Shown: positions 1 to 14,388 of the stretch, piece after piece
Numbering within the stretch: the first letter of the stretch is position 1
How the letters are laid out: each line of letters begins with the position of its first letter
DNA from: a virus
Taxonomy: Duplodnaviria; Heunggongvirae; Uroviricota; Caudoviricetes
Virus record (IMG/VR): IMGVR_UViG_2693429700_000020
Direction: 5' to 3' (one strand)
Length of the DNA stretch: 14,388 bases
The notes under the pieces: generated by a model
What the model saw: the letters and a program-made list of their open reading frames with translations, nothing else
What the model was told of the DNA's origin: nothing
Databases searched by the model: none
Made by a program: the position numbers and the translations under genes

Positions 1-87
1 CTGTGAGTCATATTCATCCTGACTTTCCAGAACCATACGAATCGCCCGCTGACGGACTTCGGGGGAAAAACGAGTATTTTTAGTCAT
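1..87 (-). CDS. IS3-family transposase OrfA, N-terminal 29 codons (partial at window edge)
   Basis: ATG at 87..85 preceded by a GAGG ribosome-binding site; translation MTKNTRFSPEVRQRAIRMVLESQDEYDSQ matches the recalled N-terminus of IS629/IS1203-type OrfA. Confidence 0.7.
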   Translation of the reverse strand, partial: MTKNTRFSPEVRQRAIRMVLESQDEYDSQ

Positions 88-141
88 CCTGTTTACCTCT
101 TTCTCAGGGAGTTTAGTCTCCAGGATTTCCGGGGCGGTTCA
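1..141 (-). mobile_element. IS3-family insertion sequence (IS629/IS1203-like), terminal 141 bp; element continues beyond the left window edge
   Basis: Reverse complement of 88-141 reads TGAACCGCCCCGGAAATCCTGGAGACTAAACTCCCTGAGAAAGAGGTAAACAGG, a TGA-initiated terminal inverted repeat as I recall it for IS629-like elements, followed by the orfA start. Recalled from memory, not searched. Confidence 0.7.
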
Positions 142-152
142 GCTAAGCGAGC

Positions 153-174
153 AATAACACCGTGACATGTCACA
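153..174. repeat. Copy 1 of a conserved block containing the 12-bp perfect palindrome GTGACATGTCAC (162-173)
   Basis: AATAACACC-GTGACATGTCACA; the same block recurs at 2601-2624. It lies 26 bp from the IS terminus. Confidence 0.8.
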
Positions 175-177
175 AAC

Positions 178-205
178 AGCCAGCCGATGAGCTGGCTTTG
201 TTTTA
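178..205. terminator. Stem-loop AGCCAGC-cgatga-GCTGGCT followed by TTGTTTTAT; possible terminator downstream of terL, direction ambiguous
   Basis: 7-bp inverted repeat with a T-rich tract on the plus-strand side and GTTTGTG on the minus-strand side; sits 50 bp past the terL stop. Confidence 0.3.
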
Positions 206-247
206 TCCTCATCAGAGGATATCAACGACATTATCCCCACCAGCGGA

Positions 248-1723
248 TTAAGCATACGGGTCATAATCTGTGATGGCCTTGCCTTGCTGGTTCTGCTGCC
301 CAGGAATTCGCAGACGCTTCGACACAGGGAACGCAAACGTCAGCAGTAGCGCATCGCCTTTACCCGGCGAACGCCCAAGACGCTCTTTGATATCTTCCTT
401 CGGTTCGATAACGATTTTACCGTCCACACGAACTTTGTACTCTGCCGCCGACAGGTCGTCTGCTGTTTCCTGGTCATCCAGCATGCCGCCCAGCCTCAGC
501 CATGTCTTGCATGAATTGAACATCTCCCCACGCTTGTTGAGCATCTGCGGGTCAGTAGACGCGCCACCGAACGGAACAAGTTGCCATGTACGACCCCATC
601 CGTCACCGATTGACTTCAGACCGGTTCCGTAACCGAAGTCGATGAACACCGCGTCAGCCTGGTACTGGTCTTCAAAGTCAGCGATACGCTTCGCCATAAT
701 CAGATCGTCGGTGGTCTTGTTACCAGTCCATAGCACCTTACTGTGCAGCCCCTGCCGCAGGTATATCACCGCGTCATCAACGCCTGAGTATGCCGGGTCA
801 ACGCCGATTATCACCGGAGCATGTGCAACCTGCGCAGCGGTTACCACCCGTTTCATTGCCTCATCAGTAAGACCGGTAGGGATAAACTGCAATTCAGATG
901 CATCAGGGAATATGCCGCGCACACGGATTTTAACGAAGTCGCTGTCTTCCCCGTAGTCATCAACCCATTTCAGCAACTGCTGTTTGTTAGTGCCTTCCAC
1001 CGTCCGGCTGTCAATCTGCGCACACTTCCAGCGGTGTTTGTACTTGCGGAAACATTCACGGAAACGCCCGGTGTTACGCGTCGGGTTCCCGAACGCCACC
1101 CAGATGATTTCGGTGTCTTCGTCCGTCAGCGCACCCTCTGCTACCTCCCACACCAGATCGGCAATGTTCGACGCTTCATCGAATACCACGATGATGCGTT
1201 TGCGCTCGTTGTGTAGTCCGGCGAATGCCTCAGTGTTGTGCTCAGACCAGGGGATTGCGTCAGCTCGCCACCGCTTGTCGTGCCCAGGATCATTGCTGTA
1301 CATCGCGGTAGCGGTACAGGTAAACCAGTCTTTCGTGATAGCAAGGTTCGACCACTTGATAATTTCCGGCCAGGTCTTCGTTCGTAGCTGGTTGTCGGTG
1401 TTGGCGGTCACCACGACCTTACAATCCTCGCAGGTGGACATGCCCCAGTTGATCAGCATTGAGATGAATGCGGATTTACCAATACCGTGACCAGAAGCGC
1501 GTGCCAGCATAAGCGGCTGATAGCGCGTCTCTGGATTCTGCAGGTGATCACGTATCTCTCGGAACGCATCAGCCTGCCACTGACGTGGGCCGGTGGCATG
1601 TGCCAGTTCAGTCCCCTCTTCCCCCCACGGGAACGCATAGAGAGCATAGCCAAGCGGATCGTGAGTGAACCCTGCAATATCCTCGATCAACTGCTCTTCA
1701 GGAGATAACGCTGTATCTGTCAC
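248..1723 (-). CDS. terL: Phage terminase large subunit
   Basis: 491-aa ORF with a Walker A-like ARASGHGIGKS motif and terminase ATPase/nuclease-like layout; GTG start at 1723..1721 overlaps the terS stop (GTGA) and has an AGGATGG ribosome-binding site. Confidence 0.88.
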   Translation of the reverse strand: MTDTALSPEEQLIEDIAGFTHDPLGYALYAFPWGEEGTELAHATGPRQWQADAFREIRDHLQNPETRYQPLMLARASGHGIGKSAFISMLINWGMSTCEDCKVVVTANTDNQLRTKTWPEIIKWSNLAITKDWFTCTATAMYSNDPGHDKRWRADAIPWSEHNTEAFAGLHNERKRIIVVFDEASNIADLVWEVAEGALTDEDTEIIWVAFGNPTRNTGRFRECFRKYKHRWKCAQIDSRTVEGTNKQQLLKWVDDYGEDSDFVKIRVRGIFPDASELQFIPTGLTDEAMKRVVTAAQVAHAPVIIGVDPAYSGVDDAVIYLRQGLHSKVLWTGNKTTDDLIMAKRIADFEDQYQADAVFIDFGYGTGLKSIGDGWGRTWQLVPFGGASTDPQMLNKRGEMFNSCKTWLRLGGMLDDQETADDLSAAEYKVRVDGKIVIEPKEDIKERLGRSPGKGDALLLTFAFPVSKRLRIPGQQNQQGKAITDYDPYA

Positions 1724-2316
1724 TGATTACCATCCTGACGTTCTTTGAGTCGCTTCCTGGCTGCCGCTATGCGATCAGCAATTGTCACATTCACATTAAC
1801 ATCCAGGCGTTCTTTGAACGCGTTGACATCAACATGCTTACCAATCAGCTCAAGGTTCTTCACCTTGTCAGGCCATTTAATTTTTTTGAGGATTGTCTCT
1901 ATCGAATCCTCGTTCATGTTCATGATGGTCGATGACAGATCAAAGCCACTAAGCGTAGTGCGCCAGATTTTCGGCCACTCACGGATAGGTTTAAGGCTCC
2001 CATCGTCGTTGAGGATGTCGATCACGTCCATCTGGTCGATCTCCACTAGGCGCATGAGAACGTAATCAGCACTGACGCGCATTCGTTTGTTGCGCTCCTC
2101 CATCAACTCGGCAATCCGTTTTTGAATGCGTTCATCGCGCATCATGACACTGGCTTTAACTGCCGCTGTATTTGGGGAGAATCCTGCGTTAATCGCTGCC
2201 TGAGTCTGGTTTTCAGGCGTTTTGATGTATGACTGGCAATAAGCCTCCTGCATTGCTGTGAGCGGCTTAAATTGCGTTGATTTGCGTTTATAGGTTTTAG
2301 GTTCAGCAGGCATCAT
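1720..2316 (-). CDS. terS: Phage terminase small subunit (Terminase_2-like)
   Basis: Translation from the ATG pair at 2316/2313 (MMPAEPKTYKRK...LTAMQEAYCQSYIKTPENQTQAAINAGFSPNTAAVKASVMMRDERIQKRIAELMEE) matches the recalled small-terminase pattern. The 26 codons upstream in the track ORF are the translation of operator repeats and are not believed to be coding. GGTGG ribosome-binding site before the ATG. Confidence 0.8.
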   Translation of the reverse strand: MMPAEPKTYKRKSTQFKPLTAMQEAYCQSYIKTPENQTQAAINAGFSPNTAAVKASVMMRDERIQKRIAELMEERNKRMRVSADYVLMRLVEIDQMDVIDILNDDGSLKPIREWPKIWRTTLSGFDLSSTIMNMNEDSIETILKKIKWPDKVKNLELIGKHVDVNAFKERLDVNVNVTIADRIAAARKRLKERQDGNQ

Positions 2317-2348
2317 AACCACCGTGGTAATAGTTACCGTTGTGGTAA
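2316..2348. promoter_or_regulatory. Two adjacent operator-like palindromes (TAACC-accgt-GGTAA 2316-2330; TTACC-gttgt-GGTAA 2334-2348) abutting the terS start codon
   Basis: Same 15-bp TTACC-N5-GGTAA palindrome as in the immunity region; centres 18 bp apart; the first overlaps the terS ATG. Confidence 0.6.
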
Positions 2349-2354
2349 TAGTAA

Positions 2355-2386
2355 CATGCAAAATAAAGCCGCCATAGTTGGCGGCA
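2355..2386 (-). terminator. Rho-independent terminator after the 2391-2618 ORF, immediately before the terS operator sites
   Basis: Minus-strand reading gives GCCGCCA-acta-TGGCGGC followed by TTTATTTTG. Confidence 0.65.
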
Positions 2387-2390
2387 GTAT

Positions 2391-2618
2391 TCAAAGTCCA
2401 TCAAATTCATCGTAAAAACTCTCGTCAAGATACCCTTCCCATTTACCGCGAATGAAAATTACATCCTCGCCGCAAGGGTGCTGACTGTCGATAACTATAT
2501 CCCTCCTGGCGCAACCATACTTATGCATGAGAAATTTAACCTCTTTCGGAAAATTTGCTGAGTTATCTCTCATATCTTCAAGGTCGTAGCGTATTTTTGG
2601 CATAACACCTCGTGACAT
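2391..2618 (-). CDS. Hypothetical small protein (70-75 aa); start ambiguous between ATG 2618 and ATG 2603
   Basis: The ATG at 2618..2616 sits at the centre of the GTGACATGTCAC palindrome; the ATG at 2603..2601 is preceded by GAGGTG. No family recognised. Confidence 0.45.
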   Translation of the reverse strand: MSRGVMPKIRYDLEDMRDNSANFPKEVKFLMHKYGCARRDIVIDSQHPCGEDVIFIRGKWEGYLDESFYDEFDGL

Positions 2619-2624
2619 GTCACA
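2601..2624. repeat. Copy 2 of the conserved block with the 12-bp perfect palindrome GTGACATGTCAC (2612-2623)
   Basis: CATAACACCTC-GTGACATGTCACA; overlaps the stop codon of the 2620-2958 gene and the first ATG of the 2391-2618 ORF. Confidence 0.8.
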
Positions 2625-2958
2625 CTATTAATTTCGTTTCATGCCAACCTTTGGTCACCCAGCATTGCGAGTCACCATTACACGGGCATGAATTCACAGG
2701 AACTCTCTCGCCGCACTTACCGCAACGTTTTCTGCTGATCGATTTTATACGCCCGCGCACGCGTGCATCATCCTGGCGGATCAGTAACGCTATATACTCA
2801 CCAAATTCGTAAGGCGCACGCCCGGGGCGACGCGTGGCACAGTTACGCTCCAGCATTTCAATTTCCTGAGCATCAAGCACAATTTCCAGCTTACGCACAC
2901 CAGATGCAGCTTGTCTGGCTCTCTGAGCGGCTTTGCGCTCTGATGCTGATTTAGCCAT
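2620..2958 (-). CDS. Hypothetical basic protein with C-terminal Cys cluster (CGKCG...CPCNG...C), possible zinc-ribbon DNA-binding regulator
   Basis: ATG at 2958..2956 (the track ORF begins one codon earlier at TTG 2961); Lys/Arg-rich N-terminus and CxxC / CxC / C motifs. No confident family assignment. Confidence 0.5.
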   Translation of the reverse strand: MAKSASERKAAQRARQAASGVRKLEIVLDAQEIEMLERNCATRRPGRAPYEFGEYIALLIRQDDARVRGRIKSISRKRCGKCGERVPVNSCPCNGDSQCWVTKGWHETKLIV

Positions 2959-3232
2959 CAATATTTACCTTTATCGCGAACACTTTTACCGGTTTATCAC
3001 CGAAGTGGGGGTGTGTGATTGTTTTCACTTCATATCCTCCATACGGAACATCAATTCTGCAACTGGAGTCGTCGCGCTTCGGATATCCCTTTGTGATAAT
3101 CAGGCGGTCATACTCCCGGAACATAATTCGCTTATTCCAGTAGTCATTACACAGGCGATACTCCTCGGTTTTCTCGCCACGAATCATGGCATCGAAGTAT
3201 TCACCTTTTACGGCAAGTTGCAGGTTAGCCAC
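2951..3232 (-). CDS. ASCH/PUA-like domain protein (DUF3850-like)
   Basis: GTG start at 3232 preceded by AGGAGG; N-terminal LQLAVKGEYFDAMIRGEKTEEYR resembles the ASCH signature as I recall it. Confidence 0.5.
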   Translation of the reverse strand: MANLQLAVKGEYFDAMIRGEKTEEYRLCNDYWNKRIMFREYDRLIITKGYPKRDDSSCRIDVPYGGYEVKTITHPHFGDKPVKVFAIKVNIDG

Positions 3233-3509
3233 GACCTTCCTCCTTTGGCTTGTGAATTTGTATCGTCATGCCGCTTTGAGTGGTGACTACAATGACAGAA
3301 CCAGGCTGAAGGCTGTTAAGATTGAATGCTTCGTAAAACGAATCCAATGCCAGTGCTTTTTTATTCTTTCGGTTCCACCAACGCCATCCCTTGCTACAGG
3401 CTACACTGACAATCCACTGCCCACTCCTGTAAGCCATATAAAACCAGATGAGCAAAACCTGAAGGAAGGCCATCCAGTCAATAATCGTATATTTCGCGAA
3501 GGAGTCCAT
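3225..3509 (-). CDS. Small predicted membrane protein (about 94 aa)
   Basis: ATG at 3509..3507 overlaps the stop of the upstream gene (ATGA-type coupling); hydrophobic segment IIDWMAFLQVLLIWFYMAY. The track ORF 3225-3656 extends further upstream in-frame, but that extension overlaps the preceding gene. Confidence 0.5.
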   Translation of the reverse strand: MDSFAKYTIIDWMAFLQVLLIWFYMAYRSGQWIVSVACSKGWRWWNRKNKKALALDSFYEAFNLNSLQPGSVIVVTTQSGMTIQIHKPKEEGRG

Positions 3510-4309
3510 CAATTCACCTCCTGCGGCGGTTCTGGTAGCGGCATCCAGAACAAGACGTTCCCTAACCACGATAAAGTGCCGTCGCTCAACTCCACGTATT
3601 CCCCTTGTACCTGTCCTGCCATATACTCGCCGTGCTTTGAATAAATTAAAATCCAATCATCTTGAGCGGGCATTCGCTCACTACAGCTTATCCAACCATC
3701 CTGAGTTACCGGAGAGTTGCCATTTACATCGAAGTTTGGCTCTGCGTCCTGAACCAGGAGGATGTAACCATTCTTGGCAGTATCAAGTTCTAACGCCTCG
3801 GTGACGGTGCCGAAATAGCGATTACCTAAATCAGCATCACAAGTGCTTACATCAATGGAAACTTCCATGCCTTCGATTAATTCTGGCAAGTTGTAAGTTT
3901 GGCTTACAGGTTGGCTACCCTGACGCATGGCAGCGTGGCAGGCATCCTCTACGCCCTTAACTGCATCTGCGCAGTAGTTATAGCGATTGCATTCCACTAA
4001 TTTCTGCTTGAAGTTTTCAATTGCTAACTCGATTTCATCCGGCACTACCGGCTCTGGTTGGATAGTGACGTTGGCAAAGGCAGCACGCAAACCGGCCTTA
4101 ATTTCCTCTACTTCATCAGCGCCTAGCGATGAATCTGACAATGCGTGATGGAATGCGTATGCCATGTCGTCGTTTACTGCAACCGGCTCTGCTTCCAGCG
4201 ACGCCAGAGCAATTTCATAAGCACGACGCTCAATATTGTCTCGCACGTCCAGGCTGCCTATGCGCTCTTTGATTTCTTTAATCAGTTCTTTGTCGGTAAA
4301 AGTGGTCAT
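3509..4309 (-). CDS. Ea22-like N-terminal region fused to a DUF551-like C-terminal domain
   Basis: ATG at 4309 with AGGAG ribosome-binding site; N-terminus shares the SLEAEPV motif with the 4585-5061 paralog; C-terminus has WISCSERMP...WMPLPEPP, typical of DUF551 prophage proteins as recalled. Confidence 0.6.
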   Translation of the reverse strand: MTTFTDKELIKEIKERIGSLDVRDNIERRAYEIALASLEAEPVAVNDDMAYAFHHALSDSSLGADEVEEIKAGLRAAFANVTIQPEPVVPDEIELAIENFKQKLVECNRYNYCADAVKGVEDACHAAMRQGSQPVSQTYNLPELIEGMEVSIDVSTCDADLGNRYFGTVTEALELDTAKNGYILLVQDAEPNFDVNGNSPVTQDGWISCSERMPAQDDWILIYSKHGEYMAGQVQGEYVELSDGTLSWLGNVLFWMPLPEPPQEVN

Positions 4310-4319
4310 GTGTTACTCC

Positions 4320-4583
4320 TTAACCCGCAGTGCTTTCAACTGACGAGGGGAATAAAATCGTTTCATCAAATCCGGCATTCATATCATGAACAGCAGCACA
4401 CCAATCCATTGACGAACGATTATCAAGAGCCTCCATGATTTCATCCATGCGGCGTAGGTCATACAGGTAAATGTTTTTATCGCCAATGGTGTAAAAGCCA
4501 ATTTTTTTCGGCGATGGACAGCGATCAAGAACGTCCTGTAAGTCGTTCAACCATGCCCGTTCTTTTTTTGTCAAAGTTGTCAT
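4320..4583 (-). CDS. Hypothetical phage protein (87 aa)
   Basis: ATG at 4583 with AGGAGAG ribosome-binding site; tightly packed in the operon; no family recognised. Confidence 0.5.
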   Translation of the reverse strand: MTTLTKKERAWLNDLQDVLDRCPSPKKIGFYTIGDKNIYLYDLRRMDEIMEALDNRSSMDWCAAVHDMNAGFDETILFPSSVESTAG

Positions 4584-4584
4584 A

Positions 4585-5061
4585 TCACTCTCCTTTGATG
4601 CCTATATTTACAGCCAGGCAAGCTTCTTCGAGCACCCAGTCAACAGCGTCTTTCCACGCACCAGTCCCAACTGGCGGATTCTCATTTTTTACCTGCTCAT
4701 AAAAACGCACCGCTTTAACCAGTCCTTCAGGCACTACAGGTACTGGCAAGGCAGCGTGACAGTAGAGTGGCATAGTTTTGTACAGGGGGGCGCCAGGACT
4801 TCCGTCAACCTGATTCCATTCTTCAACCCAGGCATCAACAACCGCTTTGCTGGTTGATACATGTTCTTCTGAATCTACATTTTGTCCTGATATACAGAAC
4901 ATAACTGGCTCTGCTTCCAGTGATGCGTCCAATACATCAAGCAATGCCAGTACAACCTCCGGCGTAGCCGCAGCATGAAAAGCCTGTAGGTTCTGCCACG
5001 TCGTCTCCTCCTTCGCGACCTCTGCCGCCTCTCGCAGTGCCTGATAGTCAATCTTGCTCAC
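4585..5061 (-). CDS. Ead/Ea22-like family protein
   Basis: GTG start at 5061 with AGGAGG ribosome-binding site; N-terminus MSKIDYQALREAAE... and PEVVLALLDVLD match the recalled Ead/Ea22-like pattern. Confidence 0.6.
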   Translation of the reverse strand: MSKIDYQALREAAEVAKEETTWQNLQAFHAAATPEVVLALLDVLDASLEAEPVMFCISGQNVDSEEHVSTSKAVVDAWVEEWNQVDGSPGAPLYKTMPLYCHAALPVPVVPEGLVKAVRFYEQVKNENPPVGTGAWKDAVDWVLEEACLAVNIGIKGE

Positions 5062-5302
5062 TGGTTGCCTCCTGCTTTTCTGCCTTCAACACCATGCGAG
5101 AACCATCATCCAGCTCCCACGCGATCTCACCACCTTCAGCCATGACCAGTCGCCACACCAATTGAGCAGCCTCATTGGTAACATCACGACCTGGATCATT
5201 GCCAACGCGCATACGTCCACCTTCAACATCGCGCATTTTTGCCAGCATGATAGTTTTTGATAGCGGTGAAAAACCAAGCTGTAGTCGTGCTGAATTACTC
5301 AC
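5048..5302 (-). CDS. Hypothetical phage protein (84 aa)
   Basis: GTG start at 5302 with the same AGGAGGCAACCAGTGAG initiation region as the 4585-5061 gene; overlaps the neighbouring stop. Confidence 0.45.
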   Translation of the reverse strand: MSNSARLQLGFSPLSKTIMLAKMRDVEGGRMRVGNDPGRDVTNEAAQLVWRLVMAEGGEIAWELDDGSRMVLKAEKQEATSEQD

Positions 5303-5832
5303 TGGTTGCCTCCTTTGCGAAGCTCAGCGGCGAAGGCTACTGCGTGATCATGATGTTCAAGTGTGTATGCGCACTCAGCAAACATCTCCACGCCCTGCGC
5401 TCGTACTTCAGCCAGGAAAGCGTCGGTGGCTGGGGTGTCTGATTGCAGAGACTTTGCGCGATAGTCATTCCACCCTCTTGCATACATGGGATTAACTTGC
5501 ACTCCATCTTTTACGCAATATGCCTGCCCTCCACGGTTGATAACCTTGATTTCGTCCATAGCGCCAGACTTCAGCCCCGCATTCTCCGCCGCCAGCGCTG
5601 AAAACTTCTCGTGTGCCAACTTAACAGCTGCATCAGCCTGCTTAATTGACTCAATCGCTTTCTGCTGGTCTTCGGCCAGCGCATTAGCACGCACCAGTTG
5701 CACTTCCAGTTGCGTTGCCAAATCGCTGATCAGCTTTGCCACACTACGCATATCAACGGCACCACATTCTGCTTTCAGTTCCGAAGCCATCTCATGCCCG
5801 GCGGAAACTAACCCTTTGATATTACTTTCCAT
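5299..5832 (-). CDS. Coiled-coil phage protein, possibly Ea22-like
   Basis: ATG at 5832 with GAGGG ribosome-binding site; Ala/Glu/Lys-rich helical N-terminal half plus a globular C-terminal half. Confidence 0.45.
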   Translation of the reverse strand: MESNIKGLVSAGHEMASELKAECGAVDMRSVAKLISDLATQLEVQLVRANALAEDQQKAIESIKQADAAVKLAHEKFSALAAENAGLKSGAMDEIKVINRGGQAYCVKDGVQVNPMYARGWNDYRAKSLQSDTPATDAFLAEVRAQGVEMFAECAYTLEHHDHAVAFAAELRKGGNQ

Positions 5833-5893
5833 CTTTACCCTCGCTTATCCACATAACTTATTGATTACATTGATAACTAAAAAGATCGTCGAT

Positions 5894-6238
5894 TCAGAAC
5901 TCTTCGATGTTCCAGCCACCACCTGCTTTCTTTGGTTTAACCGTTACCCCGATGATTCGGAACGGATATTGATCTGCGGCGACTTTGGTTTTCACCCTGG
6001 CGTCGTCGGTCCAGAAACCTTTCACTTCGTGCAGTTCCATCTCGCCGGTGGCGAGCATCACAGCAAAATCGGGCGTATAGAACGTGTTGTCAGCTAACCG
6101 CAGCTTGAGACCCTCGAATCGATACCAGGCGATTTCCCCTGCACGTTTACGCTGCTCAAGGTGCTGGCAATACGCAGATTCTGTTTTGTTCATCTGGCCT
6201 GTTTTGAGTCGACCAAGAGCCTGTATCTGTTTTCTCAT
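5894..6238 (-). CDS. DUF1064-like protein (PD-(D/E)xK-like fold)
   Basis: ATG at 6238; motifs TPDF ... ELHEVKG fit the DUF1064 pattern as recalled; first gene after the internal operator-flanked promoter. Confidence 0.55.
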   Translation of the reverse strand: MRKQIQALGRLKTGQMNKTESAYCQHLEQRKRAGEIAWYRFEGLKLRLADNTFYTPDFAVMLATGEMELHEVKGFWTDDARVKTKVAADQYPFRIIGVTVKPKKAGGGWNIEEF

Positions 6239-6241
6239 GAT

Positions 6242-6318
6242 TTACCCCTGAGGTAATTAAAAACCACATAAGACACGAAATCAATAGATTTTAGTATATT
6301 TTATTACCCACCAGGTAA
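6242..6318 (-). promoter_or_regulatory. Internal promoter flanked by two perfect operators (TTACCCCTGAGGTAA 6242-6256; TTACCCACCAGGTAA 6304-6318)
   Basis: Minus-strand -35 TTGATT (6284..6279), 17-bp spacer, -10 TTTAAT (6261..6256); operator centres 62 bp apart, the same geometry as the early promoter at 9347-9423. Confidence 0.6.
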
Positions 6319-6330
6319 TCATCTAGACGT

Positions 6331-6350
6331 AAAAAAATGCGCTATCGCGC
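6331..6350 (-). terminator. Weak candidate terminator after the P-like gene (GCGC-gata-GCGC stem followed by seven U)
   Basis: Minus-strand CAGCGCGATAGCGCATTTTTTTAC; the stem is only 4-5 bp, so low confidence. Confidence 0.3.
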
Positions 6351-6355
6351 TGGTA

Positions 6356-7141
6356 TTACTTGATAAATCCTGCCGCCTTTCCCCGCCTGTATTCCTCCAT
6401 CAGCCACTGTGCCGGTGTTATTCCACCCAGGGTGGCGGCGTTAGGCATGCACCCGAAACTTCGCCCTGGCGGGTGGTAAACGTCTCTCCCTGTGTCCGGA
6501 GGCGTACTCATGGGTTCTGGCTTTGCCTGTATGCTGATCACCGGATCGGGTATCTGCTGTCCGGAAGCCACCTTTTTCGCCCAATCATCGAGCAACCTGC
6601 GCGCGTGTTTCTCAACCTCAATCTCGCTAAGCTGGCGCTGATACATTGCGCGGCGGGTATCACATACAACCCAGTACATAACCGGATGCCGCCACGGGAA
6701 TCTTTCGGGACCGCCAGGATATAAACTTTTTTCCTTGCTGTACCGGTGAAACTCCGCCATCACATCGTCAATGGTGACACCAAGAACCATCTTGCTGTCT
6801 TTGCACCACTTGATAAATTGCCCAGGCGACGGCCAGAACGGAGATTCACTGGCGCGGGCGTGGCGCATACCAGCAGAAACCTGTTCACGGGTTCGGATCC
6901 CACCTTCGGCAAACGCAGCAATCCACTGCTGTTTTGCAGCGACTTCCTGCTCTGGCGTCTTCAGGTTGGTTACCACTGCCGCCGGAAACAGTTGTTTCAG
7001 CTGTTTGAAAAGGGCATCAACAAGCCTCTCTGCTGACATGTTCACCACATTGTCATTGTTGACGTACTGATGCTCATAACCTGACATGCGAGAAAGGGCT
7101 TCTCCGTCACGGTTTTGTATCGCGGTAAAAACGTTGTTCAC
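6356..7141 (-). CDS. Lambda P-like replication protein (helicase loader)
   Basis: KQQWIAAFAEGGIRTREQVSAGMRHARASESPFWPSPGQFIKWC parallels the lambda P segment RRQWVLAFRENGITTMEQVNAGMRVARRQNRPFLPSPGQFVAWC (recalled). Likely GTG start at 7141 with GGGAGGA ribosome-binding site, overlapping the O-like stop (GTGA). Confidence 0.85.
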   Translation of the reverse strand: MNNVFTAIQNRDGEALSRMSGYEHQYVNNDNVVNMSAERLVDALFKQLKQLFPAAVVTNLKTPEQEVAAKQQWIAAFAEGGIRTREQVSAGMRHARASESPFWPSPGQFIKWCKDSKMVLGVTIDDVMAEFHRYSKEKSLYPGGPERFPWRHPVMYWVVCDTRRAMYQRQLSEIEVEKHARRLLDDWAKKVASGQQIPDPVISIQAKPEPMSTPPDTGRDVYHPPGRSFGCMPNAATLGGITPAQWLMEEYRRGKAAGFIK

Positions 7142-7953
7142 AAGAAATCCTCCCACGCTTCAGGGCTGTTCCAGTGCGGAACGTTGTTATCAGGTAATGT
7201 TGATTGCTTCTGTCTGCTAATCTGCAGCCGCCTTGCCAGCTTCTGCTCCCACTGTGCCTGATGGTATGCCTTACCCTCAGCCATCCAGTAAATTCTGAAT
7301 TCTGCAAGTTCCTGTGCCGTTGGCAGACTGTCCAGGTAGATTCCCTGCAATGAGCTTTTCCGAAGAAAGTCATCTGATGGTTGCCATTGTTCATGCATGA
7401 CAAATTTGCCTAATTGCCCTGGCCCACCAGGAGGAACAAAGTTATTCATCACGGCGTTGTTTGCGCCGGGGTCATGAGGCACAGAATCCCCGGTTTTTGT
7501 CCTGCTCTCCCTCTCTTGGTTAAATGACTGGTTATATGACTGGTTCTGGATCCCGTTTTTGGGATCATTCAACATCCCGTTTTTGGGATCATTCAACATC
7601 CCGTTTTTGGGTATATTCCCGTTTTCGGGAACATTACCGTTTTCGGGTTCATTACACCCTTCCCGGTTGCCTTTAATGTTCCCGTTTTTGGTTATATTAA
7701 GAGAGAAAACCCGCACTCTTTTCGTCGCTCCCTTTCTCTCTCCGGTATCTGAAATAAGCCCCATTTTCATGAGCGATATAAGCCCGGACTGCACGGTTTT
7801 TTTATTCAGGCAAGTGTCTTTAACGAGGCGTTCTATGCTGGGGTAGCAGAGGTTATATTCATCGGCTCTGTCAGCCATCGAGAGCAGTATGAGCTTTAAT
7901 GATGAGCTACCTGGGTCTGTCTCCCAGGCCCAATCTGTTGCATGTCTGCTCAT
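7138..7953 (-). CDS. Replication initiator (O-like): N-terminal helix-turn-helix domain, repeat-encoded low-complexity linker, C-terminal domain
   Basis: ATG at 7953 with GGAG ribosome-binding site; sits directly upstream of the P-like gene; contains the iteron array, as lambda O contains ori. Confidence 0.7.
   Translation of the reverse strand: MSRHATDWAWETDPGSSSLKLILLSMADRADEYNLCYPSIERLVKDTCLNKKTVQSGLISLMKMGLISDTGERKGATKRVRVFSLNITKNGNIKGNREGCNEPENGNVPENGNIPKNGMLNDPKNGMLNDPKNGIQNQSYNQSFNQERESRTKTGDSVPHDPGANNAVMNNFVPPGGPGQLGKFVMHEQWQPSDDFLRKSSLQGIYLDSLPTAQELAEFRIYWMAEGKAYHQAQWEQKLARRLQISRQKQSTLPDNNVPHWNSPEAWEDFL
7552..7692. repeat. Iteron-like direct repeats (candidate replication origin) inside the O-like gene
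   Basis: CCCGTTTT(T/C)GGG core at 7552, 7576, 7600, 7618, about 7636 and 7681 (periods 24, 24, 18, 18); two exact 24-bp units CCCGTTTTTGGGATCATTCAACAT; a second short repeat ATGACTGGTT at 7525 and 7537. Confidence 0.7.
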
Positions 7954-7968
7954 GATTAATCTCCGCTA

Positions 7969-8169
7969 TCAGCTTGAATGTTGTGGGGAGGAATTAATCA
8001 TGATCTGCTTAATCTCTGCCCTGATGCGACGGTTTGATTCCATGGTGCACTCAACACAGTGTCCGTTGTAAACCCAGCGTTCACTGTCATGTCCGTGCTT
8101 ACATGATTTTCCGGTGTAGTAGCGTTTAAGTCCGCGCTTTGCGGCATCAATACGTGTAATGATTTCCAT
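7969..8169 (-). CDS. Small zinc-finger protein, TraR/DksA-like C4 type (66 aa)
   Basis: ATG at 8169 (the track ORF extends to TTG 8232); C-terminal HCVEC followed by a basic helix resembles the TraR/DksA CVEC zinc-finger motif; occupies the lambda cII position. Confidence 0.4.
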   Translation of the reverse strand: MEIITRIDAAKRGLKRYYTGKSCKHGHDSERWVYNGHCVECTMESNRRIRAEIKQIMINSSPQHSS

Positions 8170-8249
8170 GGTAAGCCCTGTTATTAGTATTGGGATTACG
8201 GTTATTTTGTGCTGACACAAAAAAAAGATCAACCAGATTTGGTTTTTTA

Positions 8250-8264
8250 TTACCTTTAAGGTGC
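8250..8264. promoter_or_regulatory. Imperfect operator-like site TTACC-tttaa-GGTGC just downstream of the tR1-like terminator
   Basis: 8 of 10 specified positions match the TTACC-N5-GGTAA palindrome; the GGTGC half-site is the same variant as at 8618-8632. Confidence 0.4.
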
Positions 8265-8270
8265 GAATAG

Positions 8271-8298
8271 ATATGAAAAGACCGCCGGATGGCGGTCT
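8271..8298 (-). terminator. Rho-independent terminator after the Cro-like gene (tR1-like position)
   Basis: Minus-strand AGACCGCC-atcc-GGCGGTCT followed by TTTCATAT. Confidence 0.6.
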
Positions 8299-8319
8299 AC
8301 AGAGGTTTGTGGCTGGATA

Positions 8320-8550
8320 TCATGAGTAGAAGAAGTATGCCAGTTCTGCTTTTGAGCGCAGCCATTGTCTTGTTTTACAGGCTTTAAAAAGCCCATTCAT
8401 CAATACTTTACCTGGCATTTTGCGCTTACCTGTTAAGTGAGTCTGGATATAGTGACTCGTCGTTCCGGCTTCCTGTGCGAAGGCTTCACGCTCATCCGGA
8501 GTAAGTGCAAGCCAGTGCTTTTTGAAATCGAAATGTCCGTTATCGCTCAT
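8320..8550 (-). CDS. Cro-like small helix-turn-helix DNA-binding protein
   Basis: 76 aa; first gene of the minus-strand operon, divergent from the repressor; candidate HTH at AFAQEAGTTSHYIQTHLTGKR. Confidence 0.5.
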   Translation of the reverse strand: MSDNGHFDFKKHWLALTPDEREAFAQEAGTTSHYIQTHLTGKRKMPGKVLMNGLFKACKTRQWLRSKAELAYFFYS

Positions 8551-8586
8551 AGCTATTGCCTGATATTTATTTCAGATAATAAATAT

Positions 8587-8649
8587 TCACCCATAAGGTA
8601 ACAAAAATCAAGGATAGTTACCTATGGGGTGCATTTACCTGTTGGGTAA
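8587..8649. promoter_or_regulatory. Operator cluster between the Cro-like and repressor genes: TCACCCATAAGGTAA (8587-8601), TTACCTATGGGGTGC (8618-8632), TTACCTGTTGGGTAA (8635-8649)
   Basis: Three copies (one perfect, two near) of the palindrome in the divergent regulatory region; a minus-strand -35 TTGTTA / -10 TATTAT candidate overlaps the first site. Confidence 0.65.
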
Positions 8650-8704
8650 TATTGCTTTAAATTGAATCATCTACTGATTCATATATGAGGCGATTCTCCA
8701 GAAA

Positions 8705-9289
8705 ATGAAAAGTATCCAGGACGTCCGCAGGCAAAATCTCAACGACTTGATCGACCGTGAATTCAATGGTGTTCAGACGCGGATGGCAGAAAAACTTGGA
8801 ACTCAGGCAAATCTGGTAAACCGCTGGGCTCTTGGCAAGAAGGTTATCGGCGACCAGGTTGCGCGAAAAATTGAAGCTGCCGCCAATAAACCCCGTAACT
8901 GGCTTGATATCGATCGCTCGCTTTCTCAGGAGGGGTTTCAGCCTGTCGGCCCAAGCGACATTGGTCAGCTGGCGGCTCACAACCTGGAACGCTGGATGAG
9001 CGAAAGCCGCGACCTTTCAACACAGGGAAAACTTCACCGCGCATCCGGCGTCGCCCAGGTGACAATCAGCCGCCTGTTAAACAATGAGGTCAGTGTTTCC
9101 ATTTCCACCCTGGAGAATGTTGCATCCGCATTCGGGCGTCACGGATATGAACTACTGATTCACCCGCATGACCCTGCAACTATCAACTATGACCGCTCGC
9201 GCTACGCATTGTTACCCGAAACCGAGAAAGCAAAGATCGAAAGTTACATTGAATTTGTCATCAACCAGAACGAAAAAAACAAACAATAA
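8705..9289 (+). CDS. Phage repressor (CI-like role) with two XRE-type helix-turn-helix domains and no S24 peptidase domain
   Basis: 194 aa; HTH-like segments QTRMAEKLGTQANLVNRW and LHRASGVAQVTISRLLNN; lies between the two operator regions like lambda cI; weak ribosome-binding site. Confidence 0.7.
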   Translation: MKSIQDVRRQNLNDLIDREFNGVQTRMAEKLGTQANLVNRWALGKKVIGDQVARKIEAAANKPRNWLDIDRSLSQEGFQPVGPSDIGQLAAHNLERWMSESRDLSTQGKLHRASGVAQVTISRLLNNEVSVSISTLENVASAFGRHGYELLIHPHDPATINYDRSRYALLPETEKAKIESYIEFVINQNEKNKQ

Positions 9290-9310
9290 AATCATATTTT
9301 TCAGTAAGTA

Positions 9311-9336
9311 AGCCGCCTTCTGGCGGCTTTTTTATT
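9311..9336 (+). terminator. Strong rho-independent terminator after the repressor gene
   Basis: AGCCGCC-ttct-GGCGGCT followed by TTTTTATT. Confidence 0.8.
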
Positions 9337-9346
9337 GCCTGTTCAA

Positions 9347-9423
9347 TTACCTAATGGGTAATTTTTTTAACTCATATCTATTGACATCAAACCAGATACG
9401 CATAATTATTACCTAAACGGTAA
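9347..9423 (+). promoter_or_regulatory. Early (pL-like) promoter flanked by two perfect operators (TTACCTAATGGGTAA 9347-9361; TTACCTAAACGGTAA 9409-9423)
   Basis: -35 TTGACA at 9381-9386; -10 within CATAATTAT at 9401-9409; operator centres 62 bp apart, the downstream one overlapping the -10 and start-site region. Confidence 0.7.
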
Positions 9424-9442
9424 CAGACCGAGGTAACAAGTT

Positions 9443-9595
9443 ATGCAGTGGAAAATCATCAACGGTTGGTACTGCGTTACTGCATGCGGATTCATGAGCT
9501 GGAAGTTCCGCACCTTACAGGAAGGCATTAAGTGGGCTTTCGTCAGCAAAGAAGCTCGCGATGTGGCCAACGATAACGAGATATGGGAGGGATGA
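9443..9595 (+). CDS. Small hypothetical protein (50 aa), first gene of the early operon
   Basis: ATG at 9443 with GAGG ribosome-binding site; stop TGA at 9593-9595 sits inside the ribosome-binding region of the next gene. Below the cutoff of the supplied ORF track. Confidence 0.4.
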   Translation: MQWKIINGWYCVTACGFMSWKFRTLQEGIKWAFVSKEARDVANDNEIWEG

Positions 9596-9597
9596 TA

Positions 9598-9897
9598 ATG
9601 AACGTTAATCAGCAGAAAAATCTTCAAAAAATCATGCTGGCATTCGACAAGGACTACCGCCTGTCAGAACAGCTATATGACCGACAAGTTGAACTGATTG
9701 AGAGTATCCGGCTTCACCAACTGGCCTCAACTTTCGACGTTGTAACAGGCAAAGGCGTTCGTCAGGAAGTGCTGGAGGCTGCTAAAGACAGCCCTGAGTT
9801 CGAAGAACTGATGGATGCCTACCGGCGCGAGGCAATGGCAATTATCGCCCGCTGGGATCTGGCTGATCAGCTTGATGGGCAGAGGGACGCGGCATGA
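9598..9897 (+). CDS. Hypothetical early protein (99 aa)
   Basis: ATG at 9598 preceded by GGGAGGG (the track ORF starts at 9583); stop overlaps the exonuclease start (ATGA). No family recognised. Confidence 0.5.
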   Translation: MNVNQQKNLQKIMLAFDKDYRLSEQLYDRQVELIESIRLHQLASTFDVVTGKGVRQEVLEAAKDSPEFEELMDAYRREAMAIIARWDLADQLDGQRDAA

Positions 9898-10715
9898 AGC
9901 CGGGAATTTATTTCGACATCAGCAACGAAGACTACCACGCCGGGGACGGCGTGAGTAAGTCGCAACTGGACATGGTTGCCAAGAATCCGGCGCTTCTTAA
10001 ATGGGTTCAGGCAGCACCAGAAGACGAAGAGAAAAAGTCTGCACTGGATATGGGAACCGCATTGCACTGTCTGCTTCTGGAGCCTGGAGAGTTCGACAAA
10101 CGCTTCATTGTTTCACCGAAATTCGATCGTCGGACGAAACAAGGTAAAGCTGACGAAGAGGCATTTCTTCGTGATGTGGCGGATATGGGGATTACGGTAC
10201 TTGATGCCGAGCAGTGGCGGAAACTGGAGCTGATGCGTGATAGCGCAATGGCTCACCCGGCGGCACGCTGGATGCTGGAAGCACCTGGTTACTGCGAAGC
10301 GTCAATGTACTGGAACGATGAAGAGACTGGTGAGTTGTGCCGAATTCGTCCAGACAAATGGCTGAACGAGCACAACGTGATCGTCGACGTGAAAAAGGTT
10401 GCAGATATGGAGCGTTTTGCACGTCACATCGAGGAATTCCGCTACCACGTGCAGGACGCAATGTACCGCGAAGGCGCAATGAGGGTTACTGGTCAGCCGC
10501 ATGGTTTTTTCTTTCTTGCCGTGAGCGAAAGCATTGATTGTGGTCGGTATCCGGTACGCGTGTTCGAGCTGGATGCGCCGGATGTCGATGCCGGGCACGC
10601 TCTGTTCCGCCGGGATCTGAATACCTATCACGAATGCCGCATCAACGATGAATGGGGCGGAGTGGAAATTATTAAACGTCCTGACTGGGCACGTAAACAG
10701 GATATGTATGTATGA
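9894..10715 (+). CDS. PD-(D/E)xK exonuclease, RecE C-terminal-domain-like (exodeoxyribonuclease VIII family)
   Basis: 273 aa; N-terminus MKPGIYFDISNEDYHAGDGVSKSQL and RIRPD ... IVDVKK catalytic motifs match the recalled RecE nuclease-domain pattern; translationally coupled to the annealing-protein gene. Confidence 0.7.
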   Translation: MKPGIYFDISNEDYHAGDGVSKSQLDMVAKNPALLKWVQAAPEDEEKKSALDMGTALHCLLLEPGEFDKRFIVSPKFDRRTKQGKADEEAFLRDVADMGITVLDAEQWRKLELMRDSAMAHPAARWMLEAPGYCEASMYWNDEETGELCRIRPDKWLNEHNVIVDVKKVADMERFARHIEEFRYHVQDAMYREGAMRVTGQPHGFFFLAVSESIDCGRYPVRVFELDAPDVDAGHALFRRDLNTYHECRINDEWGGVEIIKRPDWARKQDMYV

Positions 10716-11593
10716 GCAATGATATCGCAATCACATCACAACCAGGCGCAACTGTAGGCACTGCTGCGGCAATCTTCAGCCCCGAGGGCATGAATCAACT
10801 GGTGCGTTTCGAGGAGTTGATGTCACAAAGCAAAGCGACTGTACCGAAACATCTTGAAGGCAAACCTGCCGATTGCCTGGCGGTGACCATGCAGGCGGCA
10901 CAGTGGGGAATGAACCCGTTCGCCGTGGCGCAGAAAACGCATGTGGTAAACGGAACGTTAGGCTACGAAGCACAGTTGGTAAACGCGGTCGTATCCTCTT
11001 CCAGCCTGCTGGCGACACGCCTGAATTATCGCTGGAGCGGTGACTGGTCGAATGTTAACGGCAAAACAGATAAATCACCGAATCTGACGGTAACTGTGTC
11101 AGCAGTTCTTAAAGGAGAAGCAGAACCACGTGAGCTTACCATCAGTATGGCGCAAGCCGGAGTGCGTAACTCTCCATTGTGGGAACAGGATCCGCGCCAG
11201 CAGCTCGCCTATCTTTGCACGAAACGATGGGCTCGCCTGCACGCTCCTGATGTACTTCTCGGTGTTTACACCCCTGACGAATTACAGGAAACGGCACCGC
11301 GCGTTGAGCGAGACATTACTCCGCAAATGACTACGGCTGCGGGAATGAACAGTCTGATCAACGCTAAATCAGTGAAAAAGCCTGATGAGCAAACGCGTAA
11401 AGCGGATAGCCGTGAGCCAGAAGAAATGCTGATGGCCTTTACCAGCGCAGCGATGAATTACAGCACTGTCTCCGAACTGGATAAGGCTTACAAATACATT
11501 GCACAAAAACTTTCAGATGATGACGAACTGCTGGCAAAAGCCACCGACGTTTACAGCGTTCGTCGGGAAGAATTAAACGAAACATCTATGTAA
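10712..11593 (+). CDS. RecT/Redbeta-family single-strand annealing protein
   Basis: 293 aa; QWGMNPF ... SPLWEQDPRQQLAYLCTKRWARL parallels the lambda Bet region GPWQSHPKRMLRHKAMIQCARLAF (recalled); sits directly downstream of the exonuclease. Confidence 0.65.
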   Translation: MSNDIAITSQPGATVGTAAAIFSPEGMNQLVRFEELMSQSKATVPKHLEGKPADCLAVTMQAAQWGMNPFAVAQKTHVVNGTLGYEAQLVNAVVSSSSLLATRLNYRWSGDWSNVNGKTDKSPNLTVTVSAVLKGEAEPRELTISMAQAGVRNSPLWEQDPRQQLAYLCTKRWARLHAPDVLLGVYTPDELQETAPRVERDITPQMTTAAGMNSLINAKSVKKPDEQTRKADSREPEEMLMAFTSAAMNYSTVSELDKAYKYIAQKLSDDDELLAKATDVYSVRREELNETSM

Positions 11594-11642
11594 CCACCAC
11601 CGCGGCGCCACGCGCGCCGCACTGCAACCAAGAGAGGTATTT

Positions 11643-11891
11643 ATGAAAGGTGCATTAGGTAAGAAGGAACTCCTGGCGGTGGTGCCACTGTCATGGAGCA
11701 CTATCGACCGTATGGAGCGCGCAGGGGAATTTCCTAAACGCTGGTATATCACCGATAAACGCTGCGCATGGAACCGTGATGAAGTTGAGCGTTGGCTTGA
11801 TGAACGTCAGGCAGCAAGCCCGGCAGAGTTCCAGGGTAAAAAACCTCCTGTTCAGCAACGTGTATATCGTCCTGTGAGCAACGCTGCATGA
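11643..11891 (+). CDS. AlpA-family phage regulatory protein / excisionase-like
   Basis: 82 aa; LAVVPLSWSTIDRMERAGEFPKRWYITDKRCAWNRDEVERWL matches the AlpA/Xis-type winged-helix pattern; commonly paired with P4-type integrases. Confidence 0.7.
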   Translation: MKGALGKKELLAVVPLSWSTIDRMERAGEFPKRWYITDKRCAWNRDEVERWLDERQAASPAEFQGKKPPVQQRVYRPVSNAA

Positions 11892-12033
11892 GTGCGCTGC
11901 TAAGGCACTGGAGCAAATGGTCAGGATGGTACTTATTCCTGGCCTCTGTTTCAGCATGGCTTTATCTGCTGGCATTAATTTTCAGAGAGGGTTGGATTAA
12001 GTGAGAAAGTTAAGCCGACTTGAAAAATATCAC

Positions 12034-12300
12034 ATGAACAAGGTTTCAATGCGCAGTCCGTCAAAGATTGTCGCCGTTACTCCTGCGGCGATAGAGATCG
12101 AAAAACGCGCGATTGAAAGAGAGAAAAAAGGGCAGTTCCGCATTGCCGCTCACCTTTGGCTTCAGTGTATGGATGTTGCTTCTGGTGATGTTGAGCGTGC
12201 AAGGATCGCGGTTCGCAGGGACCAATGTATCACAAAAGGTAACGGCCTTCGCCGTGGCGACTATAGCGGCATAGGATGTTGTGGGGTGGTTTATGACTAA
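12034..12300 (+). CDS. PerC-family transcriptional regulator-like protein
   Basis: RIAAHLWLQCMDVA ... ERARIAVRRDQCIT resembles the PerC signature as recalled; the most likely start is ATG 12049 (AAGG ribosome-binding site); the track ORF begins at 12001. Confidence 0.5.
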   Translation: MNKVSMRSPSKIVAVTPAAIEIEKRAIEREKKGQFRIAAHLWLQCMDVASGDVERARIAVRRDQCITKGNGLRRGDYSGIGCCGVVYD

Positions 12301-12943
12301 GAAATACACACTAATCTATGCAGATCCACCCTGGGCATACCGGGACAAAGCCGCAGATGGTAATCGCGGTGCCGGTTTTAAATATCCAGTTATGAGTGTG
12401 CTGGATATCTGCCGCCTTCCTGTGTGGGATTTGGCCGATGAAAACTGTCTGTTGGCCATGTGGTGGGTGCCAACACAACCACTCGAAGCACTAAAAGTTG
12501 TTGAAGCCTGGGGATTCCGTCTGATGACCATGAAGGGCTTCACGTGGATAAAATGTGGTAGTCGACAACCAGATAAACTGGTTATGGGTATGGGACACAT
12601 GACTCGCGCCAATAGTGAAGATTGCCTGTTTGCAGTTAAGGGAAAACTACCTCCGCGCATTAATGCAGGGATCGTTCAGTCATTTACCGCACCGCGGCTT
12701 GAGCATTCAAGAAAACCAGATATCGTTCGTGAAAAACTTGTGCAATTGTTAGGCGATGTTTCTCGCATTGAACTGTTCGCCCGCCAGTCGTCTCATGGCT
12801 TCGATGTTTGGGGTAATCAGTGCGAAGACCCGGCCGTGCAACTACACCCAGGATACGCGTTGGATATTGGCGGATTAACAAATGCATTCAGCAATGCTCC
12901 TCTGTCACCAACAGACAACCAGGGGCGGGAGCGTGCAGCATGA
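12293..12943 (+). CDS. MT-A70 family DNA N6-adenine methyltransferase, orphan (no restriction partner in the window)
   Basis: ATG at 12293 with GGGGTGG ribosome-binding site; N-terminal YADPPWAY catalytic motif; the track ORF starts at 12281. Confidence 0.85.
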   Translation: MTKKYTLIYADPPWAYRDKAADGNRGAGFKYPVMSVLDICRLPVWDLADENCLLAMWWVPTQPLEALKVVEAWGFRLMTMKGFTWIKCGSRQPDKLVMGMGHMTRANSEDCLFAVKGKLPPRINAGIVQSFTAPRLEHSRKPDIVREKLVQLLGDVSRIELFARQSSHGFDVWGNQCEDPAVQLHPGYALDIGGLTNAFSNAPLSPTDNQGRERAA

Positions 12944-13134
12944 ACAGGGCATCACCAGCAGATTTAAGGAAATGCCTTGAAACTGCAAACATGCTTGCAC
13001 ACAGCGGGATCAGGTTTGTTCCTGTTCCCGCTGTCACTGATGCTGAATTTGCAACACTGTCAGCAATATTCGCAGATAAAATTGAATCACTGGCAGCAGA
13101 AGCCGAGATGGAAGAAAATCAGCAGAATAATTAA
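12940..13134 (+). CDS. Hypothetical small acidic protein (64 aa)
   Basis: ATG at 12940 overlaps the methyltransferase stop (ATGA) and has a GGGAG ribosome-binding site; the longer track ORF (12820-13134) overlaps the methyltransferase in another frame. Confidence 0.45.
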   Translation: MNRASPADLRKCLETANMLAHSGIRFVPVPAVTDAEFATLSAIFADKIESLAAEAEMEENQQNN

Positions 13135-13137
13135 ACG

Positions 13138-14388
13138 TTATTCCCCCGCCATCCACTTCTCAAACTTCGACGGGGAGAACGGAATCAGATCCGTATGCTC
13201 CCCGTTAATCCAGGAATCAATCATATCGGCCCACTGCTGCAACATGTAGGCGCGCTGTCTGGCGTATTCCGCTTTGTTATATACGGCGCGCACACCTTTC
13301 TGCTCATGTGCCAAAGCTTTTTCAATCCAGTCTGAAGGATAACCAGCCTCATGCAACAACGTACTGGCTGTACGGCGCATATCATGTACAGTGAAGTCCT
13401 GAATATGCTCACCATCTTCATTTATTATTTTCACCGTTCTGTCGATCAGAGAGTTCAGCGCGGCATTAGATAATGGCTTCCGGAAATTGTAACGACCAGG
13501 AACCAGATATTCACTTCCACCAGCGCACATCTGCAACCCGACCAATATATCCTGTGCCTGTTTAGGCAGGTAAATAACGTGCGCCCGGCTTCCCTTCATG
13601 CGGTCTGGAGGAATTGTCCATGTCCATTTTTTAAAATCTATTTCATCCCACGATGCATTGGTGAATTCGCCCTTACGAACCATAGTGATAAGCACCAGTT
13701 TTAAAGCCATTTTCATAGTGCCCATAGCACCAATGGCATCCAGCGTGCGGAAGAACAGGCCAATTTCTTCTGGTGTCAGTGTTCGCTCTCGTGGTTTAAA
13801 TATGGCGATAGACGAAGGTTTAATGTCAGCCGCAGGATTAAACAAACCATGACCACGGTCATTGGCGTGACGGTATACGCTACTGATGATCTCCCTGGCC
13901 TGCACTGCTGTTGCCCGGCCACCGCGTTCGACAATCCGGTCACACAAATCACGAACCATCGATGTGGTAATTTCAGCCATCATTTTATTGCCAAGAACCG
14001 GAAGTATGTCCCGGTCGATCACCGCCTGTTTCATTGCGCGGGTACTGTCAGCCAGGATGACGTGTTTCATATAACTGTCGGTATGTACCGCAAACGTCTC
14101 GGCACCACGAATCTTTTTGATACCGTCACGTTTAGCCGCAGCCGGTGACTGGCCTGCTTTAAGCAGCTTCTTTGCAGCAATCAGTTCTTCTCGCGCTTCT
14201 GCCAGGCTGATACCGTCACGCCCATACTGCCCGATTACCAGCGTTTCGCGGCGACCGTTGATACGGTAGTCGTAGCGAAACGAGACCGTGCCTGACGTAA
14301 GCACAGCTACATACAGCCCGTCACGATCGGAGACCTTGTACAGTTTGTCCTGCGGCTTGAGGTTTTTTAATTTTGTATCGGTAAGCAC
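13138..14388 (-). CDS. int: Tyrosine integrase, P4-type (N-terminus runs off the right window edge)
   Basis: 416 aa in window; N-terminal LTDTKLKNLKPQDKLYKVSDRDGLYVAV arm-binding-type region; C-terminal HDMRRTASTLLHEAGYPSDWIEKALAH ... VRAVYNKAEY contains the catalytic H-x-x-R and Tyr. Confidence 0.9.
   Translation of the reverse strand: MLTDTKLKNLKPQDKLYKVSDRDGLYVAVLTSGTVSFRYDYRINGRRETLVIGQYGRDGISLAEAREELIAAKKLLKAGQSPAAAKRDGIKKIRGAETFAVHTDSYMKHVILADSTRAMKQAVIDRDILPVLGNKMMAEITTSMVRDLCDRIVERGGRATAVQAREIISSVYRHANDRGHGLFNPAADIKPSSIAIFKPRERTLTPEEIGLFFRTLDAIGAMGTMKMALKLVLITMVRKGEFTNASWDEIDFKKWTWTIPPDRMKGSRAHVIYLPKQAQDILVGLQMCAGGSEYLVPGRYNFRKPLSNAALNSLIDRTVKIINEDGEHIQDFTVHDMRRTASTLLHEAGYPSDWIEKALAHEQKGVRAVYNKAEYARQRAYMLQQWADMIDSWINGEHTDLIPFSPSKFEKWMAGE

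Follow-up and report, generated by a model that had tools for sequence, protein, structure and literature searches.

The 12-bp perfect palindrome GTGACATGTCAC is probably the cognate binding site of a family of predicted ribbon-helix-helix (RHH) proteins with a Cys4 module, acting at the boundaries of transcription units. The gene of this family and a generalised form of the site, GTGAC-NN-GTCAC, were found to be inherited together across unrelated phage backbones, as judged by comparing their sequences. The window analysed here (the whole stretch of DNA, 14.4 kb in length) contains two exact copies, as the preliminary description had stated; by chance, a given 12-mer would recur exactly within 14.4 kb with a probability of ~9e-4. 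The positional details of that description also proved correct. Each copy carries an ATG at its centre on the minus strand; the stop of the Cys-rich RHH/Cys4 gene lies inside the left half-site of copy a, whose central CATG is the source of the first ATG of an ORF at 2391-2618, and copy b is located 74 nt beyond the terL stop (248-250), with nine codons between it and the end of an IS (Table 1).

Table 1. Coordinates of the palindrome copies and of the neighbouring genes and elements in the window
Feature	Position	Strand	Remarks
Palindrome copy a	2612..2623	none	GTGACATGTCAC; overlaps the TGA stop (2622-2620, minus) of the RHH/Cys4 gene
Palindrome copy b	162..173	none	Flanked by the terL terminator on one side and a convergent accessory gene's stop on the other
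RHH/Cys4 gene, 112 aa, Cys-rich	2620..2958	-	epsilon15 gp49 / N15 gp46 / ZF40 gp22 family, phrog_536; proposed palindrome binder
Bidirectional intrinsic terminator adjoining copy b	178..197	.	AGCCAGCC-GATGAG-GCTGGCT, T-runs on both strands; also a terminator in the phiV10 annotation
3' end of convergent Phage_gp49_66 (PF13876) accessory gene: last codons, TAA stop (155-157)	142..157	+	Rest removed by the IS ending at 141
ORF70 (phrog_1541, function unknown)	2391..2603	-	Cargo gene in the variable accessory slot that follows copy a
Intrinsic terminator	2368..2385	-	Between early operon/ORF70 and terS promoter; epsilon15 homologue annotated at 39646-39672
Operator TTACCGTTGTGGTAA	2334..2348	.	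terS promoter region, 17-bp, TTACC-N5-GGTAA; epsilon15 homologue at 12-27 annotated as repressor binding site
terS, terminase small subunit (Terminase_2)	1720..2394	-	Real start may be the ATG near 2313
terL, terminase large subunit	248..1723	-	

Within the window, both copies occur in the context C-GTGACATGTCAC-A and their flanks are similar (ATAACACC). The flank of copy b includes the stop of the convergent Phage_gp49_66 gene, an intact version of which is found in STEC1585, and the flank of copy a consists of the Shine-Dalgarno sequence and start of ORF70, whose likely true start is the ATG at 2603-2601, preceded by GAGGTG. A search of the relatives for the 24-bp block that had been described as palindrome plus conserved flank did not bear out its conservation, as the flank differs from that of the window in PAS61, phiV10, epsilon15, Tyrion, and BUCT554; it reads CATAATCTACTC at copy a of PAS61 and phiV10 and TTAGCGCC at copy b of epsilon15. 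Since the flank is not conserved and the coding roles differ between the two copies, we rejected the suggestion that the element is a duplicated gene 5' end. The terminase-region module is present in 475 of 5426 complete E. coli genomes (~9%), among which the IS junction at 141 was not found, the best match covering 141-2700 at 98.7%.

Comparison with intact relatives revealed three exact copies of GTGACATGTCAC in epsilon15, phiV10, PAS61, Tyrion, and a STEC prophage, where they sit at the 3' ends of genes or operons, next to intrinsic terminators. The earlier picture of two palindrome copies bracketing the terminase module is accurate for the window yet incomplete, the third copy (copy c) lying past the IS that truncates the window. 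Eight relatives, complete or nearly so and drawn from four host genera, keep the exact 12-mer at conserved positions despite divergent flanks. Copy a occupies the same position in PAS61, phiV10, epsilon15, Tyrion, BUCT554/711, and ZF40, the position of copy b is likewise kept, and copies b and c are each found where convergent genes meet. In epsilon15-like phages, each of the three copies stands at the end of one operon (early-right, terminase, or virion-structural) with an intrinsic terminator next to it, and two of the three also border a slot whose accessory or anti-defence genes are interchangeable. ORF70 is one such variable gene: PAS61 and phiV10 lack it or retain just 8 codons of it, and other ORFs take its place elsewhere.

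The generalised site was markedly enriched around the gene, with 199 sites in 160 metagenomic (IMG/VR) loci as opposed to ~1.6 in shuffled sequences; the 80 close and 80 distant loci contributed 127 and 72 exact sites, respectively (~0.8 each in shuffles). A site was found at the gene's stop in 77/80 close and 45/80 distant loci, mostly at offset -1, and four of five loci from bacterial genomes agreed with this pattern. The spacing was strict: a spacer of two bases gave 28, 127, and 72 sites in three sets (the last two being the close and distant IMG/VR loci), compared with about 0-1 for the other spacings between N0 and N8 (N3 gave 1, 0, and 14) and ~0 for everted half-site controls. The pairing of gene and site persists down to ~30% protein identity in unrelated phages. 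ZF40, whose protein is 67% identical, carries three exact copies, one of them 2 nt after the gp22 stop; in N15 (~35% identity), one of three GTGAC-NN-GTCAC sites falls on the stop of gene 46; Vibrio K233 has three sites and a Yersinia P2-like phage has one. Overall, all 10 genomes that carry the gene also carry sites, and neither gene nor site was found in the six control phages lambda, P22, P2, HK97, Sf6, and Mu. One copy almost always overlies the gene's own TGA and one to three more lie elsewhere, preferentially at gene 3' ends; in particular, 46% of the non-cognate sites (80 distinct sites) lie within 5 nt of the stop of a long ORF, compared with 7% of random positions. This co-occurrence across unrelated phages makes the 2620-2958 protein, which the preliminary description had suggested testing for binding, the leading candidate. 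Among the roles put forward there, a regulator binding site came closest, although the location of the palindromes at 3' ends does not fit an operator at the promoter of the late or packaging unit.

The predicted structure of the 112-aa protein comprises a basic helix, an RHH, and a Cys4 knuckle (pLDDT 92), and displays the beta-alpha-alpha fold of RHH (CopG/Arc/MetJ) proteins. Its family, represented by epsilon15 gp49 and N15 gp46, corresponds to no Pfam family, and our searches found no experimentally based function for it. Members are distributed among podo-, myo-, and siphoviruses and phage-plasmids of enterobacteria, vibrios, and aeromonads. An HNH endonuclease or cos-site role for the Cys-rich gene was rejected, given the absence of an HNH match in Pfam, NCBIfam, and PDB and the RHH fold. 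P22 NinX, a protein of equal length whose name is used in one relative's annotation, is unrelated, and the resemblance of the C-terminal half to TraR/DksA zinc fingers is a weak lead (E = 0.4, with no support in Pfam). The palindrome arms and the protein's basic helix are invariant, whereas the site centre and the beta-strand differ by clade.

We propose that the protein, as dimers, recognises the inverted pair of GTGAC half-sites in a way resembling MatP, where the conserved basic helix (RK-AQR-R) would read the invariant arms and the variable beta-ribbon would lie over the variable centre. In the mechanism we favour, the bound protein would serve as a boundary element or roadblock at the ends of transcription units. 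A roadblock at its own stop codon would stall RNA polymerase before the end of the ORF, leading to negative autoregulation through non-stop transcripts, and at copy a it would also shield terS from read-through of early transcription. At each of the remaining two copies, it would hold convergent accessory-gene transcription and late transcription apart so that neither enters the other's unit. Given that the half-sites match those of matS and the spacer is shorter by one base, the main alternative is that the same binding serves a MatP-like architectural role, such as site bridging, positioning of phage DNA, or interplay with MukBEF.

The consensus matS, GTGACRNYGTCAC (GTGAC-RNY-GTCAC; GTGACATTGTCAC in E. 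coli), is read by helix alpha4 and strand beta1 of MatP (PMC6907758; PMC8669397). The phage palindrome shares its half-sites but has a spacer of 2 bp rather than 3 bp, so that the 13-bp matS pattern is not matched. The phage protein in turn differs from MatP in lacking the N-terminal four-helix bundle, in having its Cys4 knuckle where MatP has a C-terminal coiled-coil tail, and in being encoded by a phage-borne gene with its own stop codon within a site. Among 38 members of the phage family, no match to the MatP domains PF06303 and PF17414, both of which are present in real MatP proteins, was detected at E<=1, and hhalign returned probabilities of 0.2 and 0.13 against single-sequence and 3-sequence MatP profiles, the MatP homologues useful for the profile all being >=97% identical and hence adding no depth. 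Taken together, the missing Pfam match and the negative profile comparisons led us to reject membership of the MatP family. A looser relationship, in which the gp49/gp46 family is a phage-borne minimal MatP analogue, maybe sharing ancestry with the MatP DNA-reading head, is a speculative reading that we consider rather unlikely. Through 'matS-minus-one' sites, such an analogue would organise the phage's DNA, position it, or insulate it, or would disturb host MatP/MukBEF/ZapB, for instance by keeping SMC complexes off replicating phage DNA or by competing at chromosomal matS.

Alternatively, the sites could be bound by a host factor, most obviously MatP itself, which the phage would recruit for mid-cell positioning or MukBEF exclusion, with the linked gene being incidental or a modulator. 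The identity of the half-sites to those of matS is compatible with this idea, as is the host range of the gp49/gp46 family, which was seen only in Enterobacterales, Vibrionales, Aeromonadales, and Alteromonadales, all of them orders that possess MatP. Moreover, two matS sites are enough to relocate a plasmid (PMC11564523). Nevertheless, recruitment of host MatP appears improbable, as the spacer is strictly two bases rather than three, the six other enterobacterial temperate phages have no sites, and the sites follow the presence of the phage gene, with one copy over its stop. True matS is also reported to be missing from 500 prophages (PMC3603311), a survey whose 13-bp pattern was unable to pick up the phage site, which is one base shorter.

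The proposal that the palindrome marks a recombination or module-exchange boundary stood as a correlation, with causality as a possibility. Sequence classes diverge from the palindrome edge, with seven classes on the cargo side of copy b versus essentially one or two on the terL side, and four or five after copy a versus two before it; variable accessory slots accompany both copies. In addition, at 45/45 loci the stop of a convergent ORF lies exactly 4 nt away from copy b, and the ORFs ending there belong to at least four unrelated cargo families, including a Tad2-like one, three of which have a common TAACACC junction. That the palindrome is primarily a junction for swapping accessory cassettes and modules between phages nonetheless merits little credence. 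Homologous exchange cannot be efficient over a mere 12 bp, the site has no linked recombinase, and intergenic boundaries tolerate cargo anyway. Furthermore, the positions are constant in all uetakeviruses, the sites of ZF40, N15, and Vibrio phages lie inside genes, and the Sf6 gene-66 homologue is present without any site.

A classical promoter operator that controls transcription initiation of the late or packaging unit is very unlikely. Copy a does lie upstream of terS, and in epsilon15 and Tyrion, GTGACA followed by a 17-nt spacer and TAAATT can be read as a weak promoter. This -35/-10-like arrangement is not kept in the window, PAS61, or phiV10, however, and a sigma-70 scan of the window gave no promoter-like match at copies a and b, so a sigma-70 promoter at the palindrome was discarded. 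The location of copies b and c at convergent gene junctions also argues against an operator, and the terS promoter, beyond an intervening terminator, has its own operator, TTACCGTTGTGGTAA, which is a likelier means of promoter-level control of the packaging genes than the palindrome. Motifs of this epsilon15 repressor type (ATTACC-N5-GGTAAT) occur in the window at 2334, 6242, 6304, 8635, 9347, and 9409 and differ from the palindrome. Other known operators were similarly rejected. CRP and FNR recognise TGTGA-N6-TCACA or TTGAT-N4-ATCAA (GTGA/TTGA-N6-TCAC/TCAA), and the palindrome, GTGA-N4-TCAC, does not have the N6 spacing required. The initial judgement that it is not a LexA box (CTGT-N8-ACAG) holds, given that the 5' CTGT is missing at both copies and the spacing is wrong.

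Least probable of all is an RNA hairpin that would serve as a terminator accessory, 3'-end stabiliser, or translational coupler at the stop codon: terminators and stop codons do adjoin the sites, yet the folding energy of -1.2 kcal/mol (z ~0) is no better than that of shuffles, the arms stay invariant even between deeply diverged phages and show no compensatory changes, one-mismatch site variants disrupt the pairing, and the same sequence appears whatever the direction of transcription and also within ORFs. Because of this weak folding energy and the missing covariation, action at the DNA rather than the RNA level is favoured. The palindrome also has no T-run and cannot be the intrinsic terminator itself, the real terminators being the neighbouring hairpins (Table 1).

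Our literature searches on the 12-mer, on matS-like or MatP-like elements of phages, and on epsilon15 late regulation returned nothing relevant, and no description of the site was found in the searchable literature. Pairing the protein with its putative 12-bp site explains why epsilon15-like phages conserve a non-coding element at three of their operon boundaries and makes the uncharacterised gp49/gp46 protein a directly testable candidate DNA-binding system. Phages of this family strongly conserve a near-matS site, even though prophages are reported to avoid matS (PMC3603311). If the protein acts like MatP, the host macrodomain organiser would for the first time have a counterpart encoded by a phage, as part of a chromosome-architecture module of temperate phages and phage-plasmids in MatP-bearing bacteria. 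If it acts as a roadblock, it would represent a new way to insulate phage transcription units and to silence accessory or anti-defence genes from their 3' ends.

Among known systems, the phage protein shares its predicted fold with RHH repressors and centromere binders (Arc, Mnt, CopG, omega, ParG, pCXC100 ParB, and the TacA/ParD antitoxins), which likewise use short symmetric sites; the phage half-sites lie ~7 bp apart, centre to centre, similar to the spacing between adjacent omega heptads. These proteins have their targets upstream of their own operons, at promoters or centromere arrays, and are without the Cys4 module that the phage protein adds, whereas the phage sites lie at gene 3' and operon ends. 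LacI bound at O3, which overlaps the end of lacI, reportedly forms a roadblock that results in truncated mRNA and SsrA tagging. The putative site over the 3' end of the phage protein's own coding sequence resembles this arrangement and would permit a comparable roadblock autoregulation; the fold is different, and roadblock and tagging in the phage are suggested by analogy only. The boundary sequences of lambdoid phages (annotated as bsq features in Sf6) are also short conserved sequences where mosaic modules meet; these are said to be homology patches of 30-240 bp without dyad symmetry or a linked protein, in contrast to the phage element, which combines a 12-bp perfect palindrome with a co-inherited gene.

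The window comes from an epsilon15/phiV10-like (Uetakevirus) prophage, of which it covers the left part; the genes run on the minus strand. As stated in the preliminary description, it contains two exact copies of the 12-bp palindrome GTGACATGTCAC, far beyond chance expectation, and no further copy was found in the window when up to two mismatches were allowed. In copy a, the stop of the Cys-rich gene (2620-2958) indeed falls within the palindrome (TGA at 2622-2620); the central CATG also supplies the first ATG proposed for the following ORF (2391-2618), but the likely start is the ATG at 2603-2601, after GAGGTG. Copy b was likewise correctly placed, 74 nt past the stop of terL; nine codons separate it from the end, at 141, of an IS3-family insertion sequence (window 1-141; terminus TGAACCGCCCC, OrfA start MTKNTRFSPEVRQRAIRMVLESQDEYDSQ), which we take to be IS629/IS1203-like. 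This element is inserted 15 nt ahead of the stop of a convergent Gp49_66 accessory gene, and its junction was absent from all complete E. coli genomes in the collection searched.

Features of the palindrome, its surroundings and the candidate binding protein (window positions unless a phage or residues are named)
Feature	Position	Remark
Copy a	2612-2623	In complete relatives, upstream of terS, overlapping the stop of the gp49-like gene
Copy b	162-173	In complete relatives, after terL, beside a bidirectional terminator
Copy c		In complete relatives, behind the final gene of the long virion-structural operon, beside a terminator
epsilon15 copies	39612 / 2142 / 19517	
PAS61 copies	12343 / 14608 / 32674	
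ATAACACC flank at copy a		Ribosome-binding site and start of ORF70
ATAACACC flank at copy b		A convergent accessory gene, cut off by the insertion sequence, has its TAA stop here (155-157)
Cargo families at copy b		PF13876 Gp49_66; phrog_4846; phrog_27507; PF11195 Tad2-like Thoeris anti-defence
Terminator	2368-2385	Before the terS promoter
TTACC-N5-GGTAA operator	2334-2348	terS promoter; motif distinct from the palindrome; annotated repressor site in epsilon15
TTACC-N5-GGTAA, six copies	2334-2348, 6242-6256, 6304-6318, 8635-8649, 9347-9361, 9409-9423	
Basic helix	residues 5-19	Model
Extended segment	residues 20-29	Model
Helices	residues 30-42 and 52-74	Model
Cys-rich knuckle	residues 75-103	Invariant C79 and C82, near-invariant C99
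Pectobacterium myovirus ZF40		GTGACATGTCAC exactly three times, once 2 nt past the stop of the homologue (67% identity)
N15		GTGAC-NN-GTCAC three times, once overlapping the gene-46 stop; identity about 35%
Vibrio phage K233		Three sites
Yersinia P2-like phage		One exact copy

The two copies had been thought to bracket the terminase module, a view that gives way to a three-copy arrangement: the complete relatives epsilon15, PAS61, phiV10, Tyrion and BUCT554 each carry three exact copies at matching positions, and BUCT711 lacks copy b. All three are also present in STEC1585, the closest intact prophage (98.7% identical); thus, the copies in the window are a and b, and copy c would be located past the insertion sequence. 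Across Escherichia, Salmonella, Enterobacter and Klebsiella phages, the palindrome is invariant and its flanks have diverged, so that of the block described earlier the palindrome is kept, whereas the supposedly conserved flank ATAACACC, although present in the window, is not. Since this flank varies in relatives and plays differing roles at the two copies, a duplicated gene start was rejected.

The arms of the site never vary, whereas the central dinucleotide does (AT, GC, AG, AC, CG and others). With no compensatory substitutions in the arms and an RNA hairpin of only -1.2 kcal/mol, a reading as RNA structure was dropped; judged from sequence, the pattern is the signature of a putative symmetric protein recognizing duplex DNA sequence-specifically.

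Homologues of the 2620-2958 product were found beyond the uetakeviruses, and the site accompanies them, including in ZF40, which has unrelated virion genes and its own Q-like antiterminator. Through the protein, 160 IMG/VR loci were retrieved, 80 in a close clade (1.32 Mb) and 80 in a distant clade (1.29 Mb), where exact GTGAC-NN-GTCAC occurred 127 and 72 times, respectively, compared with about 0.8 sites per clade set in composition-preserving shuffles; everted controls gave about 0 sites. A site lies at the gene's stop in 77/80 close and 45/80 distant loci, mostly at offset -1 with the TGA forming part of GTGAC, and in many loci lacking an exact site there, a pair of sites with one mismatch each lies about 20 nt downstream. 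Every complete genome with the gene (10/10) has at least one site, four of the five bacterial-genome loci agree with the pairing, and the six classic temperate phages of enterobacteria lambda, P22, P2, HK97, Sf6 and Mu (239 kb; no family gene) have zero sites. Spacing was sharply specific: the two-base spacer accounted for 28, 127 and 72 sites in three sets and other spacings for about 0-1, the exception being one distant subclade with 14 N3 and 5 N1 sites. The searchable literature yielded no report linking the gp49/gp46 family to a matS-like 12-bp site. Nine distant-subclade loci (L102, L106, L108, L112, L125, L141, L152, L153 and L178) have true 13-bp sites (e.g. GTGACACCGTCAC) with the spacing of matS, the site of the Ter macrodomain organizer MatP; these 13-bp sites recur at two distances upstream of the family gene, about 0.5-0.9 kb and about 8 kb, and paired one-mismatch 12-bp sites, TGTGTCCGGTCAC-N6-12-GTGACCGGACACA, directly follow its stop.

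The 112-aa product had no sequence match in Pfam, NCBIfam or PDB; it belongs to PHROG 536, which carries the annotation 'transcriptional regulator'. Its AlphaFold2 model, built on a 38-member alignment, is confident (pLDDT 92). Residues 50-110 comprise a long C-terminal helix and a CxxC...C knuckle containing an 'LP' motif. In a profile search, they matched TraR/DksA-type zinc fingers weakly and below significance (E = 0.4), a likeness that found no Pfam support. Such fingers bind the RNA polymerase secondary channel.

In uetakeviruses, each copy lies at a transcription-unit end, adjoining an intrinsic terminator, with at least one flanking gene's stop codon within 0-7 nt, and no promoter coincides with any copy. 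Of 80 distinct non-cognate sites, which are not phylogenetically independent, 46% lie ≤5 nt from a long-ORF stop, compared with 7% of random positions. Because the sites are at transcription-unit ends and off promoters, we favor a boundary or roadblock role for the bound protein. Sitting on the stop codon of its own gene, the protein would halt polymerase short of the end of the ORF, which would provide autoregulation and insulate terS from early read-through; when bound to copies b and c, it would keep convergent accessory-gene transcription apart from late transcription. A serious alternative is an architectural, MatP-like output of the same binding event (bridging, positioning or SMC exclusion), in favor of which some ZF40 and N15 sites lie within genes. 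The regulator site suggested earlier stands as a putative protein-binding site linked to the 2620-2958 protein, but not as a promoter operator of the packaging unit, as the terS promoter lies past a terminator and has its own operator. In a reading of the homologous epsilon15 sequence, that operator fills the 17-bp promoter spacer, and its other window copies lie around the immunity and replication genes; the sequence suggests that the prophage repressor may directly control the packaging-gene promoter.

Variable slots adjoin both window copies. In relatives, the slot after copy a is either empty or holds ORF70 (as in the window), a remnant of 8 codons, a DUF2513 protein or an ORF of roughly 110 aa, which had no Pfam hit but whose N-terminus resembles UmuD by eye. 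The remnant, MHDEFDGF, is a clean in-frame version of ORF70 (2391-2603, phrog_1541) in PAS61 and phiV10 (cf. comparison locus L001, 5240-5285) that retains its start and last six codons, as if the ORF70 ends had to be kept, for translational coupling to terS or for the sake of the terminator. Convergent cargo at copy b belongs to at least four unrelated families (window 142-173; comparison loci L015, L017, L040, L055 and other IMG/VR loci), its stop lies exactly 4 nt from the palindrome at 45/45 loci, and a TAACACC-GTGACATGTCAC junction is common to three unrelated families. Since Sf6 has a gene-66 homologue and lacks the site, the palindrome is part of the backbone, not of the cargo. The proposed module boundary holds as a correlation only, in that both copies adjoin variable slots and the site sits at mosaic boundaries. 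In the closest intact prophage (L179), the accessory region that separates the convergent cargo gene from the portal operon contains a tRNA-Arg gene (19371-19447).

Every phage record with the family comes from Vibrio, Escherichia, Salmonella, Klebsiella, Yersinia, Aeromonas, Enterobacter, Pectobacterium or Citrobacter, and its bacterial-genome matches belong to Paraglaciecola, Psychromonas, Tolumonas, Symbiopectobacterium and Photobacterium. The orders of these hosts are those known to possess MatP and MukBEF. In Yersinia phage vB_YenM_42.18 (L012, P2-like; 8073-11239), the family gene gp15 is followed by gp17, annotated as an Smc-like chromosome partition protein, which is curious given the matS resemblance and may be a coincidence. 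Membership of the 2620-2958 protein in the MatP family was not supported, as it has no MatP Pfam domains; profile comparisons with MatP reached a probability of only 0.13-0.2, MatP's four-helix bundle is missing and the C-terminus differs. The E. coli matS consensus is GTGACATTGTCAC, and the phage palindrome equals it minus one central base. The MatP site is given as GTGACRNYGTCAC (PMC6907758), and MatP reads matS by inserting helix alpha4 and strand beta1 in the major groove (PMC8669397). Without claiming that the phage protein is MatP, the phage pair resembles MatP-matS in its half-site and predicted fold class, ribbon-helix-helix (RHH). In V. cholerae, matS resembles its E. coli counterpart (PMC11564523), in keeping with the shared arms of the Vibrio phage sites. 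In a survey of 500 prophages of Escherichia and Salmonella, Bobay et al. reported that matS was absent and inferred that it is avoided (PMC3603311); because their search pattern was 13 bp long, that survey was blind to the 12-bp phage sites.

Follow-up and report, generated by a model that had tools for sequence, protein, structure and literature searches.

The operators of the epsilon15 repressor gp38 were reportedly described by Kropinski et al. (Virology 2007), and the Rep-Ant system of phage SPC32H is said to be the subject of Kim & Ryu 2013 (J Virol) and Kim et al. 2016 (PNAS), with the PDB entries 5D50 and 5D4Z. In the GenBank record of epsilon15 (AY150271.2), seven ATTACC-N5-GGTAAT sites are labelled 'protein_bind, repressor, lysogeny'. 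For SPC32H, a secondary source describes Rep as a tetramer on palindromic sites that is dissociated by Ant (PMC9638917). A second one gives its domain layout and an aromatic tetramer interface of F187 and F190, and according to that source the repression mechanism of SPC32H Rep is little characterised so far (PMC9986798). There, the C-terminal domain of Rep is equated with the p53-like tetramerisation domain of Rco from the Bacillus plasmid pLS20, which likewise carries an N-terminal HTH and is released by an antirepressor-type partner. The two tetramerisation domains lack sequence homology, and looping is known for Rco-type repressors. Moreover, ORF21 of phage ZX5, which has the same sequence as phiV10 ORF40, was shown upon overexpression to reduce the transcripts of endolysin and holin by 99.97-99.99% and to leave no free phage (PMC9782041).

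Results and Discussion

Identification of the operator motif

The stretch of DNA analysed here (the window, 14,388 nt) is a Uetakevirus (epsilon15/phiV10-like) prophage of E. coli, a common type, and is 97.6% identical to Uetakevirus phages. It contains six perfect copies of TTACC-N5-GGTAA, located at 2334-2348, 6242-6256, 6304-6318, 8635-8649, 9347-9361 and 9409-9423, all of them as listed in the initial annotation, whose chance figure of about 0.014 perfect copies (14388 x 4^-10) is also correct. In shuffled windows we found a mean of 0.01 perfect copies and none of 200 shuffles reached six, so that the recurrent palindrome is real and far above chance. One mismatch is present in the copies at 2316-2330 and 8587-8601 and two in those at 8250-8264 and 8618-8632, again in agreement with the annotation. 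Eight more two-mismatch matches lie within coding sequence (856, 1476, 1619, 1838, 2443, 2798, 3847 and 8426).

The flanking E. coli DNA (100 kb) gave 0 perfect matches, 7 with one mismatch and 57 with two. Per 14.4 kb, this amounts to 0 perfect copies in the host versus 6 in the window, 1.0 versus 2 with one mismatch and 8.2 versus 10 with two. Enrichment by count is limited to the perfect class, which is missing from this unrelated genomic DNA, whereas the degenerate copies are near the background count and not enriched. They are credible weak sites because their positions are conserved in related phages.

The recurrence might also result from the AT-rich composition of intergenic DNA or from the duplication of promoter cassettes, with no binding function, and since ATCTATTGA stands at the same offset in two of the promoter cassettes, these may indeed be paralogous. 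However, no dinucleotide-preserving shuffle of the window held more than one perfect copy. In alignments A1 to A3 the half-sites are invariant and the spacers and flanks vary, and this holds across phages that are about 79% identical in DNA or not alignable. At 120 viral loci the same half-sites occur in more than 200 distinct 17-mers. We regard an origin without binding function as exceedingly improbable.

Reading out the annotated sites of epsilon15 and comparing them with the window, we found the dyad ATTACC-N5-GGTAAT where the epsilon15 record places repressor-binding sites. The motif has syntenic counterparts in phiV10, SPC32H, Tyrion and a related guaA prophage. Beyond the window, relatives have further operators at int, at the lysis cassette, in the ant/tailspike region and at the portal operon. 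The earlier suggestion that the specificity may be undescribed finds no support, as the same dyad is already annotated in epsilon15. TTACC-N5-GGTAA is the operator of the epsilon15-like podophages (genus Uetakevirus) and part of the public annotation, and we are therefore dealing with a phage immunity system of an ordinary, already described kind. The half-site is unlike those of lambda, 434 and P22 because the immunity of this phage is not lambdoid. Based on the sequence comparison, it is very likely that the sites are the operators of the epsilon15-type (Uetakevirus) prophage immunity system.

Besides the identical dyad, the window shares with epsilon15 the genus and the gene order, two sites ahead of terS, three in the rep-gp39 interval, and 62-bp pairs before the leftward operon and after the replication genes. 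In contrast to epsilon15, the repressor of the window is only 41-42% identical, OL has two instead of three sites, the middle OR site is degenerate instead of perfect, and the spacers favour a pyrimidine after TTACC and have a higher G+C content (0.36 vs 0.16).

Sites of this kind could serve purposes other than transcription, as replication iterons, as a packaging signal beside terS, or as the target of an MT-A70 methyltransferase or of restriction. One pair lies directly at terS, a frequent location of pac sites, the phage encodes an adenine methyltransferase (12281-12943), and in unrelated viral contigs we found iteron-like arrays of TTACCGTTTTGGTAA with an 18-bp period. The sites of the window, however, fall into five distinct intergenic regions, in every case next to a promoter-like element or a gene start, and are absent from about 13 kb of coding sequence, whereas one would expect a methylase or restriction target to be scattered and a pac signal to occupy one locus. 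The iteron-like array of the window (7550-7655) consists of a different sequence, ATCCCGTTTTTGGGAT. Such functions are thus very unlikely, and we retain the reading as operators.

The repressor Rep

The gene rep (8705-9289, plus strand) encodes the master repressor, a protein of 194 aa (WP_000836290.1) that is 100% identical to phiV10 gp40 and, in global alignment, 41% identical to the repressors of epsilon15 and SPC32H. Using phmmer against the PDB, we obtained a full-length match to SPC32H Rep (5D50_A, E 4e-42), in which residues 1-190 align to 2-197. By this homology, and with the domain names taken from PMC9986798, Rep is composed of an N-terminal HTH DNA-binding domain, a middle HTH_3-like dimerisation domain and a C-terminal domain for tetramerisation and antirepressor binding. 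Its C-terminal half aligns to the middle and C-terminal domains of SPC32H Rep, and Y181 and F184 align with F187 and F190, so that the aromatic character of these interface residues is kept. A Pfam search of the 194-aa protein returned HTH-type families alone and no Peptidase_S24 domain. A lambdoid CI-type repressor was rejected on the basis of this lacking domain and of the C-terminal alignment.

The initial annotation had proposed that one phage HTH regulator, most simply the product of 8705-9289, regulates the immunity region as well as an internal promoter and the terminase operon. This proposal is supported by the epsilon15 annotation of the syntenic sites, by the full-length homology to SPC32H Rep, and by the repression of lysis genes by the ZX5 protein (PMC9782041), a result that bears on the Rep of the window because the protein sequences are identical. 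Moreover, we compared 32 distinct Rep N-terminal domains of 30-100% identity, all linked to the motif, and found the recognition helix NL(V/I)(N/S)RW in 30 of them, the exceptions being the two most divergent ones. We infer from these analyses that Rep of the window binds the dyad.

The immunity region and the Cro-like protein

Divergently from rep, the region contains the gene of a small Cro-like regulator of 76 aa (8320-8550, minus strand). The protein belongs to phrog_35 ('transcriptional repressor', E 5.6e-13) and is 76% identical to epsilon15 gp39; it has no Pfam match and no PDB sequence match. Between rep, starting at 8705, and the cro-like gene, starting at 8550, a tripartite OR is present. 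The site nearest rep (8635-8649) is perfect, and its half-sites are invariant in the five-genome alignment A1. The middle site (8618-8632), 17 bp from it, carries two mismatches (..GGTGC) and is not significant by count alone; its counterparts in epsilon15 and SPC32H are perfect and show the same 17-bp offset. The site nearest the cro-like gene (8587-8601) has one mismatch, and this TCACC variant is kept in five of five genomes. It overlaps a rightward-type promoter core, the promoter-like TTGTTA-17-TATTAT of the minus strand detected in the promoter scan. The PR-like promoter (8576-8611, minus strand) would serve the cro-like gene and the replication operon; a TTGATT -35 element is conserved in alignment A1, and the exact hexamers are a tentative assignment.

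A weak, half-degenerate site with two mismatches (8250-8264) lies 3' of the cro terminator (8279-8298) and is followed by a promoter-like TTGATC-17-CAAAAT and by a gene of 66 aa. Sites of the form xxACC-N5-GGTAA are kept here in phiV10, Tyrion, epsilon15 and SPC32H, and we consider the site of the window a putative, uncertain operator.

Homologues of both regulators always accompany the motif, those of the Cro-like protein wherever the locus has room. Since the Cro-like protein co-occurs as consistently as Rep and is more conserved (76% vs 41%), the sequence alone fits either binder. The Cro-like protein, a member of a PHROG repressor family, might therefore be the main protein defining the motif, with Rep on another sequence or on a subset of the sites, all the more as two lineages that share the half-site differ so much more in their Reps. 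On the other hand, a Cro of the lytic phase that acts on the promoters of late, lysis and packaging genes would switch off genes that it needs, and in the epsilon15 record the sites are attributed to the repressor. SPC32H Rep is reported, in the secondary source cited above, to bind palindromic DNA (PMC9638917), and the recognition helix of Rep is conserved in nearly all of the diverged N-terminal domains linked to the motif. Overexpressed Rep silences lysis genes (PMC9782041), and such a site precedes the lysis genes in relatives. We thus regard the Cro-like protein as an unlikely main binder; probably it binds the same OR sites as Rep, and the use of these sites by both proteins, as in lambda, appears the likelier arrangement.

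As with lambda CI and Cro, a three-site OR lies between divergent repressor and cro-like genes, the leftward early promoter has a second operator cluster, the operators overlap core promoters, and the half-sites of the dyad are one helical turn apart. Unlike in lambda, the half-site has a different sequence and Rep is without an S24 self-cleavage domain. Operators in lambda are found only at PL and PR, whereas those of the epsilon15 type are present also at middle, late, lysis and packaging units.

Operators at OL, at the internal promoter and at terS

At OL, a perfect distal operator (9347-9361, alignment A2) lies just 3' of the rep terminator (9310-9329). It is followed by the PL-like promoter TTGACA-17-AATTAT (9381-9409, plus strand), which agrees with the consensus at 10 of 12 positions, better than any other promoter match in the window, and whose -35 element (GTCAAT/TTGACA) is conserved in alignment A2. 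The perfect proximal operator (9409-9423) abuts the -10 element and covers the expected start site, and the centres of the two operators are 62 bp apart.

The same distance separates the two perfect operators of the internal promoter. The distal one (6304-6318) is located 3' of the terminator after the lambda-P-like gene, and in alignment A3 a conserved GCGC..GCGC-T7 terminator precedes it. The proximal one (6242-6256) lies 3 nt ahead of the start codon (ATG) of the DUF1064 gene (minus strand, 5894-6238; Pfam), and its spacer and right half (..AGGGGTAA) are the source of the Shine-Dalgarno sequence of this gene. Between them we read a promoter on the minus strand (6256-6284) with TTGATT (6284-6279), 17 nt and TTTAAT (6261-6256). 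Both hexamers are conserved in alignment A3; the promoter is below the threshold of the promoter scan and is proposed from sequence. The PL and internal-promoter cassettes share ATCTATTGA at equal offset.

The gene terS (minus strand; Pfam Terminase_2, E 1e-29) encodes the small terminase subunit and spans 1720-2313 after correction of its start. The conserved N-terminus MPAEPK, shared with epsilon15, SPC32H and Tyrion, places the start at ATG 2313 or 2310, while the phiV10, PAS61 and PGAP annotations use TTG 2394. With the latter start, 2316-2348 falls inside the annotated CDS. The claim that every copy is intergenic therefore stands with the MPAEPK start and fails with the annotated one. The perfect distal operator (2334-2348) directly follows a terminator (2368-2385), and the proximal site (2316-2330), 18 bp away, carries one mismatch and abuts the terS start codon. 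The position of the latter is conserved in five genomes, and its half-site decays differently in each lineage (TTACT in epsilon15, TTGCT in SPC32H, GGTTA in the window). Its minus-strand sequence is TTACCACGGTGGTTA-TGATG, which makes the spacer GGTGG a likely Shine-Dalgarno sequence. No -35 element was recognisable upstream of terS.

Overall, each transcription unit shows a common order of terminator, distal operator, promoter, proximal operator next to the -10 element and over the ribosome-binding site, and gene. In the promoter scan, promoter-like elements adjoin or overlap the sites.

Proposed mechanism of repression and induction

By homology, the N-terminal HTH of Rep, with NLVNRW as recognition helix, would contact the dyad with two HTH domains. 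The dyad would comprise 15-17 bp, (A)TTACC-N5-GGTAA(T), with half-site centres 10 bp apart, corresponding to one helical turn. Rep would act as a tetramer held together by its C-terminal p53-like domain, as the secondary sources on its SPC32H homologue suggest. In the lysogen, Rep may occupy operators at nearly every phage promoter; the positions of these operators are observed. Its targets would be the three OR sites, as a PR/PRM-type switch, the 62-bp pairs bracketing the PL-like promoter of the recombination operon and the internal promoter after the replication genes, and the 18-bp pair abutting the terS start. In the geometry seen in the sequence, the proximal operator adjoins the -10 element and lies over the start site and the ribosome-binding site, with the distal operator about 60 bp upstream, after the terminator of the preceding unit.

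Self-cleavage of Rep is not expected because it has no peptidase domain. Instead, induction may proceed via a small LexA-controlled antirepressor Ant, as in SPC32H. In phiV10, which has the identical Rep, we found a homologue of SPC32H Ant (88% identity) that is preceded by the LexA box CTGTATAAATACACAG, and the guaA prophage L006 has the LexA box CTGTATAAATATACAG. The window contains no LexA box; the ant region lies outside it. The window resembles SPC32H in the full-length Rep homology, the missing peptidase domain, the retained aromatic interface residues and the same operator motif in the same places, and phiV10-type genomes extend this likeness to Ant behind its LexA box. It differs in that Ant and the LexA box lie outside the window, while the tetramer, DNA binding in trans and release by Ant are reported for the SPC32H lineage.

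Operator spacing and spacer preference

Two features, a fixed operator spacing and lineage-specific spacers, may both be real and undescribed, which we put forward as a doubtful possibility. Among loci with Rep proteins of 30-100% identity, 130 of the 146 neighbour distances in the scanned range of 47-77 bp are 62 or 63 bp from centre to centre, and in each genome this spacing is found at two different promoters. One Rep tetramer might therefore hold the two operators of such a pair, which bracket a promoter, so that the promoter would lie in a micro-loop of about six helical turns. Lambda, in contrast, uses adjacent cooperative sites and a 2.3-kb loop between OL and OR.

The spacer base next to the half-site differs by Rep lineage, with TTACCY..RGGTAA accompanying the Rep of the window type and TTACCW..WGGTAA that of the epsilon15 type. 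The two lineages have in common the TTACC half-site, a Cro-like protein of 76% identity and an Ant of 88% identity. The difference in the spacer base could set the immunity specificity between otherwise compatible phages.

Identity and distribution of the prophage region

By megablast, the window belongs to a Uetakevirus (epsilon15-like podophage) prophage, of which it covers the early, immunity and packaging part; vB_EcoP_PAS61 is 97.6% identical to it, and phiv142-3, TL-2011b, ZX5 and phiV10 are also close. The minus strand carries, in order, terL, terS, accessory genes, a DUF1064 gene, a lambda-P-like gene, a DnaT-like gene, a small gene and the cro-like gene. On the plus strand, rep is followed by a recombination operon (exonuclease, RecT) and by AlpA-like, PerC-like and methyltransferase genes, and int lies at the window end on the minus strand. 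The immunity region is present at at least 95% identity in 561 of 5426 complete E. coli genomes, about one in ten. Since it is this common, a correct operator map is useful for annotation, for the prediction of mutual immunity and for the engineering of phiV10-type reporter phages.

A repeated dyad of the epsilon15/SPC32H type

The initial annotation had reported six mismatch-free copies of TTACC-N5-GGTAA (2334-2348, 6242-6256, 6304-6318, 8635-8649, 9347-9361 and 9409-9423) and four degenerate ones with one or two mismatches. We recovered all ten, with exact coordinates for the perfect copies and the same mismatch numbers for the degenerate ones (one at 2316 and 8587, two at 8250 and 8618). 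Dinucleotide-preserving shuffles of the window gave a mean of 0.01 perfect copies, and none of 200 reached six. As an empirical background we used 100 kb of E. coli chromosomal DNA adjacent to a closely related prophage; this DNA holds no perfect, 7 one-mismatch and 57 two-mismatch copies. Per 14.4 kb this corresponds to about 0, 1 and 8 copies, compared with 6, 2 and 10 in the window, where eight further two-mismatch matches lie within coding sequence. The proposed enrichment over unrelated DNA is thus borne out for the perfect copies, which are hugely enriched against both controls, and an origin by chance or composition was rejected on these grounds. The degenerate copies are at background by count and were rejected as significant on their own; they therefore need other support and are retained solely on positional conservation. 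A reading of the 15-mers as hairpins or RNA structures was dropped, as they fold with only about -2.2 kcal/mol.

It had also been suggested that the specificity might be undescribed, which is not upheld in view of the GenBank record of epsilon15 (AY150271.2). This record contains seven 'protein_bind' features with the bound moiety 'repressor', and all seven read ATTACC-N5-GGTAAT. The phiV10 record lists terminators and no binding sites, and a full-text literature search for the operator dyad together with a phage repressor returned primer noise only. What the phiV10 lineage of E. coli prophages shows here is the known repressor-operator system of the epsilon15/SPC32H type. No new question is opened, as the motif, the repressor family and the induction route by an antirepressor have already been described for epsilon15 and SPC32H. 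What is gained in practice is an operator map of the phiV10 lineage, a corrected terS start, and two candidate refinements, namely a fixed 62-bp site spacing and a lineage-specific spacer base.

In four complete relatives that were scanned, the same half-sites occur in the same places. A pair 18 bp apart precedes terS, a single site the portal operon, and one or two sites lie in the divergent region between ant and the tailspike gene. Single sites stand before the lysis cassette (often TCACC) and before int (with a GGTAT ending). The OL region holds a pair 62 bp apart, whereas in epsilon15 and SPC32H a third site follows at a further 76 bp. Three sites with spacings of 17 and 30-31 bp lie between rep and the cro-like gene, a single weak site follows the cro terminator, and another pair 62 bp apart is found after the replication genes. 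Over about 39.5 kb, a related prophage integrated at guaA carries 13 perfect copies. The ten sites of the window are the terS-to-int subset of this phage-wide set.

Positional conservation also bears on the degenerate copies. The 8587 site, which among the three OR sites lies closest to the cro-like gene, has the TCACC variant in five of five genomes, and the 8618 site corresponds in position to a perfect site of epsilon15 and SPC32H, at an identical 17-bp offset. At the 8250 position, directly past the cro terminator, every lineage has xxACC-N5-GGTAA. The position of the 2316 site is conserved while its half-sites decay lineage by lineage; its spacer GGTGG is kept and is likely the Shine-Dalgarno sequence of terS. 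It is plausible that all four are weak operators, with 8250 and 2316 being uncertain.

The repressor and its probable induction route

Rep (8705-9289, plus strand; 194 aa; WP_000836290.1) matches phiV10 gp40 at 100% identity and the repressors of epsilon15 and SPC32H at 41-42%. It aligns over its full length to SPC32H Rep (PDB 5D50, E 4e-42), and the aromatic residues F187 and F190 of the SPC32H tetramer interface align to Y181 and F184. SPC32H Rep is described in secondary sources as a protein with three domains (DNA-binding, middle dimerisation and C-terminal p53-like tetramerisation) that occupies palindromic sites as a tetramer, each site being contacted by DNA-binding domains of two different dimers, and that is released by the tetrameric antirepressor Ant (PMC9638917, PMC9986798). 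A Pfam search of Rep returned HTH families only and no S24 peptidase domain. From these homologues we infer how Rep binds, which oligomer it forms and how it is induced: induction would proceed via Ant and not by self-cleavage. In phiV10, epsilon15, SPC32H and a related prophage, ant has a LexA box upstream.

The repressor ORF21 of ZX5 has the same sequence as phiV10 ORF40, and upon its overexpression free phage fell to zero, while transcripts of endolysin and holin dropped by 99.97-99.99% (ZX5 paper). The operators were not identified in that paper.

Among PHROG families, the cro-like protein (8320-8550; WP_001282459.1) matches one of repressors, and it is 76% identical to epsilon15 gp39. Ant of phiV10 (L002, 20543-20800) is 88% identical to that of SPC32H (L004, 19676-19936). 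The repressors, to which Ant must bind, share only 41% identity, so Rep evolves much faster than its partners and operators.

The start codon of rep at 8705 is not preceded by a convincing Shine-Dalgarno sequence within 8650-8705 (ctccagaaaATG), and a short ORF starts upstream of rep at 8686. By analogy with lambda cI expressed from PRM, the message from which rep is translated may be leaderless or poorly initiated.

Rep or the Cro-like protein as the binding factor

Scanning viral contigs for pairs of perfect sites at a distance of 47-77 bp yielded 120 loci, 82 of which encode a Rep homologue (30-100% identity). Among 32 distinct Rep N-terminal domains, only the two most divergent lack the recognition-helix motif NL(V/I)(N/S)RW. 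A Cro-like homologue was found in 85 of 92 Rep-positive loci, and no locus with room upstream of rep lacked one; co-occurrence thus has no power to separate Rep from Cro. The most economical reading would be that both share the sites between rep and the cro-like gene, as in lambda. For the sites at the late, lysis and packaging units, the lysogenic repressor is the only sensible binder. The earlier proposal that one DNA-binding protein, most simply the repressor or the Cro-like protein, controls the immunity region, an internal promoter and the terminase operon was essentially right.

In one viral locus (L080, 5091-5874), a Rep-type N-terminal domain (MKSIKEIRKENF..) is fused to a LexA/S24-like self-cleavage C-terminal domain, with two TTACC-N5-GGTAA sites just upstream of the fusion gene. 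The DNA-binding module of Rep hence also occurs in a classical cleavable repressor.

Five viral contigs whose stored loci contain no Rep homologue carry tandem arrays of TTACCGTTTTGGTAA or TTACCRAATCGGTAA with a period of about 18-27 bp (L035 7251-7387, L021 7182-7277, L016 2743-2808, L114 7479-7592, L059 1938-2117). These arrays look like iterons or centromere-type repeats, and the half-site is consequently not unique to Rep operators. Three low-GC viral contigs, again without a Rep homologue in the stored locus, have the dyad in promoter-like sequence such as ttgacaTTACCAAAAGGGTAAtggtatagt (L040 3793-3893, L068 589-688, L095 3880-3982). There it falls between the -35 and -10 elements, suggesting an unrelated repressor with a similar dyad.

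Architecture, spacing and spacer preferences

From 5' to 3', the units consist of the rho-independent terminator of the preceding unit, a distal operator, the -35 and -10 elements and a proximal operator, into which the last bases of the -10 element run. The Shine-Dalgarno sequence lies inside or just after this operator, followed by the start codon. The top promoter match of the whole window, TTGACA-17-AATTAT (9381-9409), is placed exactly between the 9347 and 9409 sites. An internal promoter on the minus strand, TTGATT-17-TTTAAT (6284-6256), is flanked by the 6304 site and the 6242 site, the latter ending 3 nt short of the ATG of the DUF1064 gene, and the 8587 site overlaps the core promoter of the cro-like gene. 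The distance of 10 bp between half-site centres fits an HTH pair on one helix face. With this geometry, bound Rep would block RNA polymerase at each unit.

In Rep-linked loci, 62 bp (n=112) or 63 bp (n=18) separated neighbouring perfect sites in 130 of 146 cases within the scanned range, and the 62-bp spacing occurs at two different promoters per genome. This suggests a helical-phase constraint, and we infer that one Rep tetramer might bridge both sites of a pair. Among distinct 17-mers, whose counts are not phylogenetically independent, the base after TTACC is T in 63%, C in 26% and A in only 4% of those from loci with window-type Rep (spacer G+C 0.36), and A in 42% and T in 35% of those from loci with SPC32H-type Rep (spacer G+C 0.16). 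This may bear on immunity specificity between lineages that otherwise have half-site, Cro and Ant in common.

Upstream of terS (1720-2394 as annotated) no -35 element was found, and a -10-like AACTAT lies between the two sites. Transcription of this unit may be activator-dependent or result from read-through of the 2368-2385 terminator. The gene is annotated from TTG 2394 (phiV10, PAS61, PGAP), giving a 224-aa protein whose first 27 residues overlap the terminator and both operators. An MPAEPK N-terminus is conserved in epsilon15, SPC32H and Tyrion, which places the real start at ATG 2313 or 2310. In Tyrion (L005), gp39 (34059-34271) overlaps both OL operators and a PL-like promoter on the opposite strand and is probably a spurious gene call.

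The window also has an iteron-like array (7550-7655), in which about six palindromic units, ATCCCGTTTTTGGGAT, recur at periods of 24 and 18 bp, and further units at 7517-7545 and around 7680. Its sequence differs from the operator motif, for which an iteron reading was rejected. Contained in the DnaT-like replication gene (7138-7953, minus strand), the array recalls the iterons of lambda ori, which lie inside gene O, and probably serves as the origin of phage replication.

Follow-up and report, generated by a model that had tools for sequence, protein, structure and literature searches.

Introduction

The RefSeq record of phage epsilon15 (NC_004775.2), the type phage of the genus Uetakevirus, carries the feature 'protein_bind: repressor, lysogeny' at 12..27, 2931, 19895, 32479, 32554, 32616 and 35906. 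All of these annotated sites read ATTACC-N5-GGTAAT. The record reportedly follows Kropinski et al. 2007 and, as far as checked, the annotation is a prediction. A second phage of this genus, SPC32H, has a Rep-Ant switch whose structures (PDB 5D50/5D4Z) are said to come from Kim et al. 2016. According to two later papers citing the structures (PMC9638917, PMC9986798), the SPC32H Rep binds DNA with its N-terminal domain, dimerises through a middle domain and tetramerises through a C-terminal one. In these accounts, a tetramer of Rep occupies palindromic sites, and Rep is inactivated when the antirepressor Ant dismantles it, not by self-cleavage. In phage ZX5, overexpression of Rep abolishes free phage, and the amount of holin and endolysin mRNA falls by more than 99.9% (PMC9782041).

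In lambda, repression by promoter occlusion takes place at a divergent repressor/cro switch with three operators and at PL with its operators, and late transcription is Q-dependent and starts from a single late promoter. The P1 C1 operators and the stoperators of mycobacteriophage L5 gp71 are examples of one immunity repressor with many genome-wide sites, including sites in late regions. The P1 and L5 sites are asymmetric, and those of L5 mainly serve to block elongation inside operons. The promoter region of a small terminase gene can also have a second function. In SPP1, TerS binds the terS promoter region and down-regulates its own operon (PMC4737164).

Here we describe a stretch of viral DNA of 14,388 nucleotides (IMG/VR record IMGVR_UViG_2693429700_000020, hereafter the window). 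The original prediction was made from the letters of the window and placed a pair of immunity-type operators between an intrinsic terminator and the terS gene.

Results

The window turned out to be part of a Uetakevirus (epsilon15/phiV10-like podovirus) prophage. Over most of its length it matches PAS61, phiv142-3, TL-2011b, ZX5 and phiV10 at about 97%. Related prophages are common in E. coli. In a survey of 5426 complete E. coli genomes, the 131 bp around the terS operator region were present in 502 (about 9%), and the rep/OR region was present in 539. All genes that flank the terS operators lie on the minus strand. The terS gene (1720..2313, minus strand) encodes a small terminase of the Terminase_2 family (Pfam PF03592, 1e-29; phrog_51), which also matches the SF6 small terminase (PDB 3zqp, 6.5e-07). 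The large terminase subunit gene terL (248..1723, minus strand) was identified by the annotation in relatives; it overlaps terS and is the second gene of the operon. A comparison of TerL with PDB sequences gave no match. Upstream of the terminator are the last two genes of the early-right operon (2391..2961, minus strand). One encodes a putative regulator of 113 aa (2961..2620, phrog_536), and the other is an ORF of 75 aa (2618..2391, phrog_1541), which stops at 2391, directly upstream of the terminator. Neither product has a match in Pfam, NCBIfam or PDB. The 75-aa ORF is kept in the window and in some prophages, and phiV10-type loci retain only an 8-codon remnant of it. This presence or absence is an indel polymorphism adjoining the terS promoter. 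An Rfam scan of the whole window returned no RNA family.

Reading the minus strand towards terS, we found the terminator (2385..2359), an extended -10 element, a first operator (O1), a second operator (O2) and the gene. In letters, the terminator is followed by CATGTTACTA, TTACCACAACGGTAA (O1), CTA, TTACCACGGTGGTTA (O2) and TG-ATG-CCT (terS). The terminator and both palindromes of the original prediction are thus present, at 2334-2348 (0 mismatches) and 2316-2330 (1 mismatch). The predicted centre spacings, 18 bp at terS and 17 bp at the rep/cro cluster (8618/8635), were both reproduced. Using a terminator scan, we located the intrinsic terminator of the early-right operon at 2359..2385 (minus strand). 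It has a GC-rich hairpin, GCCGCCAACTATGGCGGC (2385..2368), followed on the transcribed strand by a T-run, TTTATTTTG (2367..2359). In the RNA fold of this region (-31.3 kcal/mol, z = -4.5), the 7-bp GC stem of the terminator dominates. The terminator is kept in the E. coli and Salmonella groups and is missing from the BUCT554 and L071 groups.

The layout of terminator, operators and terS is real, but one conserved element of it had been overlooked. The 9 nt that separate the terminator from O1 are filled by TGTTACTAT (2348..2356, minus strand), which reads as an extended -10 element of the sigma-70 type. The TG is at 2356..2355, positions -15/-14 of the predicted promoter, and after one nucleotide it is followed by the TATAAT-like hexamer TACTAT (2353..2348), in which positions 2 and 6 are A and T. 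The final T of TGTTACTAT is also the first T of O1. No -35 match was found for the terS promoter, since the terminator occupies that position. We infer that the extended -10 is an active promoter with a transcription start near 2341, although a promoter that lacks a -35 might require an activator. Such a promoter would explain the expression of a gene lying directly behind a terminator.

O1 (TTACCACAACGGTAA, 2334..2348, minus strand) is the promoter-proximal predicted Rep operator. In the form TTACCGTTGTGGTAA it has no mismatches to TTACCN5GGTAA, and it spans about -7 to +8 relative to the predicted start. O2 (TTACCACGGTGGTTA, 2316..2330, minus strand; TAACCACCGTGGTAA) is an auxiliary predicted operator with one mismatch and lies downstream of O1. 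The right half of O2 contains the Shine-Dalgarno sequence GGTGG (2323..2319). Conservation of O2 may therefore be partly translational, with its right half doubling as the ribosome-binding site.

There are tandem ATG codons at terS, at 2316..2314 and 2313..2311. The alignment of relatives shows that the second one is the conserved start; the corresponding sequence is ATT-ATG in one relative and CA-ATG in epsilon15 and Tyrion. O2 had been described as overlapping the terS ATG. It does touch the A of the first ATG, but the conserved start is 2 nt away, so that O2 abuts the gene. Several public records start terS at an upstream TTG (window 2394). This gives a 224-aa protein that spans the terminator and both operators, as in phiV10 (NC_007804.2, 41..715) and PAS61 (OQ921333.1, 12387..13061).

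We searched the whole window for TTACC-N5-GGTAA with no more than one mismatch. It has 8 such sites where 0.28 would be expected, and this count was not attained in any of 200 shuffles. The sites group into four intergenic clusters: terS, DUF1064/resolvase, rep/cro and PL. The terS cluster (2316, 2334) lies upstream of terS. The OR cluster is located between cro and rep (8587..8649) and includes 8587-8601, 8635-8649 and a weak site with two mismatches at 8618-8632. PR (8604..8576) reads TTGTTA-17-TATTAT, and cro (8550..8320) lies on the other flank of OR from rep. The PL region (9347..9423, plus strand) is downstream of rep and before the recE/recT operon. It consists of a distal operator (9347-9361), the promoter TTGACA-17-AATTAT (9381-9409) and a proximal operator (9409-9423). 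The third early promoter, that of the DUF1064/resolvase operon (6242..6318, minus strand), sits between the replication genes and the DUF1064/resolvase gene. It has a distal operator at 6318..6304, the promoter TTGATT-17-TTTAAT at 6284..6256 and a proximal operator at 6256..6242. At the terS promoter, PL and the DUF1064 promoter the junction is the same: a single T both ends the -10 and begins the operator.

Several further observations concern the arrangement of these sites. At PL and at the DUF1064 promoter, the distal operator lies exactly 62 bp upstream of the proximal one, which is about six helical turns. Such pairs suggest DNA looping by a tetrameric repressor. The terS promoter differs from both, as its second operator is 18 bp downstream. 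A weak Rep-type site, TTACCTTTAAGGTGC (two mismatches, 8250-8264), is located just behind the cro terminator; phiV10 (33112), Tyrion (35365) and BUCT554 (13481) have better sites at the syntenic position. A second short motif, (C)ATATRTGGTTT, adjoins several promoters (lysis, tail fibre, DUF1064 and post-cro) and occurs 4-6 times per genome against about one expected. It was found at 6261-6269 (minus strand) in the window, at 20924, 24742 and 35119 in phiV10, and at 24754 and 33756 in epsilon15.

To describe the distribution of the palindrome in the genus, we scanned six Uetakevirus genomes (epsilon15, SPC32H, phiV10, Tyrion, BUCT554 and BUCT711), whose hosts belong to four genera: Salmonella, Escherichia, Enterobacter and Klebsiella. 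TTACC-N5-GGTAA is present at 14-18 sites per genome, with about one expected. Across the six genomes, syntenic sites are found upstream of terS, before the gp3/portal operon, in the antirepressor/tail-fibre region and in the lysis/O-antigen-modification region. The same is true of the positions before int, at OL, at OR, behind the cro terminator and before the resolvase/DUF1064 operon. At the resolvase/DUF1064 promoter, the operator pair spaced by 62 bp is syntenic in 6/6 genomes.

The region upstream of terS was compared in a larger set. Together with the genomes, 80 IMG/VR loci fetched by TerS similarity gave about 42 distinct sequences. In all of them RTGnTAnTAT fused to TTACC-N5-GGTAA is invariant. 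This element, with O1, is retained even in the BUCT554 and L071 groups, despite unrelated upstream DNA and the absence of the terminator. A single copy of the composite TGnTAnTAT-TACC-N5-GGTAA, upstream of terS, is present in 87 of the 90 loci; the exceptions are one record that is broken inside the site and two phages that do not belong to Uetakevirus. The half-sites of O1 are constant in all 8 of its variants, and the 5-nt spacer is free (ACAAC, ACAAT, ATAAC, AAAAC, AAAAT, TGCAT, TTCAT, TAAAA). Operator spacers have a higher A/T content in the epsilon15 group. In the E. coli group O2 reads TTACC-NN-GGTGGTTA, and spacer positions 6-7 alone vary (AC/AT/AG/AA). In epsilon15 it is TTACTTCGGTGGTAA, which is weaker than in the E. 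coli group. SPC32H has two mismatches in O2, the BUCT554 group has it at 20 bp from O1, and in the Klebsiella group it is degenerate. Because O2 is weaker, respaced or degenerate in some clades, its role as an operator appears less certain than that of O1. Upstream of the 59%-identical terS genes of Cronobacter phage phiES15 and Aeromonas phage 51, both of which have no Rep homologue, the N5 palindromes are absent.

By its form, the pair at terS agrees with the predicted Rep operators of Uetakevirus, palindromes of 15-17 bp whose TTACC half-sites are separated by 5 bp; O1 matches without a mismatch and O2 with one. The presumed cognate Rep is encoded in the same element, which carries the motif at its own OR and OL. 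The position is orthologous to an annotated site of epsilon15, with the half-sites fixed and the spacer free. The epsilon15 site in question, 12..27, is the orthologue of O1; it has the same terminator in front of it and is followed 20 nt later by terS. The further epsilon15 sites are dispersed in the same manner, before the portal, tail-fibre, OL and resolvase operons. The epsilon15 record differs in that it lists only one site at terS; it has no annotation for O2, for the three sites of OR or for the fused extended -10.

The repressor presumed to bind O1 and O2 is encoded by rep (8705..9289, plus strand). Its product matches the SPC32H Rep over the full length (PDB 5d50, 4e-42) and gives Pfam HTH matches. 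It is 100% identical to the repressors of phiV10 and ZX5, 43% identical to the Rep of epsilon15 and 42% identical to that of SPC32H, which has the same O1 upstream of terS. The TerS of ZX5 is likewise identical to that of the window. The effects of Rep overexpression in ZX5 are consistent with the repressor model, but indirectly, since Rep also blocks early genes. A tetrameric Rep, as described for SPC32H, fits the operators of the window, which occur in pairs. The antirepressor gene lies outside the window. No LexA-like cleavage domain was found in the window Rep by Pfam. We also considered two DNA-binding domains per Rep chain, given the two Pfam HTH matches, and rejected this, as the middle domain is the dimerisation domain.

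The helix segment NLVNRW (residues 36-41, N-terminal) is invariant in six aligned Reps from phages of four host genera, the other five of which are 42-78% identical to that of the window. This matches the invariance of the TTACC half-site. The half-site and NLVNRW are both invariant in all clades, which leaves no variation for operator and repressor to share. Their invariance would predict cross-recognition of operators between phages that are expected to be heteroimmune. A separate observation concerns the antirepressor region. In phiV10 (about 20830-20850) and epsilon15 (about 19850-19870), a LexA-box-like CTGT-N8-ACAG adjoins a Rep site between the ant-like and tail-fibre genes. This fits an SOS-controlled induction of the antirepressor in this phage group.

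Discussion

We consider it likely, judging from the sequence, that 2316-2356 is a compact Rep-gated promoter of the epsilon15/phiV10-type packaging operon. The elements themselves, the enrichment of the palindrome, its conservation pattern, the homology of Rep and the synteny with the annotated epsilon15 site are direct observations. The main claim of the original prediction, that an immunity-type operator directly controls terS-terL, is borne out at this level. The palindrome is common to OR, OL and other promoters, it is kept before terS in every Uetakevirus sampled, and the orthologous site of epsilon15 is annotated as repressor-binding.

Such a promoter could work as follows. The intrinsic terminator would end the early-right transcript and insulate terS-terL from upstream transcription. 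A new transcript would start at about 2341 from the -35-independent extended -10. In a lysogen, Rep would occupy O1 and probably O2 too, with pairs of N-terminal domains reading the palindrome. One Rep tetramer could hold O1 and O2 together and occlude RNA polymerase, leaving terS-terL silent. When the antirepressor dismantles Rep, the terS promoter would fire along with the other Rep-controlled promoters, and a Q-type antiterminator would not be needed for its release.

It is possible to read the two palindromes in other ways. They could be recognition elements of the small terminase (pac/cosB-like) that merely resemble operators and mark the start of packaging, not the control of transcription. 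The TerS of the window is a Terminase_2 protein whose closest solved relative is the SF6/SPP1 small terminase, and in SPP1/SF6 pac spans promoters and the start of terS (PMC4737164). Moreover, the linear record of Klebsiella phage BUCT711 (OM816836.1) breaks 4 nt inside O1, which may be a coincidence or a packaging-related assembly break. When we examined the ends of IMG/VR contigs near terS as possible packaging ends, they were scattered and gave no signal. An element specific to the region where packaging begins would not be expected to recur as this one does, with 8 copies in the window and 14-18 in each genome, all of them at promoter regions, among them OR and OL. O1 is fused to the -10 just as the operator at PL is, the palindromes are missing before the terS of the Rep-less phiES15 and Aeromonas phage 51, and SF6-type TerS binds pac DNA with little sequence specificity (PMC4737164). 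The pac of SPP1 is built of direct repeats and DNA shape (PMC4737164), not of a dispersed palindrome. The suggestion that these are cosB or pac elements sharing the operator half-sites is therefore poorly supported, and we regard it as highly improbable. A pac region that overlaps 2316-2348 independently of the palindromes could still exist there. A dual use, in which the DNA occupied by Rep at O1-O2 is also part of a pac read by a TerS of the SPP1/SF6 type, seems very unlikely. If it were true, removal of Rep would license both terminase synthesis and the initiation of packaging at one spot, and TerS could shut its own promoter.

The sites might also be bound by a regulator other than Rep, either Cro or the 113-aa protein acting as an activator or modulator of late genes. 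The phrog_536 gene of this protein is conserved in all relatives as the last gene before terS. The terS promoter has no -35, a typical trait of promoters that depend on an activator, and Cro proteins as a rule bind the operators of their repressor. However, an operator centred at about +1 is placed for repression and not for activation. The rep/cro switch is filled with the identical motif, and with an extended -10 the promoter needs no activator. For the 113-aa protein, no family or structure match was found that would link this candidate binder to any site. Overall we find such a regulator very unlikely. Action at the level of RNA is extremely improbable. Here the palindromes would form hairpins in the 5'-UTR that hide the ribosome-binding site and tune the translation of terS. 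Indeed, in the fold the right O1 half pairs with the left O2 half, and ACCAC pairs with GUGGU, which buries GGUGG. But most of the fold energy is supplied by the terminator, and in a transcript from about 2341 the outer stem would have no 5' arm. The ACCAC/GUGGU pairing is not retained in epsilon15 or in the BUCT554 group with its 20-bp spacing, and the sequences are conserved in the way of a palindrome in DNA, whose spacer is free.

The Rep-gated promoter, which we prefer, has both likenesses to and differences from the systems described above. As in lambda, there is a divergent rep/cro switch with three operators, PL has operators, and repression would occur by occlusion of the promoter. Unlike lambda, the packaging promoter of the window carries its own operators, and the window Rep is without the LexA-like cleavage domain. 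No Q- or N-like antiterminator family is represented among the ORFs between cro and terS, and the window contains no homologue of either. The lambdoid arrangement, in which a Q-family gene precedes a single late promoter with its qut and terminator, is also absent from it. The contrast with Q control that was drawn in the original prediction depends on the framing, as the late region is not lambdoid. The element belongs to an epsilon15/phiV10-type podovirus, in which dispersed Rep sites are the norm, so a terS operator is not unusual. Compared with the sites of P1 and L5, those of the window are palindromes on or beside promoters. L5-type stoperators are asymmetric, lie in one orientation and are found inside operons, whereas the sites of the window are symmetric and lie on or next to the -10 and -35 elements. 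With SPP1 the window shares a related TerS family, and there too the terS promoter region has a second function.

A repressor site at the terS promoter is already public for epsilon15, and no new kind of control is involved. The window adds the O2 site, the fused extended -10 and the conservation statistics, but no new principle. A full-text literature search, with the original epsilon15 and SPC32H papers outside its scope, returned no footprint, EMSA, ChIP or transcription-start data on the terS site and no further descriptions of epsilon15/phiV10 operators. If Rep sits on terS and on most other promoters, the circuit would be flat, with one tetrameric repressor shutting nearly every lytic unit. 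In that case a single antirepressor would free all units together, without an antitermination cascade. A flat circuit, if true, would bear on the timing of induction of prophages present in about 9% of complete E. coli genomes, and on the engineering of reporter phages of the phiV10/SPC32H type.

One more feature of the window was seen in the replication region. Inside the replication-initiator gene (7138..7953, minus strand) there is an iteron-like array at 7550-7655. It is made up of 2.6 copies of a 24-bp unit with 100% identity and, after these, 3.1 copies of an 18-bp unit; every unit contains CCC-A/G-AAAACGG(G). By analogy with lambda O, this array is probably the phage origin.

Follow-up and report, generated by a model that had tools for sequence, protein, structure and literature searches.

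The window analysed here, a 14,388-nt stretch of viral DNA, carries the ordinary early region of an E. coli prophage of the phiV10/ε15 type (Uetakevirus), its early-right arm included. It is ~97% identical to phiV10/PAS61, with the PAS61 alignment covering 84% of the window at 97.6% identity, and it matches phiV10, ε15 and Tyrion gene by gene in the Uetakevirus order cro, replication genes, ea/nin-like genes, gp49/p55 and terS-terL. The right edge of the window is the int start codon. Compared with phiV10 and ε15 (NC_007804, NC_004775), the gene order is the same and the terminators and TTACC-N5-GGTAA sites are equally placed, whereas two features set this copy apart: an IS1203-type insertion follows terL, and an additional orf75 separates p55 from the terminator. 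The genes and landmarks are as follows.

1-148, minus strand: terminal part of an IS3-family (IS1203/IS629-type) insertion sequence, in the 3' end of a p03-like gene, downstream of terL
178-197: hairpin separating terL from the convergent p03-like gene, a terminator in the phiV10 annotation
248-1723, minus strand: terminase large subunit gene (terL)
1720-2316, minus strand: terminase small subunit gene (terS)
2391-2618, minus strand: orf75 (phrog_1541, function unknown), an accessory insertion between p55 and terminator t_D
2620-2958, minus strand: p55-like gene (ε15 gp49 / phiV10 p55 / N15 gp46 family), candidate late regulator
5894-6238, minus strand: DUF1064 gene, first in unit C
6356-7156, minus strand: lambda-P-family replication gene (PF06992, E 1.5e-56)
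7138-7953, minus strand: DnaT/HTH_36 replication initiator gene
7969-8169, minus strand: p42-like gene (66 aa, phrog_1081), first in unit B
8320-8550, minus strand: Cro-like gene (76 aa, phrog_35 'transcriptional repressor')
8705-9289, plus strand: Rep, SPC32H-type prophage repressor with two HTH regions (5D50; HTH_3)

The IS end is 98.7% identical to an 'IS3-like element IS1203 family transposase' found in thousands of plasmids, and phage homology starts at ~141-160. Read on the plus strand, the 178-197 hairpin has a good T-tract; on the terL strand its T-tract is poor. Only some relatives have orf75. Iteron arrays at 7517-7655, inside the DnaT/HTH_36 gene, are likely the origin.

Three intrinsic terminators punctuate the minus-strand arm, and would split it into cro-like, p42-dnaT-P, DUF1064 to p55 (plus orf75), and terS-terL transcription units. 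A fourth, post-rep terminator opens a plus-strand unit that the sequence-only reading had not listed.

8271-8298, minus strand: terminator t_B, 3' of the cro-like gene (−15.0 kcal/mol, z −4.4; stem 8298-8279), annotated in phiV10
6331-6350, minus strand: weak terminator t_C, GCGC-GATA-GCGC-A-T7 (−7.4 kcal/mol, z −1.5; hairpin 6350-6339, T7 6337-6331), annotated in phiV10
2358-2385, minus strand: terminator t_D, GCCGCC-AACTAT-GGCGGC plus T-tract (−15.8 kcal/mol, z −3.9; stem 2385-2368)
9310-9423, plus strand: fourth (PL-like) unit, with terminator 9310-9329 (−18.7 kcal/mol, z −5.0) and operators O_E1 (9347-9361) and O_E2 (9409-9423)

Three of the four terminators are strong, and t_B and t_D are both in the top three terminator-like matches of a window scan. 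The 6331-6350 hairpin had been called weak, and its folding energy agrees; read-through at t_C is therefore likely. Even so, phiV10, ε15 and Tyrion all keep the t_C stem and its T7 run.

Each terminator is followed by copies of one 15-bp palindrome, TTACC-N5-GGTAA.

2316-2330: operator O_D2 (TTACCACGGTGGTTA, one mismatch), lying over the ribosome-binding region of terS and its start codon
2334-2348: operator O_D1, perfect; the homologous ε15 position, 12-27, is an annotated repressor site
6242-6256: operator O_C2, perfect, overlapping the −10 by 1 nt and lying over the unit C start site and SD region
6304-6318: operator O_C1, perfect, an annotated repressor site in ε15 (35906-35922)
8250-8264: operator O_B, GCACC-N5-GGTAA, two mismatches, its position kept in four phages
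8587-8649: immunity-region operators O_A3 (8587-8601), O_A2 (8618-8632) and O_A1 (8635-8649)

The window contains six perfect copies (0.01 expected) and 18 copies with two or fewer mismatches (4.1 expected), and neither count was equalled in any of the shuffles by which enrichment was judged. The copies begin 14-20 nt past each of the three minus-strand terminators, and the terminator-then-site arrangement is found in all four units of the window and at five of the eight annotated terminators of phiV10. The three minus-strand units claimed from sequence are real, and a single palindrome family accounts for all five of their sites. O_A1-O_A3 overlap the divergent rep and cro promoters, with a promoter-like site at 8604-8576; the earlier reading had made no link between its sites and these three rep/cro intergenic copies (8587, 8618, 8635). 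The sites occupy homologous regulatory positions in ε15, phiV10 and Tyrion. The ε15 RefSeq record marks seven of them as 'protein_bind: repressor', including those before terS and the post-replication gene, and the fourth-unit sites are likewise annotated there. Across relatives, identity is 100% in the half-sites, 62% in the spacers and 76% in the flanks, and the half-sites are identical in all complete relatives examined; invariant half-sites with variable spacers point to DNA bound by a protein dimer and not to plain sequence conservation. Two mosaic loci that lack Rep retain the late-unit sites, these loci being recent or uncertain. Judged by their sequence and placement, the TTACC-N5-GGTAA copies are genuine operator-type sites of the phage immunity system.

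Putative promoter elements lie among these operators.

6256-6284, minus strand: putative promoter P_C, −35 TTGATT (6284-6279), 17-nt spacer, −10 TTTAAT (6261-6256)
9381-9409, plus strand: putative fourth-unit promoter, −35 TTGACA (9381-9386), −10 AATTAT (9404-9409)
8227-8244, minus strand: AACCAAATCTGGTT element (8244-8231), overlapping a putative −35 TTGATC (8232-8227) of unit B
2348-2356, minus strand: putative extended −10 (TG-T-TACTAT), abutting O_D1, conserved in five phages

In unit C and the fourth unit (E), O1 and O2 are spaced equally, with 62 bp or about six helical turns between their centres, and both units have the same cassette order around a putative sigma-70-type promoter: O1, ~20 bp, −35, 17 bp, −10, and O2 overlapping the −10 by one base. 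This O1-promoter-O2 cassette, in which O1 and O2 might be joined by looping, is unmarked in public phiV10 and ε15 annotations. The P_C hexamers are conserved across four phages and the spacer is variable. O_D1 and O_D2 are 18 bp apart, centre to centre. Unit D has no −35, since the terminator fills that space; with only a weak, putative extended −10, terS may not have an autonomous promoter.

The terS start is likely ATG 2316 or 2313, and not TTG 2394 as in the phiV10 and PGAP annotations. Specifically, the long form would enclose one terminator and two operators, its Terminase_2 domain begins at residue 45, and the short form is annotated in ε15 and Tyrion.

The sequence-only reading had stated that neither an Arg-rich N-like protein nor a recognisable lambda Q homolog is encoded, and the profile searches uphold this. 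Searches of the window with Pfam, PHROGs, NCBIfam and Rfam, and by fold, gave no homolog of N or Q: no ORF matched an N family with an arginine-rich motif (Pfam, PHROGs, NCBIfam), no Q family was recovered by sequence or fold, and no known RNA element was matched in Rfam. The annotated genomes of relatives contain no N or Q homolog either. The organization resembles that of lambda in its divergent early operons around an immunity region and its terminators inside the early arm, and the order p55, t_D, terS is analogous in position to Q and tR', a small candidate regulator gene lying directly before the terminator preceding the late genes; no promoter is seen between p55 and t_D. Unlike in lambda, every terminator appears to be followed by a separate promoter for the next unit, guarded by operators, and lysis genes do not head the late operon.

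Rep aligns over its full length with the solved SPC32H Rep (5D50; E 4e-42, residues 1-190), and its N-terminal region is well conserved. SPC32H Rep is a tetramer on palindromic DNA (PMC9638917), and in the close relative ZX5 overexpression of the repressor lowers holin and endolysin transcripts by >99.9% (PMC9782041). A tetrameric, palindrome-binding Rep like that of the SPC32H Rep/Ant switch (5D50, 5D4Z) would suit the paired operators of the window, which are 17-18 bp or 62 bp apart; the LexA-controlled antirepressor gene of that switch is not within this window, and phiV10 has a Bro-N antirepressor-like gene. We propose that the SPC32H-type Rep (8705-9289) uses TTACC-N5-GGTAA as its operator, which the Cro-like protein probably recognises as well. 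In a lysogen, Rep tetramers would sit on every unit and silence it directly, while the terminators would insulate the units from one another, most clearly after rep, where the terminator would block the rep transcript from the co-directional recET operon. Upon antirepressor induction, all units would be derepressed together. Since each unit would restart at its own promoter, the terminators need presumably not be overridden and an N- or Q-type antiterminator would be unnecessary. Repressor-gated units that restart after each terminator without N or Q are the best explanation of the locus, and we consider it a probable one; repressor-operator control would then stand in place of antitermination. 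The terminator-operator layout and the distant lysis genes are already known for phiV10/ε15-type phages.

Mycobacteriophage L5 offers a parallel, as its repressor acts directly on many units through spread sites. L5 stoperators are asymmetric, orientation-dependent and within transcribed regions. The window likewise belongs to a system with many copies of one repressor site genome-wide, late regions included, but its sites are symmetric palindromes at putative promoters after terminators. An earlier report mentions multiple asymmetric operators in mycobacteriophages (PMC1934351).

An alternative is that the 15-mers are RNA hairpins bound by an N-like antiterminator that is not recognised as such. 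The boxB of lambda has a 5-bp stem and a 5-nt loop, exactly the 5-5-5 geometry of the 15-mers, and p55 has an Arg/Lys-rich N-terminal helix. However, boxB loops are the recognition element, whereas the 15-mer loops are the least conserved part (62%). In addition, the sites lie downstream of the terminators and not between promoter and terminator, the O1 copies are upstream of their unit's −35, and three copies overlap the divergent rep/cro promoters. No nut- or qut-like elements were found, the 15-mers sitting after terminators with non-conserved centres, and the missing Rfam and N-family matches point the same way. The boxB-like reading is disfavoured, and we regard it as extremely improbable. 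Only slightly less remote is the idea, raised in the earlier reading, that the element is defective or satellite-like and has lost Q and its lysis genes. It would explain why the window lacks Q, holin and endolysin and why an IS is inserted beside terL, and family searches confirm that no holin or endolysin lies between the replication or nin-like genes and terS. Yet this very gene order is that of phiV10, ε15, PAS61, ZX5 and Tyrion, all viable phages with their lysis genes placed just before attP-int, so the missing Q/lysis block is no sign of defect. In phiV10, ε15 and Tyrion, the holin, endolysin and Rz/Rz1 genes follow the tail-fibre/O-antigen genes and precede attP-int. An intact relative at guaA continues into head genes directly past terL, and the IS occupies the 3' end of the accessory p03-like gene, not a known essential gene. 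The suggestion that lysis and late-regulatory genes lie beyond the IS is correct only trivially, as ~25 kb of structural genes intervene and the lysis genes are at the other end of the prophage, int adjoining guaA.

The proposal that regulation is entirely repressor-based holds only in part: the operators and the lack of an N or Q homolog favour it, whereas two more conserved palindromes and p55 speak against it. With these palindromes and a DNA-binding-type p55, Rep would share control of the delayed and late units with further factors, on which the late units probably depend for their timing. The p55 protein (112 aa, 23 K/R against 13 D/E, net charge ~+10) combines a predicted RHH-like fold with a Cys4 module, which makes it a late-regulator candidate. 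It was compared with the ribbon-helix-helix proteins CopG, Arc and MetJ and, in its C-terminal half, with the C4 zinc fingers of the DksA/TraR RNA-polymerase binders; neither it nor 56 diverse relatives fell into a Pfam or NCBIfam family. Two copies of a palindrome, GTGAC-NN-GTCAC, accompany it in the window.

2612-2623: copy i of the GTGACATGTCAC palindrome, which overlaps the stop codon of p55
162-173: copy ii of the GTGACATGTCAC palindrome, 4 nt away from the 178-197 hairpin, its position kept in phiV10, ε15, Tyrion and L086

A rival explanation for the late unit is that p55 binds this palindrome and is required for terS and late expression, as an activator of a promoter before terS or as a modulator of t_D, the terS operators serving only to silence the prophage; it is compatible with repressor-gated restart of the early units. 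We take it seriously while leaning against it. In all Uetakevirus genomes examined, p55 closes the series of conserved early genes and immediately precedes terS, and the palindrome is found within 45 nt of the stop in 75 of 83 distinct p55-family gene 3' ends (background 0.046 per kb), among them those of members of 32-43% identity, N15 gp46 and ZF40 gp22. Moreover, ε15 and N15 have three perfect copies each (0.02-0.03 expected), a P22-like control without a p55 gene has none, and Vibrio phage K303 has one copy ~20 nt before terS; unit D, for its part, has neither a −35 nor the second palindrome, AACCATATATGGTT. On the other hand, p55 resembles none of the Q, N or Ltr families in sequence or fold, both further copies in the genome are found beside terminators where convergent genes end and not upstream of late genes, and the palindrome is absent from the Yersinia member and a few others. 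Its distance from the terS promoter region also varies, from ~60 nt in ε15 and ~80 nt in phiV10 to ~260 nt here, where orf75 is inserted.

By its small, basic make-up and pre-terS position, p55 fits the definition of the Ltr late activators of Gram-positive siphophages (RinA, LtrC, ArpU; PMC3753634), and by this analogy p55 and the palindrome upstream of terS are candidates for Ltr-like activation. It differs from them in having no detectable sequence homology, in its RHH-like plus Cys4 composition and in the placement of other palindrome copies at operon ends beside terminators.

AACCATATATGGTT is found at five delayed or late promoter regions, one copy of this type, CTTATGTGGTT (6272-6262), lying within the P_C spacer. 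This motif and GTGAC-NN-GTCAC appear undescribed and are unmarked in public annotations. More tentatively still, a small basic, RHH-like/Cys4 protein of the p55 type and (T)GTGAC-NN-GTCAC(A) may form an undescribed pair in ε15-like, N15-like, ZF40-like and many Vibrio phages that governs passage from early to terS/late expression, with AACCATATATGGTT marking delayed and late promoters. If so, this pair, and not an N/Q antiterminator, would control the ε15-like early-to-late passage by activation or by modulation of termination; one palindrome copy would lie at the 3' end of the p55-type gene and about two more per genome beside operon-boundary terminators, and AACCATATATGGTT would be the mark of the delayed and late promoter class. 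By eye, LexA-box-like sequences are also visible downstream of p55 in some relatives.

The window comes from a further prophage of the phiV10 type. Roughly 84% of the window aligns at 97–98% identity to the Escherichia phages PAS61, phiv142-3, TL-2011b, ZX5 and phiV10, which belong to the genus Uetakevirus (ε15-like podophages), and many E. coli chromosomes hold prophages that match it. Its genes are arranged as follows.

1 to ~148: end of an IS1203-type insertion sequence
248-1723, minus strand: terL
1720-2316, minus strand: terS
after terS: orf75, a p55-like gene and ea/nin-like genes (DUF4752, DUF551, Ea22, DUF7446, DUF1064)
6356-7156, minus strand: lambda-P-family gene
7138-7953, minus strand: DnaT/HTH_36 initiator gene
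7969-8169, minus strand: p42
8320-8550, minus strand: cro-like gene
8705-9289, plus strand: repressor gene (rep)
between the repressor gene and the integrase gene, plus strand: recE/recT-like, AlpA-like, PerC-like, MT-A70 methylase and DUF1382 genes
13138-14388, minus strand: integrase gene

The insertion sequence, an IS3-family element of IS1203/IS629 type, sits at the 3′ end of an accessory p03-like gene downstream of terL; beyond its insertion point, intact relatives (L086) carry a tRNA-Arg gene and head genes. Inside the initiator gene, three adjoining tandem-repeat arrays at 7517-7655 (12 bp × 2.4; 24 bp × 2.6, 100% identity; 18 bp × 3.1) resemble origin iterons lying within an initiator gene, an arrangement also found in lambda O.

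The three minus-strand intrinsic terminators described in the sequence-only reading are all present at the places assigned to them. Specifically, the terminator after the cro-like gene (t_B, stem 8298-8279, −15.0 kcal/mol, z −4.4) and that after p55 and orf75 (t_D, stem 2385-2368, −15.8 kcal/mol, z −3.9) are strong, and that after the P gene (t_C, 6350-6331, −7.4 kcal/mol, z −1.5) is weak; the stem and T7 run of t_C are kept in three other phages despite this weakness. The five operator-like sites of the same reading proved to be copies of one palindrome, TTACC-N5-GGTAA, which occurs in the window in six perfect copies versus 0.01 expected, and in 18 copies with at most two mismatches versus 4.1 expected, neither count being reached by any shuffle. 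That reading had missed three copies between rep and the cro-like gene (8587, 8618 and 8635), as well as a fourth terminator-then-operator unit, on the plus strand after rep. In this unit, a terminator (t_E, 9310-9329, −18.7 kcal/mol) is followed by operator-type sites at 9347 and 9409, between which lies the top promoter-like match in the window, TTGACA-17-AATTAT (9381-9409).

Homologous positions in phiV10, ε15 (from Salmonella) and Tyrion (from Enterobacter) carry TTACC-N5-GGTAA sites. Across these whole genomes, sites lie ahead of every major unit, preceding terS, the head genes, the tail fibre, the lysis cassette, int, the PL-like operon, the immunity region, the post-cro unit and the unit after the replication genes. 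In phiV10, whose record annotates the terminators, five of the eight are followed by operator-type sites within 60 nt in the direction of transcription. Seven of the sites, among them the ones ahead of terS and of the first gene past the replication block, are annotated as "protein_bind: repressor" in the ε15 RefSeq record. When six homologous sites are compared between four phages, identity is 100% in the half-sites, 62% in the five central bases and 76% in the neighbouring flanks; at the sequence level, this is the pattern produced by a dimeric protein reading two half-sites. The half-sites are identical in all complete relatives (phiV10, ε15, Tyrion and PAS61). A reading of the sites as boxB-like elements was rejected.

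Alignment of each unit across the four phages defines the anatomy of a promoter-operator cassette, in which conservation places the putative promoters of units B to E, the transcription units that restart after t_B to t_E. Units C (after the P gene) and E (after rep) share the order terminator, first operator (O1), ~20 bp, −35, 17-bp spacer, −10, second operator (O2). The −35 (TTGATT and TTGACA, respectively) and −10 (TTTAAT and AATTAT) are conserved and the 17-bp spacer is variable; the last T of the −10 doubles as the first T of O2, and in both units the centres of O1 and O2 are separated by 62 bp. Unit B (after the cro-like gene) has an O1-type site and a −35-like TTGATC, with a mere half-site past the putative −10. 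Unit D, which leads into terS, repeats the junction of −10 and TACC, here with an extended −10 (TG-n-TACTAT followed by TACC), and has two operators 18 bp apart, the second of which spans the terS ribosome-binding region and ATG. Unit D has no −35, because the terminator hairpin occupies that position.

Two annotation matters touch unit D. The phiV10 and PGAP annotations start terS from a TTG equivalent to 2394 (224 aa), a form that would enclose an intrinsic terminator and two operators in coding sequence; a start at ATG 2316/2313, which gives 198 aa and is the one chosen in the ε15 and Tyrion annotations, is more likely. In addition, orf75 (2391-2618; phrog_1541, function unassigned) sits between the p55 stop codon with its palindrome and t_D. 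It occurs in roughly one third of close relatives and is missing from phiV10, PAS61 and ε15, and because of this patchy presence it looks like a moron-type accessory gene.

The window repressor, Rep, is a full-length homolog of the SPC32H Rep of solved structure (5D50, E 4e-42), which binds palindromic DNA as a tetramer and is taken off by an antirepressor (PMC9638917). In the close relative ZX5, overexpression of the identical repressor reduces holin and endolysin transcripts by >99.9% (PMC9782041). The arrangement that we consider probable is one of Rep-gated modular units with insulating terminators, in which no antitermination is needed. Rep would silence each unit directly, at that unit's own promoter, and the terminators would keep the units insulated from one another, most clearly after rep, where the terminator would block the constitutive rep transcript from the co-directional recET operon. 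Removal of Rep would then derepress all units, and since each unit would be restarted by its own promoter, processive antitermination would be unnecessary. For this phage, we infer Rep binding, the promoter positions, O1-O2 looping and that the terminators are not overridden. Such logic differs from the lambda N/Q cascade and is closer to that of phages with a repressor acting at numerous sites throughout the genome.

Consistent with the sequence-only reading, profile searches of Pfam, PHROGs and NCBIfam place no window ORF in a family of N, Q, holin or endolysin proteins; Rfam gives no known RNA element in the window, and no antiterminator is present in the annotation of the complete phiV10, ε15 and Tyrion genomes. 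That reading had offered three explanations. Regulation based entirely on a repressor agrees with the operator-type sites at the units and is too simple, as two further conserved elements, AACCATATATGGTT and GTGACATGTCAC, were found. A place for the lysis genes beyond the insertion sequence holds in a trivial sense only: in phiV10, ε15 and Tyrion, holin, endolysin and Rz/Rz1 genes lie past the tail-fibre and O-antigen-modification genes, directly upstream of attP-int, and in the integrated prophage int adjoins guaA, so the lysis genes would be at the far end of the prophage and not adjacent to the window. A defective or satellite-like element finds no support in the puzzling gene order, which is the norm for Uetakevirus and is uninformative on defectiveness.

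The first additional element, AACCATATATGGTT, is a conserved palindrome with the core CATATRTGGTT. In phiV10, ε15 and Tyrion, the regulatory DNA of units B and C contains it, as does that of the head, tail-fibre and lysis units, and it is missing from PR and from unit D; phiV10 has eight matches versus 1.2 expected. Measured from O1, the element lies 42-54 bp further downstream (20 bp for unit B) and covers the −35 and spacer part of the putative promoters, at these positions.

window: 6262-6272 and 8231-8244
phiV10 (L002): 3308, 20921, 24736, 33132 and 35116

The second element, GTGACATGTCAC, is a 12-bp palindrome (GTGAC-NN-GTCAC) with the following copies.

window: 162-173 and 2612-2623 (0.04 expected)
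phiV10 (L002): 2262 and 19493
ε15 (L003): 2142, 19517 and 39612
N15 (L165): 28550, 33237 and 39269

In each Uetakevirus genome it marks three homologous places: one copy overlaps the p55-like stop codon, upstream of t_D, one adjoins a hairpin between terL and the convergent p03, and one directly precedes the terminator that closes the long structural operon. About three copies are present per genome, of which one is located at the 3′ terminus of the p55-family gene and the rest beside operon-end terminators. In the window, the insertion sequence ends 14 nt from the copy at 162-173.

Clustering at 50% identity divides the p55 family into 151 clusters. PHROGs lists the family as phrog_536, "transcriptional regulator", and Pfam has no family for it. 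Of 83 distinct contexts of p55-family genes, 75 have GTGAC-NN-GTCAC within 45 nt of the stop codon, compared with a background of 0.046 per kb. This coupling includes members just 32-43% identical in unrelated neighbourhoods, as well as N15 gp46 and ZF40 gp22, and extends over Vibrio phages and phages like ε15, N15 and ZF40. Three perfect copies are present in N15 versus 0.03 expected, a P22-like phage without a p55 gene has none, and Vibrio phage K303 has one ~20 nt before terS.

Two other identities of the palindrome were rejected. As a CRP or LexA site, GTGACATGTCAC disagrees with the respective consensus in spacing and sequence; as an RNA hairpin, its 2-nt loop is unfoldable, and it has no complementarity to the adjoining terminator arms. 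A marginal profile match of p55 to TraR and YbiI (E ~0.03) was unsupported by fold searches, and a first structure model of p55, built from close homologs only, was set aside (pLDDT 60). By its position and its general properties, p55 is similar to the late activators of Ltr (RinA) type in Gram-positive phages, without detectable homology; two of three palindrome copies lie at operon ends and not before late genes. We tentatively raise p55 as a possible late or boundary regulator, a role compatible with Rep-based control of the early units.

Terminators, genome-wide repressor sites, the order of the genes and the Rep/antirepressor switch were documented earlier for ε15, phiV10 and SPC32H, and the finding as posed is therefore already known. 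The observation holds, its interpretation is supported in part only, and as normal annotated ε15/phiV10-type architecture the finding has little impact. What it offers is a clear case of a temperate phage that would gate every unit by post-terminator repressor sites, not by an antitermination cascade. More useful are the two conserved cis-elements and the conserved protein at the early/late boundary. The cassette with its 62-bp spacing, AACCATATATGGTT and the p55-palindrome pair all appear unrecorded in annotations and the searchable literature, the key ε15 and SPC32H papers aside; for GTGACATGTCAC, the literature search returned no paper on the sequence and public records held no annotation. 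The p55-palindrome pair is a lead worth following: if it were the late switch, it would answer how late genes are timed in widespread serotype-converting prophages and define a regulator family common to N15-like and Vibrio phages.

In two mosaic loci, a lambda/1H12-type PR arm (L066, 1-9700) or a P22/IME10-type PL arm (L052, 1-10400) connects via shared ea-type genes to a block made up of p55, the terminator, the two operators, terS and late genes of ε15 type; neither a Rep nor a Cro of that type is encoded nearby. Each may be an assembly chimera or a product of inter-prophage recombination; if they are real, viable phages, the late module works without this Rep. terS does not come next after p55 in many Salmonella, Klebsiella or Citrobacter-type relatives; its place is taken by a LexA-box-like sequence (by eye, TACTGT-N8-ACAGTA, 20-70 nt past the p55 stop codon in L090, L097, L157 and similar loci) and a gene whose product begins MGFPSP..., which together may be the SOS-controlled module of an SPC32H-type switch.

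Follow-up and report, generated by a model that had tools for sequence, protein, structure and literature searches.

The four small genes upstream of the terminase genes of this prophage, here called g1 to g4, are a patchwork of optional prophage genes around one constant gene, g2, and do not form one system. The block as such is ordinary mosaic prophage cargo. From the sequences we infer that the g2 product is a sequence-specific regulator whose cognate sites are copies of a 12-base palindrome, one of which spans the stop codon of g2 itself; the pairing of gene and palindrome appears in many unrelated phages, and no description of it was found in the literature searched. The g2 family has been 'hypothetical' since the genomes of epsilon15, phiV10 and N15 were published, and it can now be linked, by association, to a particular DNA motif and to a fixed arrangement in which the site lies on the gene's own stop codon. 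The pairing bears on how early, packaging and structural transcription are kept separate in epsilon15-type phages; the phiV10 annotation includes no late regulator.

The window, which is the whole stretch of DNA that was analysed (14,388 nucleotides), comes from a phiV10/epsilon15-type (Uetakevirus) E. coli prophage. Four minus-strand ORFs are found upstream of terS and terL, and the features of the region are as follows:

3225-3509, minus strand: g4, 94 aa; DUF4752, PHROG 667; optional accessory gene
2951-3232, minus strand: g3, 93 aa; ASCH-like (PUA-fold), PHROG 625; optional accessory gene
2620-2958, minus strand: g2, 112 aa; predicted ribbon-helix-helix (RHH) and four-Cys (zinc-ribbon-like) basic protein, PHROG 536; the only constant gene of the block
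2391-2618, minus strand: g1, 75 aa, acidic; PHROG 1541; optional
1720-2316, minus strand: terS, small terminase subunit; Pfam Terminase_2 (E 1e-29), PHROG 51
248-1723, minus strand: terL, large terminase subunit; PHROG 2 and PHROG 5902; phiV10 p02
2612-2623: site A, perfect 12-bp palindrome GTGACATGTCAC across the g2 stop codon (TGA), abutting the g1 ribosome-binding site
162-173: site B, second exact copy of GTGACATGTCAC, 4 nt from t2
2358-2385, minus strand: t1, intrinsic terminator between the early operon and terS; GCCGCCAACTATGGCGGC and TTTATTTTG (2368-2385)
178-197: t2, bidirectional intrinsic terminator after terL (AGCCAGC-TCATCG-GCTGGCT); annotated at the equivalent position of phiV10
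2317-2357, minus strand: terS leader, with two copies of ACTATTACCAC (2324-2334 and 2342-2352) and a predicted hairpin

The ORFs are packed as tightly as an earlier note on this DNA had described: g4 and g3 overlap by 8 nt, as do g3 and g2, the g2/g1 junction reads TGAcATG, and base 3509 is common to g4 and the upstream DUF551 gene (3509-4309). The same note had called the genes uncharacterised and placed them directly upstream of the terminase genes. They are indeed without names; however, PHROG families already exist for g1, g2, g3 and g4 (1541, 536, 625 and 667), and judged by family membership the genes are unnamed rather than unseen. The block does lie upstream of terS, but it is not fused to it, as t1 and a structured leader intervene. 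The stem of t1 has 7 bp, of which 6 are G-C pairs, and is followed by a U-tract; the terminator is kept in all related loci, with two copies in the epsilon15-like phage. In the leader, the hairpin predicted by RNA folding buries the GGUGG ribosome-binding site (region z-score -3.7). Polymorphisms in the leader ignore the annotated TTG reading frame, and t1 and the leader together separate g1 from the true terS start. No sigma-70-like promoter was found on either strand within 1600-4500, so there is none between site A and terS.

The distribution of the genes was followed in 5,426 E. coli genomes (prevalence) and in 80 related viral contigs (locus structure). Based on the genomes, g3 is the most widespread gene (1,469), followed by g2 (637), g4 (546) and g1 (103), and the whole block is found in 82. 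Among the 80 viral loci, g3 is present in 59, g1 in 25 and g4 in 15, and all four genes are found together in eight; the order g2, g1 where present, terS, terL holds in 79. In NZ_CP027552.1, g1 and the g3/g4 pair lie about 2 Mb apart on one chromosome. The genes thus assort independently in the co-occurrence comparison that the earlier note had named as a check on its proposal of a single host-takeover, exclusion or anti-defence set, and the proposal did not survive it. The tight overlap and co-transcription of the genes would suit such a joint module, as would their location in a variable cargo zone, and g1, g3 and g4 may each have an individual accessory role. Against it stand, besides the independent assortment, the search of PADLOC protein models, which gave no match at E <= 0.1 for g1-g4 or the DUF551 neighbour, and the constancy of the position of g2 and of the sites whatever its neighbours; we consider a joint function of the four genes highly improbable. 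A search of NCBIfam returned nothing useful. A toxin-antitoxin pair, with g2 as the RHH antitoxin and g1 as the toxin, was also rejected: g1 accompanies g2 in 25 of the 80 loci (103 vs 637 genomes), and it is acidic and without a match to a toxin family.

The g2 protein is basic and Cys-rich, as the earlier note had described it (pI 9.8, 23 K+R, 6 Cys), and belongs to the family of phiV10 p55 and epsilon15 gp49. An AF2 model built on an alignment that included family members of 27-60% identity has a pLDDT of 91.7 (60 with close homologues alone). The predicted fold is strand-helix-helix (RHH), flanked by a basic helix at the N-terminus and a cluster of four Cys at the C-terminus. Across 55 family members (27-77% identity) the pattern CxxC-x8-CxC-x5-C is kept and there is no second CxxC. 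The N-terminal helix and the Cys cluster are additions compared with the CopG/Arc/MetJ type of RHH regulators (P22 Arc, Mnt and RHH antitoxins), and the family is barely detected by the curated Pfam RHH models: one or two of the 55 members touch RHH_1 or RHH_5 (E 0.01-0.07), and g2 of the window matches neither. Two further differences are that the putative sites of g2 lie at the 3' terminus of the gene itself and where operons end, not in a promoter, and that g2, unlike RHH antitoxins, has no toxin partner. The g2 sequence has no match among PDB chains, and a Foldseek search of the model against the PDB and BFVD was uninformative save for one fragment of g2's own family.

About 12% of complete E. 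coli genomes encode a member of the family, which also occurs in phages of podovirus, siphovirus and myovirus body plans, including epsilon15, phiV10 and N15. The gene is found in different settings: N15 has the homologue gp46 alongside a bona fide Q (gp40), the lambda-like Chlobot, also with Q, has it in a leftward operon adjoining xis/int, and in P2-like Yersinia phages it follows gpA. For epsilon15 gp49 the literature searched contained nothing relevant, and the phiV10 and ZX5 papers do not treat the block genes.

Perfect palindromes of at least 12 bp occur twice in the window, as the identical 12-mers of sites A and B. Of 80 loci, 76 have an equivalent of site A at the g2 stop, and an orthologue of site B is found in phiV10, in the epsilon15-like phage and in 53 of 77 loci; complete relatives contain a third position, site C, at the end of the structural operon. 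Sites B and C both lie between convergent genes. phiV10 contains two exact copies and a one-mismatch copy at the g2 stop, and the epsilon15-like Salmonella phage contains three exact copies at the three operon ends of phiV10, despite diverged flanks. Only one site was found beyond positions A and B in 603 kb of g2 loci. The earlier note had pointed to the block as the place to look first, and the place was right; the interest, however, lies in g2 and the DNA sites, and site B (162-173) is located outside the block.

Outside this phage group, N15, ZF40 and Vibrio K303 contain three palindrome copies each, where 0.04 are expected; lambda contains none. The palindrome lies at, or within 13 nt of, the stop codon of the homologue in N15 (gp46), ZF40 (gp22), Chlobot and the P0213- and P0249-type lineages, and distant homologues, also in Vibrio, Aeromonas and metagenomic lineages, have this site or a variant of it at their own stop or close by. 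As the g2 protein diverges, bases at the centre or in the half-sites of the motif change with it. A g2 homologue is encoded in 32 of 120 viral stretches with TGTGACATGTCACA, and in 19 of the 32 the site directly adjoins the stop codon of the homologue; many contigs have two or three palindrome copies and no g2 homologue within the stretch retrieved. Since a site adjacent to the stop codon is co-inherited trivially, the argument for a link between g2 and the palindrome rests on the dispersed copies and on the motif changes that track protein divergence. The literature searched contained nothing relevant on the palindrome. A role as packaging site was rejected, as no copy lies near the terminase genes or cos in N15 and ZF40, and the N15 copies are not SopB centromere repeats, which differ from the palindrome and read GTGCGACCNNGGTCGCAC (PMC7205306). 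The parB-parS and sopB-sopC systems nevertheless resemble the arrangement seen here, in that a putative DNA-binding gene has its cognate site immediately 3' and more copies elsewhere on the replicon; g2 differs in having no partner ATPase and in being found in integrating phages.

The explanation to which we give a somewhat better than even chance is that the block forms the tail, mosaic and largely dispensable, of the early-right operon, and that g2 binds the palindrome, which serves as a boundary or roadblock element. The palindrome is probably an operon-boundary element, with g2 as its putative binder. The g2 protein, as a predicted RHH dimer, would bind GTGAC-N2-GTCAC. Site A overlaps the gene's own stop codon, so gene and site would travel as one cassette; the other copies are found at operon ends beside intrinsic terminators, after terL and, in complete relatives, where the structural operon ends. 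Being the last product that the early operon makes, g2 would accumulate and come to occupy the sites, and occupied sites may then limit or tune read-through at operon ends, both into g1/terS and between convergent units; this roadblock step is speculative. The protein might also feed back on its own transcript. Two points fit less well. With no sigma-70-like promoter between site A and terS, a roadblock at A would seem contrary to terminase expression, and the sites located inside coding regions in N15 and ZF40 (repA, cII and gp08) are a poorer fit to a boundary role.

The palindrome could also act as RNA, as a hairpin for translational coupling or mRNA stability, or be a recombination junction of mosaic modules. 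The site spans the stop and abuts the next ribosome-binding site in the window, N15, Chlobot and K303, and it is located at module boundaries. However, the hairpin that a 12-nt palindrome can form is small, a 4-bp stem closing a 4-nt loop; at sites B and C, where the neighbouring genes converge, coupling would have no downstream gene to act on; and the strict dyad is kept while the centre varies, a hallmark of sites bound by dimeric proteins. We give very little credence to either possibility.

A regulator acting on RNA polymerase is a different case, which we consider unlikely: g2 would be the missing Q-like late regulator of epsilon15-type phages, loading on RNA polymerase at site A and reading through t1 into terS/terL. 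In Uetakevirus g2 resembles lambda Q in its position, being always the last early gene, immediately before t1 and terS; phiV10 has no annotated Q-like or other late activator; and, as the stretch from g2 to terS contains nothing promoter-like, terS would probably rely on read-through. One site of Vibrio K303 is located 30 nt before terS. The C-terminal half (residues 47-107) is weakly similar to TraR/YbiI, zinc-finger binders of the RNA polymerase secondary channel, in a PDB profile search (E 0.04), and hhalign of the family against TraR gave a probability of 68% with an E of 5e-5 that is pairwise and not database-scaled. The long helix, the CxxC...C cluster and the short C-terminal helix of the model are common to TraR, DksA and YbiI; the second CxxC pair, however, is missing (CxxC-x8-CxC-x5-C against the CxxC-x17-CxxC finger of TraR/DksA), and PF01258 (zf-dskA_traR) has no match in the 55 family members. 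Moreover, the 'N-terminal helix' of g2 is helix B of the predicted RHH core, so that it could not enter the polymerase channel as TraR does. No similarity to Q or other late antiterminators was found in sequence or fold, and there is no adjoining promoter with a binding element. The coexistence of homologues with Q in N15 and Chlobot and the position after gpA in the Yersinia phages also argue against a late regulator, and antitermination at B and C would be harmful, as both face convergent genes at operon ends. A model with g2 as an activator was dropped, as by eye no conserved -10 is found at activator distance from site A when phages with and without g1 are compared.

Enterobacteria, Vibrio and Aeromonas are the groups known to have MatP, and all host genera seen for g2 homologues belong to them. 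The half-sites of the palindrome are identical to those of matS, GTGACRNYGTCAC (PMC6907758), an identity that suggests a possible tie to the host machinery that organises the chromosome. MatP is a sequence-specific unloader of MukBEF (PMC8669397). Either host MatP would bind the phage sites, or g2 would be a phage analogue of MatP that bridges or positions phage DNA or repels SMC complexes such as MukBEF from it; we regard this as very unlikely. The likeness lies in RHH recognition, predicted for g2, of a palindrome with GTGAC half-sites, present as few dispersed sites per replicon as in the matS layout, and K303 contains one true 13-bp matS-type site. However, the site has 12 bp and matS 13, the spacer being 2 bp instead of 3 in every Uetakevirus, ZF40 and N15 site, and there is no 13-mer in the window. 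The match of the 5-bp half-sites was spotted post hoc and could be a coincidence, and the site count tracks the presence of g2, not the host (lambda has none). At the sequence level g2 was rejected as a homologue of MatP (hhalign of the family against E. coli MatP, probability 0.4%). The Pfam domains PF06303 and PF17414, both found in MatP proteins themselves, are absent from g2, which has a zinc-type cluster in place of the four-helix bundle and coiled coil of MatP.

Elements of the boundary role and of the matS likeness meet in a further reading, distinctly unlikely in our estimate, in which g2 and the palindromes are a portable cassette of protein and matS-like site that marks phage DNA. 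Temperate phages of MatP-bearing bacteria would thereby label their own DNA at a small number of operon boundaries. The cassette might be a transcription insulator of a new, protein-based kind, halting polymerase that is resistant to terminators; or it might imitate MatP, by bridging the phage DNA or by removing from it the SMC complexes of the host (MukBEF or related defence complexes).

Concerning the remaining genes, g1, g3 and g4 are each optional, independent of one another and of a type known from lambda/P22 'ea' regions. The product of g1 matches PHROG 1541 (E 3e-39) and no Pfam family; its homologues align from residue 4-5 on, and the true start is likely the ATG at 2603 (M6). Phages without g1 retain its first ~10 and last ~20 nt, which corresponds to a 186-bp deletion. 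For g3, which matches PHROG 625 (E 2e-49) and no PDB chain by sequence, the Pfam match to ASCH (PF04266) is below threshold (E 0.024; 15.8 bits against a gathering cut-off of 21.2). The ASCH-like description of the earlier note nevertheless agrees with the RefSeq label of the homologues, and residues 19-26 (G19-E-K-T-E-E-Y-R26) fit GxKxxExR, which we take to be the ASCH signature. The small membrane protein of the same note is g4, which matches PF15944 (DUF4752) over its full length (E 2e-36; 124.3 bits against a gathering cut-off of 27) and has one N-terminal hydrophobic segment (residues 8-26, Kyte-Doolittle 1.65); the literature searched held nothing relevant on DUF4752. That this position is a frequent site for accessory cargo agrees well with a mosaic, dispensable zone, as seen in the g1 indel and in the presence of the g3 and g4 families in P22-like ea regions, such as orf6/orf7 of ST104 adjoining xis/int. 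The likeness to the lambda exo-xis/P22 ea genes extends to the upstream Ea22/DUF551 genes: the Ead/Ea22, DUF4752 and ASCH families are found in the same order by xis/int in ST104 and also in Stx phages, whereas in this phage they occupy the end of the rightward early operon, ahead of the terminase genes.

The window is placed in the phiV10/epsilon15 group (genus Uetakevirus) by DNA and annotation matches, and all genes of interest lie on its minus strand. Within it, only two perfect palindromes of at least 12 bp are found and both are GTGACATGTCAC; given two such palindromes, the chance of identity is about 1 in 4,096.

Features of the window in minus-strand reading order
13138-14388, P4-type integrase, the first in this order
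Plus strand, leftward early operon with PerC-like, methylase, AlpA, RecT and YqaJ genes
8705-9289, cI-like repressor, then a cro-like gene
After these, O- and P-like replication genes
Between the replication genes and the four-gene block, DUF1064, DUF7446, Ead/Ea22 and DUF551 genes
3225-3509, minus strand, g4, DUF4752 with one N-terminal hydrophobic helix
2951-3232, minus strand, g3, ASCH-like (sub-threshold Pfam match, signature-type motif, RefSeq naming)
2620-2958, minus strand, g2, basic and Cys-rich (pI 9.8, 6 Cys)
2612-2623, site A, palindrome spanning the g2 stop codon and abutting the g1 ribosome-binding site
2391-2618, minus strand, g1, without Pfam family
1720-2316, minus strand, terS
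248-1723, minus strand, terL
162-173, site B, palindrome 4 nt from the bidirectional terminator after terL

The four ORFs of the block (g4 to g1 in transcription order) are real, with the coordinates listed above, and closely packed: g4/g3 and g3/g2 each overlap by 8 nt, and the g2/g1 junction is TGAcATG. PHROG families already exist for g4 (667), g3 (625), g2 (536, ‘transcriptional regulator’) and g1 (1541). The earlier note had suggested a host-takeover, exclusion or anti-defence set, a proposal that lack of co-occurrence, together with lack of a phenotype, would have refuted. The genes do not co-occur, and the block is not a set. By megablast, 103 of 5,426 complete E. coli genomes contain g1, 637 contain g2, 1,469 contain g3 and 546 contain g4, whereas the entire 1.4-kb block is found in only 82; one strain carries g1 about 2 Mb from g3/g4 on a single chromosome. 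Among 80 viral contigs recovered with g2, g3 is found in 59, g1 in 25, g4 in 15 and all four together in 8. The phages without g1 retain its first ~10 and last ~20 nt, so its absence reflects a 186-bp deletion. In the P22-like phage ST104 and in Stx phages, g4 and g3 follow an Ead/Ea22 gene in the same order next to xis/int. No PADLOC model matches g1, g2, g3 or g4. The weaker claim, that the block is a cargo zone and a place to look, is correct, which leaves the note's interpretation partly supported.

What is kept is the order g2, [g1], terS, terL (79 of the 80 contigs), together with the palindrome, which lies at the g2 stop in 76/80 g2 loci and after terL in 53/77; only one extra copy occurs besides these positions in 603 kb of g2 loci. 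In phiV10 the motif is found three times: with one mismatch at the g2 stop, once beyond the terL terminator, and once directly adjoining the terminator at the end of the structural operon (site C). In a Salmonella epsilon15-like phage all three positions are occupied by exact copies, in diverged flanking DNA.

The g2 protein corresponds to phiV10 p55 and epsilon15 gp49, and only 151 clusters were returned when 1.8 billion representatives were searched exhaustively with HMMER. Full-length members are 27-77% identical and share a common plan: an N-terminal RKxxQRxR helix, a strand and two helices, and CxxC...C...C, in which C79 and C82 are invariant and two more Cys near-invariant. The C-terminal half shows a weak likeness to TraR/YbiI zinc fingers (profile E 0.04, hhalign probability 68%) but lacks their second CxxC and a Pfam match. 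In Escherichia phage Chlobot, the homologue is intact in a single reading frame at 17009-17487; the record instead has a ‘UmuD-like protein’ and a 46-aa ‘transcriptional regulator’ there, which looks like a mis-annotation.

The distant homologues show the same protein–site pairing, with about 0.04 sites per genome expected by chance.

Palindromic sites accompanying distant g2 homologues
N15 gp46 (35% identity), stop codon inside CGTGACTGGTCACG, two further identical copies in the genome
ZF40 gp22, TGTGACATGTCACA 2 nt after the stop, three copies in total
Lambda-like Chlobot, site 7 nt after the stop, the gene nonetheless in the leftward operon
Vibrio K303, three GTGACNNGTCAC copies (two GTGACACGTCAC, one GTGACGCGTCAC), one 30 nt before terS
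P2-like Yersinia phage, one exact copy plus a near copy 33 bp away
Aeromonas phage, variant GTGACCGGACAC in four copies, one 25 nt upstream of the gene
Metagenomic P0213-type, stop codon covered by TTGTGACAGGTCACAA
Metagenomic P0249-type, stop codon covered by a conserved GTGAC-NG-GTAAC

No site is found in lambda or in 12 kb of ST104, both without g2. The reverse search agrees with the pairing: 32 of 120 viral stretches holding TGTGACATGTCACA encode a g2 homologue no more than a few kb away, and the site abuts the homologue's stop codon in 19 of those 32. Many IMG/VR viral contigs carry two or three palindrome copies within a few kb, but the retrieved stretch contains neither a g2 homologue nor a Uetakevirus terminase; the explanation is either a g2 gene in another part of the contig or a different protein that recognises the site. 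Identity with the N15 SopB centromere was rejected, as the motifs differ, and the palindrome was not found in the literature searched.

Judging from this co-conservation, the best-supported reading is that g2 would be a dimeric ribbon-helix-helix (RHH) protein with the proposed operator GTGAC-N2-GTCAC, and that gene and site would move as a single cassette. The positions of the sites, at gene 3' ends or close to them and in many cases next to intrinsic terminators and between convergent units, fit a g2–site complex that would act as a boundary or roadblock element and feed back on its own transcript. A Q-like antiterminator is attractive in Uetakevirus, where g2 is the last early gene, no promoter was found before terS and no late regulator is annotated in phiV10, but it fits poorly elsewhere: N15 and Chlobot have Q alongside the g2 homologue, and convergent genes face sites B and C. 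The novel element would be a widespread RHH-plus-Cys4 protein, undescribed in the literature searched, with dispersed palindromic sites of which one adjoins its own gene.

Concerning known systems, the half-sites are identical to those of matS, GTGACRNYGTCAC (PMC6907758), whereas in the phages the spacer is shorter by one base. MatP, an RHH protein, additionally contains a four-helix bundle and a coiled coil (PMC12756933), and it unloads MukBEF (PMC8669397); g2 lacks the other MatP domains, and no sequence homology between the two was found. The resemblance is a lead, not membership in MatP/matS. Vibrio phage K303 carries, besides its three 12-bp sites, a 13-bp site, GTGACACCGTCAC (19491-19503), which agrees with the E. 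coli matS consensus at every position and overlaps the gene 27 stop codon.

A strong intrinsic terminator (t1, 2368-2385) follows g1, and the block is separate from terS, not fused to it. The TTG start of terS (2394) given by the ORF finder and RefSeq would pass through t1. Substitutions among relatives at 2317-2394 are mostly non-synonymous in the TTG frame; since the polymorphisms disregard this frame, the region is read as a leader and the real terS start as the ATG at 2316 or 2313. ACTATTACCAC occurs twice at 2324-2352, 18 nt apart; together with GGUAA/UUACC the copies form a hairpin in which the terS ribosome-binding site GGUGG is paired. None of 200 shuffled sequences folds as well as this region (z -3.7), and the hairpin may serve translational control of terS. 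In the Salmonella epsilon15-like phage two tandem copies of the terminator (GGCCGCCGACTATGGCGGCTTTGTTTTG) precede terS, within the ~120 nt that run from 39,851 through the circular junction to the start of terS.

Elsewhere in the window, the leftward early operon encodes a PerC-family putative transcriptional activator (12001-12300, E 6e-7; counterpart phiV10 p34). The O-like gene contains five to six tandem 18-24-nt repeats resembling ATCCCGTTTTTGGGATCATTC (7547-7699), probably origin iterons. A 20-nt repeat, TTGCTCACTGGTTGCCTCCT, lies at two successive gene junctions (5054-5073 and 5295-5314, copies 95% identical) and may be a common junction sequence serving mosaic exchange. Downstream of terL, an IS3-family insertion sequence end (TGAACCGCCCCGG...) occupies 1-141 on the minus strand, with an ORF beginning MTKNTRFSPEVRQRAIRMVLESQ (HTH_Tnp_1 match, E 1e-3), at the point where phiV10 goes on with gene p03; this element breaks the prophage directly after terL, and the prophage may be defective.

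Follow-up and report, generated by a model that had tools for sequence, protein, structure and literature searches.

Shared gene-start junctions at module boundaries in the ea-type gene block of a Uetakevirus-type Escherichia coli prophage

Gene content of the ea-type block

The window analysed here, a stretch of 14,388 nucleotides (IMG/VR record IMGVR_UViG_2693429700_000020), comes from an E. coli prophage of the phiV10/epsilon15 (Uetakevirus) type and contains its variable block of accessory ('ea-type') genes. The block lies in the early rightward operon, with replication genes on one side and the terminase on the other. On the minus strand it has ORFs of 177 aa (5299-5832), 158 aa (4585-5061) and 266 aa (3509-4309), interleaved with small minus-strand ORFs of 84 aa (5048-5302) and 87 aa (4320-4583). 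The gene content follows the order of P22, with an EaE/Oad2-family gene, an EaD/Ea22-family gene and an EaA-like gene with DUF551, and two small genes between them; the 87-aa ORF (phrog_1714) occupies the position of P22 eaI. All genes of the block are translationally coupled. Overlaps along the cluster are GTGA, ATGA and a 14-nt overlap, and a promoter/terminator scan found no promoter- or terminator-like sites inside the cluster. The tight operon continues into a DUF4752 gene (3225-3509, minus strand), whose start codon ATG (3507-3509) and the stop codon TGA of the 266-aa gene overlap as ATGA. An NCBIfam search gave no meaningful family, and an Rfam scan of the window gave no match at the gathering score. 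The same phage encodes a YqaJ-type exonuclease and a RecT annealase (ORFs at 9894-11593, plus strand; RefSeq names in near-identical prophages).

The 177-aa protein (5299-5832) aligns over its full length with HK446 gp27 (Oad2) in BLASTP (28% identity, E 1e-10) and matches P22 EaE (E 1.3e-5); its homologues in phiV10 and PAS61 carry an eae-like annotation. No Pfam family was found at E <= 0.01, the sole listed match, RapA_C, being far below its cut-off. An AF2 model of moderate quality (pLDDT 66.3) predicts a helix, a long helix, a small beta unit and further helices, that is, mostly long helices. In the family alignment, the N-terminal ~146 aa are near-invariant, aa ~148-166 are variable and the tail, AAELRKGGNQ followed by the stop codon, is conserved. 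The 5' border of this variable C-terminal module is a conserved DNA block at 5376-5447 (minus strand) encoding ...TPATDAFLAEVRAQGV..., at which HSP starts and ends pile up (35 loci); between its motif and the LRKGGNQ tail we counted 22 distinct variable segments.

The 84-aa product of the adjacent gene (5048-5302) is a DUF7446 protein (Pfam PF24233, E 1.3e-18, 67.1 bits, gathering cut-off 24.1). It has 375 relatives, and those named are all from Enterobacteriaceae or phages of Enterobacteriaceae. Its AlphaFold model (pLDDT 52.7) is too poor for use.

The 158-aa gene (4585-5061) is of the Ea22/EaD type. Its product matches Pfam PF13935 (IPR025153, Ead_Ea22) over aa 2-70 with 39.1 bits (cut-off 27), and aa 1-42 align with the N-terminus of lambda Ea22 (VSEINSQALREAAE...) at 48% identity (E 2e-7); no alignment to lambda Ea22 was found beyond aa 42. 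After the Ea22 N-terminal module (aa 1 to ~44) come an ASLEAEPV linker, a C-terminal part of unrelated sequence and, before the stop codon, an IKGE tail. The central coiled-coil makes up over half of Ea22 (PMC10834534). Ea22 itself is reported to be tetrameric. Of Ea22, the 158-aa protein retains no more than the first ~42-70 residues; both the coiled-coil segment (...ERNQQYIKRRDQENEDIALTVGKLRVELE...) and the lambda C-terminal domain are missing. No relative of the Ea22-like protein was found by sequence in the PDB. The mosaic nature of Ea22 genes is known; their C-terminal domains vary, and DUF551 is among them (PMC10834534).

In the window, the 266-aa protein (3509-4309) carries DUF551 (PF04448, aa 205-263, nt 3521-3697, E 8e-12, 46.3 bits, cut-off 22), confirming that one member of the cluster ends in this domain, and it also matches the C-terminus of P22 EaA (E 7e-10). 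Its N-terminus (aa 1-42) is EaA-like, ends in ASLEAEPV and is common to 'Ea22 b' of phage 689R5; a middle part connects it to DUF551. A conserved DNA block at 3660-3731 (minus strand), encoding ...DGWISCSERMP..., marks the start of the DUF551 domain. This block is a recurrent homology island, the only part common to 77 loci, and HSP ends pile up there.

The original prediction regarded the three larger genes as an array of Ea22-like paralogs. As to the Ea22-like nature, this holds for 4585-5061 only, and there for the first 42-70 residues; it does not hold for 3509-4309 and 5299-5832, whose proteins gave no match to PF13935 at E <= 0.1 and E > 2 against lambda Ea22, which matched the 158-aa protein alone. 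The three genes belong to three families (EaE/Oad2-like, EaD/Ea22-like and EaA-like plus DUF551), and their products have no significant pairwise similarity (BLASTP E >= 0.087; Smith-Waterman against shuffles Z <= 1.9). Two of the three proteins thus lack both mutual similarity and the Ea22 profile. A tandem array that arose by duplication and divergence inside this phage is therefore very improbable, and this reading is largely refuted, although several of these proteins are named 'Ea22 protein' in public annotations, phrog_660 is matched along one and the same part of its profile by the 266-aa and the 158-aa protein, which also have ASLEAEPV and PxPVVP motifs in common, and the N-termini of all three appear helix-rich, partly on the basis of a structure model. 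Against it also stands that each gene has a different P22 counterpart, with the order kept, and that, where the 158-aa and 177-aa proteins hit the same PHROG families, they do so in separate, non-overlapping profile regions, as chimeric families would lead one to expect.

Repeated junctions at gene and domain boundaries

The sequence CTCACTGGTTGCCTCCT is present exactly twice in the window, at 5057-5073 and 5298-5314, as had been reported for this 17-bp block, and no further copy was found in the window with up to three mismatches allowed. Chance was rejected as its origin: in shuffled sequence the mean was 0.02 matches, and two or more copies occurred in 0 of 200 shuffles. If one mismatch is allowed, the repeat is 20 nt long (5054-5073 and 5295-5314). 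In the coding direction (minus strand) it reads AGGAGGCAACCAGTGAG, with AGGAGG-N6-GTG, a Shine-Dalgarno (SD) sequence, 6 nt and GTG; its description as a translation-initiation cassette of ribosome-binding site and GTG start is thereby borne out. RNA folds at three junctions were not unusually stable (z-scores -2.0, -0.6 and -1.2).

Junction copy 1 (5295-5314, minus strand; 17-mer 5298-5314) comprises, for the DUF7446 gene, the SD AGGAGG and the start codon GTG and, for the EaE-like gene, the KGGNQ codons and the stop codon TGA; start and stop codon overlap as GTGA. The assignment of this copy to the start of an Ea22-like gene was wrong, as it starts the 84-aa DUF7446 ORF. Junction copy 2 (5054-5073, minus strand; 17-mer 5057-5073) provides SD and GTG start of the Ea22-like gene 4585-5061 and lies inside the last DUF7446 codons, where the DUF7446 ORF uses a different frame (...QEATSEQD, then stop). 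The copy next to the Ea22 start is the sole one within a longer block (~55-60 nt); the strictly shared junction length is only 17-28 nt.

A second repeat, overlooked in the original prediction, lies within the genes. The stretches 4181-4204 and 4903-4926 (both minus strand) agree at 21 of 24 positions; the first codes for ASLEAEPV in the frame of the 266-aa protein, the second in that of the 158-aa protein. This intragenic repeat is a module boundary. At the copy in the Ea22-like gene lies a module breakpoint: between 6400 and 4904, prophage L204 matches the window at 99.87% identity, and it departs from it exactly at 4904. At the copy in the 266-aa gene the HSP with phage 689R5 ends (4180-4187), and this phage carries a chimera of the 266-aa N-terminus and the middle of the 158-aa protein with the crossover at ASLEAEPV. 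Derivation of the window from an L204-type single Ea22-DUF551 gene by simple insertion between the ASLEAEPV copies was considered and rejected. The breakpoint fits, yet the sequence past ASLEAEPV differs in L204, so that the two are no simple insertion/deletion pair.

A third boundary is the 3' end of the Ea22-like gene. The stretch 4581-4599 (minus strand), ATCAAAGGAGAG-TGA-T-ATG, comprises the codons IKGE, the stop codon and the beginning of the following gene. Of ~96 Ea22-type genes, 59 have it without any change, and at least 15 different gene starts come after it; the KGE tail is a module boundary. The C-terminus ...GIKGE of the 158-aa protein has the K/RGE motif of Ea22 proteins, noted as unexplained (PMC7093339). 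The motif can be simply explained as the SD and boundary sequence of the next gene.

Distribution of the junctions in other phages

The exact 17-mer was found in more than 120 IMG/VR contigs among the matches listed, and 131 occurrences were analysed for their partner genes; conservation of the 17-mer in this set is by construction, because the contigs were picked by the exact 17-mer. Upstream ORFs read it in two frames, 92 ending in ...KGGNQ and 34 in ...EATSE(Q/R)(D/N). By single linkage the partners fall into at least 14 upstream and at least 14 downstream classes, which occur in 28 combinations. Where partners differ, similarity drops at once outside the junction.

A set picked independently of the junction, 80 DUF7446 relatives, had the exact 17-mer on the 5' side in 44 cases, on the 3' side in 43 and on both sides in 31, and alignments to the window ended at the two junctions in 78 and 76 of the 80, respectively. 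A site without DUF7446 was found in E. coli E100341 (L205), where the EaE-like 3' end directly abuts the Ea22 start. Its EaE-like part corresponds to window 5295-5598 (95.4% identity) and its Ea22 part to window 5021-5073, and the overlap of the two parts is exactly the 20-nt repeat. The proposed shuffling of cassettes at conserved gene starts is thus well supported by partner diversity, by breakpoints at the junctions and by the empty site, and comparison of cassette content with related phages identifies the repeated block as a junction of module exchange. The window's own DUF7446 junction arrangement occurs in 1 of 5426 complete E. coli genomes.

The closest relatives in backbone and position are phiV10 (Uetakevirus; genes 46-48) and vB_EcoP_PAS61, with flanks of 95-97% nucleotide identity and the same order DUF1064 - eae-like - small gene - Ea22-like. 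The 17-mer also links p46 to p47 in phiV10, and PAS61 carries it with one base changed, AGGAGGCAGCCAGTGAG. Unlike in the window, p47 of phiV10 (MSGKRMTN...) takes the place of DUF7446, and its Ea22 has 232 aa, with DUF550 as record annotation. The P22 'ea' region (eaE-orf45-eaF-eaD-eaI-eaA) is also alike, with an EaE-like gene, a small gene, an EaD/Ea22-like gene, a small gene and an EaA-like gene with a DUF551-type C-terminus. It has an exact 26-nt repeat at the starts of eaF and eaD, that is, a small gene inserted upstream of eaD with the repeated start junction on both sides. The window has GTG/ATG starts with MS(K/E/N)I(D/N) and K/RGE tails in common with this region and the lambda exo-xis (ea22) region. 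In P22 and lambda, however, the ea genes adjoin int/xis and recombination genes, whereas here they lie in the replication-terminase interval.

Origin and possible role of the junctions

The modular theory of lambdoid phage mosaicism reportedly goes back to Susskind and Botstein, and Clark et al. are said to have reported boundary sequences for HK620 in 2001. In this boundary or linker model (summarised in PMC3233612), short sequences are kept between unrelated modules, at gene or domain boundaries and on exchange points. The same is seen here: a short sequence is kept while the flanks on both sides vary among phages, and exchange points fall on conserved sequence (HSP ends, L204/L205, the 80 relatives). 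Unlike in the model, the junction here doubles as SD and start and is read in two frames by the upstream genes. The junction set of AGGAGGCAACCAGTGAG, ATCAAAGGAGAGTGA-N-ATG and the ASLEAEPV linker apparently has no earlier description in the searchable literature. The block is a clear but ordinary case of known phage mosaicism, by which current understanding is refined and left unchanged.

With a probability of roughly 0.7, we regard the junctions of this ea-type block in a Uetakevirus-type prophage as homology islands for annealase-driven module swapping. The 17-mer is a widely shared boundary in which the last codons of the upstream gene provide the SD and overlap the GTG of the next gene. 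Since these 17-60 nt recur at the boundaries of many phages that are otherwise unrelated, the junctions could act as homology islands, and the intragenic ASLEAEPV linker and the ATCAAAGGAGAGTGA tail of Ea22 genes would be further ones. Homologous recombination at these islands, probably by a RecT/Red-beta-type annealase of the phage, would swap whole genes or domains and keep the register. Mosaics are generated by Rad52-like annealases that act on short, diverged homologies, and segments pass between lambda-, P22- and epsilon15-like phages (PMC3945230). The YqaJ-type exonuclease and RecT annealase of this phage are likely catalysts of such short-homology exchange; RecT may be the agent at the junctions themselves, and recombination may be targeted to them rather than its products being selected later. 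As a counterpoint, the shared core of 17-28 nt is at or below the minimum for Red-beta, quoted as ~30 bp (PMC3945230), and breakpoints could also come to lie at gene boundaries if illegitimate recombination is random and selection then retains the recombinants whose genes are intact.

This leads to a different explanation of the junctions, in which the repeat has no part in recombination: they would be kept as good initiation and coupling signals inherited with one flank, and random illegitimate joints would survive at gene boundaries. The perfect SD, its correct spacing and the overlapping stop and start codons speak for this, as does a 17-20 nt core shorter than the length quoted for Red-beta, and illegitimate recombination is an accepted alternative model (PMC3233612). 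We nevertheless consider it unlikely, since SD and start constrain only ~9 of the 17 positions, whereas all 17 are identical across 28 combinations and two frames. Furthermore, the empty site overlaps the repeat exactly, the ASLEAEPV repeat is a breakpoint without having an initiation function, and the P22 repeats are 26 nt long and include six codons.

The DUF7446 gene is a cassette between two junction copies. An integron-like site-specific cassette system was rejected, as a repeat search of the window found no inverted repeats flanking the cassette and the only tyrosine recombinase in the window is the prophage integrase (13138-14388). That the gene is instead a small mobile element, and the junction copies a target-site duplication made by its insertion, might be suggested by the direct repeats on both sides and by the existence of empty sites, but is extremely improbable: a transposase, terminal inverted repeats and flanking inverted repeats are lacking, many gene pairs without DUF7446 are joined by the same junction, and the 3' copy runs on into conserved Ea22 codons. 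In addition, the variant at the 5' junction is largely independent of that at the 3' junction in the relatives: both are exact in 31 cases, with ~24 expected under independence.

Going beyond module swapping at homology islands, it is conceivable, if doubtful, that the SD-start junction, the ASLEAEPV linker and the KGE-stop-ATG tail form a selected, shared 'linker code' rather than leftovers of ancestry. This code would enable lambda-, P22- and epsilon15-like phages to trade genes and domains for anti-defence or host modulation, with the register kept, by means of their own annealases, and the EaE-like gene would be a scaffold presenting interchangeable C-terminal modules against OLD-family nucleases. 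If true, the code would be a counterpart of integron cassettes in function, but independent of a recombinase.

A role of the cluster in host interaction, as originally suggested, is plausible by analogy: lambda Ea22 is pro-lysogenic (PMC7093339), and the 177-aa protein is homologous to Oad2. The cluster proteins are thus candidate host or defence modulators. HK446 gp27 (Oad2), a relative of EaE, inhibits the OLD defence nuclease (bioRxiv 10.64898/2026.07.10.737580); binding and inhibition are reported for HK446 gp27 only, and an Oad2 homologue at 54% identity was inactive against P2 OLD. The 177-aa protein, at 28% identity to Oad2, may be, for example, an inhibitor of an OLD-type nuclease, and its relation to this newly described anti-OLD protein makes the block a place to seek anti-defence genes. 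Oad2 differs from it in the variable module, but both have the LAAENAG(L/M)KS and TPATDAFLAEVRAQ motifs and a QLRKGGNQ tail that is followed by the same 17-mer.

Genes of the small-gene block and their shared junction

Judged from the ORF map and similarity searches, the window represents the early region of an E. coli prophage of the phiV10/epsilon15-like (Uetakevirus) type, and the repeat is found in its small-gene block (2391-5832, minus strand). Consensus scans revealed neither promoter-like nor terminator-like sites within this block, and its genes follow one another with short overlaps or almost no spacing: GTGA at 5299-5302, 14 nt shared at 5048-5061, one free base at 4584 and ATGA at 3507-3511. 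It therefore reads as a single unit of the early rightward operon, coupled in translation.

The three ORFs of the original prediction are all present in the ORF map, with two small ORFs interleaved (4320-4583 and 5048-5302). The exact 17-bp repeat, CTCACTGGTTGCCTCCT, is located at 5057-5073 and 5298-5314, and no further match with up to three mismatches was found in the window. In 200 shuffled sequences the mean was 0.02 matches, and two copies never occurred; with one mismatch allowed the repeat grows to 20 nt. The coding strand (minus) reads AGGAGGCAACCAGTGAG, a perfect Shine-Dalgarno sequence (SD), six bases and GTG, as had been proposed. The assumption that the block marks the starts of Ea22-like genes holds for the copy at 5057-5073, whose bases are read by the DUF7446 gene in another frame (QEATSEQD, stop), but not for the copy at 5298-5314, which starts the 84-aa DUF7446 gene (5048-5302) while the 177-aa gene ends on it with the codons KGGNQ and its stop. 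Since the same nucleotides serve two frames, the 17-mer is conserved as DNA and not as protein.

The genes had been regarded as Ea22 paralogs. Instead, they fall into different types, EaE/Oad2 (5299-5832, 177 aa), EaD/Ea22 (4585-5061, 158 aa) and EaA/DUF551 (3509-4309, 266 aa), without significant mutual similarity (pairwise BLASTP E ≥ 0.087; Smith-Waterman scores within the shuffle range, Z ≤ 1.9). Membership in Ead_Ea22 was confirmed by Pfam for 4585-5061 (39.1 bits, aa 2-70) but not for 3509-4309 and 5299-5832. DUF551 is indeed present in one member, as the sole Pfam domain of 3509-4309 (aa 205-263); the sole Pfam match listed for 5299-5832 was RapA_C, far under the cut-off (E 0.054, 13 bits vs 26.8). 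The 177-aa protein matches P22 EaE (E 1.3e-5) and, over its full length, HK446 gp27 (E 1e-10, 28% identity). Lambda Ea22 aligns to residues 1-42 only of the 158-aa protein (48% identity, E 2e-7). The 266-aa protein has an EaA-type N terminus, MTT(F/I)T...IALASLEAE, and matches P22 EaA in its DUF551-type C terminus (E 7e-10). PHROG families are common to the 158-aa and 177-aa proteins, but the profile parts matched do not overlap, which is the outcome expected from chimeric families. The order EaE-like, small gene, EaD/Ea22-like, small gene, EaA-like corresponds to eaE-(orf45, eaF)-eaD-eaI-eaA of P22, and genes 46-48 of phiV10 are arranged in the same order.

SD-start junctions in phages with different flanking genes

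An exact-match scan for the 17-mer returned more than 120 viral contigs among the matches listed. Among the 131 junction occurrences in these matches, the upstream ORF ends in KGGNQ with its stop overlapping the GTG in 92, and in EATSE(Q/R)(D/N) with its stop 10 nt into the next gene in 34. Downstream follows mostly the Ea22 N terminus MS(K/E)I(D/N)YQALRE, and also about ten unrelated genes (DUF7446, MSGKRMTN... (phiV10 p47), MSVTVEKID..., a 335-aa protein), again among the matches listed. Single-linkage clustering gave at least 14 upstream and at least 14 downstream classes in at least 28 combinations, counts that understate the diversity of partners because chimeras merge classes. With one representative per combination, identity drops to background just outside the 17-mer, save for a few upstream bases (CGCAA). 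Since the 17-mer itself was the criterion by which this set was picked, a second set was built from 80 viral loci encoding relatives of the DUF7446 protein. The exact 17-mer is present on the 5' side in 44/80, on the 3' side in 43/80 and on both in 31/80; the remaining loci have related variants, e.g. AAAGGAGCCGCACTATG or CAGGAGGCCGCCCAATGAGC. Alignments to the window end within 5020-5079 in 78 and within 5280-5349 in 76 of the 80 loci. The SD-start junctions are shared by phages whose flanking genes differ, and the exchange points fall on them.

Traces of exchange were found in individual genomes. A synthetic query, the window without 5074-5314, retrieved genomes with an empty site, where the same EaE-like 3' end runs directly into an Ea22 start. 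In E. coli E100341 the overlap between the window segments 5295-5598 (95.4% identity) and 5021-5073 (98%) is precisely the 20-nt repeat. Of 5426 complete E. coli genomes, only NZ_CP148401 has the DUF7446 arrangement of the window. Going down from 6400, it keeps 99.87% identity to the window as far as 4904; beyond that point the two diverge, and its Ea22 N terminus is part of one Ea22-DUF551 protein of 179 aa. The intragenic ASLEAEPV repeat (4903-4926 and 4181-4204) has its edge at position 4904, and in vB_EcoS-689R5 the N terminus of the 266-aa protein is fused to the middle of the 158-aa protein at ASLEAE(P/A)V. In P22 the starts of eaD and eaF, whose products both begin with MSNIDK, share 26 nt exactly, CAGCCCAATGAGCAACATCGACAAAC, as a direct repeat (4982-5007 and 5338-5363); eaF lies upstream of eaD between the start repeats, the same design as the repeat around DUF7446 in the window.

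In HK446 (~10400-10545) the same 17-mer closes the anti-OLD gene oad2 (gp27), whose product ends in QLRKGGNQ; the 20 codons that come next (VSKIDYQALREIAKHQRLTE, stop) are what is left of an Ea22-type gene. E100341 encodes, at 2038-2469, a 143-aa protein consisting of the Oad2 N terminus (MKQM.LIEMDGFLKGKCIPRDLKVNETNAEYL) and the C-terminal 100 residues of the 177-aa protein; its gene adjoins abc2 in a P22-like prophage remnant.

Probable recombination at the junctions

The idea of cassette shuffling by recombination at conserved gene starts was right. The junctions would act as homology islands for recombination, probably by the RecT-type annealase that the phage itself encodes. According to PMC3945230, Rad52-like annealases are a driving force of mosaicism where homologies are short and diverged, and recent mosaics are common to lambda-, P22- and epsilon15-like phages. 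Compared with the ~30 bp quoted there as the Red-beta minimum, the Ea22-side block (~55-60 nt) is longer; the EaE-side junction is borderline at ~24-28 nt, counting the LRK codons. In the main rival model, joints would form at random and survive only where they fall on gene boundaries (PMC3233612). This model accounts less well for the identity of all 17 bases, for the reading of the junction in two frames and for the breakpoints at the intragenic ASLEAEPV, which plays no part in initiation.

A boundary-sequence model was reportedly described for HK620 by Clark et al. in 2001, and is also found in PMC3233612. The mosaic nature of ea22 (PMC10834534) and the high modularity of lambdoid recombination-adjacent accessory loci (bioRxiv 10.64898/2026.07.10.737580) have been described as well. 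The junction finding is real but of modest interest beside this known mosaicism; what is added is a junction set documented with numbers, its two-frame use, an explanation of the K/RGE tail and the assignment of the genes to their types and to a Uetakevirus backbone.

The K/RGE motif ends all Ea22 proteins, and its significance was given as unknown (PMC7093339). The Ea22-type 3' end is an invariant ATCAAAGGAGAGTGA in 59 of ~96 genes (window copy at 4581-4599); after one more base the next gene begins with ATG, and at least 15 different genes take this place. ATCAAAGGAGAGTGA-N-ATG would then be SD, stop and start, and the K/RGE tail the SD and boundary of the next gene. A further short homology island lies at the start of DUF551 (3660-3731). 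In the EaE-like family alignment, a near-invariant N terminus of ~146 residues ending in TPATDAFLAEVRAQGV (window 5376-5447) is followed by at least ten unrelated, hypervariable modules of 20-70 residues, that of the 177-aa protein being among the shortest, and by a conserved tail of 7-10 residues, (F)AAQLRKGGNQ. Such a pattern is typical of arms-race proteins.

Possible functions and genomic setting

Ea22 of lambda and Stx phages favours lysogeny and forms tetramers with mosaic C-terminal domains, one variant having DUF551 (PMC7093339, PMC10834534). The EaE relative of HK446, Oad2, binds the P2 OLD nuclease and inhibits it, whereas inhibition is not seen with a homologue of 54% identity (bioRxiv 10.64898/2026.07.10.737580). 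Our best guess, with moderate to low confidence, is that the block products are expressed early and would modulate host defence or the choice between lysis and lysogeny. Structure models added little: that of the DUF7446 protein has a pLDDT of 52.7, and that of the EaE-like protein (pLDDT 66.3) shows a helix at the N terminus, a second, long one over aa 28-89, a small beta unit and helices at the C terminus.

Around the block, the window encodes the terminase small and large subunits (248-2394), a DUF1064 nuclease (5894-6238), replication genes (6356-7953) and a cro-like gene (8320-8550) on the minus strand, the repressor (8705-9289) and YqaJ-type exonuclease with RecT (9894-11593) on the plus strand, and the integrase (13138-14388) on the minus strand. 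The 5' end of the listed small terminase ORF carries repeats of a 14-nt unit at a spacing of 18 nt (2324-2355), encoding TITTTVTITT; the real terS start may be downstream. The O/DnaT-like replication gene (7138-7953, minus strand) contains three adjoining tandem arrays at 7517-7655 (12 nt x 2.4; 24 nt x 2.6, 100% matches; 18 nt x 3.1), by analogy to lambda O probably origin iterons. A 220-aa ORF (12281-12943) adjoining an excisionase-like gene has a DPPW motif in its translation and looks like an MT-A70-type DNA methyltransferase.

Follow-up and report, generated by a model that had tools for sequence, protein, structure and literature searches.

Does the short gap between the P-like replication gene and the DUF1064 gene of this prophage hold a promoter of its own, and would the accessory genes behind it be repressed directly in the lysogen or be reached by read-through from upstream? 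In lambda, the delayed-early (nin) genes are reached by N antitermination, and the gene order here is lambda-like: the repressor lies between divergent early promoters, followed by cro, by O and P for replication, and by an accessory block opening with a recombination or resolvase gene. We addressed this question in the whole stretch of DNA under analysis, 14,388 nucleotides in length and called the window below, which belongs to a phiV10/epsilon15-like prophage (genus Uetakevirus) of E. coli with its integration site beside guaA. The window is 97-98% identical to phiV10, PAS61 and phiv142-3 and 99.4% identical to a chicken E. coli chromosome, and 564 of the 5,426 complete genomes of E. coli carry related sequence. 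The repressor gene has a leftward-type promoter on one side (plus strand here) and the rightward series on the minus strand, in the order cro-like gene, small gene, O/DnaT-like gene, P-like gene, DUF1064 gene, about ten accessory genes and terminase genes. The genes that border the gap, and the repressor gene, are as follows:

5894 to 6238, minus strand: DUF1064 gene (Pfam PF06356; PHROG 190 'Holliday junction resolvase', E 6.8e-42)
6356 to 7156, minus strand: P-like replication gene, the upstream neighbour (Pfam PF06992, E 1.5e-56)
8705 to 9289, plus strand: Rep gene, 194 aa (full-length match to SPC32H Rep, PDB 5D50, E 4e-42)

The P-like open reading frame opens at a GTG at 7156, with the start in the annotation of relatives lying 15 nt further in, and its counterparts in close relatives are annotated as replication protein P. 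DUF1064 is the first gene of the downstream accessory operon, which extends to about 2391. Adjacent to Rep, a 76-aa Cro-like protein of the repressor family is encoded.

The Rep of the window is 100% identical to the repressor of vB_EcoP_ZX5, and is homologous over its full length to that of SPC32H (PDB 5D50, 5D4Z), whose Rep/Ant switch was reportedly described by Kim and Ryu in 2013 (J Virol) and by Kim et al. in 2016 (PNAS); the antirepressor gene lies outside the window. When the ZX5 repressor was overexpressed, free phage disappeared and transcripts of lysis genes fell by more than 99.9%, and the same paper gives four predicted promoters, with no operators mapped (PMC9782041). According to two citing papers, SPC32H Rep binds DNA as a tetramer in which the heads that read a palindrome pair from different dimers ('trans' pairing), and it is inactivated by the antirepressor Ant (PMC9638917; PMC9986798); one of these, a secondary source in this respect, states that one tetramer is enough for SPC32H repression (PMC9638917). 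By homology, the window Rep would be a tetramer with two DNA-binding head pairs.

We then asked where this repressor might bind. The palindrome TTACC-N5-GGTAA had six exact and two one-mismatch matches in the 14.4 kb, against 0.28 expected, and a count of eight was reached in none of 200 shuffles. Operator pairs stand at four places (2316/2334, 6242/6304, 8587/8635 and 9347/9409), and operator-like sites with two mismatches were found at 8618 and 8250. Those lying outside the two modules described below are listed here, with no strand assigned to a palindrome:

2316 to 2348: two neighbouring operators with 18 bp between their centres, preceded by a terminator and directly followed by the terminase small-subunit ATG
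8250 to 8264: weaker operator with two mismatches, after the terminator of the cro-like gene and followed by TTGATC-17-CAAAAT
8587 to 8649: PR/PRM operator cluster, whole extent
8587 to 8601: site of this cluster with one mismatch, within the PR spacer
8618 to 8632: site of this cluster with two mismatches
8635 to 8649: site of this cluster with the exact motif, overlapping a PRM-like -35

The TTGATC-17-CAAAAT element beside the operator at 8250 to 8264 is probably the replication-operon promoter, and a one-mismatch site occupies the post-cro position in phiV10, Tyrion, BUCT554 and BUCT711.

Sites of this class have been annotated before, in epsilon15, the genome study of which is said to be that of Kropinski et al. 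(2007, Virology 369:234). All seven 'protein_bind / repressor / lysogeny' features that we examined in the epsilon15 record (AY150271.2) read ATTACC-N5-GGTAAT, with a core identical to that of the window; the two Rep proteins share only 42% identity. Like those of the window, these sites are scattered over operon starts: one precedes the terminase gene, another the portal operon, one is in the ant/tailspike gap, and PL has three. The remaining one (35906-35922) falls between the replication gene and its next neighbour; it is orthologous to the distal internal operator of the window and carries the same motif. The pre-terminase pair also has its counterpart in epsilon15, at 12-26 and 30-44, the first of which is annotated as a repressor site. 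The comparison of motif and position supports the view that the sites in the window would be genuine operators of the resident repressor.

In the gap between the P-like and DUF1064 genes, the original prediction had placed a promoter flanked by two operators, and its coordinates and spacings for the operators, the -35 and the -10 proved exact to the base. On the minus strand, the order is TTACCTGGTGGGTAA (6318-6304), a 19-nt gap (6303-6285), TTGATT (6284-6279), 17 nt, TTTAAT (6261-6256) and TTACCTCAGGGGTAA (6256-6242), the first T of which is the last T of the -10; atc and the ATG (6238) follow the proximal operator. The parts of this internal module are:

6331 to 6350, minus strand: terminator-like element, a GCGC-GATA-GCGC hairpin (6350-6339), one A and U7 (6337-6331)
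6304 to 6318, no strand assigned: distal operator O-d, TTACCTGGTGGGTAA on the minus strand, exact motif, centre about -62 from the predicted start
6285 to 6303, minus strand: A/T-rich 19-nt gap taaaatatactaaaatcta between O-d and the -35
6279 to 6284, minus strand: -35, TTGATT
6256 to 6261, minus strand: -10, TTTAAT, 17 nt past the -35 and without an A at -11
6242 to 6256, no strand assigned: proximal operator O-p, TTACCTCAGGGGTAA on the minus strand, exact motif, centred on the predicted start at about 6249

A Shine-Dalgarno sequence, AGGGG (6249-6245), lies inside O-p, and with a predicted start near 6249 the leader would be about 11 nt long, carrying the Shine-Dalgarno at its 5' end. In all lineages the N5 of O-p is rich in purines, and GG from the half-site completes the Shine-Dalgarno that it contributes to; atcATG comes next. 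The gap between O-d and the -35 is 19 nt in every internal module examined, and possibly serves as a UP-like or bendable segment.

It had also been predicted that the leftward early promoter has the same layout, and the offsets of the two modules were indeed identical. The PL module is:

9310 to 9423, plus strand: PL module, with a terminator (9310-9329) and T-run, O-d (9347-9361) and O-p (9409-9423); the first-gene ATG is at 9443

Its order on the plus strand is TTACCTAATGGGTAA (9347-9361), a 19-nt gap, TTGACA (9381-9386), 17 nt, AATTAT (9404-9409) and TTACCTAAACGGTAA (9409-9423), and in both modules the proximal operator begins on the last T of the -10. The distance of 62 bp between operator centres, claimed for both modules, is correct and corresponds to 5.9 helical turns; the accompanying suggestion that this spacing is consistent with cooperative or looped binding is in keeping with the homology to a tetrameric Rep, which would fit paired or looped binding. 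Aligned without gaps, the internal and PL modules (77 bp each) were identical at 49 of 77 positions, and outside the half-sites at 29 of 57, as compared to 14.3 +/- 3.3 for random 77-mers from the window.

The quality of the candidate promoter was evaluated in several ways. A consensus sigma-70 scan of the window called neither the internal promoter nor the internal terminator. The promoter was left uncalled because TTTAAT lacks an A at hexamer position 2; an A at -11 is near-universal in -10 elements. TTGATT with a 17-nt spacer agrees with the sigma-70 pattern for the -35, and the -10 departs from the pattern of an A at -11 and a T at -7, having T at -11. The -10 elements of relatives (TTAAAT, ATAAAT or TTATAT), read one base later as TAAATT or TATATT, provide both the -11A and the -7T with an 18-nt spacer, and the same shifted register in the window (TTAATT, 18-nt spacer) still departs from the -10 rule. 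With a crude weight matrix built from Hawley-McClure frequencies, which is indicative only, the ranks among 28,706 positions were 2 for PL, 3 for PR, 8 for the post-cro promoter, 10 for the PRM-like promoter and 16 for the internal promoter; all five of these candidates adjoin operators, and the internal one falls within the top 0.06% of window positions by this crude measure. Judged by these features, the candidate internal promoter is of moderate quality, with a good -35. The literature searched offered no usable data on operators or transcription starts in this genus.

The internal terminator-like hairpin has a 4-bp stem, too short for the 5-pair rule of the scan for terminators, and a folding energy of -7.4 kcal/mol (z -1.42) that is indistinguishable from that of shuffles. 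It is the weakest of the four terminator-like elements of the window, the others reaching -15 to -21 kcal/mol (z -3.9 to -6.8), with the PL terminator being strong (-21.1 kcal/mol, z -6.8). A 'putative rho-independent terminator' is annotated in this gap in the phiV10 record, where it is the only feature marked, and the GCGC stems and T7 are kept in all lineages with a loop that varies. As the stem itself never varies, there are no compensatory changes that could lend covariation support to it.

This combination of a -10 without the -11A, a consensus scan that gave no promoter and a weak upstream terminator, for which a second block would be useful, suits another explanation, namely that there is no local promoter and that operator-bound Rep is a roadblock ('stoperator'-like) backing the weak terminator, so that in the lysogen Rep would keep replication-operon transcription from leaking into accessory and late genes and the resemblance to a -35 and -10 would be incidental. 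Rep sites also occur where no promoter is evident, for example directly before the terminase ATG. However, the layout equals base for base that of PL, which is a strong consensus promoter, the candidate promoter ranks in the top 0.06% noted above, and for a roadblock a second site at 62 bp and a constant gap of 19 nt would both be unnecessary. We consider this explanation unlikely, and the conservation of the promoter elements across lineages, to which we now turn, also speaks against it.

In seven phage genomes picked via repressor homology, with Rep proteins 42-100% identical, the internal operator pair was present at exactly 62 bp in all seven, and the PL pair at 62 bp, or 63 in one. By pattern, at least 120 stretches were retrieved from IMG/VR, the majority with two such pairs about 3 kb apart; in 185 of the 192 pairs, TTGA stood where a -35 would be expected, and did so in one orientation only. 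Because this pattern required exact half-sites the IMG/VR set is biased, and we therefore drew loci from three immunity groups with the Rep protein as the only criterion. The internal pair was found at 62 bp in 74 of 80 E. coli-type loci, and in 74/74 of those with an intact P-DUF1064 junction; five loci that had enough upstream DNA and no pair were deletion or rearrangement variants in which homology ends before the module, and the others without the pair were too short upstream. Among loci with enough upstream DNA, the pair was present in 36/38 of the Salmonella type and 36/37 of the Klebsiella type. The internal spacing was only ever 62 bp in every locus examined, and that at PL was 62 or 63 bp, rarely 61 or 64. 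The module persists despite differing neighbours, which upstream are P-like, DnaT-like or other genes and downstream DUF1064 or RuvC; in epsilon15 and Tyrion, a RuvC-type resolvase occupies the DUF1064 slot behind the same module.

We compared the anatomy of the module in 16 representatives of less than 85% mutual identity and found a fixed order. It starts with GCGC-N4-GCGC, one A (G in the Klebsiella type), T7, about 12 variable bases and the distal operator, continues with a 19-nt A/T-rich gap ending in CTA, TTGA(T/A)(T/A) and a 17-nt spacer of varying sequence, and ends with TT(T/A)AAT or ATAAAT and then the proximal operator, from which the ATG is mostly 2-5 nt away, or about 12 nt in a single representative. 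TTGA and the 17-nt spacing were invariant in these representatives, and positions 5-6 of the -35 varied between A and T. In 50 close relatives, pi was 0.002 in the half-sites, as compared to 0.047 at 4-fold degenerate sites, and was 0.007 in the -35 and -10 and 0.004 in the terminator. Part of the constraint on the -35 and -10 could be due to a general conservation of this short intergenic region. That TTGA, the 17-nt spacing and T..AAT are invariant across lineages with differing spacer sequence is difficult to reconcile with promoter elements that are incidental to a roadblock. These comparative data also refute the idea that the palindromes and hexamers are functionless and resemble operators and promoter elements by chance, an idea that only the short length of the motif could recommend: about 150 independent loci share the exact spacing, the half-sites stay the same where neighbouring bases vary, and the shuffles never matched the observed motif count, which leaves chance next to impossible.

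The explanation that we favour, and consider likely on the sequence evidence, is that positions 6242-6350 are a self-contained cassette composed of a leaky terminator, a Rep-repressed secondary early promoter of the accessory operon, moderate and of sigma-70 type, and two operators. The layout, its excess over chance, its conservation and the homology of the repressor are shown by the sequences; Rep binding at both internal sites, initiation of transcription here and looping are what we infer from them. A leaky intrinsic terminator would close the replication operon, and the internal promoter would drive the accessory ('nin-like') operon from the DUF1064 resolvase gene onward. O-p, centred on the predicted start, would mask the ribosome-binding site as well as the final base of the -10; O-d has its centre near -62 and would lie on the helical face of O-p (62 bp, or about 5.9 turns). 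In the lysogen, Rep would occupy both sites and block RNA polymerase, whether a single tetramer bends the 62-bp segment or several units interact cooperatively; the two sites would probably be held together by the tetramer, with the A/T-rich gap bent. The distance from O-d to the -35 is invariant and is unneeded for promoter function, which argues for a stereospecific link between the bound sites. Once Rep is inactivated (by Ant in relatives), the internal promoter would become active along with PL, PR and the other promoters under Rep control. This would work without an antitermination cascade, and read-through of the weak terminator would contribute upstream transcripts.

The original prediction had gone further, in stating that the accessory operon is repressed directly in the lysogen rather than reached by antiterminated read-through. 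The operators, the conserved layout and the lack of lambda-type antitermination parts are in favour of this, and direct repression of the accessory operon appears well supported. The phrase 'rather than', however, was overstated: the internal terminator is weak, and therefore transcripts of the replication operon probably leak into the accessory operon after derepression. As upstream transcripts are thus likely to enter the accessory operon too, 'as well as' would be the more accurate wording. Lambda-type antitermination was rejected as a candidate, with no member of the N or Q families (PHROG, Pfam) among the early genes; a boxA pattern occurred in the window at chance level only, and an Rfam search of the window matched no family. 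The rightward region holds further cassettes, consisting of a terminator, a weak operator and TTGATC-17-CAAAAT at the post-cro position, and of a terminator and two operators before the terminase gene.

It is possible that the internal pair serves, instead or in addition, as an anchor for Rep bridges to the PR and PL operators 2.3-3.1 kb away, in the manner of the OL-OR loop of lambda, or as a target of the lytic Cro-like protein. By homology Rep would be a tetramer or higher oligomer, the operator clusters are dispersed over the genome, and the 76-aa Cro-like protein is encoded right beside Rep. Local occlusion is, however, the simpler account of the strict geometry around the promoter elements, and we consider bridging or Cro binding very unlikely as the main role of the pair; such a role would add to the Rep-repressed cassette and not exclude it.

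How does this cassette compare with known systems? Unlike in lambda, each rightward unit of the window has its own terminator-operator-promoter cassette with no N, Q or boxA, and the operators flank the promoter at -62 and +1 instead of forming a tandem triplet. Promoter-enclosing loops and cooperativity over an integral number of turns occur in gal (OE/OI), lac (O1/O3) and lambda cI (at 5-6 turns), and these resemble the present case in that the two operators of the window would lie on the same helical face with the promoter between them and a multivalent repressor. At 62 bp, a putative loop in the window would be shorter than the classic natural loops (92-113 bp). The stoperators bound by gp71 of mycobacteriophage L5 are asymmetric and orientation-dependent and act on elongation. 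L5 is similar in that one repressor has many sites across the prophage and silences several transcription units directly; it differs in that the sites of the window are palindromic and sit on promoter elements at PL and in the internal module. Short repression loops have been discussed in the literature (PMC2682762). A further likeness is SPC32H, in which the internal pair lies at 35972 and 36034, with 62-bp spacing, and in which a tetramer that pairs heads across dimers could in principle hold two palindromes (PMC9638917; PMC9986798).

The novelty of the locus is low, because the epsilon15 record already marks the distal site: the class of site and its dispersal are annotated there, the repressor family is structurally characterised, and the concept of a repressor with paired operators around a promoter is textbook knowledge. 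The proximal partner of the epsilon15 site is present 62 bp away (35969-35983) and is unannotated, and the promoter and the PL equivalence are likewise unmarked. What is possibly new with respect to the GenBank records is that a second internal operator exists, that a candidate promoter lies inside the pair, that the module corresponds exactly to PL and that it is invariant across the genus. The annotation of epsilon15 and phiV10, in which the second internal operator and the promoter are unmarked, can be corrected and extended accordingly. In a common type of E. coli prophage, accessory genes would be silenced directly at the start of each operon, with no lambda-like cascade, and the operators upstream of the terminase gene suggest that the same direct repression may hold for the late genes. 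The module also provides a compact promoter-operator pair with which to probe a tetrameric repressor with cross-dimer head pairing on sites 62 bp apart.

A separate observation concerns the variability of the operators. Compared with synonymous sites, the centres of the operators and the outer flanks of the distal ones were 5-20 times more variable in the E. coli lineage. Among 50 close E. coli-type relatives, mean pi was 0.020 over 5800-9700 and 0.047 at the 153 four-fold sites of DUF1064 and P, as compared to 0.22-0.43 in operator centres. Ranked by pi, the 5-nt windows of this whole region were led by the centre of the internal O-d (6309-6313, 0.431), followed by the outer flank of the PL O-d (9341-9345, 0.404), that of the internal O-d (6320-6324, 0.322) and then the PL O-d centre (9353-9357, 0.243); the centre of the internal O-p ranked sixth (0.219) and that of the two-mismatch PR site eighth (0.203). 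On local neighbour-joining trees, the mean number of inferred changes was 0.8 at 4-fold sites and 0-0.05 in half-sites, and reached 10.6 in the centre and 5.5 in the flank of the internal O-d, 5.4 in the centre and 4.5 in the flank of the PL O-d, and 4.25 in the loop of the PL terminator.

Hairpin-loop or Dcm deamination was considered as the cause and found no support, as the variable sites show every one of the four bases and the outer flank lies outside any hairpin. Hypermutation, recombination among old regulatory haplotypes or diversifying selection may each account for the variability of centres and flanks. Haplotypes were linked across flank, centre and gap in E. coli-type loci, and grouping loci by identical flanks did not separate recurrent mutation from recombination, since nearly every locus has a unique flank haplotype. 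We can only tentatively suggest, as a doubtful extension of the cassette model, that duplicated terminator-operator-promoter-operator cassettes replace lambdoid antitermination in Uetakevirus, with one Rep tetramer per 62-bp micro-loop, and that the DNA clamped in this manner is a substitution hotspot in the E. coli lineage, where inferred changes in the operator centres and outer distal flanks exceed those at 4-fold sites 5-13 times and the contacted half-sites stay constant. If this were true, the hotspot would point to local mutagenesis associated with the repressor, or to diversifying selection by which phages sharing an identical repressor come to differ in the strength of their operators. 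The distal centres of the Salmonella- and Klebsiella-type groups are conserved as AAAA(A/G/T), and in 14 close sequences of the Salmonella type the N5 was conserved as A4N, with only the flank being mildly variable.

We compared the 3.9-kb early region among 50 close relatives whose repressor (Rep) is identical. Across these phages the half-sites of the operators did not vary, whereas the most polymorphic spots of the region were the operator centres (N5) and approximately 10 nt outside the distal operators, as listed here for the internal module, for the leftward early promoter (PL) and for the PR site:

6247-6251, centre of the proximal operator of the internal module
6309-6313, centre of the distal operator of the internal module
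6319-6328, outer flank of the distal operator of the internal module
8623-8627, centre of the two-mismatch PR site
9337-9346, outer flank of the PL distal operator
9352-9357, centre of the PL distal operator

Nucleotide diversity (pi) at these centres and outer flanks was 0.2-0.43, as compared to 0.047 at 4-fold degenerate sites, and the inferred changes per site were 4.5-10.6 versus 0.8. Unlike in this E. coli type, where the centre of the distal operator is nearly free, the Salmonella- and Klebsiella-type immunity groups kept it as AAAA(A/G/T) in both the internal and PL modules (IMG/VR loci L209-L288), suggesting that the Rep lineages differ in how they read the centre.

The 19-nt gap that separates the -35 element of the internal module from its distal operator also differed among relatives. 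In most non-E. coli relatives (phages L003-L007 and the IMG/VR representatives) the gap sequence, taaaatATGCGCATtgcta, contained the palindrome ATGCGCAT, which another factor may recognise; in the window (gap 6285-6303) and the other phiV10-type phages this palindrome was lost and atactaaaatc was found instead. The first gene downstream of the module was in every case of the junction-resolvase type, at these positions:

window 5894-6238
epsilon15 35987-36451
Tyrion 3952-4416

As this gene encodes either DUF1064 (PHROG 190) or a RuvC-family enzyme, two unrelated resolvases have been exchanged behind one promoter cassette.

Operators and terminators were also located before the terminase small-subunit ATG (at ~2313) and, as a third rightward cassette, after the cro-like gene:

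2356-2392, terminator before the terminase gene
2316-2348, two adjacent operators following that terminator
8204-8298, post-cro cassette
8298-8279, strong terminator of this cassette
8250-8264, two-mismatch operator of this cassette

The pre-terminase operators have centres 18 bp apart, the last one stopping 2 nt short of the ATG, and epsilon15 has a matching arrangement at 12-44, with its terminase gene starting at 47. The RefSeq model of this subunit in a near-identical genome (224 aa) probably has the wrong start, since it begins at an upstream TTG and would span the terminator and both operators. The post-cro cassette lacks a proximal operator; its two-mismatch operator, whose place is taken by a one-mismatch site in four relatives, is followed by a promoter-like TTGATC-17-CAAAAT, from which the replication operon is probably transcribed.

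Four further features were found in the window:

8634-8663, plus strand, TTTACC-18-TAAATT, PRM-like (tenth in a crude, only indicative sigma-70 weight-matrix ranking)
7517-7655, direct-repeat arrays within the O/DnaT-like gene
2620-2961, minus strand, NinX-family protein (PHROG 'transcriptional regulator') encoded close to where the accessory operon ends
12001-12300, plus strand, PerC-like 'transcriptional activator' within the leftward operon

The first, a candidate PRM-like maintenance promoter, shares bases with the exact operator 8635-8649 and lies 42 nt upstream of the repressor ATG. The arrays consist of 24-bp and 18-bp units bearing ATCCCGTTTTTGGGAT-like palindromes (~5 copies), and an additional 12-bp repeat. 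In appearance they resemble origin iterons, by analogy with the ori iterons within gene O of lambda. Either the NinX-family or the PerC-like protein could help a promoter whose -10 is weak, or the late genes.

Follow-up and report, generated by a model that had tools for sequence, protein, structure and literature searches.

A gene for a putative replication initiator in an E. coli phage carries, within its own coding sequence, a cluster of short direct repeats, and the question raised by this locus is whether these repeats mark the site at which replication of the phage begins or serve the gene, or its product, in some other way. The window, that is, the whole stretch of 14,388 nucleotides analyzed here, belongs to a temperate phage or prophage of E. 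coli of the phiV10/epsilon15-like (Uetakevirus) type. The array had been taken in a first-pass annotation, made from the sequence alone, as the mark of a candidate replication origin. This reading is borne out at the level of sequence comparison by the conservation of the repeats as DNA, their co-occurrence with the N-terminal domain of the initiator, and the presence of a lambda-P-family loader gene next to it. We consider that ~7486-7694, within the linker-coding part of the initiator gene, is probably the replication origin of this phiV10/epsilon15-like phage or prophage (probability of about 0.8), and that the repeats very probably act as the sites at which the initiator binds in an origin of the lambda style.

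The initiator gene and its iteron array

The initiator gene, the domains it encodes, and the gene that follows it are arranged as follows.

7138..7953, minus strand: replication initiator gene, 816 bp, 271 aa (Pfam and PHROG matches)
7693-7953, minus strand: N-terminal HTH_36 winged-helix-type domain of the initiator, ~aa 1-87 (Pfam)
aa 88-~175, minus strand: Asn/Gly/Pro-rich linker of the initiator
~7159-7416, minus strand: DnaT-like C-terminal domain of the initiator, aa 180-265 (Pfam and match to solved DnaT chains)
6356..7141, minus strand: lambda-P-family helicase loader gene (Pfam Phage_lambda_P (PF06992), 1.5e-56; PHROG 109 'P-like helicase loader', 4.7e-92)

In Pfam, the protein matches HTH_36 at aa 18-67 (3.7e-11) and DnaT at aa 184-252 (1.1e-15), and its best PHROG is 1032, 'replication initiation protein' (1e-108), which is also how the phiV10 homolog is annotated. 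The 816-bp gene is 95-98% identical to those of phiV10, EC.W1-9, PAS61, and phiv142-3, and near-identical copies are found in 424 of 5426 complete E. coli genomes (about 8%). Phage SPN1S falls in the same genus as phiV10. A single-sequence AlphaFold2 model of the 271-aa protein has a mean pLDDT of 34. The protein had been called an O-like initiator, of which the O-like role stands but not the family: it is built of an HTH_36 and a DnaT-like domain and has no match to PF04492 at E<=1, compared with 5.7e-36 for lambda O, 6e-25 for phi80 gp15, and 6.9e-38 for P22 gp18. By these matches, the window initiator is assigned outside the lambda O family (PF04492).

The last ~85 residues are homologous to the C-terminal domain of E. 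coli DnaT (primosomal protein I; PDB 9zbt, 6aep, 4ou6), which explains why such proteins are commonly mis-annotated as 'primosomal protein I'. The homology to DnaT does not extend over the full length: aa 180-265 align to DnaT residues 85-170 only (E 6e-21 to ~1e-20 against the solved chains), and the N-terminal part consists instead of the HTH_36 domain and the iteron-encoding linker. Moreover, whereas DnaT is a host restart protein, the initiator gene is part of a phage early operon and lies beside a P-like loader gene. The gene product is predicted from this build and setting to be an initiator specific to its origin rather than the host's restart protein DnaT.

The loader gene is located immediately downstream of the initiator gene, the adjacency that is typical of lambdoid origins. 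Its GTG start, placed from the phiV10 annotation and the sequence, overlaps the TGA stop of the initiator gene (GTGA), and translation of the loader is predicted to be coupled to that of the initiator. Upstream of the initiator gene lies the immunity region, with a cI-like repressor gene and a cro-like gene. Scanning for promoters and terminators gave nothing above background inside the initiator gene, and an Rfam scan of 6800-8700 returned chance-level matches only, after which a reading of the locus as an RNA element was dropped.

The repeats form a single family of six copies in the same orientation, found in a repeat search with starts at 7550, 7574, 7598, 7616, 7634, and 7679 and spaced, from 7550 rightwards, by 24, 24, 18, 18, and 45 bp. 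The iteron unit is 16 bp long and dyad-symmetric, with the core CCCGTTTTYGGG, and the array spans 7550-7694. The copies are numbered below in the direction of the gene, with their coding-strand sequences.

7679..7694, minus strand: iteron 1 (first along the gene), TAACCAAAAACGGGAA, one core mismatch
7634..7649, minus strand: iteron 2, AACCCGAAAACGGTAA, one core mismatch
7616..7631, minus strand: iteron 3, TTCCCGAAAACGGGAA, identical to phi80 gp15-binding site 2 (16/16)
7598..7613, minus strand: iteron 4, TACCCAAAAACGGGAT
7574..7589, minus strand: iteron 5, ATCCCAAAAACGGGAT, within an exact 24-bp unit
7550..7565, minus strand: iteron 6 (last), ATCCCAAAAACGGGAT, within an exact 24-bp unit and abutting a 12-mer element

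The first-pass annotation had counted six cores of the form CCCGTTTT(T/C)GGG. Six copies are indeed present, but only four, at 7552, 7576, 7600, and 7618, match this form and CCCGTTTTYGGG exactly, while the remaining two differ by one base (ACCGTTTTCGGG at 7636 and CCCGTTTTTGGT at 7681). With at most one mismatch allowed, the six matches to the core compare with 0.12 expected, and 0 of 200 shuffles reach six; no further copy is found elsewhere in the 14.4-kb window, even at 2 mismatches. The two 24-bp tandem units described earlier are exact, 7550-7573 and 7574-7597 being identical, and Tandem Repeats Finder delimits two arrays, one of period 24 (7550-7611, 100% matches) and one of period 18 (7601-7655). 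The repeats also lie where they had been placed, at 7524-7692, except that the left edge at 7524 cuts through a separate element of 12-bp repeats at 7517-7549.

Translated in frame, the coding-strand core CCC(A/G)AAAACGG(G/T) reads P-K/E-N-G in the window, apart from the first copy, which encodes T-K-N-G. The earlier description of iterons within the coding sequence, specifying an Asn/Gly/Pro-rich linker between two domains, is accurate: the array sits between the coding regions for HTH_36 (aa 18-67) and the DnaT-like domain (aa 184-252), and Asn, Gly, and Pro make up roughly half of the residues in the linker stretch ~aa 88-136 by hand count. The locus thereby has the arrangement of a lambdoid origin, in which at least three dyad-symmetric direct repeats of 15-19 bp lie between the regions coding for the N- and C-domains.

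The number of repeats is variable. A search for homologous proteins returned only near-identical E. coli alleles, which are informative on length variation and not on diversity; their arrays comprise 4-9 cores, and nearly all of the genes are 792-888 bp long, with 2 of the 78 full-length calls being shorter (549 and 696 bp). None of the changes in length shifts the reading frame, and where arrays were inspected, they differ by complete 18/24-bp units. Owing to its location in the linker, the array can expand or contract by an 18- or 24-bp unit at a time without a frameshift, which explains the alleles with 4-9 copies. The same phenomenon is seen in lambda and the Stx phages, which have four and six iterons, respectively, the extra iterons adding residues to O (PMC7466680).

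Likeness to known origins and the element beyond the last iteron

The origin type recognized here is already known, namely, the lambdoid origin located inside the initiator gene, and it is an ordinary feature for a lambdoid phage; the closest counterpart is ori-phi80. In phi80, the iterons lie inside gene 15 and are annotated as gp15-binding, and the loader is gp14. All four annotated gp15-binding sites inside gene 15 (AACCGGAAACGGGAA, TTCCCGAAAACGGGAA, TTCCCGAAATCAGGAA, and TTCCCGAAAACGGTA) fit the family core CC(C/G)GAAA(A/T)C(G/A)GG. Iteron 3 of the window (7616-7631) is the same as phi80 site 2 at all 16 positions, whereas the other five copies differ from it at 2-4 of the 16, and the window sites conform to the phi80 type, with the consensus TTCCCGAAAACGGGAA, a length of 16 bp, 6-bp arms, and an AAAA center. 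An initiator specificity distinct from that of lambda had been suggested for the array. The iteron does differ from that of lambda (16 versus 19 bp), but given the identity of 7616-7631 with gp15 site 2, it is a phi80-type iteron and does not represent a new specificity class.

The likeness to phi80 extends to the layout. In both phages, the sites follow directly on the winged-helix N-domain inside the initiator gene and share one orientation; in phi80, GACAC and short GAAC repeats come next, and beyond them the C-domain and then a lambda-P-family loader gene. There are differences as well. phi80 has four sites ~21 bp apart, compared with six at 18/24/45 bp in the window, and reads the core in another frame (F-P-K-T-G), its C-domain is lambda-O-like while that of the window protein is DnaT-like, and the gp15 N-domain is PF04492 (6e-25), unlike HTH_36 (PF13730) in the window protein. 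The N-domains of gp15 and the window protein have no pairwise similarity (BLASTP E 3.7). A profile of 44 sequences matched gp15 in the wHTH core (77% probability, E 2e-5, 41 columns), and a profile of five N-domain sequences was uninformative against lambda O and phi80 gp15. The HTH_36 and PF04492 N-domains may, by this profile match, be very distant homologs that have kept their DNA site.

Lambda and P22 provide the parallel that had been drawn from the outset, and their records agree with it: iterons 1-4 of lambda (ATCCCTCAAAACGAGGGAA and variants) are inside O, directly after the PF04492 domain, and the rep_origin of P22 is annotated inside gene 18. Like the array in the window, the origin lies between the coding regions for the N- and C-domains in oriLambda and the Stx phages 933W and P27 as well as in P22 gene 18, and the polarity, from N-domain through iterons and an A-rich or unwinding region to the C-domain, is the same in lambda and P22. 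Lambda also shares with the window dyad-symmetric direct repeats centered on an A-tract (both fit ATCCC..AAAAC..GGGAT), and in both a P-family loader gene lies behind the initiator gene. However, in the lambda iteron the arms are set off from the A-tract by three additional bases (19 versus 16 bp), and the unwinding region of lambda is clearly AT-rich, whereas its putative counterpart in the window is only moderately so. The spacing in lambda is not a multiple of 3, and the distance of roughly 21 bp in phi80 and lambda differs from the 18/24/45 bp of the window. Instead of the lambda-O-type C-terminal (P-interacting) domain, the window protein has a DnaT-like one; the former is carried by a relative, GF-2. 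Iteron plasmids with winged-helix Rep proteins (RepE, Pi, and TrfA) likewise have repeated initiator sites beside an unwinding element with short repeats. Their iterons lie outside the rep gene, whereas those of the window are translated as part of the initiator, and no Rep_3-type domain was matched in the window protein by Pfam at E<=1.

Beyond the last iteron, three further features are found on the coding strand.

7517-7549, minus strand: three phased ~12-bp repeats directly after the last iteron (repeat search and Tandem Repeats Finder), CCAGAACCA (also given as ATCCAGAACCA), GTCATATAACCA, and GTCATTTAACCA
7500..7516, minus strand: purine-rich run after the 12-mers, AAGAGAGGGAGAGCAGGA
7486..7501, minus strand: degenerate iteron-like half-site, GACAAAAACCGGGGAT, 3 core mismatches, low confidence (2 mismatches at the equivalent site in the alleles of phiV10 and BP9)

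The 12-bp repeats belong to an element present across the family, in which the last iteron is followed by ACAC(A/G)GAAYC-N6-GAAYC-N6-GAAYC and often then by TAAAAATAAAAA. It was found in 68 distinct segments from all clades and in three reading frames (50/16/2). In GF-2, a natural chimera, the GAAYC element occupies the slot of the AT-rich unwinding region of lambda and is followed by the lambda-like GAGAATTCTGACGAATCCTC. The GAAYC repeats were also considered as half-iterons, a reading that was set aside since the iteron arms change from lineage to lineage and these repeats do not, with no co-variation between the two.

In terms of duplex stability, 7510-7550 is a local minimum, with at most 67% A+T and a 30-step nearest-neighbor sum of -36.8, compared with a window mean of -42.5 (sd 3.4) and values down to -29.5 in intergenic regions. 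The element and one other patch are the least stable parts of the gene, but the element is only moderately unstable, is much less AT-rich than the intergenic regions, and contains no classic AT-rich tract. The purine fraction of the coding strand reaches 0.70-0.80 in 30-nt windows starting at 7480-7500. The closest relative, L093, has a purine-rich tract at the same position, and the strand asymmetry of the run at 7500..7516 resembles that of the lambda unwinding region. From its position, which is that of the AT-rich region of lambda, 7517-7549 is a candidate duplex-unwinding or helicase-loading element.

These comparisons bear on the alternative that fares best, in which the initiator does bind the repeats, but for another purpose, be it autoregulation of the early operon, copy control through titration or handcuffing, or the exclusion of related phages, and the origin lies elsewhere, for example, in the AT-rich intergenic DNA at 6250-6350 or 8550-8700. 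The comparative data demonstrate a cis-acting function of the DNA and not which function this is, the least stable DNA of the window is intergenic (6277-6307 and 8560-8590), and the arrays of iteron plasmids are used for copy control as well. Nevertheless, the array shares its position, polarity, and even sequence with the phi80 origin sites and has the layout of the lambda and P22 origins. Furthermore, a conserved second element is found at a fixed distance past the last iteron, in the slot of lambda's unwinding region, and no additional core copies lie near the promoters in the window, so that a purely regulatory or exclusionary array appears improbable to us.

Association with the N-domain and conservation as DNA

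Diverse relatives came from a scan of GTDB genomes, one genome per species, which yielded 80 loci with 38-86% identity in the N-domain; a scan of IMG/VR returned only copies that are 98-100% identical. The hosts of the 80 loci include Enterobacterales, Vibrio, Pseudoalteromonas, Marinomonas, Acinetobacter, Burkholderiaceae, Sphingomonadales, and Desulfovibrionaceae, and the HTH_36-type iteron thus ranges over the Gamma-, Beta-, Alpha-, and Deltaproteobacteria.

Natural domain swaps, together with sites that co-vary with the protein, assign the iterons to the HTH_36 N-domain and not to the C-domain. In GF-2, an HTH_36 N-domain with the same iterons is fused to a lambda-O-type C-domain. Conversely, YdaU of Rac-SA53 (DUF1376 + DnaT) and gp46 of SPN1S (another N-terminus + DnaT) have the DnaT-like C-domain in common with the window protein and are without iteron cores. 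Where the N-domain has diverged, the sites have as well: the Acinetobacter clade has the variant core CCAACAAYGG and the site (G/A)TNCCAACAAYGGAAC, the loci L132/L139 have the core ACCAAAAGTGGT and the site GTACCAAAAGTGGTAC, and a contig from Desulfovibrionaceae has the site CCGGAAACGG. Judged from these sequences, the iterons appear to move and change together with the N-terminal DNA-binding domain, in the manner of iterons and their initiator. Rac oriJ was also considered as a characterized relative and was rejected, as Rac YdaU (phage Rac-SA53) has a DUF1376 N-domain and lacks the cores.

The same observations weigh on whether the sites are bound not by the N-domain encoded in the gene that contains them but by some other protein, of the phage or of the host, in the latter case a factor conserved among Proteobacteria. 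It would fit with this that the core is unusually constant across N-domains down to ~40% identity, that it is shared with phi80, whose gp15 N-domain lacks pairwise similarity, and that lineages differ in their iteron arms but not in their GAAYC repeats. However, genes with the same C-domain but another N-domain are devoid of cores, variant cores accompany diverged N-domains, and the identical sequence in phi80 is annotated as a gp15-binding site. To our knowledge, the iteron core is also unlike the consensus sequences of the DnaA box and of IHF. Binding by a different protein is, on balance, quite unlikely.

That the repeats are constrained as DNA is apparent from their distribution. In the 80 loci, 95 cores (<=1 mismatch) fall within nt 240-700 of the gene (35.9 kb searched) and 3 in the remaining 362 kb of flanks, a ~274-fold enrichment in the homologous stretch; their place is right after the N-domain, and only 2 are on the opposite strand. 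The cores of the relatives are spread over reading frames 0/1/2 (57/29/9), and 23 of the 27 loci with at least two cores use at least two frames. Phage homologs at 36-52% identity (PPompW prophages, Edwardsiella GF-2, Vibrio phage Her, and Acinetobacter AP22) have the core at the same place, with some copies in another reading frame. As a result, CCCAAAAACGGG encodes T-Q-K-R in GF-2 and PPompW, D-P-K-T-E in Her, and PKNG in the window.

Codon usage and symmetry lead to the same view. In 66 distinct in-frame P[KE]NG motifs, with the rest of the same genes as background, the Pro codon is always CCC (66/66 versus 15%; Fisher p 3e-44), the Lys codon is always AAA (51/51 versus 65%), and the Asn codon is AAC in 63 of 66 (versus 54%). 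The outermost arm positions are complementary in 125 of 234 sites, compared with 71 +/- 6.7 after shuffling that keeps sequence relatedness. Since A at -4 (151/166) mirrors T at +17 (113/166), the symmetry is detectable to 22 bp and points to a footprint of ~22 bp, and this dyad symmetry fits binding by a dimer. The occurrence in all frames, the frozen synonymous sites, and the symmetry together exclude a purely protein-level explanation, and the repeats are, by these comparisons, best regarded as a cis-acting site constrained as DNA and not as protein. A slippage-prone coding repeat that supplies a flexible Asn/Gly/Pro-rich linker (PKNG/PENG units) and has no role as DNA would agree with the single frame and near-identical peptides of the six window copies and with copy numbers that shift by whole in-frame units, but it is scarcely credible, as relatives have the same 12-mer in three frames with different peptides, synonymous positions are invariant (CCC 66/66 versus 15% background), the dyad symmetry reaches out to 22 bp, and phi80 reads the same DNA as F-P-K-T-G.

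Proposed mechanism and significance of the probable origin

By analogy with lambda and phi80, initiation at this origin would begin with dimers of the N-terminal winged-helix domain binding the iterons and forming an O-some-like complex on DNA bent by the A-tracts. The complex would then destabilize the adjacent three phased ~12-bp repeats and the purine-rich run (7500-7549), and the DnaT-like C-domain, along with the lambda-P-like loader, would deliver the host DnaB helicase onto the opened DNA. Transcription from the early promoter through the initiator gene may assist, as it does in lambda. Modules of the same kind constitute the sole replication genes of two circular sequences, the 8.46-kb NZ_CP148379.1, a PPompW-type relative, and the 41-kb NZ_CP079771.1, which is phiV10-like. 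Both are compatible with autonomous replication, of which they are no proof, and lend slight support to the proposed function.

The initiator family with the HTH_36 N-domain is poorly studied, and an origin-type iteron array has not been described in it before: a literature search found no account of HTH_36-family iterons or of the phiV10 or epsilon15 origin, nor any experiments on replication, binding, or unwinding for a member of this initiator family. It is conceivable, although we would advance it only tentatively and think it rather doubtful, that one 16-bp iteron serves two N-domain families without detectable pairwise similarity (PF04492 and PF13730/HTH_36), and that the triple GAAYC repeat is an undescribed sequence-specific signal for unwinding or helicase loading and more than a stretch that is simply rich in AT. 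If the shared iteron reflects retained specificity, phiV10-type and phi80-type initiators would recognize each other's origins, and if such cross-recognition holds, cross-talk, incompatibility, or exclusion between co-resident prophages would be predicted.

The general picture of lambdoid replication is unchanged by these results. Within it, the origin and the N-domain would form a single module that is exchanged whole and combined with different C-domains and loaders. The names 'primosomal protein I', 'DnaT', and 'DnaT-like ssDNA-binding protein', under which the gene product appears in many records, mask what is predicted to be an origin-specific initiator, and a widespread annotation is corrected accordingly. 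The probable origin of the phiV10/epsilon15-like phages, among them the O157:H7-specific phage phiV10, has thus been located. Moreover, the order of an HTH_36 domain, CCCRAAAACGG repeats, and the triple GAAYC repeat offers a putative origin signature for hundreds of prophages in Proteobacteria.

Repeats and Dam sites around the iteron array

The last of the six iterons, in the direction of the initiator gene, is directly adjoined by a short phased-repeat element, and the end of the array next to it carries a cluster of GATC sites.

Features at the boundary of the iteron array (window coordinates)
7517-7549, sequences as on the + strand: three phased repeats of about 12 bp, TGGTTAAATGAC / TGGTTATATGAC / TGGTTCTGG, next to the last iteron
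7549-7552, 7563-7566 and 7587-7590: GATC (Dam) sites in the part of the array nearest the candidate unwinding element

A phased-repeat element is found at the matching position in the distant relatives of the initiator gene (L093-L172), with the layout last iteron-ACAC(A/G)GAAYC-N6-GAAYC-N6-GAAYC, which is kept in every clade, falls in any of three reading frames and shows no co-variation with the iteron arms. The interval proposed in the first-pass annotation begins within the repeats at 7517-7549, which were not mentioned there. Within the array, each ATCCC...GGGATC unit creates a GATC site, giving three sites in 42 bp, a cluster that could connect the array with Dam methylation or SeqA. Pairs of neighboring iterons also make GGGAT...ATCCC hairpins with a T-run behind them (7560-7603, + strand), and in a scan that registers consensus matches only, these obtain a terminator-like score on the antisense (+) strand.

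Gene junction and public records

At 7138-7141, the stop of the initiator gene (TGA) and the start of the P-like loader gene (GTG) share the sequence GTGA, an overlap that suggests translational coupling of the two, as is the case for O and P of lambda. The initiator gene is publicly named 'primosomal protein I', 'DNA replication protein DnaT', 'DnaT-like ssDNA-binding domain-containing protein' or 'helix-turn-helix domain-containing protein', and it is called a replication initiation protein only in the RefSeq phiV10 record. None of the phiV10-type records examined (phiV10, BP9, six E. coli prophage loci and pHL15EC-2) carries an origin annotation.

Two 41,027-bp circular 'plasmids' of duck E. 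coli, NZ_CP079771.1 and NZ_CP079768.1, are both complete phiV10-like phage genomes, and the 8,461-bp circular E. coli 'plasmid' NZ_CP148379.1, which is without a typed plasmid replicon, consists of a PPompW/Qin-type immunity-YdaT-initiator-P module. A near-identical initiator gene lies on the IMG/VR contig IMGVR_UViG_3300015157_000027. The 138-kb record of Escherichia phage BP9 (PP488543.1), classified as Vequintavirus (virulent rV5-like phage), ends in this temperate-phage immunity and replication module (131.9-138.3 kb: repressor, initiator, P and ea22), an arrangement suggestive of contamination or of a chimeric assembly.

Further DNA motifs in relatives

Two other motifs recur in the compared loci.

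Motif sites in relatives
AAAGATCTAAA(C/A)CCCCACACATAG: L008, ~1975-2000; L150, L157 and L141, past the GAAYC repeats; L175 (Rac-SA53 ydaU), nt ~505-525 of the gene; L176 (SPN1S), nt ~395-420 of the gene
CCCCCTAACCCCCAAGGGGG: L146, L156, L158, L159 and L172, past the GAAYC repeats

The first, not found in the window, is common to initiator genes with unlike N-domains (HTH_36, DUF1376 and SPN1S type), and since it is read in two frames, K-D-L-N-P-T-H versus D-K-T-P-H-I, it looks like another cis element. The second closes the origin region in several relatives (Plesiomonas, Edwardsiella and Serratia) and is closely similar to the ACCCCCTTACCCCCTAAAGGGGGA palindrome within the annotated origin of P22 (L177, 1464-1487). 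It appears that lambdoid replicons reshuffle the sub-elements of their origins.

Follow-up and report, generated by a model that had tools for sequence, protein, structure and literature searches.

The gene at positions 8705–9289 on the plus strand of the DNA analysed here (14,388 nucleotides in full, hereafter the window) very probably codes for the repressor of lysogeny (immunity) in an E. coli prophage of the phiV10/epsilon15 type, an orthologue of the Rep repressor of Salmonella phage SPC32H that is controlled by an antirepressor. The open reading frame (rep) was checked in the window and runs from an ATG at 8705 to a stop codon at 9287–9289, encoding 194 amino acids. The identity of Rep, its domain architecture, the absence of an S24 peptidase domain, the predicted operator sites and, in prophages that share this rep, an antirepressor gene (ant) preceded by a LexA box were observed directly.

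The Rep sequence was 100% identical to gp40 of phiV10 and to ORF21 ("repressor") of phage vB_EcoP_ZX5 (ZX5), and about a dozen further Uetakevirus records contained a protein 100% identical to it. The GenBank record of phiV10 gp40 already carries the note "two helix-turn-helix motifs". Gp38 of epsilon15 is grouped with phiV10 gp40 and ZX5 ORF21 as a Uetakevirus repressor. Over-expression of ZX5 ORF21 abolished free phage and lowered the mRNA of holin and endolysin by 99.97–99.99% (PMC9782041). At the nucleotide level, the rep region was 97–98% identical to those of phiV10, TL-2011b, ZX5 and others and 100% identical to that of a prophage of E. coli Z1323CEC0019 (locus L003; the SPC32H genome is locus L002), and it was found in 540 of 5426 complete E. 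coli genomes. A PDB sequence search (phmmer) matched residues 1–190 of Rep to 5d50_A, "Repressor", as a full-length match (E=4e-42), and the C-terminal fragment 5d4z_A was matched as well. The sequence of 5d50_A is the translation of the annotated rep gene of SPC32H (KC911856), to which the window Rep was 42% identical in BLASTP (E=2e-53). When the AlphaFold2 model of Rep was searched with Foldseek, the 12 best matches were all 5d50 or 5d4z, "Rep-Ant complex from Salmonella-temperate phage". The label "VapI antidote", found in the record of phage BP9, was given no weight in view of the repressor context and the 5d50 homology.

The surroundings of rep agree with those of its relatives. The gene order int, recET, rep, divergent cro-like gene and replication genes is common to the window, phiV10 and SPC32H. 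The cro-like gene (8320–8550, minus strand, 76 amino acids), divergent from rep, matched phrog_35, transcriptional repressor (E=5e-12), and corresponds to phiV10 gp41 and epsilon15 gp39. An intrinsic terminator, also annotated in phiV10, follows rep at 9310–9337 (plus strand). The window belongs to a prophage of the phiV10/epsilon15-like kind (genus Uetakevirus); compared with the phiV10 and ZX5 prophages, it represents a mosaic variant in the downstream accessory genes, while its Rep protein shows no difference. The complete E. coli genome with the best whole-window match covered 86–87% of the window at 98.4% identity, and none of the complete genomes covered all of it. The first ~150 bases (1–155) lie outside the best-match alignments listed for complete E. 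coli genomes. The accessory block at ~2400–5800, between the replication genes and the small terminase gene (terS), is not collinear with L003 and is ~1.4 kb longer in the window.

The preliminary description had proposed tandem XRE-type helix-turn-helix (HTH) domains in this 194-residue protein, and the domain search and the structure prediction both bore this out. Pfam HTH_3 (PF01381) matched Rep with 38.5 bits (E=1.2e-9; gathering cutoff 23 bits) over two stretches, the better of which covered residues 106–147, and residues 21–61 gave weak Cro/YdaS-type HTH matches (E=3e-4) below the cutoff. The two HTH folds lie at residues ~20–61 and ~106–147. Repressor families of PHROGs matched both halves of the protein, with phrog_5736 and phrog_12107 on residues 1–76 and phrog_13326 on 98–191, and phrog_8 extended over 10–186. 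The AlphaFold2 model, built with 30 homologues, had a mean pLDDT of 78 and consisted of two helical bundles joined by a disordered linker (74–83), with helix-turn-helix pairs at 24–31/35–42 and 107–114/118–125. Foldseek aligned the C-terminal two modules of Rep with 5d4z at a TMt of 0.74; confidence was low for the C-terminal domain, which was modelled as a monomer.

Three modules can be delimited in Rep. The N-terminal HTH domain (residues 1–72, positions 8705–8920, plus strand) was modelled with a pLDDT of 85–92 and carries a net charge of +5; its recognition helix lies at about residues 35–42 (ANLVNRWA). The second XRE/HTH_3 fold (residues 85–155, positions 8957–9169, plus strand), matched by both HTH_3 and 5d4z, has a net charge of about 0 as a domain, and the HTH helices of both domains are positively charged. 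Gln107, Gln118 and Arg123 of the second HTH are invariant among Rep homologues, and these positions contact DNA in 434-type HTHs. The C-terminal ~39 residues (156–194, positions 9170–9286, plus strand) could be aligned with 5d50_A and 5d4z_A as far as residue 190. Identity to SPC32H Rep was 53%, 31% and 51% in the N-terminal, middle and C-terminal domains, respectively.

The structure of SPC32H Rep was reportedly solved both alone (PDB 5d4z) and together with Ant (5d50), in work ascribed to Kim & Ryu, J Virol 2013, and Kim et al., PNAS 2016. PMC9986798, which cites the crystal-structure study, divides this protein into three domains: one for DNA binding at the N-terminus, one for dimerisation in the middle (MDD) and one at the C-terminus (CAD, with a p53-like "TetDloop") that makes tetramers and binds the antirepressor Ant. 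According to PMC9986798 and PMC9638917, which also cites that study, DNA is bound by the SPC32H Rep tetramer, with paired N-terminal domains drawn from different dimers. By homology, residues 1–72, 85–155 and 156–194 of the window Rep would likewise serve as DNA-binding domain, MDD and CAD (tetramerisation and Ant binding), at an identity to the solved homologue of 42% overall and 31% in the dimerisation domain. Tetramerisation, DNA binding in trans and binding of Ant by the window Rep are likewise suggested by the SPC32H homologue.

Many lambdoid E. coli prophage repressors work by RecA-stimulated self-cleavage. The preliminary description had noted no S24 (LexA/CI-type) region in Rep, and this held up in the sensitive domain search: neither Peptidase_S24 nor another cleavage domain was found in Rep at E<=10 in Pfam and NCBIfam, or in PHROGs at permissive thresholds. 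Self-cleaving LexA/CI repressors are characterised by a Peptidase_S24 domain at the C-terminus, with its Ser/Lys dyad and Ala-Gly cleavage site; Rep gave no match to this domain, and the S24 Pfam domain occurred in 0 of the 86 Rep homologues obtained from a search of 5.8 billion proteins. It is conceivable that Rep is a classical CI/LexA-type repressor whose RecA-stimulated self-cleavage depends on a divergent, unrecognised peptidase region, but its probability is negligible: besides the lack of any S24 match in Rep itself and in every member of the family, the chain continues for only ~40 residues beyond the second HTH, and this tail aligns with the beta-alpha element for tetramerisation in 5d4z. 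The C-terminal ~39 residues are not a peptidase. Because Rep carries no S24 domain, its SOS cleavage is not expected, and analogy with the homologue leads to the same expectation for RecA-dependent cleavage.

A palindrome, TTACC-N5-GGTAA (usually ATTACC-N5-GGTAAT), recurs in the window at six perfect sites, against 0.01 expected. From their position and statistics, these sites are predicted to be bound by Rep. The right-hand predicted operator cluster (8587–8649), between rep and the cro-like gene, contains one perfect site (8635–8649) and two imperfect ones (8587–8601, one mismatch; 8618–8632, two mismatches). The site at 8587–8601 sits between the -35 and -10 elements of a leftward, cro-side promoter-like site (8604–8576). 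In SPC32H, three sites are found in the same arrangement (L002 34390, 34407 and 34437). The left-hand control module (9347–9423, plus strand) consists of two perfect predicted operators, 9347–9361 and 9409–9423, around a promoter-like site with TTGACA at 9381, a 17-nt spacer and AATTAT ending at 9409, which faces the early operon starting at 9443. This pair, which the preliminary description had placed 62 bp apart, is real, and it recurs with the same spacing in L003 (7519/7581) and SPC32H (33604/33666). A second operator-promoter-operator module (6242–6318, minus strand), with perfect sites at 6242–6256 and 6304–6318, again 62 bp apart, lies upstream of a DUF1064 gene (5894–6238, minus strand) and is kept in L003 (10600/10662) and SPC32H (35972/36034). 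Two adjacent operator-like sites (2316–2348), one with a single mismatch (2316–2330) and one perfect (2334–2348), lie immediately upstream of the point where the small terminase gene probably begins; SPC32H has a site before terS as well (L002 12–26). The same half-site in SPC32H fits the conserved NLVNRW recognition helix and the 53% identity of the N-terminal domains, compared with 31% for the MDD. Sites 62 bp apart are separated by about six turns of the helix and would lie on one face of the DNA, as a tetramer with two pairs of heads would need.

The palindrome also spreads beyond the immunity region, with 13 perfect copies in L003 and 10 in SPC32H. The copies in L003 precede int, the early-left operon, the cro side, DUF1064, terS, the portal operon, accessory (moron) genes, ant and the lysis genes, and one perfect or near-perfect palindrome precedes the ant LexA box by ~55 bp. 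This prophage-wide spread suggests control by one protein.

The preliminary description had further supposed that a single Rep chain could use both of its HTHs on DNA, reading one half-site with each or bridging operators 62 bp apart. Its second domain is indeed a bona fide HTH_3 fold (E=1.2e-9), with Q107, Q118 and R123 invariant in helix 2 and helix 3 and a net charge of +3 on its helices, and the operators are palindromic and paired. However, the counterpart of this domain in SPC32H is described as a dimerisation domain, and it is the N-terminal domains of the tetramer that bind DNA, according to PMC9638917 and PMC9986798. A perfect palindrome implies identical heads, whereas the HTHs within one Rep chain have different sequences. 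The second domain is also the least conserved (31%) although the TTACC half-site is common with SPC32H, while the N-terminal domain with its NLVNRW helix is 53% identical, and a linker of ~12 residues would not be able to span 62 bp, or about 210 Angstrom. The role of the MDD, the need for identical heads, the conservation pattern and the linker length leave this arrangement without support, and we regard it as very unlikely. DNA recognition by paired N-terminal domains within a tetramer is the preferred reading.

Induction driven by an antirepressor, which the preliminary description had offered in place of self-cleavage, was supported by the homology to SPC32H Rep and by ant genes with LexA boxes in relatives with identical Rep. 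The antirepressor gene was located in those relatives and not within the window itself: tblastn gave no Ant or BRO-N homologue in the window below E=1, and no antirepressor family of PHROGs was matched by ten of its small ORFs. A perfect LexA box was likewise absent from the window, where matches with one mismatch occurred only at chance frequency, none of them AT-rich or promoter-placed. The window extends from the integrase to the large terminase gene, and the ant locus of the relatives falls outside this extent. In the L003 prophage, the Ant ORF (37224–37481, minus strand) encodes 85 amino acids, is 87% identical to SPC32H Ant and matched 5d50_E, "Anti-repressor protein" (E=1.4e-46). Its ATG is preceded, at ~20 bp, by a LexA box that is perfect and AT-rich and reads CTGTATATTTATACAG on the ant strand. 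ZX5, a phage with identical Rep, has an equivalent LexA box before ant in the same arrangement, and SPC32H has the box CTGTATGTTTATACAG at the same place. The ant gene of SPC32H (L002 19676–19936, 86 amino acids) adjoins the tailspike gene, far from rep, and the Ant locus in phages with identical Rep adjoins a tail-fibre gene.

Rep and Ant also occur together. Ant homologues turned up in 35 phage records, which coincide almost entirely with the 36 that contain a full-length Rep, and phiV10 carries one. The ant region was present in 529 of the 5426 complete E. coli genomes, compared with 540 for the rep region, and strain MINF_2E, the best whole-window match, has both. From these relatives, the element from which the window derives probably carries ant. 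The record of ZX5 labels the small Ant only "hypothetical". Conservation between the E. coli and Salmonella phages is asymmetric, Ant being 87% identical and Rep only 42%. In PMC7380047, a review of Salmonella prophages that cites Kim & Ryu 2013, the SPC32H-type system is described as one in which self-cleavage of LexA allows the antirepressor to be made, and the repressor is then inhibited by protein-protein contact. PMC9638917 reports that Ant of this type acts by breaking up the Rep tetramer.

A further family of Ant-like proteins was observed in phiV10-like E. coli prophages. These BRO-N proteins, one of which is ORF4 of ZX5, are encoded at 33432–34142 and 36225–36911 of L003 and at 1078–1773 of another locus, L004 (all minus strand); their C-terminal ~75 residues are 41–43% identical to the small SPC32H-type Ant, and they look like BRO-N/Ant fusions. 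A gene for a YafO-family toxin (L003 32585–33130, minus strand) lies among the accessory (moron) genes of this related prophage, with the structural genes on one side and the BRO-N/ant cluster on the other. Induction might proceed mainly through these larger antirepressors rather than the small LexA-controlled Ant, with a trigger that need not be SOS. Over-expression of ORF4 of ZX5 (BRO-N, "anti-repressor"), residues 150–223 of which are 43% identical to the small Ant, lowered the prophage titre from 1e9 to 1e6 and rep mRNA by 75% (PMC9782041), and L003 contains two such genes; the genes have no LexA box and have TTACC-N5-GGTAA sites nearby. Over-expression of ORF4, however, does not address natural induction. 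In addition, phiV10, with an identical Rep, has only one Ant-like place and appears to be without fusion genes, which suggests that these are accessory. Conservation of the small Ant, together with its LexA box, extends over relatives from Salmonella, Escherichia, Enterobacter and Klebsiella. A main role of the BRO-N proteins in induction is therefore highly unlikely, and the small LexA-controlled Ant is preferred. A broader scheme, in which the second HTH, through its invariant Gln107, Gln118 and Arg123, makes auxiliary DNA contacts, the Rep tetramer acts as a prophage-wide silencer or looping factor and the BRO-N/Ant-like proteins supply LexA-independent inputs, seems rather unlikely.

Under the proposed mechanism, the N-terminal HTH of Rep (about 1–72) would bind DNA, the XRE-fold HTH (about 85–155) would act as the dimerisation module, and the C-terminal element (about 156–194) would join two dimers into a tetramer and serve as the place where the antirepressor docks. 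The tetramer would present its N-terminal domains, as two pairs, to the 15–17-bp palindromes ATTACC-N5-GGTAAT. One group of these palindromes overlaps the promoter on the cro side, and pairs spaced by 62 bp flank two further promoter-like sites; lytic transcription would thereby be kept off. By homology, the tetramer may bridge the paired operators 62 bp apart. During the SOS response, self-cleavage of LexA would de-repress the small antirepressor gene ant (85 amino acids), which is expected beside the tail-fibre gene, beyond the window and at a distance of about 28 kb from rep. Ant would then bind Rep, break the tetramer and free Rep from DNA.

Among known systems, SPC32H is the closest. Its Rep has the same length, three-module layout and gene neighbourhood as the window Rep, the same TTACC-N5-GGTAA half-site and 62-bp pairs, and its cognate small Ant, to which that of the relatives is 87% identical, likewise lies behind a LexA box beside a tail-fibre or tailspike gene. 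The two differ in that the divergence of Rep is concentrated in its dimerisation domain (31% identity), the five bases at the centre of the operators have a lower A/T content here, and the E. coli relatives add BRO-N proteins with an Ant-like C-terminal domain. With lambda CI, P22 C2 and LexA, Rep has in common the N-terminal Cro/CI-type HTH, divergent rep/cro genes, multiple operators and a link to SOS, but it has no S24 domain, and the SOS signal would arrive indirectly through a LexA-repressed antirepressor. Tum of coliphage 186 and the Gifsy/Fels-2 antirepressors follow the same logic, from self-cleavage of LexA through an antirepressor to non-covalent inactivation of the repressor, as stated in PMC7380047. 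The likeness is drawn at this level of logic. Ant of the SPC32H type is reported to break a tetramer. Rco of plasmid pLS20 and SinR-type regulators combine an N-terminal XRE HTH and a C-terminal beta-alpha tetramerisation element with DNA looping and a partner antagonist, as PMC9986798 describes, but Rep has an extra middle dimerisation domain of HTH fold. SinR and SinI were among the weak fold matches of the Rep model in Foldseek.

The Rep protein, its two HTH motifs, its repressor role and the antirepressor mechanism of the family were already public between 2005 and 2022, and the value of the present assignment is practical, for annotation, and little as discovery. RefSeq names rep "helix-turn-helix domain-containing protein" and the small ant "hypothetical protein", and the two regions are each present in about 10% of complete E. 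coli genomes. Transfer of the SPC32H Rep/Ant annotation would mark such prophages as probably SOS-inducible through LexA and Ant.

Other genes of the window were also inspected. For the small terminase (1720–2394, minus strand), the longest ORF has 224 amino acids and a TTG start, and RefSeq annotates the same for L003. This ORF opens with an odd stretch of 27 residues (…TITTTVTITTVV…) that overlaps two operator-like palindromes. In SPC32H, terS encodes 197 amino acids, and the true start of the window gene is probably an ATG near 2313. The RecE-like nuclease (9894–10715) and RecT (10712–11593), both on the plus strand, are separate, overlapping ORFs in the window and in L003, and the phiV10 record gives a single recET fusion CDS. 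The DnaT-like gene (7138–7953, minus strand), for a replication/primosomal protein, contains at ~7530–7690 a short tandem peptide repeat, PENGN/PKNGMLND (…NEPENGNVPENGNIPKNGMLNDPKNGMLNDPKNG…), and its annotated length is 828 nt in phiV10, 792 nt in L003 and 816 nt in the ORF list of the window.

Follow-up and report, generated by a model that had tools for sequence, protein, structure and literature searches.

A PerC-like gene and an orphan MT-A70 methyltransferase gene in the distal part of a probable early-left operon of a phiV10/epsilon15-type prophage

Between the recombination module and the integrase of a tailed-phage sequence (IMG/VR record IMGVR_UViG_2693429700_000020) lie a PerC-like gene and an adenine methyltransferase gene, which raises the question whether this pair is cargo for lysogenic conversion or protection from restriction, or an ordinary part of the phage lineage. 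The whole stretch of 14,388 nt, referred to as the window, was analysed. The original prediction placed an orphan adenine methyltransferase, a PerC-like regulator and small ORFs in this interval, and every element was found by ORF reading and profile matches (Table 1). The ORFs from the AlpA/Xis gene to the Orf63 homologue form a chain on the + strand (11643–13134) in which neighbours overlap by 4–8 nt, and the stop codon of the last gene is 3 nt from that of the integrase.

Comparison of positions 11600–13200 with phiV10 (NC_007804.2) gave a nucleotide identity of 98.5%, with point differences only, and the region was found in 561 of 5,426 complete E. coli genomes, where the integrase adjoins guaA. 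The order and labels of PhiV10p36–p32 are the same as here, i.e. AlpA, membrane protein, PerC-type ‘transcriptional activator’, DNA methyltransferase, DUF1382 and integrase, and gp33–gp29 of epsilon15 are the counterparts of these genes. Epsilon15 differs in its last gene and in carrying an additional small gene in the PerC–methyltransferase interval, whereas phiV10 is annotated with one fused gene for RecE and RecT, which are two ORFs in the window. The hairpin in the recT–AlpA interval has an equivalent in epsilon15, annotated ‘stem-loop; transcriptional pausing’; known RNA families gave no match in the window at gathering score. The segment 11643–13134 is the known and annotated distal part of the early operon in a phiV10/epsilon15-type prophage that is common in E. 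coli. It is unremarkable, save that PerC-type genes repeatedly stand just upstream of phage adenine methyltransferase genes, which is possibly unreported.

Table 1. Positions of the features discussed in the text
Feature	Position in window	Strand	Match or motif
Terminator after repressor gene	9310–9329		
Operator palindromes flanking the promoter	9346–9362 and 9408–9424	+	ATTACC-N5-GGTAA(T/C)
Early-left (PL-like) promoter	9346–9424	+	TTGACA-17-AATTAT at 9381–9409; 10/12 matches in scan
GC-only 7-bp hairpin without U tract, recT–AlpA interval	11602–11620	+	Read from sequence
AlpA-family excisionase/regulator, 82 aa	11643–11891	+	PF05930, E 3.1e-5; phrog_66 ‘excisionase and transcriptional regulator’, E 2e-16
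Single-pass membrane peptide, 38 aa	11888–12004	+	phrog_17484, E 2.6e-27
PerC-like small helical protein, 99 aa from GTG 12001	12001–12300	+	PF06069, phrog_868
Orphan MT-A70 (beta-class) N6-adenine methyltransferase, 216 aa	12293–12943	+	PF05063; DPPW at residues 11–14
Lambda Orf63/DUF1382 homologue, 64 aa	12940–13134	+	PF07131; PDB 8DSB
P4-type tyrosine integrase, convergent	13138–14388	-	PF13356, PF00589, PF22022

The start of the accessory genes, originally set at 11917, had to be corrected. This position is the ATG of a 27-codon ORF that lies in the PerC-like frame and is closed by TAA at 11998–12000, and the true small gene, in another frame, is that of the 38-aa membrane peptide. The latter shares an ATGA overlap with the AlpA stop and a GTGA overlap with the PerC-like start. 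Differences among four phages in the 38-aa frame were distributed 24/13/54 over codon positions 1/2/3, with third positions enriched. Because of the in-frame TAA, and because this enrichment favours the overlapping 38-aa frame, the 11917 ORF was rejected for this window both as a gene and as an N-terminal extension of PerC. In Salmonella relatives, gene callers do prolong PerC through the 11917-type frame (as in P0011). The 38-aa gene is annotated in phiV10, epsilon15 and Tyrion and is missed by PGAP in E. coli genomes. Its omission is one annotation lesson of the locus; another is that neither ‘PerC transcriptional activator’ nor ‘DNA methyltransferase’ is a verified label.

The methyltransferase matched PF05063 over HMM positions 1–172 of 172 (E 4e-22, 79.4 bits against a cut-off of 23.9), and its DPPW motif, named in the original prediction, was intact. 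It was found that D11-P12-P13-W14, S139, K141, P142, E160, F162, R164, G174 and N175 were invariant in an alignment of eight sequences with identity down to 36%, which ruled out degenerate catalytic motifs, a counter-finding named beforehand. The enzyme also matched the structures of Tetrahymena MTA1 and METTL3, and its motifs aligned with those of MTA1 (DPPW, SQKPE and LEIFAR). The description of the enzyme as an orphan holds, as no restriction enzyme lies beside it or among the other window ORFs, in which the RecE-like recombination exonuclease is the sole nuclease. The phiV10 annotation, read for the whole genome apart from ∼3.4 kb at one end, likewise contained no restriction enzyme. PADLOC returned ‘MTase_II’ as the sole match on the window; the neighbouring gene for a cognate endonuclease that would mark a Type II restriction-modification system was not found.

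Residues 1–187 of the methyltransferase were 83% identical to gp5 of phage PA8, M.EcoPA8orf6770P. This protein and M.EcoGV, both from Stx2a phages, are likewise MT-A70 enzymes with DPPW that are encoded near the integrase in the prophage and followed by a DUF1382 gene. In contrast, the C-terminal tails are unrelated past residue 187, the last 29 residues of the window enzyme being different from those of the Stx-phage enzymes. The upstream genes are also non-homologous, PerC-like in the window and PNB-2 in PA8, a 143-aa winged helix-turn-helix (wHTH) protein that forms an rRNA-directed holoenzyme. In PMC10810198, M.EcoGV is called ‘highly similar’ to PA8 gp5 and is stated to methylate GATC in vivo when overproduced; in PMC6602927, it is entered as a GATC ‘Dam homolog’ with a specificity determined by PacBio. 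Purified M.EcoPA8orf6770P alone was almost inactive on dam-minus DNA in vitro (PMC10810198), and the GATC specificity of this enzyme class is therefore contested.

The window methyltransferase may act as M.EcoGV does, or as M.EcoPA8orf6770P without PNB-2, which would make it a Dam-like enzyme forming m6A on GATC of replicating phage DNA. Such methylation would keep phage DNA fully methylated where host Dam is limiting or absent, would shield it from MboI/DpnII-type enzymes, which cut GATC that is unmethylated, and could assist steps of phage development that depend on methylation. Protection of phage DNA from restriction, one of the roles originally proposed, is plausible. GATC was mildly under-represented in the window, with an observed/expected ratio of 0.65, a value that favours neither side. 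The GATC activity reported for the closest studied relative duplicates that of host Dam (PMC10810198, PMC6602927).

The close match of the catalytic core with PA8 gp5 (83% identity) could also point elsewhere, namely to an enzyme acting mainly on RNA, which would place m6A in 16S rRNA and thereby tune translation and prophage induction, as proposed for M.EcoPA8orf6770P–PNB-2 of Stx2a phage PA8. The PA8 holoenzyme prefers 16S rRNA and 30S subunits, the gene increases spontaneous induction (PMC10810198), and the RNA methyltransferase METTL3 is among the nearest solved structures. Nevertheless, we regard this as quite improbable for the window enzyme. RNA preference in PA8 comes from PNB-2, and no PNB-2 homologue was found in the window; the tail suspected by the PA8 authors of binding PNB-2 is replaced, with the 27 C-terminal aa of the Stx-phage type, on which this binding is believed to depend, absent; and the methylated rRNA base was left unidentified in the PA8 paper (PMC10810198). 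The PerC-like protein was itself tried as a PNB-2 homologue and rejected, with no match by BLASTP and a probability of at most 1.6% by profile-sequence and profile-profile hhalign. PNB-2 and the wHTH-PerC fusions described below aligned weakly, in the generic wHTH part only. As a natural, tail-swapped close relative without PNB-2, the window enzyme is a handy test case for a methyltransferase whose substrate (GATC DNA or 16S rRNA) is disputed.

As predicted, a PerC-family gene stands immediately upstream of the methyltransferase gene, whose start it overlaps by 8 nt (GTTTATGACTAA). The PerC-like ORF matched PF06069 with E 6e-7 and 30.1 bits (cut-off 22.6), the match being confined to residues 35–80 on HMM positions 5–50 of 90, whereas phrog_868 was matched over the full length (1–99/99, E 5.7e-62). 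The N-terminal residues are conserved in Tyrion; annotated alternative starts are ATG 12034 and ATG 12049. A tblastn search with the protein (E 1e-3) gave 36 matches, all in enterobacterial phage records and most of them epsilon15/phiV10-like. Because the HMM match was partial and this search returned only epsilon15-type homologues, the protein is considered remote from PerC/Pch. It is a small helical protein that shares the conserved core of PerC/Pch of EPEC/EHEC above the Pfam cut-off. It differs from them in a conserved N-terminal helix and a YSGI..GVVYD tail of its own, and its gene is a constant member of the early operon in a podophage lineage rather than a moron at a prophage end. No tie to host virulence genes was found for it.

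The AF2 model of the PerC-like protein showed four helices and a disordered tail. In a BFVD fold search, the best matches were 60-aa phage proteins, one of them annotated as ANR (TM 0.85, rmsd 1.0 Å), with non-significant E-values, and the ANR profile NF033650 scored 23.6 bits, below its cut-off of 32. The PDB fold search yielded nothing significant, its matches being MIT/TPR-like helical bundles with E of at least 0.39 and nothing else, and HTH-containing structures were absent among the fold matches. ANR proteins work through protein-protein contacts with AraC-type regulators and H-NS (PMC5570504, PMC4983702, PMC10148876). The model suggests that the PerC-like protein would be an ANR/PerC-type helical bundle without an HTH. 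It would therefore more probably work through contact with a protein partner, be it a regulator or a nucleoid component such as H-NS, than as a classical DNA-binding activator. A literature search on epsilon15 and PerC found nothing relevant.

When the genes would be expressed was considered from the promoter region. The palindromes flanking the early-left promoter share their motif with the sites annotated as repressor-binding upstream of gp37 in epsilon15, and seven ATTACC-N5-GGTAA sites were observed in the window versus 0.13 expected. Consensus scans found no further promoter on the + strand at 9409–13134 and no terminator after 13134. Thus, the pair has no promoter and terminator of its own as a lysogenic-conversion moron would, although consensus scans are a weak test of this. 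Since the sole consensus-like promoter of the operon is flanked by operators, the PerC-like and methyltransferase genes are predicted to be expressed after infection or induction and not in the stable lysogen. Expression in the lysogen, such as has been described for PA8 gp6–gp5, could come from read-through of the repressor gene past its terminator or from an unrecognised internal promoter.

The explanation that we favour, with about even confidence, is that these genes form the distal, coupled end of an early-left operon under repressor control, in a phiV10/epsilon15-type (Uetakevirus) prophage beside guaA, with the gene roles proposed here. The operon would run from the promoter and operators through two small genes, RecE-like, RecT, AlpA/Xis, the 38-aa peptide, PerC-like and MT-A70 genes to the Orf63 homologue, and its distal genes would be translationally coupled. 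Gene identities, catalytic motifs, overlaps, the operator-flanked promoter, lineage conservation and the lack of a restriction partner were observed directly. Both the PerC-like gene and the methyltransferase gene were present in all six epsilon15-type phages examined, and the PerC-like gene kept its AlpA and 38-aa neighbours in those whose annotation was read; the only variable slots were the PerC–methyltransferase interval and the site after the methyltransferase. Genes so constant across epsilon15-type phages, downstream of an operator-flanked promoter, are therefore lineage genes and not cargo, and the proposal of lysogenic-conversion cargo was not supported. The known conversion gene of phiV10 (oac) sits elsewhere in the genome.

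It is highly improbable that the pair is conversion cargo expressed by the prophage, through which host (e.g. virulence) genes would be regulated and the host epigenome rewritten. Such a role would fit the membership of the protein in the PerC Pfam family, the control of LEE, flagella and curli by Pch/PerC of EHEC and EPEC prophages (PMC7369912), and the report that PA8 gp6–gp5 are transcribed near stationary phase in lysogens. However, the PerC-like gene is also maintained in epsilon15-type phages whose hosts, Salmonella, Klebsiella and Enterobacter, have no LEE, its kinship with PerC/Pch is remote, no promoter of its own was detected, and GATC methylation would give no new motif to a dam+ host. 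Deletion and fusion variants were also frequent in resident prophages (P0117, P0122 and P0137), suggesting weak selection in the lysogen.

A different role was considered from the distribution of PerC domains. A profile search with the PerC-like family gave 61 cluster representatives in all, and the distant relatives were true PerC domains (PF06069-positive; hhalign 99%, E 9e-18), several of them with an N-terminal wHTH. In 7 of the 10 distant contexts that were read, an adenine methyltransferase gene was located 0–2 genes downstream of the PerC-domain gene. Its family varied: MT-A70 (L015, L022, L024), D12-class Dam (L017, L019) or PF05869 Dam (L020, L026). The Uetakevirus early-left operon is a second setting in which the pairing recurs, and a natural in-frame PerC–methyltransferase fusion was found (P0123). 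PerC-domain proteins might thus be functionally coupled to phage orphan adenine methyltransferases, as controllers of expression or modulators of a methylation-dependent host process, in which case the window pair would form one functional unit instead of being accessory genes with no relation to each other. We consider this coupling unlikely. The fusion depends on a one-base difference within a run of T and could reflect faulty assembly. Eight of the 10 contexts (the 7 with a methyltransferase and L016) are from phages with a repressor/Cro/CII-type early-right block, in the order replication gene, PerC, x, methyltransferase and usually RusA, and are therefore not independent. In these blocks the PerC gene shares an overlap with the replication gene before it and is often separated from the methyltransferase gene by others. 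No methyltransferase was recognisable in L016, and the mobilisable plasmid and P4-like element contexts have none; that the methyltransferases come from unrelated families speaks against direct partnership between the proteins. DUF1317, wHTH or DndB-like genes separate the PerC-like and methyltransferase genes in other Uetakeviruses, and the overlap in the window is therefore a lineage-specific junction.

It is similarly doubtful that PerC-domain proteins, alone or fused to wHTH, are an unrecognised class of companions to phage orphan adenine methyltransferases. Such companions would either regulate the expression of the methyltransferase, much as C proteins do in restriction-modification systems, or act in the same methylation-dependent host pathway, and the window pair would be analogous in role, not homologous, to PNB-2/M.EcoPA8orf6770P. 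No report on the PerC family with phage methyltransferases was found in the literature. If phylogenetically robust, the position of PerC upstream of adenine methyltransferases of unrelated families would give this poorly understood family a functional context beyond virulence regulation.

The last gene of the favoured early-left operon, whose start forms an ATGA overlap with the methyltransferase stop, encodes a protein that matched PF07131 with E 2e-30 and 105 bits (cut-off 27), and residues 2–62 matched the NMR structure of lambda Orf63 (PDB 8DSB) with E 8.5e-13. DUF1382 is the family of lambda Orf63, which is reported to be pro-lytic (PMC10869804), and the homologue may likewise tilt development to lysis. 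Orf63 of the lambda exo-xis region is also a small PL-operon protein encoded near xis and int; it lies between exo and xis, whereas the window homologue follows xis and abuts the convergent integrase. The other lambda exo-xis genes (orf60a, orf61 and orf73) are absent from the window operon. An Ea22-like gene was observed elsewhere in the window, at 4585–5061 on the minus strand.

Pfam scans and megablast of the whole window identified it as a segment of a phiV10/epsilon15-type (Uetakevirus) prophage, in which terminase genes are followed by replication, immunity and recombination genes and then by the integrase. Over positions 11600-13200, identity was 98.5% with phage phiV10 and 100% with E. 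coli strain Z1323CEC0019, in which the prophage adjoins guaA, and 561 of 5,426 complete genomes of E. coli contained this segment. The genes from AlpA/Xis to DUF1382 form a chain with start/stop codon overlaps of 4-8 nt, and phiV10 carries the same annotations from AlpA to the integrase. The feature itself (orphan methyltransferase, PerC-like gene and small ORFs) was known before and is very common. Two overlapping ORFs encode the RecE-like exonuclease and RecT, likewise in phages Tyrion and BUCT711, whereas the phiV10 RefSeq record annotates a single fused 1761-nt recET gene.

Positions of the genes and regulatory elements in the window
Feature	Position	Strand	Basis or remark
RecE-like exonuclease and RecT	9894-11593		two overlapping ORFs
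AlpA/Xis	11643-11891	+	gene chain
Membrane peptide, 38 aa	11888-12004	+	PHROG match; codon-position substitutions
PerC-like protein	12001-12300	+	Pfam
MT-A70 methyltransferase	12293-12943	+	PF05063
DUF1382 (Orf63-like) protein	12940-13134	+	lambda Orf63 homologue
Integrase	13138-14388	-	converges on + strand chain
Promoter	9381-9409	+	TTGACA-17-AATTAT
Operator-like palindromes	2315-2349, 6241-6319, 8634-8650, 9346-9424		seven in total

The original prediction had placed the start of the region at 11917. An ATG in the PerC frame does lie there, but it is closed by a TAA at 11998-12000 and is not the small gene. The genuine small gene, a 38-aa ORF, uses a different frame, in which substitutions among four phages were distributed 24/13/54 over codon positions 1/2/3. 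This conserved gene is annotated in phage records; in the corresponding E. coli RefSeq genomes PGAP leaves it out and places the PerC-like start at a later ATG (83 aa). The last small ORF has as its lambda counterpart Orf63, an exo-xis region protein that is dimeric, has a solved structure and was reported to be pro-lytic. Only 3 nt separate the Orf63-like stop from that of the integrase gene, with no terminator (13132-13140), so early-left transcripts would run antisense through int. Unlike the window, epsilon15 has at this junction a spacer with an annotated RNase III site.

It had been proposed that the PerC-like and methyltransferase genes are cargo. This part of the interpretation, which was supported only partly overall, does not hold. 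The methyltransferase was found in all six annotated relatives examined (phiV10, PAS61, Tyrion, BUCT711, SPC32N and epsilon15), and the PerC-like gene recurs in epsilon15/phiV10-like phages. A tblastn search with the PerC-like protein returned 36 phage records, all enterobacterial and most of them epsilon15/phiV10-like; where the annotation of the latter was read, the gene lay behind the AlpA and 38-aa genes. Variable content was confined to two slots. The slot between PerC and the methyltransferase is empty in the window, phiV10 and PAS61, and holds DUF1317 in BUCT711, and DUF1317 plus a winged helix-turn-helix (wHTH) protein in Tyrion. In SPC32N it contains a small gene and a DndB/DGQHR protein of 355 aa, and in E. 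coli APEC E19035 the DndB/DGQHR protein is its sole annotated occupant. The slot after the methyltransferase holds an Orf63 homologue, NinI phosphatase, a wHTH protein or epsilon15 gp28. Because slot content varies among relatives, the PerC/methyltransferase overlap in the window is a junction specific to the lineage and does not reflect an ancestral coupling. Some relatives pair a DNA-sulfur-modification-associated protein with the adenine methyltransferase, and the 355-aa gene lies immediately 5' of the MT-A70 gene with a 4-nt overlap (SPC32N, L006:3948-5015; APEC E19035, L013:2230-3297). Decay was seen in prophage copies, with four variants in E. coli assemblies. P0117 joins the first 46 PerC residues to Orf63 and lacks the methyltransferase, P0122 has lost an internal part of PerC, and P0137 carries a truncated methyltransferase; in P0123 the T run at the junction is one base short, which fuses PerC in frame to the methyltransferase.

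A promoter scan found only one consensus-like + strand promoter upstream of these genes, located after the repressor gene and its terminator, and all genes from there through 13134 are tightly packed. Two 17-bp palindromes, ATTACC-N5-GGTAA(T/C), flank the promoter; in epsilon15 the same motif is annotated at the equivalent place as repressor-binding sites. From this sequence arrangement we infer expression of the region on infection or induction and silence in the stable lysogen, which argues against the lysogenic-conversion role suggested earlier, although the terminator may be read through or an internal promoter of atypical sequence may exist. Seven ATTACC-N5-GGTAA palindromes were present in the window against 0.13 expected by chance. 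Apart from the pair at the early-left promoter and a single one on the cro side, two lie between the DUF1064 and P genes, and another two, adjacent to each other, fall within the small-terminase ORF at its 5' end, which suggests that the repressor, or another protein, binds well beyond the immunity region.

A PerC-family-like gene overlapping the methyltransferase start was confirmed: the ORF scored above the Pfam gathering threshold, restricted to HMM positions 5-50 of 90, and the overlap is 8 nt. The family is small (61 cluster representatives in a profile search of 1.84 billion proteins, E at most 1e-3) and well conserved, including its YSGI..GVVYD tail. The AlphaFold model (mean pLDDT 75) showed four helices and a disordered tail. 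It had no significant match among solved structures, the nearest being helical protein-interaction modules. The nearest viral models were 60-aa proteins, one annotated as ANR (TM about 0.85, E-values non-significant), in agreement with an ANR profile match below threshold. ANR proteins exert their effect through binding to AraC-type regulators and H-NS (PMC5570504, PMC4983702, PMC10148876). The modelled helical fold, the ANR-like resemblances and this mode of action make protein-protein contact a more probable way of working than direct DNA binding.

The methyltransferase matched PF05063 across the full model, and DPPW and the remaining core residues did not vary in an alignment that extended down to 36% identity, so the degeneracy that would have spoken against the enzyme was not seen. 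It is an orphan, as predicted: neither the window nor the examined part of the phiV10 annotation (all but about 3.4 kb of that genome) contains a restriction enzyme gene. Over residues 1-187 the methyltransferase shares 83% identity with gp5 of Stx2a phage PA8 (M.EcoPA8orf6770P); beyond them the tails are unrelated. The PA8 enzyme was reported to be almost inactive in vitro when alone and to form a 1:1 complex with PNB-2, encoded by the gene upstream, whose preferred substrate is 16S rRNA (Gong et al., PMC10810198). By this likeness the window enzyme might act on rRNA, a live but weaker reading, since PNB-2 is absent from the window; the phiV10 lineage also has no wHTH protein at its position. 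The PerC-like protein was ruled out as a PNB-2 homologue by BLASTP and profile-profile comparison. M.EcoGV, highly similar to the PA8 enzyme, methylates GATC in vivo upon overproduction (noted in PMC10810198) and is entered, its specificity having been determined by PacBio, as a 'Dam homolog' for GATC (PMC6602927). For these reasons, a Dam-like GATC DNA methyltransferase that would target replicating phage DNA is the best-supported reading of the window copy, with moderate confidence given the dispute over what enzymes of this class act on. The disputed substrate of the clade is a testable question and one of two points of remaining value.

In Tyrion the PNB-2 position is occupied by a different protein, a winged HTH; this is the upstream one of two small paralogues bracketing the MT-A70 gene (L003:2284-2511 and L003:3145-3351; 31% identity, E 6e-5). 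In Stx2a phage 06-3462, the 76-aa protein upstream of the methyltransferase (L002:2774-3004) has only its last ~21 residues in common with PNB-2 (L004:2851-3282), 11 of them identical (ALYIDEFENAL). Full PNB-2 is therefore absent from some Stx-phage copies, and the comparison indicates a recombination junction just before the methyltransferase start.

Distant members of the PerC-like family were bona fide PerC domains (hhalign E 9e-18), several with a fused N-terminal winged HTH. Among ten genomic contexts read, seven had an adenine methyltransferase 0-2 genes downstream of PerC, of varying family: MT-A70 (L015, L022 and L024, split in the last), D12-class Dam (L017, L019) or PF05869 Dam (L020, L026). 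One (L016) had a ParB-HTH protein and no recognisable methyltransferase, and a mobilisable plasmid and a P4-like element had none. PerC genes thus stand upstream of orphan adenine methyltransferases in two operon settings, these contexts and Uetakevirus, a neighbourhood pattern that is the second point of remaining value; our literature search found no published description of such coupling. A strong caveat is that the seven, together with L016, have a single early-right block in common and so are not independent; its order is replication gene, PerC, x, methyltransferase and usually RusA, and it includes repressor, Cro and CII-type genes wherever the contig is long enough. A real functional coupling of the two genes is doubtful. 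In these eight early-right contigs, from metagenomes and genomes, seven have the adenine methyltransferase 0-2 genes after PerC and then usually RusA; PerC or wHTH-PerC overlaps not the methyltransferase but the replication-gene stop (HTH_36/Phg_2220_C).
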